Counted from the first letter of the stretch, positions 1 to 55,670 are shown. The stretch: DNA of 55,670 bases from an uncultured bacterium (GCA_903854195.1 CAINVO010000026.1:1-55670); one strand, 5' to 3'. The notes: generated by a model not told the origin, from the letters alone. Program-made: numbers and translations.

Positions 1-129
1 AGCTAACAAAACTATAGCTAGAAATACCAATATTAAAGAATTTGATGACATGCAAAAAGTATATCAAATATACTCCAATTTGTGTTAAAAATATGCTAAT
101 ATGACCTTAAATAAATTAAGAAAAAATAT

Positions 130-585
130 ATGTCAATACAACTAGATATCAAGGCGGGCATCAAAGATGCAATGATTAAAAAAGAAGAGATCAGACTATC
201 AGTACTACGCGGGCTTTCATCTGCTTTTACAAATGAACTAGTTTCACAAAAAAGAATGCCTCAGGAAGAACTTTCTGATGAAGATGCAATTAATGTTATC
301 CGTCGCGCACTAAAACAAAGAAAAGATTCTATTGAACAATTTGAAAAAGGCGGACGACCTGACCTAGCAGAAGGAGAAAAAGCAGAACTTGCAATACTTG
401 AAACATTTCTTCCAAAACTTATGAGCAAAGAAGAAATTCTAGTTGTCGTTGAAGCTAAGAAAGCTGAACTTGGCGAAATTGACCCTGCAAAAATTGGCAT
501 TTTCATTGGTGCTGTTATGAAAGAACTTAAAGGAAAAGCCGATGGTGCAGATGTAAAAGATGTTGTAGAATCATTACTCAGATAA
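130..585 (+). CDS. yqeY: GatB/YqeY domain protein
   Basis: 151 aa; IKDAMIKKEEIRLSVLRGL, KQRKDSIEQFEKGGRPDLAEGEKAELAILETFLP, IGAVMKELKGKADG match the YqeY pattern. Confidence 0.92.
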   Translation: MSIQLDIKAGIKDAMIKKEEIRLSVLRGLSSAFTNELVSQKRMPQEELSDEDAINVIRRALKQRKDSIEQFEKGGRPDLAEGEKAELAILETFLPKLMSKEEILVVVEAKKAELGEIDPAKIGIFIGAVMKELKGKADGADVKDVVESLLR

Positions 586-599
586 ACCCATAAATTTTT

Positions 600-962
600 A
601 TGAGTAACGAAGCTCCCATAAACACCAATGAAGAACCTTTGCTTCCTGGATTTGAGGAGGCATCACAAACAAAGAACACACCTACCGAAGTACCAGTAGA
701 GAAAAAACAGCCTGGCCCCCTTATGCGTATGTACCTCGAAAAGTGTGAGGATATTAACACTGAAAAAGAACTAAAAGAAGCTAATGATAAGCTTCTTGCT
801 GCAAGACTTGAGGATGAAAAAGATAAGGCTTCAAAAGCTATTGCGGCTAAAAATGTTGTCCCTCAAAAAACTATCAGTGAGACAGACTCTATTTCACAAA
901 AAGGCGAACCACAAACAGGAGGATGGCTAGCTGATTGGGAAAGAAAACACGACGAGAACTAA
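600..962 (+). CDS. hypothetical acidic protein
   Basis: 120-aa ORF 14 nt after yqeY, followed by a hairpin. Confidence 0.7.
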   Translation: MSNEAPINTNEEPLLPGFEEASQTKNTPTEVPVEKKQPGPLMRMYLEKCEDINTEKELKEANDKLLAARLEDEKDKASKAIAAKNVVPQKTISETDSISQKGEPQTGGWLADWERKHDEN

Positions 963-1001
963 AGCCAGCAAACACTTAATTATGTGCAAGCTGGCTTTCT
1001 C
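961..1001 (+). terminator. intrinsic terminator-like hairpin
   Basis: AAAGCCAGC(961-969)...GCTGGCTTT(990-998) directly after the stop codon. Confidence 0.65.
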
Positions 1002-1067
1002 TTTGGACTGTTGTAAAATTGAAAGAAATTAACCGTAGTAAATGTATAAGCATTATATAAAAACAAA

Positions 1068-2123
1068 GTGAACAAGAAAGGCATCATTAAAAATTTTTCA
1101 ATCATTTTTTCTAGTGCCATTTTGGGTGCAATTATTTTTCATTTCTATTATGTTCTTAAGAGTCAAAATCCTACCAATCAACCCAAACTAATAGTCGCCC
1201 GAGAAAATTCAGCAAATTTTAAATTCATAAATCCAATACTTTTTACTGACACAGGATCAAAAAATGATTATCCTGAACTCAAAAACCTACAGAACAATAT
1301 ACAAAAATATATAAGCAGTCAGACAAATTCAGGTAATGCCTCTGATATATCAGTCTACATAAGAAATATGAACTCCGGTCACTGGACAGGTGTGAATGAG
1401 AATGACACATATGCACCCGCAAGTATGCTAAAAGTTGCAATGCTTATTGCTTACAAAAAACTATCGGAATCTGATCCAACTGTACTAAATAAAAATTTAT
1501 TTTATATAAAAAATCTAGACAATAAAGAATACTTCAAATCTACAGACTCGCTTCAAGGCAACCAATCCTATACAGCAAGCGAACTGATAAACGACATGAT
1601 TACCAGATCAGGAAACGATTCTCAAGATGCATTATTAAAAAATATTGATGCCACTTTTTTAAGTGAAGTTTATGATGACCTTCTTATTACACTTCCCCAC
1701 GATAATAATGGCGATATAGATTTTCTTTCACCCAAAGCTTATTCGTGGCTATTCCGCACACTTTACAATGGCGCATACCTCAGCAATGCTGATTCCGAAA
1801 ATTCACTATCACTGCTATCCCAAACCGAATTTGACCAAGGATTAAAATCTGGATTACCAGCTTGGATTACTGTATCTCATAAATTTGGAGAAAGAACAAA
1901 ATTAGCTGATGACGGAATTACAGTGACAGGAAGAGAGCTTCATGACTGTGGAATTGTTTACTATCCAAACTACCCATATTTTATTTGTGTGATGACAAAA
2001 GGTAATGACTTTAACAATCTAGAGAATGTTATTCAATCAATATCAAAAATGACATTTGATGAAGTTGAGCTGAACCTTGCAGAAACAGCAAGTACAACGA
2101 GCACGAACGCTCCTACAGATTAA
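1068..2123 (+). CDS. membrane-anchored serine hydrolase, class A beta-lactamase-like
   Basis: N-terminal TM; SxxK (ASMLK), SGN at SDN position, HKFG at KTG position, HDCGIVY; GTG start. Confidence 0.85.
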   Translation: MNKKGIIKNFSIIFSSAILGAIIFHFYYVLKSQNPTNQPKLIVARENSANFKFINPILFTDTGSKNDYPELKNLQNNIQKYISSQTNSGNASDISVYIRNMNSGHWTGVNENDTYAPASMLKVAMLIAYKKLSESDPTVLNKNLFYIKNLDNKEYFKSTDSLQGNQSYTASELINDMITRSGNDSQDALLKNIDATFLSEVYDDLLITLPHDNNGDIDFLSPKAYSWLFRTLYNGAYLSNADSENSLSLLSQTEFDQGLKSGLPAWITVSHKFGERTKLADDGITVTGRELHDCGIVYYPNYPYFICVMTKGNDFNNLENVIQSISKMTFDEVELNLAETASTTSTNAPTD

Positions 2124-2186
2124 TTGACGGATTTGTACTAATTTAATTAAACAAAATCTAAACCCTTGTATAGTTACCTTACTTAT

Positions 2187-2756
2187 TTAGTATTTTCTAA
2201 TCACACCTTTAACAATAGCAGCTATTTCTAATTGATACTCTGGATAAATTGGTTTGAAATTTTTATTAGCTGGTTCCAGCCAAATTTTATTACCTTTTTT
2301 TCTAAAAAATTTCATTGTCCAACCTTCATCAACTTGAGCGATAACGATATCACCATCTTTTGCCTCGGACTTTTTCCATTCAGCAATAACGAGATCCCCT
2401 TCTCTTATGCCAGCATCAATCATTGAATCACCCTTTACTTCGAGCATATAGGTAGACTCTTTGTTGCCAATAAGGTATTCATCGATACTCATTGTATCTA
2501 GATTTTCTTGTTCTGCAGCCGTAGGAAAACCAGCTTCAACTAATCCGAGTAAAGGTATCTCACCAATAATCTTATTTGGTATAAGGCGACCCTTAGAATC
2601 TTTTTTAACCATCCCCTCTTCAACCAATTTATTAACAAGCTTGTATACGGCGTTTTTGGATTTGAATCCAACTAGAGTCATTATTTCCTGATAACTTGGC
2701 ATACGCTTATGCGACTTGTAAAACCCAAGTATTTTATTTTTGTAATTTTCAATCAT
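2187..2756 (-). CDS. lexA: LexA SOS repressor (wHTH + S24 peptidase)
   Basis: MPSYQEIMTLVGFKSKNAV HTH, Ala-Gly cleavage site VEAGFP, catalytic Ser GDSM and Lys TMKF; ATG 2756 preferred over the ORF-track start 2801. Confidence 0.9.
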   Translation of the reverse strand: MIENYKNKILGFYKSHKRMPSYQEIMTLVGFKSKNAVYKLVNKLVEEGMVKKDSKGRLIPNKIIGEIPLLGLVEAGFPTAAEQENLDTMSIDEYLIGNKESTYMLEVKGDSMIDAGIREGDLVIAEWKKSEAKDGDIVIAQVDEGWTMKFFRKKGNKIWLEPANKNFKPIYPEYQLEIAAIVKGVIRKY

Positions 2757-2818
2757 TTTATATATTTTAATCTGTACCGTTAGGACTCTACTTATGACCA
2801 ACTAATTATACTACCCTT

Positions 2819-3031
2819 TTACAAAATAAATGTAGAAACAAAACTGAGAGACTTGCTCATCCAGCCAAATGAATTTGAGGATCTGGTCATTTTGTAAAGT
2901 TGAACTCTCAAATACTGATGCCTCTGTGCTTCTCTTTTGTAGGAAAGACCTCTTACAATTTTTCGATCAATTTCTCGGTTGAGAATCTCAATCTCTTTTT
3001 GTGTTTCCTTTATTGTATTATTTTTGCTCAT
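2819..3031 (-). CDS. small hypothetical protein, probably co-transcribed with lexA
   Basis: 70-aa ORF between the SOS-box promoter and lexA. Confidence 0.6.
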   Translation of the reverse strand: MSKNNTIKETQKEIEILNREIDRKIVRGLSYKREAQRHQYLRVQLYKMTRSSNSFGWMSKSLSFVSTFIL

Positions 3032-3082
3032 GGTTTTTATTTTATATAATTTACCTGTACTTAACCCTGCTTTGTTATTTAT

Positions 3083-3111
3083 ATTATAAGTGAACTATCG
3101 TTCACCCGCAA
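3083..3111 (-). promoter_or_regulatory. sigma70 promoter whose spacer is an SOS-box palindrome
   Basis: minus strand TTGCGG-17 nt-TATAAT; spacer contains GTGAAC-N4-GTTCAC (3090-3105). Confidence 0.8.
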
Positions 3112-3207
3112 GCTTATACCTGGGGATAACTAACACTGCTCGGCTATCCCCCCTTTTTGCTTTGCTTAAAGACTACAAACATGTTTATATACAAGTAGAA
3201 TTTTTGT

Positions 3208-3846
3208 ATGAGTGAAGTAAAAAGCATCTTCGGTTGCTATTACCCTGACAAAAAAGAATTCAATGCGAGAGTATTTTTTACCGAAAATATTACGGCCCTT
3301 GCAGAACTTTTCGGTATTGAATATTACGACCTTGATTTAGTTTTTGGATACGAGGCAAAATCAAACGTTAGGTTGGTAATGGGAACGAGGAAATTTCCTA
3401 TTAACCTAAAAGGTAAGATCGATATCACAAATCACAAACTTAGAGTCTTTTACAACCTTTCAGTAATTGAAAATTCGTTGATTAAAGCCAATGAGGAAGG
3501 CATCGAATATTTAGCGGGACAGGCCTGGTGCTATATCGCTGAAATATTTAGAACCTTTGTGATTCTTGAGGGGAAGGTCAAACAAAAAGAACTACTACCC
3601 TCGGACATGTTTGTCAGATTCAACATCAGACAAACATATTCTAAGGTGGTCGAACAATTTGTCACACCTGGATGCAATTGGAGTCCCGAAAGATTAGCTC
3701 GTGAGTTTGACGTTACTTTCATCAGCACATATATTGCACAAATGGTTGCAGCATGGGCGGTAAAAGATAATGAGTTTGACCTTGAAGAAGTTGCGGACAT
3801 CATACGCAAGACCAAGCGCTTCAATATCAAAATTGCACCGCTCTAA
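3208..3846 (+). CDS. hypothetical protein (weak ImmA/IrrE-like pattern, no HExxH)
   Basis: 212-aa ORF divergent from the lexA unit, followed by a terminator. Confidence 0.7.
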   Translation: MSEVKSIFGCYYPDKKEFNARVFFTENITALAELFGIEYYDLDLVFGYEAKSNVRLVMGTRKFPINLKGKIDITNHKLRVFYNLSVIENSLIKANEEGIEYLAGQAWCYIAEIFRTFVILEGKVKQKELLPSDMFVRFNIRQTYSKVVEQFVTPGCNWSPERLAREFDVTFISTYIAQMVAAWAVKDNEFDLEEVADIIRKTKRFNIKIAPL

Positions 3847-3907
3847 AAATCGGGAAAAATAACAAGGGTTGGACGGTATATACAGCCAACGAAACAAATC
3901 TAAAAGC

Positions 3908-3942
3908 AAACGGGCCCCTGCAACAAAGGTGGCCCGTTTTTT
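3908..3942. terminator. bidirectional terminator hairpin
   Basis: AAACGGGCC...GGCCCGTTTTTT between convergent genes. Confidence 0.75.
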
Positions 3943-4005
3943 ATTTTACTCACAAAATCCCTGTGGAATCAAAATTTAAAAATATTTTAATTTTGATAAC
4001 TTTAC

Positions 4006-4653
4006 CTAATTAGATGTTTTTTCAGTTATTAGACTGTAATCATTAGAAAATAAATATTTGGACATTACAAAAATACTATAGGTAATATAGGGCGCTGCAA
4101 ACACATCAATTGAATAGTGAACATGTGCCAACAAAACAGAAATTCCGAAAAGCAGTGACACAGATAAAAAGATGTACCTCAAAACTTTTTCATTCCAAAA
4201 AATTAAGGCAAAAAGAAATGGAAATCCAGTATGTCCTGAAAAGAAAAATCCAGCTGTCATTCCGAGACTGCCGTATATGTTATCCCAAAATCCCTTATCT
4301 AAGACTACGCTGTTTGGATAAATACCAAGGTGAGTCAGAGCGTTAAACATTGCTCGTGTAGCAATAAATATTGCCCCAGCTTTTAAAGAAAAAATAAGAT
4401 ATTTAGGTTTTGAAATAACCAGGAGTGTTACAAATAATGTAAAAATAAACGCACCCTCAACTATTATAGTATTGAGACCAACTACTGGCAGATTATCCAA
4501 TAAAATATCCCTAACAAAATTACTAGAAACTCTAGTTGTGTAGGCGGATGCGTAAAGCTGGAAAATCAATGCGAGCGCAAATATGACAATGCCTATCATT
4601 AATGATTTTTTTCTTTCTTCTGTAAAGAACCCTTTGTAATGAAAATATGTCAT
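4006..4653 (-). CDS. PAP2-superfamily membrane protein, sphingomyelin/IPC-synthase-like
   Basis: about 6 TM; FFSGHT and HYSIDV correspond to the SMS D3/D4 catalytic motifs. Confidence 0.8.
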   Translation of the reverse strand: MTYFHYKGFFTEERKKSLMIGIVIFALALIFQLYASAYTTRVSSNFVRDILLDNLPVVGLNTIIVEGAFIFTLFVTLLVISKPKYLIFSLKAGAIFIATRAMFNALTHLGIYPNSVVLDKGFWDNIYGSLGMTAGFFFSGHTGFPFLFALIFWNEKVLRYIFLSVSLLFGISVLLAHVHYSIDVFAAPYITYSIFVMSKYLFSNDYSLITEKTSN

Positions 4654-4732
4654 AATATGAGTATTGGATATAAAAGTTATTTATTATTTGTGTCCAATCA
4701 ATTATATCAAATATATCTAAAAAATATATAAA

Positions 4733-5470
4733 ATGCCTGAAAAAGAAATGAAATTGAGTGTAATAATCCCTGCCTATAATGAAGAAAAATTCATTGAAAG
4801 GTGTCTTAAATCTGTATTTGAAAACATACCGGAAGTGACAGAAGTGATCGTTGTAGACAACAATAGTACTGACAAAACCTCAGAAATTGCTAATAAACTA
4901 TCCCTACAATTCCCAAAAATTAAAGTTATAAAGGAAACAAACAAAGGAACAAACAAGGCTCGACAAAGAGGTTTTGAAGAAGCTAAAGGAGAACTACTTG
5001 TTTTTATTGATGCTGACACCTCAGTACCTGCTGGTTGGTATAACAAAATTGTAAAAAACTTTAGTGAGGATAAAAATCTAGTTTGCCTTAGTGGTCCAGT
5101 TTTCTTTACCGACATATCAAGACTCATGCAAATAGCTGCTGGGTTTTATTTTTACATACTAGCCATGCCTATTTACTATACCATTGGATATATGGCTATT
5201 GGCGCAAACCTTGTCATTAAAAAAGATGTACTCAAAAAAATGGGTGGTTTTGATATTTCAATTGACTTCTATGGTGATGACACTGACACAGCAAGACGAG
5301 CAAGTAAGTTTGGTAAAGTAAAATTTAGTCCAGACTTTGTTATAAACACTTCAGGACGAAGGCTGGCGCAGCAAGGACTACTATCAGCTGGAACAAAATA
5401 TACAGCAAACTTTTTTTCACAAGTTTTTATCCATAAAACTGTAAATAAAAAATATACGGACCACAGATAG
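4733..5470 (+). CDS. glycosyltransferase family 2
   Basis: SVIIPAYNEE, VVDNNSTD, DAD motif, GGFD...GDD. Confidence 0.93.
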   Translation: MPEKEMKLSVIIPAYNEEKFIERCLKSVFENIPEVTEVIVVDNNSTDKTSEIANKLSLQFPKIKVIKETNKGTNKARQRGFEEAKGELLVFIDADTSVPAGWYNKIVKNFSEDKNLVCLSGPVFFTDISRLMQIAAGFYFYILAMPIYYTIGYMAIGANLVIKKDVLKKMGGFDISIDFYGDDTDTARRASKFGKVKFSPDFVINTSGRRLAQQGLLSAGTKYTANFFSQVFIHKTVNKKYTDHR

Positions 5471-5499
5471 AAAATAAAAAAACCAAATTTAATTTAGCA

Positions 5500-5539
5500 A
5501 AAAAAACAGCCGCCACGCATAACACGTGACGGCTTTTTT
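5500..5539. terminator. bidirectional terminator
   Basis: A-run, AGCCG-CCACG...CGTG-ACGGCT, T-run, between convergent genes. Confidence 0.7.
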
Positions 5540-5552
5540 CGGAGGAAATTTC

Positions 5553-6038
5553 TTAGCCGATCAAAGCATCTTTCAAAAGATGCTGATGGCACACAGAGGT
5601 TTTTAAACAGTCTTTAACATGTTGGACAAGGTCCAATGGTTGTGTTTCTTTTTTAGACAGAACCGTCACATGATTCCCCACAATTACATACTCTGTCTCT
5701 GTTGCTTTAGCCTTTCGGTTATTTTTAGCAACGCAGAGATTAGTGAGAATGACCTGTCTCAGACTTTCTGGGTACAACGAGGTAAGAAGATTACTAAACG
5801 GAACACCACCCAAAATACCTTGTTCCGTTTGATCTTTTTCAAACTCATGACCATGAGGCATCATTGGTTCAATAATGACCAGAGAAATTTTCTGTCGGTT
5901 ATTGAGAATGAACGAAATTGCTTCAGGAAATGTTTGAAAGTGCTGAAGCTTAAAATGTTTGGCCAAAGCCATAACATAATGATGCGTAAATTGTGTGAGT
6001 CTGTCGACATACACAATCAAAGGTTTTCTATTAGCCAT
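5553..6038 (-). CDS. stand-alone atypical receiver-domain protein
   Basis: LIVYVD, ISLVIIEPMMP, VILTN follow the CheY-like topology; ATG 6038 preferred. Confidence 0.6.
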   Translation of the reverse strand: MANRKPLIVYVDRLTQFTHHYVMALAKHFKLQHFQTFPEAISFILNNRQKISLVIIEPMMPHGHEFEKDQTEQGILGGVPFSNLLTSLYPESLRQVILTNLCVAKNNRKAKATETEYVIVGNHVTVLSKKETQPLDLVQHVKDCLKTSVCHQHLLKDALIG

Positions 6039-6132
6039 ATTCTTAAATCTCAAAATCTCCTTGTAAAATAACACTATCTGAACGATTTGTCAATATAAAA
6101 ATTAATTAAATTTTAATGGGTTTTAATCGACT

Positions 6133-6792
6133 ATGACACAAAACAGACCAGCTTCCCCGCAATCTTGTATTTCAAATATAAATCCTGTAGTATCGGCTAA
6201 GATAGAAAATATGATCCAGAAAATAGAATATGCGGAGACAATTTTTGGTGGCACAAATAAAGTAAAACGCATTATAGTAGAAGAAATTATTAGCAGGCGG
6301 CAAGAAAGAAGGCTGAGCCACGAACAAATGGATGGCCTATTCCGACAAAACGCTGACTGGCCAAGAATGTTGGAGATTGAAGAAAATCCAACTCTTCTAA
6401 CTTATAATTTTTTACGAGAATCAATGTGGTTACTTTTTGGTAATCTAAGTGCACTAAAAATCTGGGGGTACACTGATCTCGCAACGGGAAAAGCGATTAG
6501 CGATAGGGTGCGAGAATATCTCATTGAAAATCCAGAGGTTGTAGAGTTGGCTATGGCTGAGTTCCAGCAATACCACAAAATACTACATATCACCAACTAT
6601 TCACCTAGCCCCGATAAGTACATTGAGAACATGCTTCAACGGATGAGATTGATTCAACGCCCTGACAAACCCGATATTATTGTTGGGCAAATCAGGAGTG
6701 GCCACATCAACCAATTTACCCCCCTTCAGTATGCGTGCATTCATATTGATATTGAAATCATGAGATCCTTAAATGTGATAACTGAAAAATAA
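6133..6792 (+). CDS. hypothetical protein
   Basis: 219-aa ORF followed by a hairpin at about 6851-6888. Confidence 0.75.
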   Translation: MTQNRPASPQSCISNINPVVSAKIENMIQKIEYAETIFGGTNKVKRIIVEEIISRRQERRLSHEQMDGLFRQNADWPRMLEIEENPTLLTYNFLRESMWLLFGNLSALKIWGYTDLATGKAISDRVREYLIENPEVVELAMAEFQQYHKILHITNYSPSPDKYIENMLQRMRLIQRPDKPDIIVGQIRSGHINQFTPLQYACIHIDIEIMRSLNVITEK

Positions 6793-6912
6793 GAATGAGC
6801 GCTAAATACCCAACATCTTAAATGTAATAGGCCTAGCGACTTCAAAAATCAAAACACCCCGCCAAATAAAAATGGTTGGGTGTTTTTCAATTAAATCAGA
6901 GAACAAAGATTA

Positions 6913-7419
6913 TTAAATAAAATATTTTTTATGTAAAGCAATGGGAAGTCCTGCATTCATCGCCTTATCAATAGTATCCTGAGTACCAACACTTTGATTG
7001 ACCTGAAAAGCATGAACCTCATCTGAAACCTTTACTTCTTCTGTATCCCTCATGAAATAATGTTCTTGAGTGATAGTGTGATAAGGCATCTCAACTAAAC
7101 TTGTTGGATTTATTTTTTTAATTTTTCTCAAAATGAAAGCCATATCATCAATATCTTTTTTTGTAATTGGTGGATGACACCAGTTCACATAATAATCATT
7201 TATAAAATCTTCAAGATAAGCAGGAATTATCACTCTCAGACTTGAGCCATCTGGACATAATTGTAAAGCTTCATCCATGCAAAAAAAATCTACACCTGTA
7301 CCTCCTCCTGTAAGGACTCCGTCGCCACGTTTAAGAACTTCACGCACAGAGGCTCTAACATCTTCCTCCACCTGCTTATTAGTAATCTTCCATGTCCCCG
7401 TAAATAAAATCCATTTCAT
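6913..7419 (-). CDS. SLOG-superfamily (DprA/LOG/YpsA-like) protein
   Basis: ILFTGTWK, VLTGGGTGVD, VGTQDTIDKA; ATG 7419 preferred. Confidence 0.7.
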   Translation of the reverse strand: MKWILFTGTWKITNKQVEEDVRASVREVLKRGDGVLTGGGTGVDFFCMDEALQLCPDGSSLRVIIPAYLEDFINDYYVNWCHPPITKKDIDDMAFILRKIKKINPTSLVEMPYHTITQEHYFMRDTEEVKVSDEVHAFQVNQSVGTQDTIDKAMNAGLPIALHKKYFI

Positions 7420-7501
7420 AGGTAAAGTATACCAGAGCAATTCACAATGTTAATTACTTGTGAATTAAGGCTAAAAATACCTTGAAGCAATTTGACTAGA
7501 G

Positions 7502-7675
7502 TTAGAGACCCATTAATCTTATTTTGATATACAAAGTAAGCATGCCAATTGCAAAACCATAAACAAATATGAGTGTGCTATTGAAACGATTACCGCCATT
7601 GATGAAATATGTGAGGCCTAACAAAACCGCTAAAGCAATAATAATGCCAACAAAGAAGCTAGTGGGTATTTCCAT
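7502..7675 (-). CDS. 57-aa two-TM membrane protein (below the ORF-track cutoff)
   Basis: manual translation MEIPTSFFVGIIIALAVLLGLTYFINGGNRFNSTLIFVYGFAIGMLTLYIKIRLMGL. Confidence 0.65.
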   Translation of the reverse strand: MEIPTSFFVGIIIALAVLLGLTYFINGGNRFNSTLIFVYGFAIGMLTLYIKIRLMGL

Positions 7676-7793
7676 ATAATTAAGAGATTAGATTATTAAA
7701 CTACCTACATTCATTATGTTCCTACAAGTCATAATTGACAAACACTACTTTAATGATACTTTAAGTCCAGTTACTATCGGATAACTTAGTACC

Positions 7794-8522
7794 ATGAAAA
7801 ATAATGCATCGTCTGAAGTAGAAGAAATGTGGGAATCACTCCTCAATTTCACATGTCTCGAAACGGAAGCAAGCGAACTTGCGTATATGTGTGACAAAGC
7901 AAACCCGAACAATAAAAAACAAAGCTGTTTCAAAACGGCTATGGCAAAGAAAAAATATGAGAAATTGTATAACAAACCTCTTTCCAGGATAGCTTCTGGA
8001 TTGTTGATTGTTTCCCTGCTGATCATATCTTTTTGTTTTTTACTAGGCACAGGAGGTCGTATGTTCAAAGGAGAACCCTTTGTTGTTATTCTTTGTTTGA
8101 TCGGGATTACCACATTTGGTATTTACCTGACAAGAAGAATGCGCAAGGAAAACTTACTCAGAGACAAAATCGACCATGACACAGTCGTCTTCTTTGAGCG
8201 TGCCGCGGAAATCTACTTAGTTCTTTTTAAGCACTTTGACCAAACAACAACGTTTGACCTTTGCAGCGCGATCGAGAGATTGGTCAGTGATTTGACTGAT
8301 ACAATAAAAATGAGTCCTAATCTTCGTGACCCATCTGAGCCAGATCAAGATCCTGTTGCTGAAGAAAGATTACTTCTAAAAACTGCTGTGGATTTAGTTG
8401 TCCATCTCGAATTGATGGGTACTAATAAAATAAATGCACTGCTATCCAACAAGAACGACTGTGAGGCACTCAAAAAATATAGGGCGGAAATGCTCTACAA
8501 AAAACTCTTTGAGACCGCCTGA
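7794..8522 (+). CDS. hypothetical two-TM protein
   Basis: 242 aa with two hydrophobic segments; long hairpin at about 8549-8600. Confidence 0.75.
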   Translation: MKNNASSEVEEMWESLLNFTCLETEASELAYMCDKANPNNKKQSCFKTAMAKKKYEKLYNKPLSRIASGLLIVSLLIISFCFLLGTGGRMFKGEPFVVILCLIGITTFGIYLTRRMRKENLLRDKIDHDTVVFFERAAEIYLVLFKHFDQTTTFDLCSAIERLVSDLTDTIKMSPNLRDPSEPDQDPVAEERLLLKTAVDLVVHLELMGTNKINALLSNKNDCEALKKYRAEMLYKKLFETA

Positions 8523-8600
8523 TCAAGACCATGGCAATATTGCCAAATAACCCGACCAGTTCCAATAAGATTTACAATCTTTGTGGAATAGGTCGGGTTT

Positions 8601-9152
8601 TTATATTATTTTCCCATTAACCCTTGGCCACTTCTCCTTCCATTTTTTATCAGCCATTCTCTTTTTTAATAATTCACTATCCCCCTTAAATTTAGGACTA
8701 ATTCTTATTTTAAAATTAATCAAATCATCTATACCATAAGGTGCTATGAGTTTTAATTTATTATTTTTATCCAAAGTCACCCCGATAGCGGTTACCGTTT
8801 CGGGCCATTGCGATATTGCATCTTCTGTAGATTTATATGGAGGTAGATTGTTCCATTTATGTGCGTAATATTCATTTACCACTTCCCAGGTTATACCAGT
8901 TTTCTGTCTTAGCTTTTCTGACAATTCCTCATCAGCCTTTTCATCATTTCCATTTGGATCAAAATAAACTAAATCAATGTCTCTTGTATCTACGGTTTCT
9001 TTTTCAATTTCTAAAAGATGATTCCAGACTTTATTTCTTACAAATCCAGCACCTATAATCCAATCTTTTAGATTTAGAGCGGCCGCAGCATAGATGACGC
9101 TCATCATCCATTTGTCTTGTAATATCAAGTTGAGGATATCTTGTTCAGTCAT
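8601..9152 (-). CDS. nucleotidyltransferase family protein (DUF925-like)
   Basis: WIIGAGFVRNKVW, DIDLVYFD, WEVVN, WPETVTAIG, APYGIDDL. Confidence 0.88.
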   Translation of the reverse strand: MTEQDILNLILQDKWMMSVIYAAAALNLKDWIIGAGFVRNKVWNHLLEIEKETVDTRDIDLVYFDPNGNDEKADEELSEKLRQKTGITWEVVNEYYAHKWNNLPPYKSTEDAISQWPETVTAIGVTLDKNNKLKLIAPYGIDDLINFKIRISPKFKGDSELLKKRMADKKWKEKWPRVNGKII

Positions 9153-9175
9153 TTATTTTATATTTCAATAATTTT

Positions 9176-9742
9176 CTAAGATTTTTTGTCGGTGCTAAAT
9201 TTAGAAAGTATACCTAGAAAAAATTCGTCTCCTTCAGTTATATCTACAAAATTTTCTGGATGAAACTGTAGACCATATATTGGCAAGTTTATATGTTTTA
9301 TTGCCTCTGGTCCGTCGTCTGATTTTGCAAGCACACTAAATTCTTGAGGCATTTTATCAATAATCCATCTGTGGTTTTCATAAACCGATATTACTGGTTT
9401 ATGAAAACCAAAGTCATCAACAATATTAATACTCCTTATCCCCTTGTGTCTTGTCGTCAATTCCCTCAATGAACCACCGAAAGAATATGCTATCAATTCA
9501 GACCCAAAACAAATTCCAATAAGTGGTACCTTAGAAGAACGTATTAAATTAATTTCATCCTTAAAATCTTCATGTTGCCAGACAACAGAGGAATTACTGC
9601 TTCCCGAGAGAATAACTAAATCAAAATAATTCAAATCTGAATCTAAAATATTGTTCCACTTTTTTATAATCTCTATTCCAGGAATTAACTCCTGTAACTT
9701 ATCCAACAAGCTAGTTCCATTATCAATAAGTAGTACCTTCAT
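9176..9742 (-). CDS. class I glutamine amidotransferase, stand-alone
   Basis: LIDNG, GICFG (catalytic Cys), GLQFHPE (His-Glu). Confidence 0.9.
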   Translation of the reverse strand: MKVLLIDNGTSLLDKLQELIPGIEIIKKWNNILDSDLNYFDLVILSGSSNSSVVWQHEDFKDEINLIRSSKVPLIGICFGSELIAYSFGGSLRELTTRHKGIRSINIVDDFGFHKPVISVYENHRWIIDKMPQEFSVLAKSDDGPEAIKHINLPIYGLQFHPENFVDITEGDEFFLGILSKFSTDKKS

Positions 9743-9809
9743 TTAGAACAATTATATCATTATTATTTATATTACCCACTTGTATAATCTGCGTTTTTTA
9801 ATTCAAAAT

Positions 9810-9835
9810 TGGTGGCCCTACAGAGAGTCTAAACC
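9810..9835 (-). repeat. degenerate copy of the tRNA-Glu 3' end (att-like)
   Basis: TGGTGGCCCTACAGAGAGTC vs TGGTGACCCTACAGGGAATC at 12976: 17/20 identical, same orientation. Confidence 0.7.
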
Positions 9836-9850
9836 TTCTCGTGCTAACAC
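9835..9850 (+). repeat. 16-bp direct repeat, copy 1
   Basis: CTTCTCGTGCTAACAC, identical at 12956-12971. Confidence 0.85.
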
Positions 9851-9872
9851 TTAAGGGTTATAAAATAGCAAA

Positions 9873-10325
9873 TTACCCTCTTTGACATTTCACACAAAAA
9901 CCAAAAAATTCCAATGAGTGCTCTGAGATCGTTTTAAATTTTAACGAATATTTTAAGACCTTTTCACTCAGTTTATTAATTTCACAAATTTCAACATCCT
10001 CAATGTCACCACATTTTTTACATATCAAATGGTGATGGTGATGATCATTTAATTCAAAATAAGTTGTATCTCCTCTTAAATCAACCCTCTTAAGTATTCC
10101 TTTTTCTTCAAAAGATTTTAATGTTCTGTAAATAGTCGCTGCATCAAGCTTGGGTTTTTTAATGTGTTTGGAAATAAACTCTACATTTAGTGGAGCGTGA
10201 TACTTTGAGAAAATTTCTAGAATAGAAATACGGCCATGAGTTATCTTATACCCTCCTTCTTTGAGCAACTCTAAAAACTTCTCATTATCTATGTTATTTA
10301 CAGTATTTCCTTTAACTTTTTTCAT
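9873..10325 (-). CDS. Fur-family transcriptional regulator (Zur/PerR-like)
   Basis: KITHGRISIL, ATIYRTL, HHHHHLICKKCG, FGFCVKC. Confidence 0.92.
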   Translation of the reverse strand: MKKVKGNTVNNIDNEKFLELLKEGGYKITHGRISILEIFSKYHAPLNVEFISKHIKKPKLDAATIYRTLKSFEEKGILKRVDLRGDTTYFELNDHHHHHLICKKCGDIEDVEICEINKLSEKVLKYSLKFKTISEHSLEFFGFCVKCQRG

Positions 10326-10344
10326 GAATGAATACTACAACAAA

Positions 10345-10422
10345 TGCAACTGGTTTGCAACAACTTGACACCGCATCATGAAGGGTTTACACTGCTTTCA
10401 GAAATGCAAATAAATTGCATTT
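10345..10422 (+). promoter_or_regulatory. promoter TTGACA-17-TACACT flanked by two TGCAA-N5-TTGCA operators
   Basis: boxes at 10345-10359 and 10405-10419 (second extends to AAATGCAA-N5-TTGCATTT); -35 at 10365-10370, -10 at 10388-10393. Confidence 0.75.
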
Positions 10423-10444
10423 AGAACAAACATAAGCAACCAAT

Positions 10445-10651
10445 ATGAAAAGAACAATTATATACGACGGCGCGATGTACTGTGGAGAAGATGGATGTAG
10501 CTGCGGTTGTCCCGTAGCAGAACACTTGCCTGATGAAGGTGTGGTGGAGATCCATGACCCCAAAAAGCCTGAAAATGGCCGCACGAGGATGACTGTGACT
10601 GAGTACAACACTCTCATCAAAAATGCCAAGCCTGTGACAAGCAAGGCGTAG
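10445..10651 (+). CDS. small Cys-rich protein
   Basis: 68 aa, C-x4-C-x-C-x-C motif, directly downstream of the operator/promoter. Confidence 0.75.
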   Translation: MKRTIIYDGAMYCGEDGCSCGCPVAEHLPDEGVVEIHDPKKPENGRTRMTVTEYNTLIKNAKPVTSKA

Positions 10652-10742
10652 GCCCCTCTCCAAACATAGAGATTGTGTCGTAAAACATCAACCCCTTGTC
10701 TCAATGACCTGGGGTTGTTTTTTAAAATTAATTAATAAAAAT

Positions 10743-11579
10743 ATGAGAATTGCATTTGTTGGAAAAGGAGGAAGTGGAAAAACAACACTCTCTGCCCTAT
10801 TCGCACAACACCTATCCAAATCCAAAAAACCTGTATTAATTTTTGATGCAGATTTAAATATTCATCTACCTGAACTTATGGGTCTCAAAGACTTGATATC
10901 TCCAGATATGCACATTTCTAAACAAGAGGTGTCTACATCTATAAAAAAGTATCTGATTGGAAAAAATGAAGAAATAAAAAACTTGAGTGATCTCAAAAAA
11001 ACAACACTCCCGGGTGAAGGCTCAAACCTCATTAACATGAAAAATCTTGAAGAAAGTATCTTAAGGCCTTACTTGGCACAAGAAGACAATCTTTATCTGG
11101 CTGTGGTGGGAACATACGAGGATGAAAAAATTGGCAAAAGTTGCTATCACGGAAATCTGGTCATCTTTGAAAATATTTTAAACCACCTTATAGATAATTC
11201 TGGATATGTTGTAGCAGACATGGTTGCTGGTGTAGATGCTTTTGCCAATACTCTTCACTCTCAATTTGATGTACTCGCTCTAATTGTTGAACCTACAAAA
11301 AGAAGCATCGAGGTTTTCGAACACTACAAACATTTAGCAGAGCAAAGTAATGTTCATAGAAACCTTTTTGTTATTGCTAATAAAATAAGAAGCGAGGCTG
11401 ATAGAAAGTTTATAGACGAACACATTCCAAAAGAGCAATTTATAGGTTACTTTGAAGAATCTGAATACTTAAGAAACACAGAGCAAACATCCTCACCTTT
11501 GGATATAAATTCCTTAGAAAACGAAAATATAAACCTTCTTGAAAAAATAAAAAATACTCTGGAAAAAATTGCTGCCTAG
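10743..11579 (+). CDS. CooC/AcsF-like P-loop ATPase (MinD/ParA superfamily)
   Basis: MRIAFVGKGGSGKTT deviant Walker A, DAD, DMVAG, ANK; ATG 10743 preferred. Confidence 0.85.
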   Translation: MRIAFVGKGGSGKTTLSALFAQHLSKSKKPVLIFDADLNIHLPELMGLKDLISPDMHISKQEVSTSIKKYLIGKNEEIKNLSDLKKTTLPGEGSNLINMKNLEESILRPYLAQEDNLYLAVVGTYEDEKIGKSCYHGNLVIFENILNHLIDNSGYVVADMVAGVDAFANTLHSQFDVLALIVEPTKRSIEVFEHYKHLAEQSNVHRNLFVIANKIRSEADRKFIDEHIPKEQFIGYFEESEYLRNTEQTSSPLDINSLENENINLLEKIKNTLEKIAA

Positions 11580-12817
11580 TGACCGTGTGAATGCCCGTGA
11601 CTGTGTCCCGCATGTTCTAAGGCGTGCATTTCTTCCTTAACAATATCTTTATCTTTAGTTGAAGTACCTCCATTCTTTCCCTTCCCTTTCCTAGTTAAAA
11701 GCCAAACTGAAACCATTGTAGTAATAGGTACCGCGAGCACTAAACCAATACTTCCAATCATTGTTCGTACTATTTCTGTAGAGAATATCTCTCGGTTTAT
11801 TATCATCCACACGCTGGTTGAAGATGACTGTGAAAACAAAAGCAAAAGCGGCAACGATACACCAACATATGCAATAGCGAGTGTGTTAACTAAAGCCCCT
11901 ATATGTTCACGACCTATTCGAATAGCTCTTTGATATATTTTTGTTTTATGAACATGTGGGGCAATGCGAAGAAGTTCTTCCACAGATATTGCTTGACCGA
12001 TGGATATGTCATAAAGCACACCGAGAAGTCCGATCACGATGCCTCCTATCAACAGTCCCATGACATCTATATGCCCTTGAGCATTTAAACTAACATTTAC
12101 CACATCCTCTGAACTATACCCACTAAGTCTTGTAAAATACACAGACCAATAGGCCAGTAACCCTGTGAAGGAAACTGTCAGTATCATTCCGAGAACAGCC
12201 GATGTGGTCGTTTTATTGAAACCATGAGTAATATAAGAACCGACAACTATAATCAAAGACGACACACCGATAGTCACAAGTAATGGCGAGTATCCATGTA
12301 AAATTCCAGGCAAAAGAACATAGAGAATGAGAAGGAGGCTTCCCACCAAACTTACAATTCCACGAATTCCCTGAATGCCGCCAAAAATCAAAACCACCAA
12401 CAAAAACAAACCAACTATAATCATAACTTGGGGAAGTCTGTACGGCTCATCGACAGAATAATAATTAACACCATCAAGAGAACCGGTGGTGTGATTCAAA
12501 TAAAAAACTTCTCCAACTTTTAAATTTAAAAAGTCATTGTCTACAGTTATAACTTTATCTTTTTCATCACCCTCAAGAATTTTAACTTTTATTGTTTGAT
12601 TACTATGTGCTGTATCTGTGCCCGGAATATTTTTCATTTCGTGACTTATGATCTCTAGGACCTGAGCTTTCACTATTACCTGCTTATCAGGAACAACCTC
12701 CGTACCTTGGTCTGTAGATGATGAGTTTGTATTTTGAGCACGAACAAGACTAAATGATGAAAACATCACAATTACAAACATAATGGAAAATATGGCCAGA
12801 TTTTTTTTCATGTTCAT
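11576..12817 (-). CDS. YibE/F-family membrane protein with His-rich tail
   Basis: GVLYDISI, IGREHIGALVNTLAIAYVG, EIVRTMIGSIG; C-terminus HAGHSHGHSHGH. Confidence 0.9.
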   Translation of the reverse strand: MNMKKNLAIFSIMFVIVMFSSFSLVRAQNTNSSSTDQGTEVVPDKQVIVKAQVLEIISHEMKNIPGTDTAHSNQTIKVKILEGDEKDKVITVDNDFLNLKVGEVFYLNHTTGSLDGVNYYSVDEPYRLPQVMIIVGLFLLVVLIFGGIQGIRGIVSLVGSLLLILYVLLPGILHGYSPLLVTIGVSSLIIVVGSYITHGFNKTTTSAVLGMILTVSFTGLLAYWSVYFTRLSGYSSEDVVNVSLNAQGHIDVMGLLIGGIVIGLLGVLYDISIGQAISVEELLRIAPHVHKTKIYQRAIRIGREHIGALVNTLAIAYVGVSLPLLLLFSQSSSTSVWMIINREIFSTEIVRTMIGSIGLVLAVPITTMVSVWLLTRKGKGKNGGTSTKDKDIVKEEMHALEHAGHSHGHSHGH

Positions 12818-12955
12818 ATATTTTAGCTTTTGAGGCGCAGTTTGTATACCATCAGTGAACTTATTGCAAATCAAAAAAACAAATCCCCTTTCTTGCAGGT
12901 TCGACTCCTTGAAGGGTACACGATTTTTATTTTTTAAAAACGTTTAAAAATAAGG

Positions 12956-12971
12956 CTTCTCGTGCTAACAC
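12956..12971 (+). repeat. 16-bp direct repeat, copy 2
   Basis: identical to 9835-9850, 4 nt from the tRNA 3' end. Confidence 0.85.
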
Positions 12972-12975
12972 GTGA

Positions 12976-13050
12976 TGGTGACCCTACAGGGAATCGAACC
13001 CTGATTTAAGCCTTGAGAAGGCTCCGTCCTAACCGTTAGACGATAGGGCC
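12976..13050 (-). tRNA. tRNA-Glu(CTC)
   Basis: cloverleaf GGCCCTA..TAGGGTC acceptor, anticodon arm GAGCC-TTCTCAA-GGCTT, T arm CAGGG-TTCGATT-CCCTG, encoded CCA. Confidence 0.96.
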
Positions 13051-13345
13051 ATAAGTCTGTTGTGGTTTTTAAACCATTAAAACTGATAGCGTACGCATTT
13101 TTACATATTTTGGCCAAAAAATAAAGGGTAGAAAATTTTGTGAGGACAATTTGAGAATGGCGACCTGCGATTGTATAGGTCAACACAACCTCACCGACCG
13201 CCAATATTTTGTTTGACTTTTATCTCCCCGAGAGTAGTATCATGCTCAGTTCTGCACTAGGGATCCGTCCCGAAATGTAGAGTTCACTAAACGAAACGTG
13301 CTGATGTGAAAACAAAAGCACACAACAAAAAAGGAAAAAGAGAAA

Positions 13346-13972
13346 ATGGACACGTCCAAAATATCTCAATTAGATACAATCGAAGCAACGATCAGACCCC
13401 ACCTGAAAAAACTGCCCTTCATGAGGCTCGGTGAGCATCTCAATGAATTTGAAAGACCTTTCATGGGTCACAACTATCATTTCAGGTACTACAAGGTAAA
13501 AGGAACTCTGGGTCAGTCAATCGAAGACAAGGTGCGCCCGATACTGGTAACAGAAAAGTTCCACCTGAATTCTGAAGGTAATGTAGACAAGGTGGACATG
13601 ATTTACATGATACTCGAACGAGCATCATGTGGGGGCATTCACTGTGATTGGTTATTCCATTGTGCCACGTTCGAGATTGAGTACACGGGAACACTAAAAA
13701 ACCTTTACTATTTTCAATCCACCGGATCAGAAATAGTTTGGGGCAACTCAGTTAATGATCGAGAAGAAATCCTCAACCGGCTAAACTTGCCAGCAGACTG
13801 GTATGAAAAGGTCCTCGCCGGAGTGATCAAATGGATCAAAGATTCATCAAAGGACAGGTTGAAGATTGTTCAGGAGCTCGGAGAACTTGAAGAGGTTCTT
13901 GAAAAGCTAGCCCTAGAAGAGAACTCTCCTGAAAAAAATCCTGCGCAGCAAACTACGTGGTCAGCTGTATAA
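13346..13972 (+). CDS. hypothetical protein
   Basis: 208 aa; purine-rich RBS, promoter at 13213-13240, terminator at 13993-14029. Confidence 0.8.
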   Translation: MDTSKISQLDTIEATIRPHLKKLPFMRLGEHLNEFERPFMGHNYHFRYYKVKGTLGQSIEDKVRPILVTEKFHLNSEGNVDKVDMIYMILERASCGGIHCDWLFHCATFEIEYTGTLKNLYYFQSTGSEIVWGNSVNDREEILNRLNLPADWYEKVLAGVIKWIKDSSKDRLKIVQELGELEEVLEKLALEENSPEKNPAQQTTWSAV

Positions 13973-13992
13973 ATAAAGTTTCAAACATTATC

Positions 13993-14029
13993 GCCCCTGC
14001 CGGAACCATCCGGCGGGGGCATTATTTTT
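13993..14029 (+). terminator. GC-rich terminator hairpin
   Basis: CCCCTGCCGGA-ACCA-TCCGGCGGGGG. Confidence 0.75.
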
Positions 14030-14097
14030 AGCTATTTTTTTATAATCATAACAACCCCATTAAATCACTATCATTTACCACCTAAGTGTTGAGTGCA

Positions 14098-14176
14098 AGA
14101 AAAGTGCAGACATACCTTTTGAACGTGTTAGCGAGTCCTCGAGTGCTTAGAGAAAAAGGTATGTCTGCACTTTTCT
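14098..14176. repeat. 79-bp element with 23-bp perfect inverted repeats
   Basis: AGAAAAGTGCAGACATACCTTTT (14098-14120) and its exact reverse complement (14154-14176), 33-nt spacer. Confidence 0.9.
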
Positions 14177-14181
14177 ATACA

Positions 14182-15951
14182 CTAGCGGTCAGGCGGCAAC
14201 TGATAATAATTTATCAAAAACTTTGTCATCGCCAAAAATGGATTTACCAAGGTTTCTGAAGAATATTTAACACCCTTTGGATAAATAGTGTATAGCAAGA
14301 CAATGAACTTTGGATTGTATGCTGGCAAATAACCTACAAATGAGTGCAAATATCTATCAGGATAATATCCACCTGTTGGATCAGGTATCTGAGCAGTACC
14401 AGTCTTTGCGGCAACACTATAGTTTGGATTTTTAGCTTTGCCTCCTGCCATCACCTTATCAACATCATCTACGAGCATAGCTGTCACAGCCTCAGCCGTG
14501 CTTTGTTTCATGACGGTTGGTCCTGGTGGATAGCTTAAAGTTTTCGTAACCCCAATCTTGTAATTAATAGCTGTTGCCACGTGAGGCGTCACGAGATAAC
14601 CACCGTTGGCAATGGATGCGAGAGCCCTAATGGTTGCAATTGGAGTCATAGAAATACCTTGTCCAAATGCTGCTGTTGCATGTTCAATATCACGTGGACT
14701 ATTTAGCATGTTACTAATCAAATCAGTTGCCTCATTTGGTAAATCAACACTAGTTTTCGTACCAAAATATTTATTAAAATAATCTCCAAAAACTTTATTA
14801 CCAATTTTTTGTTCAACATAAACAAACCCCACGTTTAAAGATTGACCCATGGCATACTGCAGAGTAATTTGTCCTCTACCCTTTTTATCAAAGTTGTAAA
14901 TGGTCTTTCCATTTAGAGTAACTGATGCTGTGTCATTATATGTAGTCTTAGCATTCACCACACCCACATCGATACCTGTTGCCATTGTTAGAGGTTTAAT
15001 AATCGAACCCATTTCATGTACATGCTCTACAAGATCATTTGAGAAAATAGCAGAATTCTTTTGATCAGAAAGATTATTTGGATCAAAAGTTGGATAATAT
15101 GCCATAGCATAAATCTCTCCAGTCTTTGGATCCATAATAATACCCCCACTCGCCTCTGAGCTGTATTGTTTTGTAACCTTTTCCAAAACGTCTTCAAGAT
15201 ATGACTGTGTGGTTGGTTCAATACTTGTCACGACATCACCTTCGATTGAACTTTGATCAGACACCACTTTGTGAATACCTGAAAAAATTTCCGCAAAAAA
15301 GTTTACATACAAATTATCACTACTCCTATCTAGGGTAGAGTCATAGAAACTTTCAAGACCATATCTTCCCGCATAATCATTTCCTTTATATCCTAAAAAT
15401 CCAAGTGCATGAGCGGCGGTAGAGTTACCCGGATAATATCTCCATTTATCTTGATATAGACCAACTCCAGGAAGCTTAAGAGCACTAATAGCATTGCCCT
15501 GATCCTCACTGATATGCTTCCCTATTTCTTCGTATGTGTCATTGGGTTTTGTAGCTCTAGCTATGAAAGTATTTTTATCAATTAAAGTAGAAAAACTCTC
15601 CTCAGTACTAGTTCCGGGAGCATTTATGATATTAAATATTTGAGTATAAACATATTCAGAATTGCCTTTTGGACTACTAGAAGCGGCCAATAACACCTTT
15701 GGATTAACAGTCAAAATGAAACCAGATTTTAGAGTAGCCGCTGATATTAGCCCTCCACTTTTATCCTTAAAAAAAATAGAGCCACGATCAAAAACGCCTT
15801 GTGATGGTTGAACGTACTGTCTGTCCGCTTTTTGAGAATATGCACTTCCGTTTATAATTTGCAAATCATAAAGTTTTGCAATTAAAACAAAAGCAGCTAA
15901 CAATACAAAAAGTGAAATTATTCTTATACGTATAATAAAATCTTTCTTCAT
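14182..15951 (-). CDS. ftsI: class B penicillin-binding protein (FtsI/PBP3-like)
   Basis: N-terminal TM, SIIK, SLN, KTGT; last gene of mraZ-rsmH-ftsL. Confidence 0.9.
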   Translation of the reverse strand: MKKDFIIRIRIISLFVLLAAFVLIAKLYDLQIINGSAYSQKADRQYVQPSQGVFDRGSIFFKDKSGGLISAATLKSGFILTVNPKVLLAASSSPKGNSEYVYTQIFNIINAPGTSTEESFSTLIDKNTFIARATKPNDTYEEIGKHISEDQGNAISALKLPGVGLYQDKWRYYPGNSTAAHALGFLGYKGNDYAGRYGLESFYDSTLDRSSDNLYVNFFAEIFSGIHKVVSDQSSIEGDVVTSIEPTTQSYLEDVLEKVTKQYSSEASGGIIMDPKTGEIYAMAYYPTFDPNNLSDQKNSAIFSNDLVEHVHEMGSIIKPLTMATGIDVGVVNAKTTYNDTASVTLNGKTIYNFDKKGRGQITLQYAMGQSLNVGFVYVEQKIGNKVFGDYFNKYFGTKTSVDLPNEATDLISNMLNSPRDIEHATAAFGQGISMTPIATIRALASIANGGYLVTPHVATAINYKIGVTKTLSYPPGPTVMKQSTAEAVTAMLVDDVDKVMAGGKAKNPNYSVAAKTGTAQIPDPTGGYYPDRYLHSFVGYLPAYNPKFIVLLYTIYPKGVKYSSETLVNPFLAMTKFLINYYQLPPDR

Positions 15952-16038
15952 GGTTTTACATCAGCATTAAAAAATAACTACACATGATGTTTCATTAAAT
16001 ATACCACGAGAAATGCATCAAAAGAAAATTTTAAATTC

Positions 16039-16371
16039 TTAATTTAAATTTTGAGCTGTAGCGACCTGTCCTAAAGTTGTTCTTGTGATGAATGATGGAT
16101 CAGTAACATCTTTGAAACCTTTTGCATATGCCATTTCAATTGTGATGTTGTTTGTTGCTGTCATATATTTAAATTCCAAATCACCTATCTTTGAGTTTAA
16201 GTCAGTAATTTTATTTTCTGACTGCTGTCTAGATACAACATTAAAAACTGTTTGCCTCACCAAAACACCATACAAGGCCAAAAGAACTATAAAAACAGCA
16301 AAGAGTGCCCATACAACTGATGACATATTTACTTTAACTTGTGCTATTTGTAATGTGGCTGTTTGATTCAT
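16039..16371 (-). CDS. FtsL-like cell division protein
   Basis: single TM + coiled coil, AYAKGF, located between rsmH and ftsI. Confidence 0.65.
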   Translation of the reverse strand: MNQTATLQIAQVKVNMSSVVWALFAVFIVLLALYGVLVRQTVFNVVSRQQSENKITDLNSKIGDLEFKYMTATNNITIEMAYAKGFKDVTDPSFITRTTLGQVATAQNLN

Positions 16372-16410
16372 GGCTTTTATATTATTTTGATAATGTTTTG
16401 TTAATTTTTG

Positions 16411-17397
16411 CTATCCGTTTCTTTGAAAAATTCTAAGTTTTGAACTTCGTGACCTTGGGTTTTCTAAAACTTCTTTTCGAGTTGGAACAATTGGTTTTTT
16501 ATTTAAAAGTTTACCTTTGTCCTCTGTTACCCATTTTTTAAAATATTGTTTGACTATGCGATCCTCTAGGCTATGAAATGAAATGACTGCGAGACGTCCA
16601 TTTGGTGCTAGCTTGTCAACAATTGCGTCTAGTGCCTCCTGAAGAGCTCTAAGCTCGTCATTGACTGCAATACGTAGTGCTTGAAAGGTTTTTGTAGCTG
16701 GATTACTTTTTCCGAATGCATACCATCTTGGCACTCCTTGTTTTATTATTTCCACCAGTTGATCAGTTGTGTCGATTGGCATTATCTTGCGAGCCTCAAC
16801 AATGGCCTTTGCAATACGTCTTGCAAATGTTTCTTCACCATAGGCATAGATAACATCTGCAATATTTTCTTCCTCCCAATCATTAACTATGTCCCTTGCT
16901 GTGAACTTTGATGAATCTTCACTGGATTTTGATGATTTATTATCAGTTGCTGAATTTTCATCACCTTTTCCAAAAGTCATAACTAGTGGCTCATTAAAAC
17001 GAAAACTGAATCCTCTACCAGAACCGTCGAGTTGAAATGAACTTAATCCCAAATCCATCAAGACTTTATCAACCTGCTTAATATCATGTTGATCAAGAAC
17101 TTCTCCAACATGACGAAAATTTGATTGATAAATTTGCAGAGTCGACTGAGAGTCTGTTTTTTCATGATCTTTTTCATGACCTGAAATATATTGTTCAAGT
17201 CTCTTGGAAACTCGCTCTATAGCCTCTGGGTCTGCATCAAGTCCAATGACTTTTATACCAGATGCTCTTTTAAGCAATTCCTCGGTATGACCACCACCAC
17301 CAAGCGTACAATCAACGACGACTTCGCCTGACTTTGGATCCAAACCTTCAAGTACTTCTTGTAAAAGAACTGATACGTGCATATTTTTATATGACAC
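16411..17397 (-). CDS. rsmH: 16S rRNA m4C1402 methyltransferase
   Basis: HVSVLL, DCTLGGGGH, DLGLSSFQLD, TFQALRIAVNDEL, SFHSLEDRIVK. Confidence 0.97.
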   Translation of the reverse strand: MSYKNMHVSVLLQEVLEGLDPKSGEVVVDCTLGGGGHTEELLKRASGIKVIGLDADPEAIERVSKRLEQYISGHEKDHEKTDSQSTLQIYQSNFRHVGEVLDQHDIKQVDKVLMDLGLSSFQLDGSGRGFSFRFNEPLVMTFGKGDENSATDNKSSKSSEDSSKFTARDIVNDWEEENIADVIYAYGEETFARRIAKAIVEARKIMPIDTTDQLVEIIKQGVPRWYAFGKSNPATKTFQALRIAVNDELRALQEALDAIVDKLAPNGRLAVISFHSLEDRIVKQYFKKWVTEDKGKLLNKKPIVPTRKEVLENPRSRSSKLRIFQRNG

Positions 17398-17821
17398 CTA
17401 TTTCGCCAAGTTTTTCAGCAAGCTGATCGGCCTGCTTCATAACTTTTTCCTTGTATGCCTGCCATGCGGAATCATTCCAGATTTCTACACGACTATGCAC
17501 ACCAGCGAAGACCACCTTTCCGGACAATCCGGCAAAACTTTTTAGATGATCTGGAACAAGGATACGACCTGCTGAATCAACATCTATCTCTGACGCTCCT
17601 GCTAACATGAAACGATTGAATCCTCTTGTATCTGCCTGACCCATGGAAAGACCGCCGATTTTCTCAGCAATCTTTGACCATTCCTTCATTGGATACAAGA
17701 AAAGACAATTATCCAAACCATGCGTAACAACAACAGTCTTTCCAAGTTCCTTACGAAACTTGGAAGGCAATGATATGCGCTTTTTTTCATCTAGATTGTG
17801 TGTGTATTCGCCTATTAACAT
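17387..17821 (-). CDS. mraZ: division/cell wall cluster repressor MraZ
   Basis: GEYTHNLDEKKRISLPSKFR, DSAGRILVP, VEIWN. Confidence 0.97.
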   Translation of the reverse strand: MLIGEYTHNLDEKKRISLPSKFRKELGKTVVVTHGLDNCLFLYPMKEWSKIAEKIGGLSMGQADTRGFNRFMLAGASEIDVDSAGRILVPDHLKSFAGLSGKVVFAGVHSRVEIWNDSAWQAYKEKVMKQADQLAEKLGEIGVI

Positions 17822-17841
17822 TGGTTTGTTTTTATTAATTT

Positions 17842-17908
17842 CCCACTTCCTCCCACTTAGTTACATTTTATACCACTTCACTACCCTTGTGCAACACAGT
17901 TATCCACA
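17842..17908 (-). promoter_or_regulatory. mraZ promoter region with MraZ boxes and a consensus DnaA box
   Basis: GTGGG repeats 10 nt apart (17842-17846, 17852-17856), GTGG at 17874-17877; TTATCCACA at 17900-17908. Confidence 0.7.
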
Positions 17909-18090
17909 TAAAAACACCTTTGTTTGAGCCATATTTTTATAAAAGTTTTATGTGAATTTTATATTGAAATTTTATTCAAAAAAATGTAAAAAATTTGTAG
18001 AATTTTCATGAAAATTCGACTAAAAAATAAAGTTTTTTGAAAAAAACAGCTAACCAATGTTAGATAAAAAAGGTAACAATTAGATAATAA

Positions 18091-18132
18091 AAAACGCCCC
18101 GACCAGAATTGAACTGGTTCGGGGACGTGTTT
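18091..18132 (-). terminator. terminator hairpin
   Basis: CCCCGA-CCAG...CTGG-TTCGGGG with an upstream A-run. Confidence 0.65.
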
Positions 18133-18195
18133 AATGTTTAATTAACTTGTGAATGACCGATAACTATTATTGATCGGTTTACCAACTTGGTAGCT

Positions 18196-19035
18196 TTAGT
18201 AGCTACGGCAACCTGCAACCTCTCGGATATCTTCCGATGGCGGAACGCTGTCAACAACTTTTTCCCTTTCCGTGCGGGCGGCATTTCTCACTGAGAACTG
18301 CTTGCATGGATTGTAGTTACAGGCAATGTAGTTTTGTTCGCCGAAATGACGAACATAGTACATGTAGCCTGAAAAGTTATTTTTCCAGAGCTCTTCGACG
18401 GCTTTCAAGGCTTCGAAGTTCCCAACCGCTACCGGTTTGCCGTACAAATTATCCCTTCGATAAACTTTATACACAGGCGGCACGATGCGAGCAATGATTG
18501 ACCGCCATGCAGTGTTGTAGGACTGATACAAACCAAACTCAAGGACCGTTTCTTGTCCGAGCTCAAGCTTGTATCTGAACCCTGGCTCAAAGCATTTTTT
18601 CAACCCAGCATCATCTTTGATTGCAGGATTTTCCACTGCCAGAACCATGCGACTGCCGACCTCGATCTTGGGAATTGGGATTTGCTGATTTGGTTTTCTC
18701 GAACCCTTGTTCATAAAAACAGGATAACGAGTTCCTTCAATCGCATATACCGGTGAGGGTTTTGAATCCATAACCCTCACTTCGTAGTCAAAACCCAAAC
18801 TCACCCACGCAACATCTGTTGCTTGAATGACAAGGGGTGTAAGACCAGTGACAACCCCGAAGCGGACATCGTAAACATCCGCCCCCAGAGCTTCATTATC
18901 GGTGAAGACAAGGGCTTTATCTTCCCGCAGTGAAAAAGTTTGTGCTTTCGCAGTATTACTTTTTACTTCAGGTTTTTTGCCTTTGCCATCACCTCTTTTT
19001 GTGGAAAAATTTTTCCACTTTTTCTTTTTATTCAA
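18196..19035 (-). CDS. hypothetical protein
   Basis: 279 aa with Lys-rich N-terminus and AAGGAG RBS. Confidence 0.75.
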   Translation of the reverse strand: MNKKKKWKNFSTKRGDGKGKKPEVKSNTAKAQTFSLREDKALVFTDNEALGADVYDVRFGVVTGLTPLVIQATDVAWVSLGFDYEVRVMDSKPSPVYAIEGTRYPVFMNKGSRKPNQQIPIPKIEVGSRMVLAVENPAIKDDAGLKKCFEPGFRYKLELGQETVLEFGLYQSYNTAWRSIIARIVPPVYKVYRRDNLYGKPVAVGNFEALKAVEELWKNNFSGYMYYVRHFGEQNYIACNYNPCKQFSVRNAARTEREKVVDSVPPSEDIREVAGCRSY

Positions 19036-19175
19036 ACTTTCTCCTTTGTTGTATCAAAGATCCTCTTGTCCTCCAGGGACAAGTAAATCCCTGACAGGTT
19101 TTTTAACTGTCTAGAATTATATCATATATTATGAAAATGTCTATAGTATGCAATATATTCCAACCCTCACAATAT

Positions 19176-20729
19176 CTACTCTACTACCTCTTCTAAATCA
19201 TCATTTCCTTCTTTTTTAGGTCGCATTAGTGGAAAAATCTGAGCTTCACGAACAGGCTTATTTGCTAGAAATGCAAATACACGTTCTGACATACCAAATC
19301 CACATGTTGGTGGCATACCATACTCTAAAGCCTCCACAAACTCATGTGCAAACATTTGAGCCTCGTCATCACCCGCTTCACGCAAGGCAGATTGAGCAGC
19401 AAATCGTTCAGCTTGATCAATTGGATCATTAAGCTCACTATAGCCGTTACCTAGCTCGCTACCTGCAATCAAAGGTTGAAAACGTTCAACAATATTAATA
19501 TTTTTCTCTGAGGATTTTGCCAATGGAGAAATTTCTTTTGGAACCCCAACCAAAAAACCCGGACCAGAAATTTTTCTTCTGCAATATTTCCAAAGTGTAT
19601 CTATGGCACGACTCTTGTTCCATCCTTTTTTATCATACTGAACTTTAAGATCATTGAGTTTACTTTCTATCTCTGACAAATCAGCAGTAGATATATCAAC
19701 TCCTGTCATTTTTTTGATAGTTTCTGTGTAGTCAAAAATCTCCCAAGTTTTTCCAAGGTCAACATGGTGATCACCAATAGTAAATTCGAGTGTGCCGAAT
19801 GTTTCAAATGCAACATGCTTATAAAGTCTCTCTACAAGTTCCATTCCTTTTTTGTAATCAGCATATGCCCAATAAAACTCAAGCTGTGTGTAGTCTTGTA
19901 AATGTTCCGCTGACATACCTTCATTACGAAAAATACGGCCTATTTCAAAAACTTTTGGATAGCCAGCAACCATTAATTCCTTTTGCCAAAGCTCTCCTGC
20001 AGAAATTCTCAAAAAAACATCTAGATCCAAAGAATTGTGATGTGTGGCGAACGGACGAGCATCGGCTCCTCCAGTAGTTGTTTCAAGTATGGGTGTTTCA
20101 ACTTCTAGAAAATTTTCCTTTTGCAAAAAAGTTCTAACGGCATTCCAGAATTTTGCTTTTTTAATAAACAAATCTCGAATGTCTTCATTAAACAAAATGT
20201 CTAAGTATCGTCGACGAAGTTTTTCTTCAACATCCTGAATACCATGCCACTTTTCTGGAAGTGGACGAAGCGATTTGGATAGCATTTTCCATGACTCTAC
20301 AGCTATGGTTTTTTCACCGCGCTTTGTTACAAAAAGTTTTCCAGAAAGCTCCACAAAATCGCCAATATCTACAACCTCATTAAAAAAATCAAAACCATCA
20401 AGTGATCCAGACTCTAAGTTCTCCAAGTCATTAACACCGTTCACAGAAATTTTTACACCTTCTTCTTTTTTCAAAAGTCCCTGAAATTTTGCAGTACCAT
20501 CATAAACATGCAAGAAAATAAGACCACCTTGTGGACGAAGAGACATGACACGTCCAGCAAGAGTCACAGATGTCGCGGCTCCAGATAATTCCTCAAAACA
20601 AGTCTGTTCCAAAACTCCAGCAAGAGAAAAACCACGCTCTGTTCGAGCAGGGTATGGATTTATTCCGGCATCCTTAATTTTCTGAAGCTTATCAAGCCTC
20701 ACTTGCCTAACCTCTTTGTATGATGACAT
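19176..20729 (-). CDS. lysS: lysyl-tRNA synthetase (class II)
   Basis: RRRYLD, EVETP, GGADARPF, FRNEG, GGFGMSERV-like motif 3 (CGFGMSER). Confidence 0.97.
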   Translation of the reverse strand: MSSYKEVRQVRLDKLQKIKDAGINPYPARTERGFSLAGVLEQTCFEELSGAATSVTLAGRVMSLRPQGGLIFLHVYDGTAKFQGLLKKEEGVKISVNGVNDLENLESGSLDGFDFFNEVVDIGDFVELSGKLFVTKRGEKTIAVESWKMLSKSLRPLPEKWHGIQDVEEKLRRRYLDILFNEDIRDLFIKKAKFWNAVRTFLQKENFLEVETPILETTTGGADARPFATHHNSLDLDVFLRISAGELWQKELMVAGYPKVFEIGRIFRNEGMSAEHLQDYTQLEFYWAYADYKKGMELVERLYKHVAFETFGTLEFTIGDHHVDLGKTWEIFDYTETIKKMTGVDISTADLSEIESKLNDLKVQYDKKGWNKSRAIDTLWKYCRRKISGPGFLVGVPKEISPLAKSSEKNINIVERFQPLIAGSELGNGYSELNDPIDQAERFAAQSALREAGDDEAQMFAHEFVEALEYGMPPTCGFGMSERVFAFLANKPVREAQIFPLMRPKKEGNDDLEEVVE

Positions 20730-20750
20730 ATGGAAGAATAATACTACAGA

Positions 20751-21215
20751 TTACTCTATTGAGACAATAACGTACTTTACTTCACCAGATGGAGTTTTTA
20801 CAACAAAATCATCATCTTTCTTTTTTCCAAGCATAGACTGTCCAAGTGGTGACTTGAATGATATTTTTCCTGAAGCCATGTCTGTTTCTTCTGAACCTAC
20901 AAGCTTGTAGATTTTTTCAACTTTTTCTGTAGATTTTTTAACATGAACAGTTGAACCCACTTCAACAATAGTACTGTGGTGAGGTGTGACAATTTCAGCT
21001 GATGTCAAAACTAATTCTAGTTTTGAAATACGATCTTCGACTGCGGCTTGCGTCTCGCGTGCTTCGTGATACTCAGCATTTTCAGAAAGATCACCTAATG
21101 ATTTAGCAAATTCCAAATCATCTGCGACTTCTTTGCGCTTTACTTTTTTTAGAAAATCGAGTTCCTTTTGCAATTCTTCGAATTTTTCTTTTGTTAAGTA
21201 TTCTTTTTGGCTCAT
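20751..21215 (-). CDS. greA: transcription elongation factor GreA
   Basis: GDLSENAEYHEARE, ISFKSPLGQSMLG. Confidence 0.97.
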   Translation of the reverse strand: MSQKEYLTKEKFEELQKELDFLKKVKRKEVADDLEFAKSLGDLSENAEYHEARETQAAVEDRISKLELVLTSAEIVTPHHSTIVEVGSTVHVKKSTEKVEKIYKLVGSEETDMASGKISFKSPLGQSMLGKKKDDDFVVKTPSGEVKYVIVSIE

Positions 21216-21346
21216 TTGTTGTTTTGTTTAGAGCTAATTAGACGCTAACCGGCCTATTAGTGTCGCAAGTTTACACCAAAAACGGGTTTGGGTCAATGTT
21301 GAATTTTTGTCAAAAATATGACTATTTTTAGGCGTATTTTGTTAAC

Positions 21347-23092
21347 TTATTTTACGTATTCAGGAGCGTTGGTATTTAGCCAATCTACAAACGATCTCAT
21401 AGCTGCAGGAGCACCCAAAGCATAGTGGGCTGGTCCATGCTCCAGAAGGACGGCAAAGGCATAGTCAGGACTCTTATATGGCCAAAAACCAACTATCCAG
21501 GAGTTGATATAAAGCTTCTGAGTGCCAAGTTCCGCTGTACCAGACTTTGCAGCTATCTCAACTCCTGGGACACTAACAGCTTGTAGAGTACCTGTAGTAA
21601 CAGCCATTCTCATTCCTTCACGTACTATTTCATAAAGATCAGAACTGATGTGTGGTAAATCAACAATGTTTGGAGTTGAACTCGCAATGTCTGTAACAAT
21701 ATTAAGAGTTGAAGTCAGAGATGAACTTGCTGATGTCTGAGAAATAATTGTTGGTGTAATCAAGTGGCCATTATTAGCGATCGCGGAAACAGCTCTCACC
21801 ATTTGAATAGGAGTAACTTGAAAACCATATTGACCAATAGATGTATTGTAAGTATCTCCCAATCTCCATGTTGGATCATTTGGAAATGTTAATGCCTTCC
21901 AATCAACGGTTGGCACTGTTCCCTTTTTTCCAGAAAAGAATGTTCCTTCAGTGGATGATCCTAAACCAAACATGCTGGCATACTTATCTAAGTTTGTAAC
22001 ACCCAGACCTTTTTGACCTTGATATCCTCCACCAATTTCATAAAAATAAACGTCTGACGAAACGGCAATAGCTTCTCTAACATCTGTCCAACCATTTGCT
22101 CTCCAGTCTTTAAATACGGCAAAACTACCTGGCTTATAGGGATTTGGTACTGAAATAGATCCAGTACTTAATATTTTTTTATTAGCATCAATAACACCCT
22201 CATTGAGTGCGGCGAGAGCAAAAATAGGTTTTACAATAGATCCGGGAGTATACAAACCTGTAGTTACACGGTCCAAAAATGGGTTACTTTTATCAGAAAG
22301 ATAAGTTTTGATTTTTTCATTATCAATATGCTGAGTCATAACATTTGAATTGTATTCTGGATATGACACAGCGGCCAAAACCTCACCTGTATGCACATTC
22401 ATTAGAACTCCAGCTCCCCCAACAAATCCTGAAGTCTGTGCCGTATTGGCCACTGACTGGTACATAGCATGCTGAAGTCTTTCATCAATAGAAAGCATAA
22501 TATTATCCCCTTTTACAGGAGGCCTAATAGTACTTTCTGAAAGAACCTTACCGACTGCATCTGTTTCTGTAATCTTCAGGCCATTTTCACCAGTAAGACT
22601 ACTATTATAAAATTTTTCAATACCATCATTGCCTGTGAATTTATCATTATAGTAAAAACCTGACGTATCCTTGGCTGGATAACTTACATACCCAAGAAGA
22701 TTTGATAAACCTGAATCATCAGTATACATACGCAAAGCATAATCTGTACTTGTTGGATTCACTTCATTCCAGGCAAGCGGTGTACCGAACCGATCATAAA
22801 TAACCCCCCTTTCTGCAAACATGAGAGTATGCTGAAGCGCATTGTTTTGACTAATATTGGCATACATTTTTCCATGAAAAATCTGCACCATAAAAATTTT
22901 TCCGGCAAACAAAATACTGATTATCGCAAAAAATGCACCTATGATGTACACATTCCTTCTTGGAATAGCTTTCTCTATGCGTCCTTCAAATTGCTCAACA
23001 TTAAAATCTGGCAAGTTACTAGAGTCCAGAAAAATTTCATCTGGATCAATTTCATGACTACTATTTCTAGATCTTTTTCTACTGGAAAACAT
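21347..23092 (-). CDS. mrdA: penicillin-binding protein 2 (MrdA)
   Basis: SIVK, SSD, KSGT; follows mreBC. Confidence 0.88.
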   Translation of the reverse strand: MFSSRKRSRNSSHEIDPDEIFLDSSNLPDFNVEQFEGRIEKAIPRRNVYIIGAFFAIISILFAGKIFMVQIFHGKMYANISQNNALQHTLMFAERGVIYDRFGTPLAWNEVNPTSTDYALRMYTDDSGLSNLLGYVSYPAKDTSGFYYNDKFTGNDGIEKFYNSSLTGENGLKITETDAVGKVLSESTIRPPVKGDNIMLSIDERLQHAMYQSVANTAQTSGFVGGAGVLMNVHTGEVLAAVSYPEYNSNVMTQHIDNEKIKTYLSDKSNPFLDRVTTGLYTPGSIVKPIFALAALNEGVIDANKKILSTGSISVPNPYKPGSFAVFKDWRANGWTDVREAIAVSSDVYFYEIGGGYQGQKGLGVTNLDKYASMFGLGSSTEGTFFSGKKGTVPTVDWKALTFPNDPTWRLGDTYNTSIGQYGFQVTPIQMVRAVSAIANNGHLITPTIISQTSASSSLTSTLNIVTDIASSTPNIVDLPHISSDLYEIVREGMRMAVTTGTLQAVSVPGVEIAAKSGTAELGTQKLYINSWIVGFWPYKSPDYAFAVLLEHGPAHYALGAPAAMRSFVDWLNTNAPEYVK

Positions 23093-23333
23093 TTAAGAAT
23101 TGTACCCTTTTTCTGATAAAGAAAGAAATGATGATTATAATGTAAGCAGATATCTCAAAAATATGGCCGCCATACAAGGTATCAATACACCATCCAGCAA
23201 GGATTGCTTCAAAATAAAGTGGGAAAAGTAGCGCCGCAGAAAATCCAATAAAAACTCCACACCACCAAGGAAAAATGGCGATGGAAACATACAAGAGAAT
23301 ATCAACTATAATTCTATATGTATTTTTTGACAT
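23079..23333 (-). CDS. small membrane protein at the MreD position
   Basis: 84 aa, highly hydrophobic, between mreC and mrdA. Confidence 0.6.
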   Translation of the reverse strand: MSKNTYRIIVDILLYVSIAIFPWWCGVFIGFSAALLFPLYFEAILAGWCIDTLYGGHIFEISAYIIIIISFFIRKRVQFLNVFQ

Positions 23334-23389
23334 TAAAGTATAAATTTAATTTAAACTCTCAACCATCTGTATCAAAATAGGAGTTAAAG

Positions 23390-24463
23390 CTAATCAGAAA
23401 TTGATACTGAAACAAACTCAACTCTATCAACGTTTATTGGTTGCTTAAAATATAAATAATCAAAAGCATCTCCAGGTGCACCATCTACAGTCGCAATACT
23501 ACCCAAAACTATTGGTGAAAAATGTGCAATTGTAACTGTATCCCCAACCTCAGCACCTGCATTTTGAGGAAGCTTAATACGGAATCCTCCACCACCAAGA
23601 CCTTCAGCAACCCCTGGAATATTCTTCTGTCCGATCAAGACGTCATTTTTCTGAGCACTTGATGAATATAAAGTTACTCGTGATGTGTTAGAGAAAACTT
23701 CAGTAATTACACCTACAGCCAAGTTACTATCAACATTTTTCATTGAAGAGAGAGGACTTGATACGCCAGTAGAAGTTGAAACTGTTGTGTGAGAAACAGC
23801 CTTTTCAACCAAAGTTGTTGTCTTGTGCTTTGTCGTTGTGGCAACTGTACTCGTTGCAGTTGTAGTTGTTGAAAGTGTGGCTGTTCCAGACAAGTCTATG
23901 TTGTTTGAGGTGTCAGTTGCAGATGAAGTAGCTGTACCAACTTCAGAAGTTGACGAACCTACATCATTAGAAATTGATATATTTGGTGCATAAACAATAT
24001 CACCAACCTTGATACCGCTATTAGATCCAAGATCTAAAACAAAAGTATCATAAGGAGAAAAAGGAGGTCGAGTAATTAGAGCTGCGGCTATACGCTTTTC
24101 TTTTACAGGATGATTGAGCATTGCTTTTAAAGACACATTTTCATCAAGCAAAATTTTTCTATCAAGAAGCGCTGCGGACTGAAGAGTTACTTGATCTTGT
24201 AGTTTTTTATTTTCATATACCAAATCATTTTTGGAAGAAGTTATTGCTCTAAAAACTAAAGCTGTATTTTCACCAGCAGCACGAGTAATTGAATTAAAAG
24301 GAGCCGCAATGGTGGCAACAATTTTAATAGATACACCTGGGGCGATCAATCTAAAAATTACTAGAATGGCAACAATAACAGCACCGCCAAATACAGCTAT
24401 CCCGTACGGACTATTTCTACGTCTCCTGCTGTGATTATCTTTTTGGAGGTAGGTCATCTTCAT
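23390..24463 (-). CDS. mreC: rod shape-determining protein MreC with Thr/Ser insertion
   Basis: TM + coiled coil; PPFSPYDTFVLDLGSNSGIKVGD, VGVITEVFSNTSRV, GLGGG. Confidence 0.9.
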   Translation of the reverse strand: MKMTYLQKDNHSRRRRNSPYGIAVFGGAVIVAILVIFRLIAPGVSIKIVATIAAPFNSITRAAGENTALVFRAITSSKNDLVYENKKLQDQVTLQSAALLDRKILLDENVSLKAMLNHPVKEKRIAAALITRPPFSPYDTFVLDLGSNSGIKVGDIVYAPNISISNDVGSSTSEVGTATSSATDTSNNIDLSGTATLSTTTTATSTVATTTKHKTTTLVEKAVSHTTVSTSTGVSSPLSSMKNVDSNLAVGVITEVFSNTSRVTLYSSSAQKNDVLIGQKNIPGVAEGLGGGGFRIKLPQNAGAEVGDTVTIAHFSPIVLGSIATVDGAPGDAFDYLYFKQPINVDRVEFVSVSISD

Positions 24464-25496
24464 TTTGAATTAGAATTTCTTGATATTCATCCAAATCTTC
24501 TAGAATAATACCGGTGCCACGCGCAACTGCTGTAAGTGGATCCTCTCCAACATATACTGGTATACCAATATAGTCCTGAAGAAGTTCTCTCAAACCTTTT
24601 ATAAGTGCACCTCCTCCAACCAAGTAAACACCTTTGTGCATGATATCTGAAAGAATTTCTGGTGGAGTAGTTTCTAGAACTTGCTTAACCGCCTCAATTA
24701 GATTGTCTATTGATCCACCAATAGCCTCACGTAAATCTGAATCCGTAATAACAACTTCTCTTGGAAGGCCAGTAACCAAGTCACGACCACGTATCGCAAC
24801 TTCAAGTGGTGGGTTTGCAGGAAGAACAGCTCCAATAGCCATCTTCATTGTCTCTGCGGTTTTTTCTCCAATTAAGATTTTGAACTCACTTCTAATATAT
24901 GAAATAATATCTGTGTTCAATTTATCTCCTGCGATCTTCAAACTCTTTGAACGCACTATACCCCCTAAAGAAATAACGGCGATGTCAGAAGTCCCTCCTC
25001 CAATATCAATAATCATACTGCCTACAGCTTCTTTGATAGGTAAATGTATACCTACAGCTGCGGCCATAGGTTCCTCAACGATGTACACATCGCGAGCACC
25101 TGCATTTTTAGTGGCGTCGCGCACAGCGCGACGCTCCACATTTGTAATACCAGTAGGCACTCCCACCACTACTTTGGGACCAAGCATTTTTTTAGAAGAT
25201 TCTTCTGCCTTTCGTATAAGATATGCAATCATCTCTTCTGTAACTTCAAAATCTGAAATCACTCCATCAACAAGAGGTCGCACTGCAACAATGTGTGCAG
25301 GTGTACGCCCGAGCATGGCCTTTGCTTGGGCTCCCACAGCAACAACACGCCCAGTCTTTTGGTTAACAGCGACAACGGAAGGCTCATTAAGAACGATTCC
25401 CTTTCCAGAAACATAAACAAGAGTATTAGCGGTACCTAGGTCAATACCTATATCATTTGAAAGCATATTCGAGATGGCTGTAGTAAATCTTTTCAT
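24435..25496 (-). CDS. mreB: actin homolog MreB (operonic copy)
   Basis: GIDLGTANT, EPSVVA, EEPMAAA, DIGGGT, GGGAL. Confidence 0.96.
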   Translation of the reverse strand: MKRFTTAISNMLSNDIGIDLGTANTLVYVSGKGIVLNEPSVVAVNQKTGRVVAVGAQAKAMLGRTPAHIVAVRPLVDGVISDFEVTEEMIAYLIRKAEESSKKMLGPKVVVGVPTGITNVERRAVRDATKNAGARDVYIVEEPMAAAVGIHLPIKEAVGSMIIDIGGGTSDIAVISLGGIVRSKSLKIAGDKLNTDIISYIRSEFKILIGEKTAETMKMAIGAVLPANPPLEVAIRGRDLVTGLPREVVITDSDLREAIGGSIDNLIEAVKQVLETTPPEILSDIMHKGVYLVGGGALIKGLRELLQDYIGIPVYVGEDPLTAVARGTGIILEDLDEYQEILIQNEDDLPPKR

Positions 25497-25531
25497 GTTT
25501 GTTTTTCAGAATAATGAGTTGAAATGAATAA

Positions 25532-26782
25532 TTATAGTTGTCCTTCATTCATAAATGAAACTTCTCCTGTTGCACGGTCCTTTACTTCGATCTGCCCACT
25601 CTGCAAAGTCTTTTCGCTGATAATAATCCTTTTTGGAATACCTATCAAATCTGAATCAGCGAACTTTTCTCCAGGACGAAGATCTCGATCATCCACAAGT
25701 ACAGAATTACCACTTCGCTCAAGTGAAGATACCAAATCTTCAGCATATGAACATACCTGTGGATCCTTCTGAGAAAGAATAATCACATGGACGTCAAAAG
25801 GTGTAACTTCTTTTGGCCAAACTAAACCCTTTTCATCTGCCATGACTTCAACAATGGTACCCATTAAACGTGGAATTCCAATACCGTAGCAACCCATAAC
25901 AACAGGTTTAGCATCACCTGCCTCATCTGTAAAAGTAAGACCTAGTGGCTCTGAAAACTTTGTTCCAAGTGCAAAAATATTTCCAACCTCAACTGCCTTT
26001 GCCTCAACAAGTGACTCCCGAGTTACCCCAATTTCTGTGAGTGCATCTTTTGCAGCATTTTCATCATCCAAAATTTCTTTATTGATAGCAATGCCTTTTT
26101 CTTTACTAATATAAATAATATCCTCTCCGGCATCACACACCGTCTGAAACTCATGAGAATACTTACTAAAAATTCCACCTGTTGCAAAAGTGATAAATGT
26201 TTTATCACTCAAACCCACTCTTTTAAAAATATTTAAGTATGCTTTCTTTGATTTTTCATAAAAAGCATCGTGCTCTTCTACTGAGCGAGAAAATGAGTAT
26301 AAATCTTTCATTAAAAATTCACGTCCTCGCATAATGCCGCTCTTAGCGCGAACTTCATTGCGAAACTTTGTTTGAAACTGATAGACATATGCAGGAAGGT
26401 CTCTAAAAGATCTCACGTGATCGCGCATCAAATTGGTTATAGGTTCCTCATGAGTAATAGCCAGGGCAGTCTCTGAGTCACTCTTAAATTTTGTTTTAAA
26501 CCAATTGTCTACGACAGTATCATCCCATCGTCCTGTTTTTTCCCATAGATCTTTGTTCTGAAGTGCAGCAAGAGAAACCTCCTCACCCCCTAGGGCATTC
26601 ATCTCTTCACGAATAATGGTTTTTATTTTTTCTATTACTCTAAGACCAAGTGGTAAATATGAATACACACCAGCCATGTCTTTATGAATAAAACCAGCGC
26701 GAATAAGCAACTCGGCATTTTTTGACACCTCATCCTGAGGCGCCTCCCGACGTGTTTTTGTGAAGAGTTTTGATTGAAGCAT
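25532..26782 (-). CDS. proS: prolyl-tRNA synthetase, short form without editing domain
   Basis: 416 aa; GVYSYLPLG, FRNEVRAKSGIMRGREFLMKDLYSF, VEVGNIF, MGCYGIG. Confidence 0.95.
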   Translation of the reverse strand: MLQSKLFTKTRREAPQDEVSKNAELLIRAGFIHKDMAGVYSYLPLGLRVIEKIKTIIREEMNALGGEEVSLAALQNKDLWEKTGRWDDTVVDNWFKTKFKSDSETALAITHEEPITNLMRDHVRSFRDLPAYVYQFQTKFRNEVRAKSGIMRGREFLMKDLYSFSRSVEEHDAFYEKSKKAYLNIFKRVGLSDKTFITFATGGIFSKYSHEFQTVCDAGEDIIYISKEKGIAINKEILDDENAAKDALTEIGVTRESLVEAKAVEVGNIFALGTKFSEPLGLTFTDEAGDAKPVVMGCYGIGIPRLMGTIVEVMADEKGLVWPKEVTPFDVHVIILSQKDPQVCSYAEDLVSSLERSGNSVLVDDRDLRPGEKFADSDLIGIPKRIIISEKTLQSGQIEVKDRATGEVSFMNEGQL

Positions 26783-26825
26783 GCTGAAAGATTAGCACGA
26801 AAAGAGCAAGCTATAAAGTTGACAC

Positions 26826-27218
26826 TTACTCGTTTTGTGTTGACATTGATTCTAGACTTTCACCGTAGAGTTGATCTTCGATAAGTTCTATTTCTGTGTC
26901 TGGTATAGCCTTTATGTCATCGAGAAAATGTGGATTTGCAATTATCATTCTGTGAAAAATTTCACCAAATTTTCTAGAGTATTTTATTCCCCATTCAGTT
27001 TGAAAAGCATGTCTGACATTGTCATCAGAAAAATCTACACCATTCTCGGCTGTCTCTTTTCTTATCATTCTTCCAACAAGTTCAATCTGCAAAAAATTCC
27101 TAAGGCGCAAGAAAACTGGCTCATTATCAACTGTGATTTCTGCCGCTGGATATTCCATCCCAGACCAATCTCTGCCCGCAGCGTTTCCTCCAGCAAATTC
27201 TTTAGAAAAATAGAACAT
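26826..27218 (-). CDS. hypothetical acidic protein
   Basis: 130-aa ORF co-oriented between rseP and proS; start uncertain. Confidence 0.6.
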   Translation of the reverse strand: MFYFSKEFAGGNAAGRDWSGMEYPAAEITVDNEPVFLRLRNFLQIELVGRMIRKETAENGVDFSDDNVRHAFQTEWGIKYSRKFGEIFHRMIIANPHFLDDIKAIPDTEIELIEDQLYGESLESMSTQNE

Positions 27219-27234
27219 GGTGTTTTGAAAAAAA

Positions 27235-28434
27235 TTATGTGAACAATTTTACAACATCGTGAAATGTAACTGCCAACATCAACGCTAGTAGAAGCGCAAA
27301 ACCAATAGCATTTGCAGTATTTGCAATTTTAGGTGACAACTTTGATCCTTTGATGGTTTCAATAATGATAAACAAGATACGTCCTCCATCTAGAGCTGGA
27401 AAAGGTAAAACATTTATAACAGCAAGGTTTATAGAAATAAAAGCCGTAAAAGAAACTAGATAAGCCCAACCATATTCTGAAGCCTGTCCAACCATACCGA
27501 TAATACCAACAGGACCACTAACCTCACTTAGATGTGATTTTCCAATGAATGTCTGAATTATAAAATTAAACAATCCAACAGCAGTTTCTTTTAAAATAAT
27601 GCCAGTTGTAATTGCACCGTAATAAAATGCCTTTAGTGGACTGATCTTAATGATACCTACAGTATCCATACCAATACCGATGCCATATGCCTTACCACTA
27701 ACTAAACCTGCTGCGGGAGTGATAACAATTATTTTATGATCATTTGAACTTGTCTTACTAGCAATATCAAATGCTATAGGTTTTCCTGAGCTGTTTTGAA
27801 TAAAATCTTGAATAGAAGAAACCGTTAGAGAATCGCCTGAAAGGCTTGTTGTGGCTGAAACTGGAGCAGCTGAGGCAACCGTAGCCGTCGTGGATCCTGT
27901 ACTTTTTGCAATACTTATTGAGTTAATAACATTACCAACTTTAATTTCAGATTTTTCTGCAGGAGAATCTTTTACCAAACCAGTAACAATCACTCTTGTG
28001 TTTATAACGCTTGACGAAGCAGTTCCATTTGCAAAATAAGCAGATGCAAATCCAGCAGATGTTGGCATACCAGACATGAATGAAAAAGAAATAAGCAACC
28101 ATGCAAACAAAACATTAAAAGTTACTCCGGCCAAAAGTACAGCTGTTTGAGTAATTTTACCCTTGTTGACCATACTTCTTGAACTGTCGGGTCCGGTCAA
28201 AGATTCTTCATCAGGATTTTCTCCAAATATTTTTACATATCCGCCGAAAGGAATGCAGTTTATTGCGTATACTGTTTCGCCATATTTAAAACTAAAAATA
28301 CGAGGTGGAAATCCGATAGCAAACTCATCAACTCTTATTCCCCTCCATTTAGCAACCACAAAATGTCCGAGTTCATGAACAAAAACCAAGATTGCAATGA
28401 TGATTATAAACAGAATAACGGCTAGTATAGACAT
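27235..28434 (-). CDS. rseP: RseP-like site-2 metalloprotease (M50)
   Basis: HELGH, GGYVKI, AGVTFN, NVLPFPALDGG. Confidence 0.95.
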   Translation of the reverse strand: MSILAVILFIIIIAILVFVHELGHFVVAKWRGIRVDEFAIGFPPRIFSFKYGETVYAINCIPFGGYVKIFGENPDEESLTGPDSSRSMVNKGKITQTAVLLAGVTFNVLFAWLLISFSFMSGMPTSAGFASAYFANGTASSSVINTRVIVTGLVKDSPAEKSEIKVGNVINSISIAKSTGSTTATVASAAPVSATTSLSGDSLTVSSIQDFIQNSSGKPIAFDIASKTSSNDHKIIVITPAAGLVSGKAYGIGIGMDTVGIIKISPLKAFYYGAITTGIILKETAVGLFNFIIQTFIGKSHLSEVSGPVGIIGMVGQASEYGWAYLVSFTAFISINLAVINVLPFPALDGGRILFIIIETIKGSKLSPKIANTANAIGFALLLALMLAVTFHDVVKLFT

Positions 28435-28457
28435 ATTTTAGTTTTAATTTTTATTAT

Positions 28458-29009
28458 TTATGACTGAATTTCCTTTTCTTTTTTATCAGCAGCTTCCTCT
28501 GTTTTTTTGTATCCTTCCTGAACAATTTTTTCCATTTCTGTTTTTAAACGATTGCGTTCATCTTCACTCATTTCTCCATCATGTTCCATTGTTTGAATAT
28601 CTTTCCAAACTTTTTCTCGCTCAAGACGAATAGCAACCTTTGCATCCTCCTGTTTTTCTTTCACGATTTTTACAAGCTGAGTACGTCTCTCACCAGTAAG
28701 CTCTGGAAAAATAACACGGAGACCTTTTTCATCAACAACGCACGACACACCGAGATTTGTAACGACTATCGCTTTCTCTATAGCGACAACTTGTGAAGCG
28801 TCCCAAGGTGTAATACGTATAGTACGTGCATCCTCTGTCGAAATATTTGCCAAGGATGAAATTGGCATTTTTGTGCCATAGGAATCAACCTGAACTCCAT
28901 CTAATAATGTAGGTGTTGCGCGCCCTGTTCTAACTCCTGCGAATTCCTTTACTAACCACTGTTCTGTCTCTTTTATTTTTGTTTGAAATTGTATAAATGA
29001 ATATGCCAT
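28458..29009 (-). CDS. frr: ribosome recycling factor
   Basis: VRTGRATP, ITPWD, PELTGERR. Confidence 0.96.
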   Translation of the reverse strand: MAYSFIQFQTKIKETEQWLVKEFAGVRTGRATPTLLDGVQVDSYGTKMPISSLANISTEDARTIRITPWDASQVVAIEKAIVVTNLGVSCVVDEKGLRVIFPELTGERRTQLVKIVKEKQEDAKVAIRLEREKVWKDIQTMEHDGEMSEDERNRLKTEMEKIVQEGYKKTEEAADKKEKEIQS

Positions 29010-29048
29010 ATGGGGCTATTCTAACAGATATACTCTTGTGCGGCAAAG

Positions 29049-29828
29049 CTAAAATTTTGGTGCAAATAAAGCCAGAGCCTCAAGAAGAAGCTTGGCAGAA
29101 GAAGAACGATCCTGACCGTAATCAGCTATGCGATCTATAAAAGTAAAAGCTAGTTGTTCATCTTCAGTCCACGCAGAAATTGGTTTTTGATCATAGATGT
29201 TTTTTTCAACTTCTTTGATGAAACGCCCGATATCTGATTTTTCAATTTTTTCTTTCTCTAGAGCCTTGATGATTGCCTGGACCATCACCAATCTTTCGGA
29301 CATTGAGGCTGCTAAGAAAATTTTAGTAGTCGGGAAAACAGTAACTGAAACTGATGATGATTTTTTTTCTGATTTATCTTCAGTTGGTGCAGTTGATATT
29401 GAGCCAGACGCTGAGTCTATCGTCGAATCAATAATAAAATCTGAAATTATTCTCATGCGGGACTTCACTGTAGGTAAAAGTCGTGAAGCACTATCCGTTA
29501 TTATAAAAAAATGTGTGTTTGGTGCGGGCTCCTCTAAAAGTTTGAGTAGAGCGTTTTGAGCTTCAATTGTTATAAGGGACGCGGATATGGCAAAAATACG
29601 GGGGCCTTTTGCGGAGACCGAACGAAGGGAGGCTTGGCCCACAAGAGATCTAGCTTCATCAACCCCCATGCGTTCATATGAAATAGTAGAGAAATCTGGA
29701 TTACCTTTTACAGAAACCTCCCATTCATCTTCAAGAGTTTTTAAAAGTTTAATCAAAACTTCACTTGGTTGTGAAATATGACTTTCTATTACATAAGCAT
29801 GATATTTGTCGGCGAAAAATGCTGACAT
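29049..29828 (-). CDS. holB: DNA polymerase III delta' subunit-like (short)
   Basis: HAYVI, VDEAR, EAQNALLKLLEEP, LLPTVKSR. Confidence 0.85.
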   Translation of the reverse strand: MSAFFADKYHAYVIESHISQPSEVLIKLLKTLEDEWEVSVKGNPDFSTISYERMGVDEARSLVGQASLRSVSAKGPRIFAISASLITIEAQNALLKLLEEPAPNTHFFIITDSASRLLPTVKSRMRIISDFIIDSTIDSASGSISTAPTEDKSEKKSSSVSVTVFPTTKIFLAASMSERLVMVQAIIKALEKEKIEKSDIGRFIKEVEKNIYDQKPISAWTEDEQLAFTFIDRIADYGQDRSSSAKLLLEALALFAPKF

Positions 29829-29896
29829 GTTTTATAAAAAATTTAGCTTTTATTCTTACTAATTTTATATACCAACGAACTCCTCCATTTACATCC

Positions 29897-30916
29897 TTAT
29901 CTCTTACTTATTATACTCTTCTTATATGTATCCAAATGTTCTAGTGCGACGCCTGTACCTTTTGCCACACAATATAGTGCATCATCAGCAAGCGCTGCCT
30001 TTACTCCAGTGCGACGGAAAACAAGCTCGGGAAGATTACGAAGCTGTGAAGATCCACCAGTCATCATTATACCGTGATCAATAATATCTGAAGCAAGTTC
30101 TGGTGGAGTCTCTTGTAAAACATCCTTGATGGCTTTTATCATTTCACGAAGTTCCTTTGCAATAGATTTCACAACTTCATTTGTTTTAATTTCCACAGCG
30201 CGTGGAAGACCTGTCAAAAAATCTCTTCCTTTTATAGTCATTGAAAGTTCATCAACACCTTCAAGCGGAACAGCTGATCCAATTTTTATTTTTATATCCT
30301 CAGCTGTCTTGTCGCCAATAGCTAGGTTGTATGTTTTTTTAATATATTCTGCGATAGCTTGATCGATACGGTTGCCGGCACATTTTACAGAAGTAGAGGC
30401 CACAATTCCTCCAAGAGAAATCACTGCTACGTCTGTAGTACCGCCTCCGATGTCCACTATCATATGACCAATCGCCTCTTGAATAGAAATACCTGCTCCT
30501 ATAGCAGCAAGAATTGGTTCCTTCACCACATATGCATTTTTTGCCCCAGCTTTTACTGCCGCTTCAATCACTGCGCGTCTTTCTGTTGATGTTACTCCAG
30601 CTGGCACTGAGACCATAACCTCAGGTTTAAAAAAATGCCAACGTCCAAGCGCTTTGTTTATATAGTATCGAAGCATTGCTTCAGTTACTCGATAGTCTGC
30701 AATCACACCATCCTTCATTGGACGATATGCAATGATGCTATCTGGTGTTTTTCCGATCATGTCTTTTGCTTCAAGACCTACTGCCAAAATTTTATTATCA
30801 ATCTCAGAAACAGCCACAACTGATGGCTCATTTAATACGATTCCCCTTCCTGGCAAAAAAACGAGAGTGTTTGCAGTACCGAGGTCAATTCCGAGTTTTT
30901 TAGTGAAAAATGCCAT
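29897..30916 (-). CDS. mreB: second MreB/Mbl paralog
   Basis: GIDLGTANT, KEPILAA, DIGGGT, GGSSQL. Confidence 0.95.
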   Translation of the reverse strand: MAFFTKKLGIDLGTANTLVFLPGRGIVLNEPSVVAVSEIDNKILAVGLEAKDMIGKTPDSIIAYRPMKDGVIADYRVTEAMLRYYINKALGRWHFFKPEVMVSVPAGVTSTERRAVIEAAVKAGAKNAYVVKEPILAAIGAGISIQEAIGHMIVDIGGGTTDVAVISLGGIVASTSVKCAGNRIDQAIAEYIKKTYNLAIGDKTAEDIKIKIGSAVPLEGVDELSMTIKGRDFLTGLPRAVEIKTNEVVKSIAKELREMIKAIKDVLQETPPELASDIIDHGIMMTGGSSQLRNLPELVFRRTGVKAALADDALYCVAKGTGVALEHLDTYKKSIISKR

Positions 30917-31015
30917 TGCTTCTAAATATTACCTCGGTTGTGGGTAAATGCCAAATATTAATAAACTGGACAATAAATTTGTCCAAACCCCCATTTTCAT
31001 GCGAATATATAGGTA

Positions 31016-33193
31016 ATGTTTATTATTACGGTCATCCCTATCACTAAAGGTATTTTTAAAGATACCCTTTCCTATTTTAGCGGACAGGCCCTTGAAAAAG
31101 GATCTCTTATAAATGTACCGATGCGGAACAGAAATGTTCCAGCTCTTGTCGTAGAATGTCTTGATGCTGAAGCTATGAAATCTGATATAAAATCCCTAAC
31201 TTTTACAACCAAAAAAATTGGAAAGACAACATCACAAAAAATACTCCTTCCTGCTTTCTTACACTCTGCTGAACTTACTGCTGAATATTATGTATCTCCA
31301 CGTGGAGCTGTACTTAACCGCCTAATTCCAACATCAGTTTTGTCTACACTAGGTGAGACAAAGAAAACAAAGACTAAAAAAATAAAAGTTGAGGTTGAAA
31401 ATAAAACTGAAGATGAAAACAAAAACGAAACTATAAATAATGAAAAGATTTCTGAAGAAAAAAAAGAGTTACGGTCTGCACCAGAAAAAAATATTATACA
31501 GATGAGTGACGAAGACAGACTTGGAACATACAAAAGCTTAGTGCGAGAAAATTTTGCAAGAAAAAATTCTGTGATGATTGTTTTACCAACAACAGAAGAA
31601 ACCAAACAAATGCACGAGCTGTTAAAAAAAGGCATTGAACATCGTATACACATACTCCACAGCAATCTCACCACCAAAGTTCAAGGTGAACAATGGAATG
31701 AAATTATGGAAAGTGAATTGCCAGTTTTAATTGTCACAACCGCACTATTTGTGGGTATTCCTCGTGAGGATATTAAAACAATTATTATCGAACATGAATC
31801 ATCACGAGCATACAAACCATCATTTCCACCTTTCATTGATCTACGCTTTTTTATTGAGAAGTATGCAGTAGCTCGTGGAGCACGACTTATAATGGGTGAT
31901 GTTTTGTTGCGTATTGAAACACTTGTACGCCATTCTACGGGTGAGCTTATAGAACTATTCCCATTAAAATTTCGTTTACAAAACGGGGTAGAAAAAATAC
32001 TTGTTGATATGAAAAAGGCCGAGGGTGAGTTTGAGAGTGGTGGCGGTGATGGAACAAGAATAGTTGAAGGAGAAAAAGGATTACCAACAGTTATAATGCC
32101 GACAGGTAGTCCAAGAGATGAAAAGAATAAGAAAAAATTTAGAATCCTAAGTGAAGAGCTTGAGTCTATGATTGAGTATGCTTTGCAAAAAAAACAAGGA
32201 ATATTTTTATATTGCCAAAGACGAGGCCTTGCGCCATCTGTGATTTGCGGAGATTGCAGTACCACAGTTTTATGTAAAAATTGCACTGCACCAGTCGTAC
32301 TCCACACCAACACAAAAAAAGAAAGATTTTTTATGTGCCATCATTGTGGAGATAGGCGTAGCGCTGAGGAACATTGTGCCAATTGCGACAGTTGGAAACT
32401 CACATCTCTGGGTATCGGTATCGATACTATTTCTGATGCGGTCAAAAAAATGATTCCTATTAAAAAACTTGGAGACAATGCTCCTATTTTTCAAATGGAC
32501 AGAGATACAATAACCACCGAAAAACAAGCACTGACCACTATCAAAAAATTTACTGAATCAATACCAGAAACTGGCGCGATACTCATAGGCACAGAAATGG
32601 CTCTAGCTTATTTACCAGAAACAGAAAATGTTGCAGTGGTATCACTTGACTCACTTTTTGCATTACCAGATTTTCGCATCAACGAACGAGTGATGCACAC
32701 GCTCATTACTTTACTTACAAAAGCAAAAAAATATTTCTTAGTACAAAGTAGACTTATTGAACAACCAGTTCTAGAACAAGCAATCCAAGGAAATCTCTCA
32801 GATTTTTTTAATCGTGAAAAAGATGTAAGAAGACAAATTGGATACCCTCCATATTCCCTATTTATAAAAATTACTCTCGATGGACCGCGCGAACAAATTA
32901 ACGATCAAATGAATCTACTAAAGGAAAAAATTATTGCATTAAACAACGAAGCAAAAGGTGACGCAGAGGCCGAAGAAAATCATCATGTAACCGGCCCTGC
33001 AACAAACAAGAAAGAAACAAAACTTGAACCATACGTCTTCCCAGCCTTCATTTCCACAATCAAAGGTAATCAAAGACTTCACATGTTGCTTAGAATTCCG
33101 ACAGATAAATGGCCACACCAGAAACTCCTAGATATATTGTCCTGCCTGCCACCCCAATTTATCATCAAAATTGACCCTGAAAGTTTACTTTAA
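31016..33193 (+). CDS. priA: primosomal protein N'-like (PriA), helicase motifs degenerate
   Basis: QRRGLAP, CGDC..CKNC..CHHC..CANC zinc motifs, LFALPDFRINE, GYPPY; no GxxGxGKT. Confidence 0.88.
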   Translation: MFIITVIPITKGIFKDTLSYFSGQALEKGSLINVPMRNRNVPALVVECLDAEAMKSDIKSLTFTTKKIGKTTSQKILLPAFLHSAELTAEYYVSPRGAVLNRLIPTSVLSTLGETKKTKTKKIKVEVENKTEDENKNETINNEKISEEKKELRSAPEKNIIQMSDEDRLGTYKSLVRENFARKNSVMIVLPTTEETKQMHELLKKGIEHRIHILHSNLTTKVQGEQWNEIMESELPVLIVTTALFVGIPREDIKTIIIEHESSRAYKPSFPPFIDLRFFIEKYAVARGARLIMGDVLLRIETLVRHSTGELIELFPLKFRLQNGVEKILVDMKKAEGEFESGGGDGTRIVEGEKGLPTVIMPTGSPRDEKNKKKFRILSEELESMIEYALQKKQGIFLYCQRRGLAPSVICGDCSTTVLCKNCTAPVVLHTNTKKERFFMCHHCGDRRSAEEHCANCDSWKLTSLGIGIDTISDAVKKMIPIKKLGDNAPIFQMDRDTITTEKQALTTIKKFTESIPETGAILIGTEMALAYLPETENVAVVSLDSLFALPDFRINERVMHTLITLLTKAKKYFLVQSRLIEQPVLEQAIQGNLSDFFNREKDVRRQIGYPPYSLFIKITLDGPREQINDQMNLLKEKIIALNNEAKGDAEAEENHHVTGPATNKKETKLEPYVFPAFISTIKGNQRLHMLLRIPTDKWPHQKLLDILSCLPPQFIIKIDPESLL

Positions 33194-33250
33194 AATACAA
33201 AAAAAACCTTTCCATTTGCTTTCGTGCGCGCTCTGATATAATTTATAAAC

Positions 33251-33772
33251 ATGAACAAGTCCCCAAGAGATATCGAAATAGTCCAAGACGGCCACCCAGT
33301 ACTTCGGGAGGTGGCCTCTTCTGTGCCTATTGAAAAAATTAAGGACCTCAAAATTCAAAGGGTTGTTGAAAGAATGAAAGCTGCTCTAGACTCTCAGGAT
33401 GATGGTGTAGCTATAGCGGCCCCACAAATTGGAGAATCCCTACGTATTTTTGTTGTGTCAGAAAAGGCTGTTGGAGGTAAAGGGCATGATGTATATATCA
33501 ACCCAGAAATCACAAAAATATCTAAAGACAGAAAAGCTCTAGAAGAAGGTTGTTTATCTGTACGCTGGCTATATGGCAAAACAAAGCGAGCATCAAGAGT
33601 ATCAATCAGAGCCTACAATCAAAACGGTGAGCTGTTTGAAAAAAATGGCGTTGGACTTTTGGCACAGATTTTTCAGCATGAAACAGATCATCTAGACGGG
33701 ATACTCTTCATAGACCATGCTTCAAACATTCACTCTATGCCTGACGATGAAATTCCTGATAGTTCAAAATAA
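33251..33772 (+). CDS. def: peptide deformylase
   Basis: GVAIAAPQ, EGCLS, QHETDH. Confidence 0.96.
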   Translation: MNKSPRDIEIVQDGHPVLREVASSVPIEKIKDLKIQRVVERMKAALDSQDDGVAIAAPQIGESLRIFVVSEKAVGGKGHDVYINPEITKISKDRKALEEGCLSVRWLYGKTKRASRVSIRAYNQNGELFEKNGVGLLAQIFQHETDHLDGILFIDHASNIHSMPDDEIPDSSK

Positions 33773-33777
33773 AAAAA

Positions 33778-34665
33778 ATGATAAAAAATAAAACACTTTT
33801 TTTCGGTACGTCTGAATTTTCTGTAGATGTTTTAAAAACCATGATCGAAAATGGTGTGAGGCCTTTGACTATAGTCACTCAGCCCGACAAACCAAAAGGA
33901 AGAAAAATGCTCCTCACACCACCCCCCATCAAGACATGGGCACTCGAAAATGGATACACTGAAAGCCAGATACTTCAACCCATAAAACTTGATGCGGATT
34001 TTACTGAAAAATTAAAAAATAATCCTGGCGATATTGAACTTTATATTTTAGCTTCATATGGAAAAATTATTCCTAAAGCTGTCCTTGATATTCCAAAATA
34101 TGGAACACTAAATATTCACCCTTCACTTCTTCCAAAATACAGAGGATCTTCCCCACTCCAGCAAACAATTCTGAACGACGACAGACACACAGGAGTAACA
34201 GTAATGCTCATGGATGAACTTATGGACCATGGACCAATAGTTGCTGTTAAAAATATTGACGATAGTGAATTATTCTGGCCACCCTCAGTTTCAGATTTCT
34301 CAAAAATGATGGCAGAAGTTGGGGCTAATCTTCTTGTTGGAATTTTACAGGACTGGGTAGATGGTAAAATATCTGCAGCACCACAGAACCATGATGAAGC
34401 CACATTTACAAAAAAAATTTCCAAGTCAGATGGTGAAATAAAATTCTCCGAAGATCCCTATAAAAACTTTCTTAAAATCAAAGCATTCGAAGGATGGCCT
34501 GGAACTTACTTTTTTGCATCACATACCAAATCATCTCCGAACAAAATACGAATCATCATCAAAAAAGCATCATTTATTAATGGAGATTTAATTATAGAAA
34601 AAATCATCCCTGAAGGAAAAAAAGAAATTGACTTTAAACCTGAAGATTGGAATACCGACCTTTAA
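33778..34665 (+). CDS. fmt: methionyl-tRNA formyltransferase
   Basis: FFGTSEFS, NIHPSLLPKYRGSSP, MDHGPI. Confidence 0.96.
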   Translation: MIKNKTLFFGTSEFSVDVLKTMIENGVRPLTIVTQPDKPKGRKMLLTPPPIKTWALENGYTESQILQPIKLDADFTEKLKNNPGDIELYILASYGKIIPKAVLDIPKYGTLNIHPSLLPKYRGSSPLQQTILNDDRHTGVTVMLMDELMDHGPIVAVKNIDDSELFWPPSVSDFSKMMAEVGANLLVGILQDWVDGKISAAPQNHDEATFTKKISKSDGEIKFSEDPYKNFLKIKAFEGWPGTYFFASHTKSSPNKIRIIIKKASFINGDLIIEKIIPEGKKEIDFKPEDWNTDL

Positions 34666-34674
34666 GTTCTGTTT

Positions 34675-34860
34675 TTATTTATTCTTATTATCAACATCAG
34701 ATAGGTTTGCACTAGCCGTGCTCGTGGTGTGGTTCATAGCTATAAATTTATTTATAACTTTATACCCAATCAAAAATAGAAAAACAAAACAAAGTATAAC
34801 AATGTACATTACTACACTGTTAAACTTAGTAAATCTTGAACTCAGATTGGGTTTTGACAT
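34675..34860 (-). CDS. small single-TM protein
   Basis: 61 aa, co-oriented downstream of hpf. Confidence 0.55.
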   Translation of the reverse strand: MSKPNLSSRFTKFNSVVMYIVILCFVFLFLIGYKVINKFIAMNHTTSTASANLSDVDNKNK

Positions 34861-34890
34861 TTTATTTAACCTATAGAAATTATTTGCAGA

Positions 34891-35292
34891 TTATAAATCT
34901 GTATTTTCTCCCTTACCCTTTTTGGCACCATTCCAAAAACCTTTCATTAAATTCTTAAGCTTTTGACTTCCTCTACGAATAAAGTGCTGCTGCTTTTCTT
35001 TTTTTGAGCGAAGCTCTGCAAGTATTGAATCTTTAACTTCATCAATAGCAGAGTAAAGATCTTCACGCTCAGCTACAGCTCGAGCATCCTTATGTGCACC
35101 AGAGACATTAATTTCTACACGAAAAATATCACCAGATCGGTGATGATTACTACTTTTACCCAACTCAACGCGGACAATAACACTTTCATCATTGGGATCA
35201 ATGAACTTATTTAAAGACTCAAGCTTTTTTTCTACATACTCCGAGATGGAAGGGGTCATCTCAAAGTTGGTTGATTTTGTTATTGTTTTCAT
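34891..35292 (-). CDS. hpf: ribosome hibernation factor HPF/RaiA
   Basis: EMTPSISEYVEKKL, EDLYSAIDEV. Confidence 0.92.
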   Translation of the reverse strand: MKTITKSTNFEMTPSISEYVEKKLESLNKFIDPNDESVIVRVELGKSSNHHRSGDIFRVEINVSGAHKDARAVAEREDLYSAIDEVKDSILAELRSKKEKQQHFIRRGSQKLKNLMKGFWNGAKKGKGENTDL

Positions 35293-35346
35293 ATTTCTAT
35301 TATACCACCCTATTTGGAGGGTACAATCTATACCACCCTATTAAAA

Positions 35347-35604
35347 TTACTCGGGTTGTTCAATACGGAAAATCTTACTTGGAGATTGATGACCACTTGT
35401 CAGGTTTATAATGAGACGTGACACGGGTTGACCTAATCTATCTGAAAAATCCTTTATAAAATAAGCCCTTACTATTTCAACAACGCGCTTGTTTGCTTCA
35501 TTCCGCTCTGCGGGCTCACAAACATAGGCCTCAAAATAGCCTTTTTTTATTTCTATAAATTTCTCCTTACCTGCCCCCGCATAAACATGGACGTGGATAT
35601 ACAT
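35347..35604 (-). CDS. DUF167/YggU-family protein
   Basis: YIHVHVYAGAGKE, EPAERNEANKRV, GHQSPSK. Confidence 0.85.
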   Translation of the reverse strand: MYIHVHVYAGAGKEKFIEIKKGYFEAYVCEPAERNEANKRVVEIVRAYFIKDFSDRLGQPVSRLIINLTSGHQSPSKIFRIEQPE

Positions 35605-35775
35605 ATATAGATTATACAATATGGGTTAAATTGTGCAGATTGTTTCCAGTTGTTATTGATTATTACAGATTGTTGCCGAATAGACTTGTTTTTGTTATTA
35701 TGGCTTTCGTTCCTAGGTATTAATCTAGATACTGATAAGGTATCAAAAGGGTTATCTCGGAACAAACAGAAACAT

Positions 35776-35847
35776 TCCCCTGTAGCTCAGCGGTAGAGCA
35801 ATCGACTGTTAATCGATTGGTCGCAGGTTCGATCCCTGCCGGGGGAG
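35776..35847 (+). tRNA. tRNA-Asn(GTT)
   Basis: TCCCCTG/CGGGGGA acceptor, ATCGA-CTGTTAA-TCGAT anticodon arm, GCAGG-TTCGATC-CCTGC T arm; CCA not encoded. Confidence 0.96.
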
Positions 35848-35927
35848 CAAAATTGCTAACTATATTTCTTAATAGTTATTTTTAATACCCAAGTGGAACA
35901 TAAAATCTATGATATAATTTTTATATT

Positions 35928-36209
35928 ATGGAAAATAAAAAAACTAACAACAAACTATCTTTAGTCGGTTTTATCGTTTCGATTGTTGGAGTTGTATTTT
36001 TTTTCTCTTCACCATTTCAAGTTCACCCGGACCTTTCATTAGGAATAACTATTAGTATTCTAGGAGGTCTAATAGGTCTTATAGCTTTAGTTCAAATTGA
36101 CAAAAATAAAGAAACACAGAAAGGTCGTGTTTATTCTATTATGTCACTGATTTTTCCAATATTAATCTTTATGTTGTTTCTACTTGCACTTTCAGGTATT
36201 TTTGGATAA
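35928..36209 (+). CDS. three-TM DUF4190-like protein
   Basis: GLIALVQIDKNKETQKGRVYSI between TM segments. Confidence 0.7.
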   Translation: MENKKTNNKLSLVGFIVSIVGVVFFFSSPFQVHPDLSLGITISILGGLIGLIALVQIDKNKETQKGRVYSIMSLIFPILIFMLFLLALSGIFG

Positions 36210-36255
36210 TTTTATAGCAAACTATATCTCCTCTAACTTTAGAGTAAATTAATTT

Positions 36256-36462
36256 ATGCAAAAAATCTCAACTCGAGTCTTCACATACACATCAATTGCT
36301 TTCGGCATTATTGGTTTACTTATTGTTTTTACAAGTTCAGGGCCTGACCATATGGACACATTGTGGGACAAGATACTCGCCAAGCTTTTATTCACTTGCG
36401 TCTTCATTATACTCCCGTCTTTTGCTCTCAGTATTGCGAGTAAGTATTTGAAAGAAAAATAA
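36256..36462 (+). CDS. small two-TM protein
   Basis: 68 aa, hydrophobic. Confidence 0.65.
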   Translation: MQKISTRVFTYTSIAFGIIGLLIVFTSSGPDHMDTLWDKILAKLLFTCVFIILPSFALSIASKYLKEK

Positions 36463-36617
36463 TCTCGGCTGGTTTTATTTACTAAACTCTTCAATTATTG
36501 CGTTTCTAACATCATCACACTTGCTGAGCTTAATTTGACACACTAATTTTAGAGTGTTAATTTGTTTTCAGACAACACAACCCGCTGTGGAAACAGCACA
36601 TTAAAAAGGAACATTGA

Positions 36618-37241
36618 ATGAATAGTCTATTGAACCCAGAAGTATTAATCGCCTTTATCGGCGGTCAAATTGAAATTCAAAACGAAGGAGAAGGATACAT
36701 TCTCCGAGGACAAATCAAAGCCGCGGAAGTTACAAGTCGTAACGATTTCAGAGTCACCCTCGACTGGATGGCGGAAGGTAAAGGTTTTCCACCTCAAGGC
36801 TGGAACACCATTAAGATGCGCCGATACGAAGCGAGTTTGGAGATTTACTCCGTTAGTAACATCGGCCCAAGTCCCCAGGGTGGAGATGATCGTCTCTGCC
36901 TAAACTCGAGTGTCACCGGTGAACTCGTAGTTCTCTTCCCCGCCAATGGAAGCAAGCTCGACACGTCTAAAGTGGAGGGTTTTGTTCTTCCAAAAACAAA
37001 GGAGGAAGTTGAAGCAATTCTTGAAAAAGGAATTGACGGCAAAAAAATAACCATCTACGGTGAAAACCCTGGTGGCTGTGACAGTGTCCGTTATTACTTC
37101 AAACTTTCAGACTCATCCGAGCGTCTGCCAGACGAAGTATTTTCGAAACTCGCCGTCGACAACGGTTTCTCGGAAGGCTGGGAACTAATCAATCTTGCTG
37201 AAGGTTACCAGCTCGTCCGAGGAGCATACTCAAACGACTAA
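36618..37241 (+). CDS. hypothetical protein
   Basis: 207 aa; RBS AAGGA, TTGACA promoter at 36535. Confidence 0.8.
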   Translation: MNSLLNPEVLIAFIGGQIEIQNEGEGYILRGQIKAAEVTSRNDFRVTLDWMAEGKGFPPQGWNTIKMRRYEASLEIYSVSNIGPSPQGGDDRLCLNSSVTGELVVLFPANGSKLDTSKVEGFVLPKTKEEVEAILEKGIDGKKITIYGENPGGCDSVRYYFKLSDSSERLPDEVFSKLAVDNGFSEGWELINLAEGYQLVRGAYSND

Positions 37242-37505
37242 ATAAGATGAATCTCTACTGGTATGACGACTACCAAGCTAAAGCTAAATTGTCGGATGAC
37301 CATCAGAAAATCTGATGGTCTTTATTTTTTATATAACTGTTTTCTTCAATTATTAACATTCGAACTTTGCGCTCAACAAGGAATAACTTTCAAAAATAGA
37401 AAGAAGTTGTATGATTCACAATTACGACAATTTTGACAAACCACTATTTATCTGACATTATTGTGAACAGAGGTTATTTCAACCATCAAAAAAAGGAAAT
37501 TCCAG

Positions 37506-37931
37506 ATGATAGCAGCTGAACAATCATGTTTTACATGCAAAGAACCTGGCTGCGGTCAGGTTGTGAGCATCGAAAGCGAATTTGCAGTCCCAGTGCAAAC
37601 TGGGTGTACTTCCATGTCCACAGCATTTCGGTGCCCTGGGTGTGGCCGTCTTTATTGGGGTGATTTGGACGAGAACAGAGGTGAACCAATCATGAACCGT
37701 CGGTTTGAGAAAGCCTTTATCGATGGCAACACCATCGTAAACAAACCTTTCTCTGCCGAAGAAAAAGATGAACTCATCAAGGGTTACATTCAAGATAGCC
37801 AAGTGGAGAGTTTGATCTTCTTGGCCAAATCTGAACATTCCCCAGATTGCACCACCGTGAGCGACAAAAATTCAGTTTGCTCATGTGGCGTCAATAACGC
37901 ACAAAAATTCATCGATGAACATAAGGGCTAA
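37506..37931 (+). CDS. putative Zn-binding protein
   Basis: CKEPGC, CPGC, H-x3-C-x9-C-x-C; terminator at 37958-37994. Confidence 0.75.
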   Translation: MIAAEQSCFTCKEPGCGQVVSIESEFAVPVQTGCTSMSTAFRCPGCGRLYWGDLDENRGEPIMNRRFEKAFIDGNTIVNKPFSAEEKDELIKGYIQDSQVESLIFLAKSEHSPDCTTVSDKNSVCSCGVNNAQKFIDEHKG

Positions 37932-38091
37932 TAAACCCTTTAACAAAAAAAATTAATCCCGCCCCTTGCTTCAAGCACGGTGGCGGGTTTTATTTTATGT
38001 AAATCATAAAATTATATTTGACATTATAAATATTTATTATAATGTAAAAACAGAAGCAAAAATTGAAAACAACCTAAATAAAGGAGATAGA

Positions 38092-38637
38092 ATGAAAGTG
38101 ATATTCCCAAAAACATTAGCCACACTCATACCACACGATCCTGTATTTTTTCTCGCAGGCCCTGTCCGCGGAGGAGATGATTGGCAACTCAAGCTCTGTA
38201 AAGAAATTCGTCGACAAATCTGCGAACAAGACTTCTACGCAGTAATTCCCTATTACCACAATGATATGCCTGCAGACCACGAGCTTTTCGCCTTCAAGGT
38301 TAGTGGTGACGAAAATCATTTCGGCCGGCAACTTCCTTGGGAAAGGCACTATCTAAACATTGCCTCTAAGTCCGGGGCTGTCATCTTTTGGCTTCCCGCT
38401 GAAAGCAAAAAGAATCCTCGACAAGGCGGAGGATACGCCACCGACACCCGTGGTGAAATTGGTGAATGGAGAGGAAGGATGATGTATGACCCTTCACTCA
38501 AGGTGGTTGTAGGCGGAGAACCAGGCTTCCCAGATATCAGCCAGATCGAGCGAAATTTTAGACACGCAATTAGCTCAGATTTCCCGATCTACCGAACAAT
38601 CAAAGAAACAGTAGCGGCAGCAATTCGAATGATCTAA
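38092..38637 (+). CDS. nucleoside 2-deoxyribosyltransferase-like protein
   Basis: FFLAGPVRGGDDWQ, QLPWE, VIFWLP, TRGEIG; RBS AAGGAG before ATG 38092. Confidence 0.8.
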   Translation: MKVIFPKTLATLIPHDPVFFLAGPVRGGDDWQLKLCKEIRRQICEQDFYAVIPYYHNDMPADHELFAFKVSGDENHFGRQLPWERHYLNIASKSGAVIFWLPAESKKNPRQGGGYATDTRGEIGEWRGRMMYDPSLKVVVGGEPGFPDISQIERNFRHAISSDFPIYRTIKETVAAAIRMI

Positions 38638-38645
38638 AAAAACAT

Positions 38646-38690
38646 AGCCCGCACAGAGATCCCTCCCAGGACTTACACTGTGAGGGCTTT
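38646..38690 (+). repeat. 3' hairpin family II, copy 1 (terminator-like)
   Basis: 35/45 identical to 45722-45766. Confidence 0.8.
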
Positions 38691-38875
38691 TCTTTTATTT
38701 ACAAACTAAATTAATTAGGACTAGTGCAAAGTTCTAAGATTATTCAGATAAGTAAATATATTTCAAACATAGTTCCTAGTGCGGAGCTAAGTTGACAATT
38801 ATCGTTCTACATGTTATTATGTGCAAAGCAACAAATTTCACAGTTCACGATAAAAAAACAAAAAAGGAGAACTAA

Positions 38876-39088
38876 ATGGCCATAGGAAAAAATGTAAAAT
38901 TTTACTTGTATGCCGCAAAAAGAAGTGGTCCATACAAGGGAAAAAGACTCTTGGTAATTAACTACACTTACGAAGGAGACCAAAATCATACTTTGAAAGA
39001 TCTGGTAGATTTTCTTAGTGAGAAAAAAGTCGACCTATCTGTAGTGGAATTACCCAGCTGTTTTGCCACTTTCACAAAGGTTCAATAG
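38876..39088 (+). CDS. small hypothetical protein
   Basis: 70 aa; RBS AAGGAG, promoter TTGACA-17-TATTAT at 38792. Confidence 0.75.
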   Translation: MAIGKNVKFYLYAAKRSGPYKGKRLLVINYTYEGDQNHTLKDLVDFLSEKKVDLSVVELPSCFATFTKVQ

Positions 39089-39136
39089 CCCACCACCCCA
39101 ACAGGAAATTCACTGTCACGGGGTGGTGGGTTTTCT
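39088..39136 (+). repeat. 3' hairpin family I, copy A
   Basis: 11-bp perfect stem, loop AACAGGAAATTCACTGTCAC. Confidence 0.8.
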
Positions 39137-39400
39137 TTTAAACATTTACAAACATTTTTTGATGATAACATTATACCCCTGAGCGAAAGCCATGAAGGAT
39201 GGGTGAATAGTCGCTGCGTGCAGGAAGGGTCACCCCTATCTTGCACGCAGTTTTTTATATCAAATTTTTTATACTGAGCCACCCAAGGGCAGAACTAAAA
39301 TTGGTCTGATAATCATTTATTGCTTTAAAATAATTTTGGTGATAAATTCAGATAAGAGGTTCGCCTCGCACATAAACAACAAACAAAAAGGAACTCGGGT

Positions 39401-40000
39401 ATGCCTGAAGAAATGCTAGTAAATAAAATTATAACGGGAGCTATTCCAGAGCCAAACCTTACTTGGTGGCTTACGTATTTGGAAAATTTCCGCCTACGTT
39501 TGAAATCGGAATTAAACCGATTCACCCTGGATAATATCGGTAAGTGTGGACACCTTCGTGATGGTGAGTACGGCAGTCACAAATTGTCAGAGGATAACCC
39601 TGTGCTCGTTGGGAACAACAAATTTTCTCTGAGCACACAAGGTATCTTTGATGCCGAGATACTGTCCCCCACACAACAACAACTACCCAAAAAAGAAGGG
39701 GTAAGTGTCAAAATGTTCTGGGGATTAACTCGCAACGCTGAATGGGTAAAAGTTGAATACTACTTTTTGACAAAAGGTCGAAAGGAAGTAGCAACGATGG
39801 TTAACATTAGGGAGACAGACCTAGAGAAATTATTCAAAATGGAATTTCATCTTACTGAAGTTACCCCGATTAAAGTCTGGACCTTGCTCTATTACCAAGT
39901 CAAAGAATGGCACAGAAAACGCGAAGAGTTATTTCGCCACTCTAAGTCACTCTTTGATGAGGTTTGCCTGGTAAGCCAACTATTTAAGGTTAACTGCTGA
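39401..40000 (+). CDS. hypothetical protein
   Basis: 199 aa with RBS. Confidence 0.75.
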   Translation: MPEEMLVNKIITGAIPEPNLTWWLTYLENFRLRLKSELNRFTLDNIGKCGHLRDGEYGSHKLSEDNPVLVGNNKFSLSTQGIFDAEILSPTQQQLPKKEGVSVKMFWGLTRNAEWVKVEYYFLTKGRKEVATMVNIRETDLEKLFKMEFHLTEVTPIKVWTLLYYQVKEWHRKREELFRHSKSLFDEVCLVSQLFKVNC

Positions 40001-40016
40001 GAATTAAATCAATCAT

Positions 40017-40049
40017 AGCTGGGGACGCATGCGTCCCCAGCTTTTTTTA
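40017..40049 (+). terminator. 26-bp perfect palindrome followed by a T-run
   Basis: AGCTGGGGACGCA|TGCGTCCCCAGCT. Confidence 0.75.
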
Positions 40050-40139
40050 AATCAATATCTATTAAAGTCAGAATAAACATTGACATATACTAATTTTAGT
40101 TATATTTTACGAACAGATTAAATCAAACAGGAGGCAAGA

Positions 40140-40436
40140 ATGGGCAACCCAATCACAAAAGCCGAGAAAATCTTCGAAGTTGGAGAAAGCGTCTACTTTC
40201 GATCAAACACAATGGGAAGAGCGGTATTAGATGATGTTGTAAGGAAAATGGTTCAGAAGCATGGAGCCGGTCCGCACATCATCATCCGAACCAACATTGA
40301 TGAAAGCGATGGTGGCCAAAAACTAAAGTTCGAAGGTAGCATTAGTGATGGGCTCGGAGAAGACGCCCCTAGCCCATCCATGGAGAAAGAAATGGTTTGG
40401 GATTCACGCTATTTTAGTTCTATCCCTCGCACCTAA
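40140..40436 (+). CDS. hypothetical protein
   Basis: 98 aa; RBS AGGAGG, TTGACA at 40080. Confidence 0.75.
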   Translation: MGNPITKAEKIFEVGESVYFRSNTMGRAVLDDVVRKMVQKHGAGPHIIIRTNIDESDGGQKLKFEGSISDGLGEDAPSPSMEKEMVWDSRYFSSIPRT

Positions 40437-40439
40437 AAC

Positions 40440-40492
40440 AAACCACACTCAACCCAGGAATCCACCTGTCACGTTGAGGGTGGTTTTTTGTT
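40440..40492 (+). repeat. 3' hairpin family I, copy B
   Basis: loop CCAGGAATCCACCTGTCAC; stem nearly identical to 50303-50361. Confidence 0.85.
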
Positions 40493-40502
40493 TTATACAA
40501 TT

Positions 40503-41600
40503 CTATATTTTAAAAACAACTATTTCACAATCAGTTCCTACACGAATTGGTGGTCCCCATGTTCCAACCCCGCTTGAAGTATAAACCTGCATGCCACCAA
40601 GTCGGTTCAAACCATAAGTAAAACGCCCATAAATCATACGAGCAAAATATTCCAGAGGCCACTGTTGTGCTCTGTGAGTGTGACCGGATATTTGGAGTGA
40701 AACTCCTGCACTTTCAGCAAGTTTTATAAAACTAGGCTCATGTTTCAAAAGAATTGAAGGTGTATTTTTATCGATCTCAAGAGAATCAAGAATCTTTTTA
40801 TAATCAGATTCCTTCGCAGTGTTTAGATAATCAACTCCAATAATTTGTAAATTATCAATTATTATTTTTTCATTATTTAATATTTTTATACCCGCAAGAG
40901 ATATTCCTTTTGAAAACAATTCCCCATTCCCAAAACCTTCATGGTTCCCCATCACAAAATATATTCCCAAAGGAACTGAAATATCTTTAAAAGGCAAAAT
41001 GCATTTTAAAATTCCATCCGCAGAAGAGCCATCAAAAAGGTCACCGCCAATAAAAACAAGGTCGGGAGAAATTTTTACTAATTCCTTTAATATTTTTTCA
41101 ACAGATTTTTTTCCATTTATTTGTCCTATGTGTAAATCACTTATCCAAACAATTTTTCTTTTATGCCAATGGTCAGGTACATTTGGAATTTCAACTTTAA
41201 CTTCTTTAATTACTAATTTCCTTTTATGAAATATTCCATATACTCCCGCAAGAATAGTCAACCCAAATATCGCAATTGCAAAATATTTTGAATGGTCCCC
41301 AATATATACAGCTTCCAAAAGATACATCACCGAAGCAAGAAAAAAATATACAAAGAACCCCATCCAAGTCATTGCAATTGTTGAATATATTCGTGTGAAA
41401 ACATTATAATAACGCATACCCAAAAAAGTGGAGGCTACAAAGCTTATTCCAAATAATCCTAAAATACTCATCACTAAATATGAAGTTCCCGCAACGTTAA
41501 AAACCGTTCGAGTGGCTTCATAGACAACAAGATTTGCCAAATACAAAATGGCTATAATTATAAAAATAAATATTAAAATTGATTTACGGCTATTGTGCAT
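40503..41600 (-). CDS. membrane-anchored metallophosphoesterase (YkuE-like)
   Basis: DLH, GGDLFD, GNHE, GHTH motifs after four TM segments. Confidence 0.93.
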   Translation of the reverse strand: MHNSRKSILIFIFIIIAILYLANLVVYEATRTVFNVAGTSYLVMSILGLFGISFVASTFLGMRYYNVFTRIYSTIAMTWMGFFVYFFLASVMYLLEAVYIGDHSKYFAIAIFGLTILAGVYGIFHKRKLVIKEVKVEIPNVPDHWHKRKIVWISDLHIGQINGKKSVEKILKELVKISPDLVFIGGDLFDGSSADGILKCILPFKDISVPLGIYFVMGNHEGFGNGELFSKGISLAGIKILNNEKIIIDNLQIIGVDYLNTAKESDYKKILDSLEIDKNTPSILLKHEPSFIKLAESAGVSLQISGHTHRAQQWPLEYFARMIYGRFTYGLNRLGGMQVYTSSGVGTWGPPIRVGTDCEIVVFKI

Positions 41601-41614
41601 TTTTATTTTATAGA

Positions 41615-42274
41615 TTATTTTCGAAGCACTTTTTTATCTACTATCGCAAGCAACGTATTTACCTTTCTCTTATATCTTATATAAAAGAAAAACATTAAAC
41701 TAACGATGGCTGCAAAAAAACACCAAACGGATGTGAAAGTGAACTCAAAGAAAAGCCACGAGACAAGGCCTAGAAATCCAACTACTATTCCGAAATATCG
41801 AAAAATCTTGAGACTTGAAATACATAAAGATCCGACAACGGCAGACAAATATGCCAAAATAACAAAATCCATGAAAGGAAAATTAAAGCTATAGCTTATG
41901 CATGAACTGACTTTATTTATACCTAAAGGTCCTGTAATGAGTATTACCGAAAAATAAAGCGCAACTATGATTCCCACTAGCACAAACCATCCGAGTATTT
42001 TCCTTTCTTTTTTATCTAAAAGAAAAACTGCAAGTGGCACATATATAGGCCATAAGATAAAAGCAAAAAGTAAAAATAAATACCCAGCAGCAAATGAGGA
42101 TGAACCTGAATTCAAATAGACCCATTGAATTCCTTCGCTGAACTGTTGAATACTGAACATAGTAGGAATTGCTGCGAGGATTTTATCTTCTTTCTTGGCA
42201 GAAACAAAAGACACCCCACCAAGAGTAGCAAGTGCCCCACTGGCAATAAAACTAGCTGAAGCTGAAAAACACAT
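41615..42274 (-). CDS. multi-TM protein (MCFSASAS family, DUF6629-like)
   Basis: MCFSASASF, QQFSEG, SVWCFFAA. Confidence 0.75.
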   Translation of the reverse strand: MCFSASASFIASGALATLGGVSFVSAKKEDKILAAIPTMFSIQQFSEGIQWVYLNSGSSSFAAGYLFLLFAFILWPIYVPLAVFLLDKKERKILGWFVLVGIIVALYFSVILITGPLGINKVSSCISYSFNFPFMDFVILAYLSAVVGSLCISSLKIFRYFGIVVGFLGLVSWLFFEFTFTSVWCFFAAIVSLMFFFYIRYKRKVNTLLAIVDKKVLRK

Positions 42275-42324
42275 GTCTGGAGTATAACATTTTATTAATG
42301 CATCATGTATAATGAAATTACTCA

Positions 42325-42840
42325 ATGAATCCTGAACCCTCCATTTGGAAAAATAGGATTCTCAACATCACGACAATCTCATCTATTATTGTCTTTTTAA
42401 CATTGTCGTTCCTGGGCAACCACGGGTCAACATTTATGTCTAATGATAAATGTTATGCACTTCTTGGCTGCAATATAGGATTTTTTGGATACGACGTAAT
42501 GGTTCATTTCATAAGTGGAATTATGGAAGCGTCACTTATCATATTGCTAATGAAAAAATTTCTTTCATTCAATCTTTTCCATGAGAGTTTTTGGAAAAAT
42601 TTGTTAGTAGTTGTAAGTCTAGTTGCACTAATAGCTTTTTCCTGGGAATTTGGCGAGTTGTGTCACGACCAGTTTCGAGTGAAAGTCCTACATGAAAATC
42701 TAATTAACCCAAACAATCTAGACCAACCAACTAGCAACGACACTATGGGCGATATGACGTTCTCAATACTCGGTGCAACTATAACTGCTTTCGCCCTTAG
42801 GTCTTTCATGAAAAAGAAAAAAGTTGACAACAATCGATAA
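42325..42840 (+). CDS. membrane protein, VanZ/YjdF-like
   Basis: DVMVHFISG, WEFGE, DTMGD. Confidence 0.65.
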   Translation: MNPEPSIWKNRILNITTISSIIVFLTLSFLGNHGSTFMSNDKCYALLGCNIGFFGYDVMVHFISGIMEASLIILLMKKFLSFNLFHESFWKNLLVVVSLVALIAFSWEFGELCHDQFRVKVLHENLINPNNLDQPTSNDTMGDMTFSILGATITAFALRSFMKKKKVDNNR

Positions 42841-42843
42841 GCG

Positions 42844-42990
42844 ATGAAGTTCATTGGAGATGATGAACAAGATGACAGACCACTCTTAACACCCAAGTGG
42901 CGTGTCGGATGGTTTGCCCTATATACCACACTCACTGCAGCCCTTGTTATAATTCTTATGATTCAATTCCCTCTCTTGCCTCGGCACTAA
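42844..42990 (+). CDS. possible 48-aa single-TM peptide
   Basis: MKFIGDDEQDDRPLLTPKWRVGWFALYTTLTAALVIILMIQFPLLPRH; hairpin at 43009-43042 follows; no clear RBS. Confidence 0.4.
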   Translation: MKFIGDDEQDDRPLLTPKWRVGWFALYTTLTAALVIILMIQFPLLPRH

Positions 42991-43140
42991 CAATGACCGA
43001 GAAAAACCAACGCTCCAGCCCAACCAGCTGGGGCGTTTTATTTATGAAATATTTTTTCAAGCGCAACGCTTGACGCAGATCAATTGTAATTGTATTCTTC
43101 AAAAAGATTTTTAATGCTCGTTCGAGCTTAGGAGGACGTA

Positions 43141-43545
43141 ATGAACAGACCAAACCCAGAAGAGATACTGGTCATACAGTTTGCTGACACGGGAGTCTTC
43201 TGTTTCTGCATAAGTGTAGAAGATCATGATTTATCAAAAGGTCGGGACTTTCTGGCTTTTCATACTTCATTTGAAATCGAGAAAAAAGTCTTTGAAAACA
43301 AACCCCAATTGTTAATCACCGGGATAGTCTCCAGCGATGTCAGAGATGTTGCAATAATGGTGGAAAATCTCCGGCAAAGGAATCCCCAACTTGTGGTAGT
43401 GACTTACTCCTCATGCGATATCCCTGGGGAATGTTTCGATCTGCAAATCGACAAGAAGGACAATGATTCTTCAGAACAACTTGTTGGAGCAATCAGAGAC
43501 TTTCGATCGGCAAAGCTGCGAAGAAAAGAAGTGCTCGCAACCTAG
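43141..43545 (+). CDS. stand-alone atypical receiver-like protein
   Basis: KPQLLITGI, LRQRNPQLVVVTYSS, LQIDKK; RBS AGGAGG. Confidence 0.6.
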   Translation: MNRPNPEEILVIQFADTGVFCFCISVEDHDLSKGRDFLAFHTSFEIEKKVFENKPQLLITGIVSSDVRDVAIMVENLRQRNPQLVVVTYSSCDIPGECFDLQIDKKDNDSSEQLVGAIRDFRSAKLRRKEVLAT

Positions 43546-43637
43546 GTCCAGATAATCCTAGGATTAAAAAACAAACCGTGCTTTCCAGAAATTAGGAAGG
43601 TGCGGTTTTTTATAATAAAATAAATAATAAAAAATAT

Positions 43638-44045
43638 ATGAAAGATGAAGAACTTTATGATTCACCCACAAAAGAGGAGATGAACAAACTAGCAGTTGAA
43701 GCAAAAAAGAGATGGGGCCACACCACAGCCTACAAGGAATCCGAACAAAAAATGCGAGGGATGACTAAGGAACAAATGGATATTATAAAAAAAGAAGGAG
43801 ATGATATTTTGAAAAAAGGAGTATCCCTAATAGATAAGGATTTACACAGTAAGGAAGTGCAAGACTTAATTGCTGAACATTATAAGCATCTTTCTAATTT
43901 CTACACACCAAATCCTGAAATGTATAAAGGCCTTGCTGAGATGTACATAACCGATCCTAGGTTTAAAAAACATTTTGAAAAATACCATCCAGAACTTCCA
44001 CAGTTTATGCACGATGCAATGATTGTGTTTGTAGAAAATAAATAG
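43638..44045 (+). CDS. TipAS antibiotic-recognition domain protein
   Basis: EAKKRWGHT, FYTPNPEMYKGLAEMYITDPRF. Confidence 0.9.
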   Translation: MKDEELYDSPTKEEMNKLAVEAKKRWGHTTAYKESEQKMRGMTKEQMDIIKKEGDDILKKGVSLIDKDLHSKEVQDLIAEHYKHLSNFYTPNPEMYKGLAEMYITDPRFKKHFEKYHPELPQFMHDAMIVFVENK

Positions 44046-44187
44046 ATAATTAAAAACACTCACTTTCTACACAGTGGAACGGTTTGACTTAAATGTTTTT
44101 TAATGATAAAAAAACATTAGACAAGACTAGAGCCGAAACCAAAATGGTCAAGCTTGATAGTCAGATGCATAAAAAAAGGAATTGCAA

Positions 44188-44889
44188 ATGAATGAATCAG
44201 CAACCCTCGCACAAGGAAATCAGGTAACAAATCTGATTCTCCAGAAAAAAACAAGCAAACAAGGAATTCAAGCCTTACTAGCATCCAAACTGCTTTCTAA
44301 GCTTTTGGATGCAGCAAAGGCAGGAACAATTGGAAACGTAAACACGTTTGAGTTCTGCCGACTGCTTGGATTGGAAGAACAAAACCTCGCATTTTACGGA
44401 GAAAGCGTGAAAGCAAAGGTAAGTTACCATCCTGATTACCAGTTATGGGCAAACCTCGAAATTCTCGCGTGTACAAACAAAGTACATGTGGAAAGCCTAG
44501 AAAAGACAACCTTCAAAGACACACTGGGTCAAAGTGATCCCGTTCTCTGTCTGGCTCAAGTAAATCGTGGATCCGTGTCTGACGCAAAAGAAACCCTTAC
44601 CGAAAGAGATTTCAAAGGAGCCAACCGAAGAGACCTTGTAGGCTTCTTCGAAGCCAACTATCAAACCTTGAGGGATGATTTGTTCTCCGGAAGGATAATC
44701 CTCCTTGGAACGGTTTCAAGCGAAGCTGGCGAAACGGAAAAATATCTGCTTTACCCTTTTGTCGAACTTGAAAAAGGAAAAATCAAAGGTTCTGGAGCTA
44801 TACGAGGAGATGATCTCATTCGTAATGGAGAAAACACTCGCTTTGCATCCGGGAAGGATTATTTCCTCATATCCCCCATCAATAAATAA
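44188..44889 (+). CDS. hypothetical protein, paralog of 45071-45691
   Basis: shared N-terminal ...LGL block and A..R.L..F...Y...LGT block; RBS AAGGA. Confidence 0.75.
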   Translation: MNESATLAQGNQVTNLILQKKTSKQGIQALLASKLLSKLLDAAKAGTIGNVNTFEFCRLLGLEEQNLAFYGESVKAKVSYHPDYQLWANLEILACTNKVHVESLEKTTFKDTLGQSDPVLCLAQVNRGSVSDAKETLTERDFKGANRRDLVGFFEANYQTLRDDLFSGRIILLGTVSSEAGETEKYLLYPFVELEKGKIKGSGAIRGDDLIRNGENTRFASGKDYFLISPINK

Positions 44890-45070
44890 AAGTTAGACAA
44901 CTAACTTTCGGGCCCTCTTAGCGATAAGAGGGCTCTTCTTTTTTTAAAATTTGACATGAAGTATTTTTTGTTATATTTATTATAAGGCTATGACGATAAG
45001 GTAGTCCTCTAGCGTTTAGTACATTGAAACTAGCTACTCCGAAAGGAAGTGGCGCAACATAGGAGATCCT

Positions 45071-45691
45071 ATGAGCAAAATTGATTATCCATCTGCAACC
45101 AGTCTGTCACAACTGTTTAGACTGATGGCGGAACAAGAAGTAACAGACGAGAGGCTTAACGAACTGTACACTACCGGCATTCTTGCCCGTGTTTTTCAGT
45201 CCGACCCCAAAAAAGTAAGCGTCACAGCACTCGAAAAAGTATTGGGGTTAACATCGGCTCTTACTGAAACAACAAGACCGCTCAGGATAAGTTTCAGAGA
45301 AACGATTGACTCACTTGTAACACATCACCACATTGTCACAGATGACTCTCGCCACAAGGAAATTTCATCTGTATTCACTGAAGGCCACGAGACTTGCAGT
45401 TCAGTTTTAACCCAGGTTCGTAACCCGACATGGAGCAAAGTCAAAAAAGCAGAAAAAAATCGTGGGGTCACATCTGCCACCCTTCGTGAGTTGCTATTCT
45501 TTGTGACTATGTATGATTTGAAAAAACTTGGCAGGTACACATACTTTGCTCTTGGAACAAAGCTTGGTGGCAAGGACCCAGAAGTTTTCTACGCTTATGC
45601 GGAAGGTCAAGAAATTCGACTTCGCCACATGAGCTCATACGGTGCTTTTCCATCAGATGCAATTTTCCTTGGAAGAGTCCTCGGCACATAA
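45071..45691 (+). CDS. hypothetical protein, paralog of 44188-44889
   Basis: ATLRELLFF..YFALGT..RL..FLGRV; RBS AGGAG. Confidence 0.78.
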   Translation: MSKIDYPSATSLSQLFRLMAEQEVTDERLNELYTTGILARVFQSDPKKVSVTALEKVLGLTSALTETTRPLRISFRETIDSLVTHHHIVTDDSRHKEISSVFTEGHETCSSVLTQVRNPTWSKVKKAEKNRGVTSATLRELLFFVTMYDLKKLGRYTYFALGTKLGGKDPEVFYAYAEGQEIRLRHMSSYGAFPSDAIFLGRVLGT

Positions 45692-45721
45692 ATAGGACAG
45701 AAAACCAGAACATAAAAAAAT

Positions 45722-45766
45722 AACCCCCTCAGAGAGTCCTCACGGAACTCACACTGTGGGGGCTTT
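45722..45766 (+). repeat. 3' hairpin family II, copy 2
   Basis: 35/45 identical to 38646-38690. Confidence 0.8.
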
Positions 45767-45889
45767 CTTTTTGCATTTCTAAACCATTTATTTTTTACTG
45801 ATTATTTTTTGCCGCCTAAATTTGTAATTAATTTACCATTTAAACCTATGATATAATTTCATGATTAGCAATTTAAATTTTCAAAACAC

Positions 45890-46183
45890 ATGCCAGAAGG
45901 AGCACCTTTAACCCCAGAAGCACAATTTCCTCTAAAAAATTGGTTTAATAATATGGAGGAAGAAAACAGAAGAGTGATCGAAAGTGAAATTTTTAATACT
46001 CGCAGCAATTTTGATTTAGACAAAGCACTTAATGAAATACAAGACCAAGAAGTTGCAAGAGGAATAATGCTTAGATTCAGAAATTATCTTGAATTAAAAA
46101 AGAGTCAGGCACCTAGAGATGTTATAAAAAGTGAAGCAGAAGAAATTGCTCAGTATGTGGATAGAATCATTTTACCTGAATAA
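45890..46183 (+). CDS. hypothetical acidic protein
   Basis: 97-aa ORF. Confidence 0.7.
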   Translation: MPEGAPLTPEAQFPLKNWFNNMEEENRRVIESEIFNTRSNFDLDKALNEIQDQEVARGIMLRFRNYLELKKSQAPRDVIKSEAEEIAQYVDRIILPE

Positions 46184-46185
46184 TT

Positions 46186-46437
46186 TTAACGATGCGGGCA
46201 ACCGGCCCAACAACAAGGTCTCCGCTTCCCTTCTGAAAGACCTGTACGAGCTCTCTCAATCCTGTGACTTCTTGTTTCCGATTTTTTAGCAGATTCAATC
46301 CAGCATATCCACTCATTGCGAGCAAGTGGAGTAATATTTTCCCATGCCAATAAAGCTAAGGAGTTAGAAGCCAGACTCATTTTCAAATCTGTTGGAGTTT
46401 TATGCACAACGCCATTAGATATTCCTTTTTTAATCAT
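46186..46437 (-). CDS. YdeI/OmpD-associated family protein
   Basis: TPLARNEWICWIESAKKSETR, GKRRPCCWAGC. Confidence 0.9.
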   Translation of the reverse strand: MIKKGISNGVVHKTPTDLKMSLASNSLALLAWENITPLARNEWICWIESAKKSETRSHRIERARTGLSEGKRRPCCWAGCPHR

Positions 46438-46643
46438 AAGATAATCTTATCAAACCCAAGAAATTATCGCTATTTTAAGGAGATCAGAGTACAAATACAA
46501 CAAAATATGCATGTTTAATAAAGTGACTTTACCCTTTTCTAAGTTAAAAATAATTTGACAATTTTACCTATATCTGTCATTATGAAACCTGACCCAGTAA
46601 ATTTCACGTTCAAACAATACAATAAATAGGAGAATTATCCATC

Positions 46644-47027
46644 GTGCCTGACAGTTCGAAGTCCTTACTCGCAGAAATAATATTGCATCTTTCATACGAT
46701 GCAGGTATCAACAAACTAAAACCGTCCGATCAACCAATCGGCCATCTGATACTCTTAGAGACATCAGAAACACTATGGAAAAGAGCGTGCGCCGTACAAG
46801 CGTTAGCGCTGAAAGGAGACCCAGAACAAGAAATCCTCGCGGAACTTGTAAGGGATCTTTTAGCAAGTGCTGAAACAATCGAAAACCCAGTATGTCTCGT
46901 TGGCAACTTGCCTACCCTGACAACCGAAGGCCCTTTATGGAAAAGGGCTATTCACACCTTAAGTCATGAACCCGATAGGATTCGTGACATATTCGCACCG
47001 ACAATGAAGAGATGCTTCGGCCGGTAA
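46644..47027 (+). CDS. hypothetical protein
   Basis: GTG start with AGGAG RBS, TTGACA at 46555. Confidence 0.7.
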   Translation: MPDSSKSLLAEIILHLSYDAGINKLKPSDQPIGHLILLETSETLWKRACAVQALALKGDPEQEILAELVRDLLASAETIENPVCLVGNLPTLTTEGPLWKRAIHTLSHEPDRIRDIFAPTMKRCFGR

Positions 47028-47040
47028 TAAACAAAAAAAC

Positions 47041-47086
47041 AAACCCACTGAACAGGAAACCCCTGCTTGCAGTGGGTTTCCTTTTT
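47041..47086 (+). repeat. 3' hairpin family I, divergent copy D
   Basis: AAACCCACTG stem, loop AACAGGAAACCCCTGCTTG. Confidence 0.65.
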
Positions 47087-47107
47087 TACAAATTATGCTA
47101 ATATTCG

Positions 47108-55670: not shown

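Follow-up and report, generated by a model that had tools for sequence, protein, structure and literature searches.

CooC (CooC1, PDB entry 3kje) and AcsF are ATPases of SIMIBI fold with a deviant Walker A motif; CooC inserts nickel into Ni,Fe-CO dehydrogenase in an ATP-dependent manner. In CooC1, metal is chelated by a Cys-x-Cys motif where the two monomers meet (PMC3792862). Zinc metallochaperones of the ZigA, YeiR, ZagA and ZNG1 type belong to the COG0523 G3E GTPases of Zur regulons (PMC2770081). The Fur-family regulator Nur of S. coelicolor (PDB entry 3eyy) recognizes a 6-5-6 box, tTGCaa-N5-ttGCAA, and its nickel site is formed by His70 and His72 of the S1-S2 sheet together with His126 (PMC2691836). 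HypA-HypB, UreE-UreG and CooT/CooJ-CooC are nickel-handling pairs in which a small metal-ligand protein is encoded beside a dimerising metallochaperone NTPase.

The locus described here was found in a window of 55,670 nucleotides (GCA_903854195.1, CAINVO010000026.1:1-55670) from the 814 kb, 94%-complete genome of an uncultured, ultra-small bacterium of the phylum Patescibacteria. Four genes encoding a Fur-family regulator, a small Cys protein, a CooC-like ATPase and a His-tailed YibE/F membrane protein occupy about 3 kb (9873-12817). An earlier note made from the sequence alone had proposed this gene content; ORF calls and Pfam matches placed the four ORFs at the same positions with the same identities, and the metal-ligand motifs that it listed were present in all four genes (HHHHH followed by CKKC in the regulator, C13-x4-C18-x-C20-x-C22 in the small protein, SCYH in the ATPase and HAGHSHGHSHGH in YibE/F). 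The note knew of no described system with this composition, and our literature search likewise returned no description of the four-gene system or of CooC-like ATPases in zinc regulons. With a probability of roughly 55%, the module is a self-contained, mobile metal-starvation device serving uptake and allocation, most likely of zinc.

The ATPase (278 residues, 10743-11579, plus strand; Pfam CbiA, 9e-13) was called from 10704, and the conserved start is M14 at 10743 in 130 of 131 homologs (more than 1,800 homologs were found). Its deviant Walker A motif, GKGGSGKT (10761-10784), is invariant across the 131 and agrees with the GKGGxGK[ST] of CooC. CooC1 (3kje) was the best PDB match by sequence (phmmer, 2e-11), by profile (3.2e-28 over residues 1-251; the next, MinD at 7e-12, covers the P-loop only) and by fold (top Foldseek match, TM 0.67/0.73, of an AF2 model with pLDDT 91.9). 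The homology is full-length and closer than that to MinD, ParA or ArsA, and the fold is SIMIBI. The term 'CooC-like' used previously holds for descent but not for the canonical metal site, as the Cys-x-Cys of CooC is replaced by Cys-x-His: the Cys-Tyr-His of SCYH (11142-11150) aligns to the CooC1 'CYC', with Cys in 131/131, Tyr in 129/131 and His in 131/131 homologs. Judged from these comparisons, the protein is classed as a true CooC relative within a separate, tightly conserved Cys-x-His subfamily. A hairpin (AACCCC...GGGGTT followed by TTTTTT; 10690-10723, plus strand), predicted by RNA folding of the spacer between the small-protein and ATPase genes, is a possible partial terminator.

The regulator (150 residues, 9873-10325, minus strand; Pfam FUR, 2.4e-26) scored 92.7 bits against PF01475 with a cut-off of 23.1. 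In common with Nur and Zur it has the Fur fold, a structural Cys4 site (C102xxC105 and C144xxC147, in CKKC and FCVKC) and a His-rich motif, H95-H99, before the first CxxC. PerR, Fur and Zur structures matched at similar strength, the best NCBIfam and PDB scores being those of PerR and Fur. By-eye mapping on a PerR alignment, with orthologs aligned, gave a putative regulatory site of H43, E91, H97, H99 and D110, in which Leu92 stands where a Zur-type Cys would be expected; by this mapping, the regulator would differ from typical Zur proteins in lacking the sensing-site Cys ligand. A predicted site of this Fur/PerR type (His, Glu, His, His, Asp) is an observation that speaks against zinc. This is the sole clear Fur-family gene of the genome; a second tblastn match, on contig C3, was borderline (E 0.003).

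Inverted-repeat and exact-pattern searches bore out the two palindromic operators proposed between fur and the peptide-ATPase unit. Box 1 (aTGCAA-CTGGT-TTGCAa, 10344-10360; core TGCAACTGGTTTGCA, 10345-10359) is a 6-5-6 palindrome that was hit by the exact pattern and recurs at orthologous loci. It overlaps the -35 element of a candidate fur promoter assigned by eye (10332-10360, minus strand; TTGCAA at 10355-10360, a 17-nt spacer and TAGTAT at 10332-10337), which matches at 8 of 12 positions, under the promoter-scan threshold. The -10 element ends 6 nt ahead of the ATG, which would imply a leaderless transcript. The peptide-ATPase unit has a promoter-like sequence between the two boxes (TTGACA-17-TACACT, 10365-10393, plus strand; 10 of 12 matches in the promoter scan). 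Box 2 (AAATGCAA-ATAAA-TTGCATTT, 10402-10422; inverted repeat I2 with 8-nt arms that are 100% complementary) contains the exact core TGCAAATAAATTGCA at 10405-10419 within a 21-bp palindrome, and lies just 3' of this -10, over the likely transcription start. Written as aTGCAA-N5-TTGCAa and aTGCAA-N5-TTGCAt, the boxes fit the Nur box (PMC2691836); the fit to this 6-5-6 form and not to the n-1-n Zur box is a second observation that speaks against zinc. Exact TGCAA-N5-TTGCA occurs three times in the 814-kb genome (0.93 expected), two of these lying 60 nt apart here. The third (C29:48746) was rejected as a regulon member because it sits within an ORF, and in the source genome the operator precedes only the module itself. 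The pattern recurs in homologous intergenic regions of distant relatives.

Across the phylum, TGCAACNNNGTTGCA was present in 46 of 401 sampled genomes, and its reversed control in seven. The 38 ORFs flanking 30 operator sites comprised 13 FUR, four ZIP, three ZnuA (with no His-rich loop), three COG0523 (cobW + CobW_C) and two YibE/F genes, the rest being singletons. The operator at these sites thus controls zinc-uptake genes of the kind found under Zur (ZnuA, ZIP, COG0523), and this gene content is that of a zinc-type (Zur-like) regulon. Because of these other genes under the same operator, zinc is more likely than nickel to be the metal handled, a judgement made from neighbour genes only. Mn, Fe or Co, too, can be the metal served by proteins of the ZnuA, ZIP and COG0523 types.

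Co-occurrence elsewhere, the neighbourhood check that the earlier note had called for, was then found. Of 19 other loci, 16 have the Fur gene next to the ATPase gene, with ATPase identities as low as 34%; YibE/F is linked in 7 of the 19, and all four genes stand together in three loci (L001, L009 and L011). Nine Fur-ATPase loci carry the exact operator in the regulatory region and four more carry it with one mismatch; it is also exact in L069. In remote loci the ATPase gene has ZIP, ABC-3, COG0523 and ArsP_1/DUF1980 genes as neighbours, and in L035 a COG0523 gene and the ATPase share one operator-controlled cluster. Patescibacterial operons of Fur, Cys-x-His ATPase and PLP-rhodanese enzyme have the same ATPase subfamily, regulator and operator, and often YibE/F; the window differs in having the small Cys protein ahead of the ATPase and no PLP-rhodanese gene, none being found in a search of the whole window-lineage genome. 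Judged from the ATPase tree, the four-gene form is placed as a derived, lineage-specific variant of this wider module.

The PLP-rhodanese partner bears on an unlikely alternative, that the module responds to iron, manganese or peroxide and that the ATPase, like Mrp/Nbp35/ApbC, scaffolds or carries an Fe-S or other metal-sulfur unit. In relatives the PLP-rhodanese and desulfurase genes would supply the sulfur, and the Cys peptide would be the acceptor in the window. The Fur/PerR-like regulatory-site residues and top scores of the regulator are consistent with this, as is the translational coupling of the ATPase to PALP-rhodanese in relatives, with a class-V aminotransferase gene in some loci; SIMIBI ATPases that bridge clusters at the dimer interface are known (3kb1/6oby, among the PDB matches of the ATPase). 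The PLP-rhodanese enzyme, however, matches PDB entries 8h4h/8h4q (3.7e-90) far better than it matches cysteine synthases (1.6e-30). In fungi, enzymes with this architecture use O-phosphoserine to form C-N bonds (Fda4, an enzyme to be compared together with AMA synthase; PMC12751119), and this relationship suggests a product of chelator type instead of sulfur mobilization. Each ATPase monomer contributes a single Cys and a single His and lacks the CxxC of the Mrp family, and the COG0523 and ZIP genes of the same regulon speak for zinc.

The YibE/F protein (413 residues, 11576-12817, minus strand; Pfam YibE_F, 9e-64) matches the whole membrane domain of PF07907 (215.7 bits, profile positions 2-241 of 241). 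Its hydropathy profile gave a signal peptide, an outside domain of about 100 residues, seven hydrophobic segments and a tail; with seven transmembrane segments after the outside domain, the C-terminal His-rich tail (HAGHSHGHSHGH, 11579-11614) would fall in the cytoplasm. Such a tail is present on all seven other ATPase-linked YibE/F proteins and missing from the two operator-linked YibE/F genes of the census, whose 3-kb loci show no ATPase. The window gene is not behind an operator, having only a TTGCAA half-site upstream. Because a ZIP gene is encoded elsewhere in the genome (contig C43), YibE/F need not be the importer; a literature search on the family yielded nothing useful.

A His-rich tail is a typical trait of proteins that handle nickel. 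The tail thus favours a nickel or cobalt module, in which a Nur-like sensor would govern an ATPase and peptide that insert the metal into an unrecognized client, with YibE/F as the Ni/Co transporter; the nickel-insertase role of CooC and the identity of the operator with the Nur box (PMC2691836) point the same way. We regard it as quite unlikely. Profile searches of the 94%-complete genome found no CODH (Prismane, PF03063), no ACS (CdhC, PF03598), no NiFe hydrogenase and no urease alpha, control genomes being positive for the first two, so that the ATPase is indeed an orphan, as the earlier note had it. The Nur nickel site needs His70 and His72 (PMC2691836), but the regulator has no His between Y66 and H95. 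The genes flanking the 30 operator sites include ZIP, ZnuA and COG0523 and none of nik type or sodF type, unlike a Nur regulon, and the nickel-binding Cys-x-Cys is changed in every member of the ATPase subfamily.

The small protein (68 residues, 10445-10651, plus strand) carries C13, C18, C20, C22-P23 and H27. Used as the only query, the peptide retrieved just itself in a word-based homolog search, and a query alignment of six close sequences returned only near relatives among genome and metagenome contigs; an exhaustive HMMER search gave a family of 52 representative clusters. In this family C22-P23 is invariant and C13 nearly so, these being the only two of the four Cys conserved family-wide. 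AF2 predicts with confidence (pLDDT 89.7) a fold of four strands and a helix, for which Foldseek against the PDB found nothing significant (best E = 2.2). dN/dS was 0.08 for the closest pair (range 0.08-0.15); in the other pairs synonymous sites were saturated (pS 0.70-0.89, pN 0.13-0.27). We take the peptide to be a genuine protein with a fold of its own, weakly like DUF397 and kept by purifying selection; that it is a leader peptide or an ORF arisen by chance was rejected on the family, the fold and the low dN/dS. Like HypA, UreE or CooT/CooJ it is a small protein with metal ligands, encoded beside a dimerising, putatively metallochaperone NTPase with which it presumably works; it shares no sequence or fold with them.

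The peptide adjoins the ATPase throughout the window clade (L001, L003/L008, L009 and L011) and also adjoins a C-F-H ATPase in L069, a locus separated from that clade by the deepest branching in the tree of the ATPase. As the L069 ATPase retains its C-terminal tail, loss of that tail was rejected as a prerequisite for the pairing. Four Cys were likewise rejected as an exclusive mark of ATPase-linked peptides, because the standalone P0170 and P0167 have four in a different pattern.

Weak similarity to DUF397 (PF04149; 5 of 38 relatives, best 4e-4) raises another role for the peptide, that of a partner that modulates the Fur-family repressor or the ATPase and carries no metal, as DUF397 does for XRE regulators in Streptomyces. 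DUF397 proteins act with adjacent regulators (PMC6262351, PMC10364602), and three distant peptide relatives stand alone in unrelated contexts, remote from any ATPase. This role is distinctly improbable: the window peptide itself has no Pfam match even at E <= 10 and no NCBIfam family, the locus has no XRE gene, and every ATPase-linked member carries a fuller Cys cluster, CxCxCP or CCxxCP. A response to metal excess, with the peptide as a metallothionein-like buffer and YibE/F as an exporter, could draw on the Cys cluster and the His tail but is very improbable, and with it the 'storage pair' of the earlier note is unsupported, because a Fur-type repressor normally leaves DNA at low metal and switches genes on at scarcity, not excess, the same operator controls the uptake-type genes ZIP and ZnuA, and the peptide is a confident β-sheet fold with 4 Cys in 68 residues, only two of them conserved.

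Direct repeats and a copy of a tRNA 3' end bracket exactly the four genes. The 29-nt repeats (family D1, 83% identity, spacing 3121 nt) lie at 9830-9858 and 12951-12979, and a tRNA-Glu(CTC) gene identified by ARAGORN (12976-13050, minus strand) has its 3' end facing the cassette. At the far border, as in tRNA-targeted islands, sequence comparison found a decayed copy of this 3' end (9811-9830, minus strand; TGGTGGCCCTACAGAGAGTC compared with TGGTGACCCTACAGGGAATC at 12976-12995, 17 of 20 positions), a proposed attR-like junction. The module is absent from a same-genus genome (G401), where the tRNA-Glu ortholog has different neighbours on the cassette side; absence is judged from this genome only, and the flanking GATase gene (9176-9742) had no ortholog in 30 relatives. 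The repeats enclose just the four module genes, with no integrase or recombinase among them; related modules in L004 and L006 have serine recombinases next to them. From these borders, the four genes are read as an integrase-less mobile insert at tRNA-Glu.

The mechanism proposed for the metal-starvation device is as follows. A metal-loaded dimer of the regulator would bind both 6-5-6 operators, at its own promoter and at the start of the peptide-ATPase unit, and shut both off; at low metal the module genes would be expressed. YibE/F would be the membrane component, probably an importer, and its cytoplasmic His-rich tail would present the metal. The ATPase would dimerise, its Cys-Tyr-His building a Cys2His2 site across the interface, take up the metal and pass it on through ATP binding and hydrolysis. 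The DUF397-like protein would be its dedicated partner, either a metal holder or acceptor or an adaptor to clients. In this scheme the gene identities, the CooC homology with its altered motif, the conserved linkage of Fur, ATPase and operator, the zinc-type regulon, the recurrent peptide-ATPase pairing, the lack of nickel enzymes and the cassette structure are observed, whereas we infer the metal, which way it is transported, the Cys2His2 site, the order of hand-off and the clients.

The proposed ATPase resembles the COG0523 proteins in being a putative nucleotide-driven metallochaperone, derepressed through a Fur-family regulator and encoded beside metal importers. It differs in its class (SIMIBI MinD/CooC with C-x-H, in contrast to G3E GTPase with CxCC) and in having a dedicated partner, the small Cys protein or the PLP-rhodanese enzyme. 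From CooC it differs also in its setting, under a Fur-family repressor with ZIP, ZnuA-type, COG0523 and YibE/F neighbours rather than coo/acs genes. Tentatively, and as a possibility more than an expectation, the Cys-x-His CooC relatives may be new ATP-driven allocation chaperones of ultra-small bacteria for zinc or metals in general, in the role of the COG0523 GTPases. They would have an interchangeable ligand partner (a PLP-rhodanese chelator enzyme related to 8h4h, or the DUF397-like Cys protein), receive metal from the YibE/F His tail and move from genome to genome, together with the rest of the module, in a circular cassette that lacks an integrase and targets the 3' end of a tRNA.

With an ATPase of 278 residues, a peptide of 68 and a defined operator, the system offers small soluble proteins amenable to biochemistry. 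The partner of the ATPase is a small Cys protein or a chelator-synthase-like enzyme according to lineage, which suggests a general ATPase-assisted hand-off of metal to a ligand. If the proposal is true, a second, unrelated NTPase lineage would join the few zinc metallochaperones, and two families of unknown function would gain roles: the CPR branch of DUF397-like proteins and YibE/F, for which it would be the first. The module would then also give a view of how organisms with genomes of about 0.8 Mb cope with metal scarcity. In its structure, the cassette adds to the examples of mobile genes in Patescibacteria that have no resident integrase.

The Fur-family regulator (9873-10325, minus strand) and the YibE/F membrane protein (11576-12817, minus strand) were located by gene calling and Pfam, the 68-aa ORF encoding the peptide (10445-10651, plus strand) by gene calling and the P-loop ATPase (10743-11579, plus strand) by gene calling, Pfam and homologue starts. 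All four genes lie where the earlier note had placed them, and every ligand motif it listed was found in the translations. The ATPase had been called from 10704; its start was moved to 10743, the residue matching M14 being the start in 130 of 131 homologues. The genome (814 kb in 45 contigs, estimated 94% complete) has a size typical of Patescibacteria (CPR), and named homologues of the ATPase carry the records 'Patescibacteria group' and 'Candidatus Paceibacteria'.

The best solved relative of the ATPase was CooC1 of Carboxydothermus (PDB entry 3kje; phmmer, 2e-11). A 74-sequence ATPase profile matched 3kje over its full length (3e-28), followed by MinD over the P-loop only (7e-12), and 3kje was also the top Foldseek match of the AlphaFold model (pLDDT 91.9). 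In the alignments the Cys-Tyr-His of the ATPase sits exactly on the Cys-Tyr-Cys of CooC1. Cys and His were invariant in 131 homologues and Tyr was present in 129; H54, E156, H161 and D164 (numbered from the 10704 ORF) were nearly invariant in the same set. The family exceeds 1,800 proteins at E <= 1e-3 but is patchily distributed: of the 401 genomes sampled across the phylum, only 12 carry it (1e-30). None of the NCBIfam models came close to its cut-off against the ATPase. On these results the family is a sister group of CooC in its own right, as yet without a name, and its metal site is altered.

The description of the ATPase as an orphan lacking a CODH was borne out: Prismane/CODH, CdhC (ACS), the NiFe-hydrogenase large subunit and urease alpha were all absent from the 94%-complete genome, each search being positive in control genomes. 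A second copy of the ATPase, COG0523, ABC-3 permease and PLP-rhodanese were likewise absent from the genome, and a single ZIP gene was found, on contig C43.

The surroundings of the ATPase were compared in 19 other loci, of which assemblies supplied eight and the phylum sample 11; loci L001-L011 stem from freshwater and groundwater sites. A Fur-family gene adjoined it in 16, a PALP-rhodanese fusion, often translationally coupled, in nine, YibE/F in seven and the peptide in five, all within a clade of 72-77% identity; the genes grouped by the earlier note thus co-occur elsewhere. In remote loci Pfam also identified a ZIP transporter (loci L030 and L036), an ABC-3 permease (L031), a COG0523 GTPase (L035) and an ArsP_1/DUF1980 pair (L032) beside the ATPase. 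In L006 (4407-4880, minus strand) and L007 (4440-4919, minus strand) a membrane protein of 157-159 aa, rich in conserved His and matching no Pfam family, has the operator on one side and fur-yibEF on the other; it may be an extra metal-handling membrane component. In a third set of loci a gene for 266-277 aa follows the ATPase: L032 (6603-7430), L033 (5485-6318) and L036 (7128-7928), on the minus strand in each; the L036 copy, the one scanned, had no Pfam match, and these proteins may be a further class of ATPase partner.

In a tree of the ATPases, those linked to the peptide formed a clade (support 100/99) nested within the PALP-rhodanese-linked ones, with L004 as sister (95/92). The form of the module in the window is therefore derived, the PLP-rhodanese gene having been lost and the small protein recruited. 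Against the PDB, the PLP-rhodanese partner matched 8h4h/8h4q, which we take to be aspergillomarasmine A synthase, at 3.7e-90, compared with 1.6e-30 for cysteine synthases. For Fda4, a PLP enzyme from fungi that carries a rhodanese-like domain, condensation of O-phosphoserine with alanine has been shown (PMC12751119). Between the ATPase and PLP-rhodanese genes of L007 (6004-6393, plus strand) and L030 (7201-7545, minus strand) lies a gene whose product, about 129 aa long, contains a DGHHR motif and by eye looks ParB/sulfiredoxin-like. The archaeal serine kinase SerK has such a fold; the DGHHR protein, if SerK-like, could provide the PLP enzyme with O-phosphoserine. A longer operon of ATPase, type-III PLP decarboxylase, PALP-rhodanese, in some cases a methyltransferase, and class-V aminotransferase was seen in L034 (406-5286), L035 (1171-8685) and L037 (486-5219); in L035 a COG0523 GTPase under control of the operator precedes it. 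The operon resembles a pathway for a small molecule, perhaps a chelator.

An exhaustive HMMER search gave 52 representative clusters of the peptide family, nearly all of 50-80 aa. In an alignment of 38 sequences C22-P23 was invariant and C13, D38, P39, P42, G45 and E53 were nearly so; C18 and C20 occurred in a subset. Five family members matched Pfam DUF397 weakly and the window peptide gave no match. Its AlphaFold model is of high confidence (pLDDT 89.7) and shows four strands plus a C-terminal helix; the Cys cluster occupies the loop that joins strands 1 and 2. Nothing in the PDB matched the model significantly. Purifying selection acts on the gene. Three distant relatives are solitary, in unrelated contexts. 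In L069 a fourth distant relative, P0166 (motif CGSGDCNCGCP), directly follows the genes for a Fur protein and a Cys-Phe-His ATPase, with an exact operator in front, and the deepest split of the tree separates that ATPase from the window's. The pairing of peptide and ATPase thus spans two distant ATPase lineages and two gene orders, and this recurrence is the strongest argument that they work together.

An inverted-repeat and pattern search located operator box 1, TGCAACTGGTTTGCA, at 10345-10359 and box 2, TGCAAATAAATTGCA, at 10405-10419, flanking on both sides a promoter-like TTGACA-17-TACACT. Exact TGCAA-N5-TTGCA occurred three times genome-wide (0.93 expected), twice between fur and the peptide gene; the third site (contig C29, 48746-48760), inside a 246-aa membrane-protein ORF (48156-48896), is probably a chance match. 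L004, L006, L007, L009, L028, L031, L032 and L036 each have an exact operator in the regulatory region, and in L035 one stands ahead of the COG0523 gene; one-mismatch copies occur in L003, L011, L033 and L038. Conservation of the operator reaches far past the clade of the window.

The stricter form TGCAACNNNGTTGCA was searched in 401 genomes of the phylum with the reversed sequence as a control; matches were found in 46 genomes, against seven for the control. Pfam classification of the 38 ORFs starting beside 30 of the TGCAACNNNGTTGCA sites gave 13 FUR, four ZIP, three ZnuA, three cobW with CobW_C (COG0523) and two YibE/F, all remaining families being represented by one ORF each. This gene set matches that of a Zur regulon (compare PMC2770081).

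On this composition, and with a Nur-type nickel site impossible in the regulator, zinc was rated the likeliest metal of the module, with a probability of roughly 0.6. A simple Zur label is weighed against by the sensing residues, the NCBIfam scores and the Nur-type box. The residues H43, E91, H97, H99 and D110, mapped by eye on a PerR alignment, are of Fur/PerR type, and among NCBIfam models PerR and Fur scored highest and Escherichia coli Zur lowest; both observations fit a rival reading with iron or manganese as the metal. Nickel or cobalt, the other rival, is suggested by the operator, which is the 6-5-6 box of Nur, tTGCaa-N5-ttGCAA (PMC2691836), but the nickel site of Nur uses His70 and His72, the regulator has no His between Y66 and H95 and hence no equivalents, and the genome lacks the nickel enzymes searched for.

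A tRNA-Glu(CTC) gene (12976-13050, minus strand) points its 3' end toward the module, and sequence comparison revealed a decayed 17/20 copy of that end at 9811-9830. Just within the tRNA end and its copy lies a 29-nt direct repeat (left copy 9830-9858, right copy 12951-12979), enclosing exactly the four module genes; no recombinase was found inside. The module is an integrase-less insert at the tRNA-Glu(CTC) 3' end. Crossing over of a repeat-core-repeat circle in the tRNA 3' end would give the order tRNA end, repeat, module, repeat, tRNA-end copy. Joining 9831 to 12975 makes fur and yibEF adjacent and co-directional, as in L001, L009 and L011, so that the gene order in the window is a circular permutation of that of its relatives. 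In a genome of the same genus (G401, 97% complete) tRNA-Glu and the right-hand gene are in synteny, the module side holds other genes, and no copy of the ATPase was found genome-wide; from the conserved anchor gene (window 130-585) to the tRNA the distance is 12.4 kb in the window, whereas the corresponding stretch of G401 is 6.2 kb long and holds other genes. Two large serine recombinases (L004, 2044-3360; L006, 1387-2706), 66% identical to each other, lie with a related module directly alongside in two unrelated contigs and are candidates for the enzyme moving such modules.

No functional literature was found for the YibE/F family. In the window protein a signal peptide and an outside domain (about 100 aa) come before seven hydrophobic segments, whose exit is rich in Lys/Arg; this topology puts its His tail in the cytoplasm. 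His-rich tails were present on all seven other module-linked YibE/F proteins (8/8 with the window). Operator-controlled YibE/F genes in two 3 kb loci lacking the ATPase (L065, 346-1452; L068, 201-1391) encode no such tail. Confinement of the tail to ATPase-linked copies, in these small numbers, fits a docking or hand-off role.

In the proposed mechanism, the metal-loaded repressor would occupy both operator boxes and metal shortage would open the divergent promoters. The peptide would be made and also the ATPase, the latter past a GC-stem hairpin and TTTTTT run (10690-10723) found by RNA folding of the spacer between their genes, which is 14 to 114 nt long in relatives; the hairpin could attenuate read-through, giving an excess of peptide. 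A Cys2His2 site of the ATPase dimer would bind the metal, and the dimer would cycle with ATP among the YibE/F tail, the peptide and putative clients.
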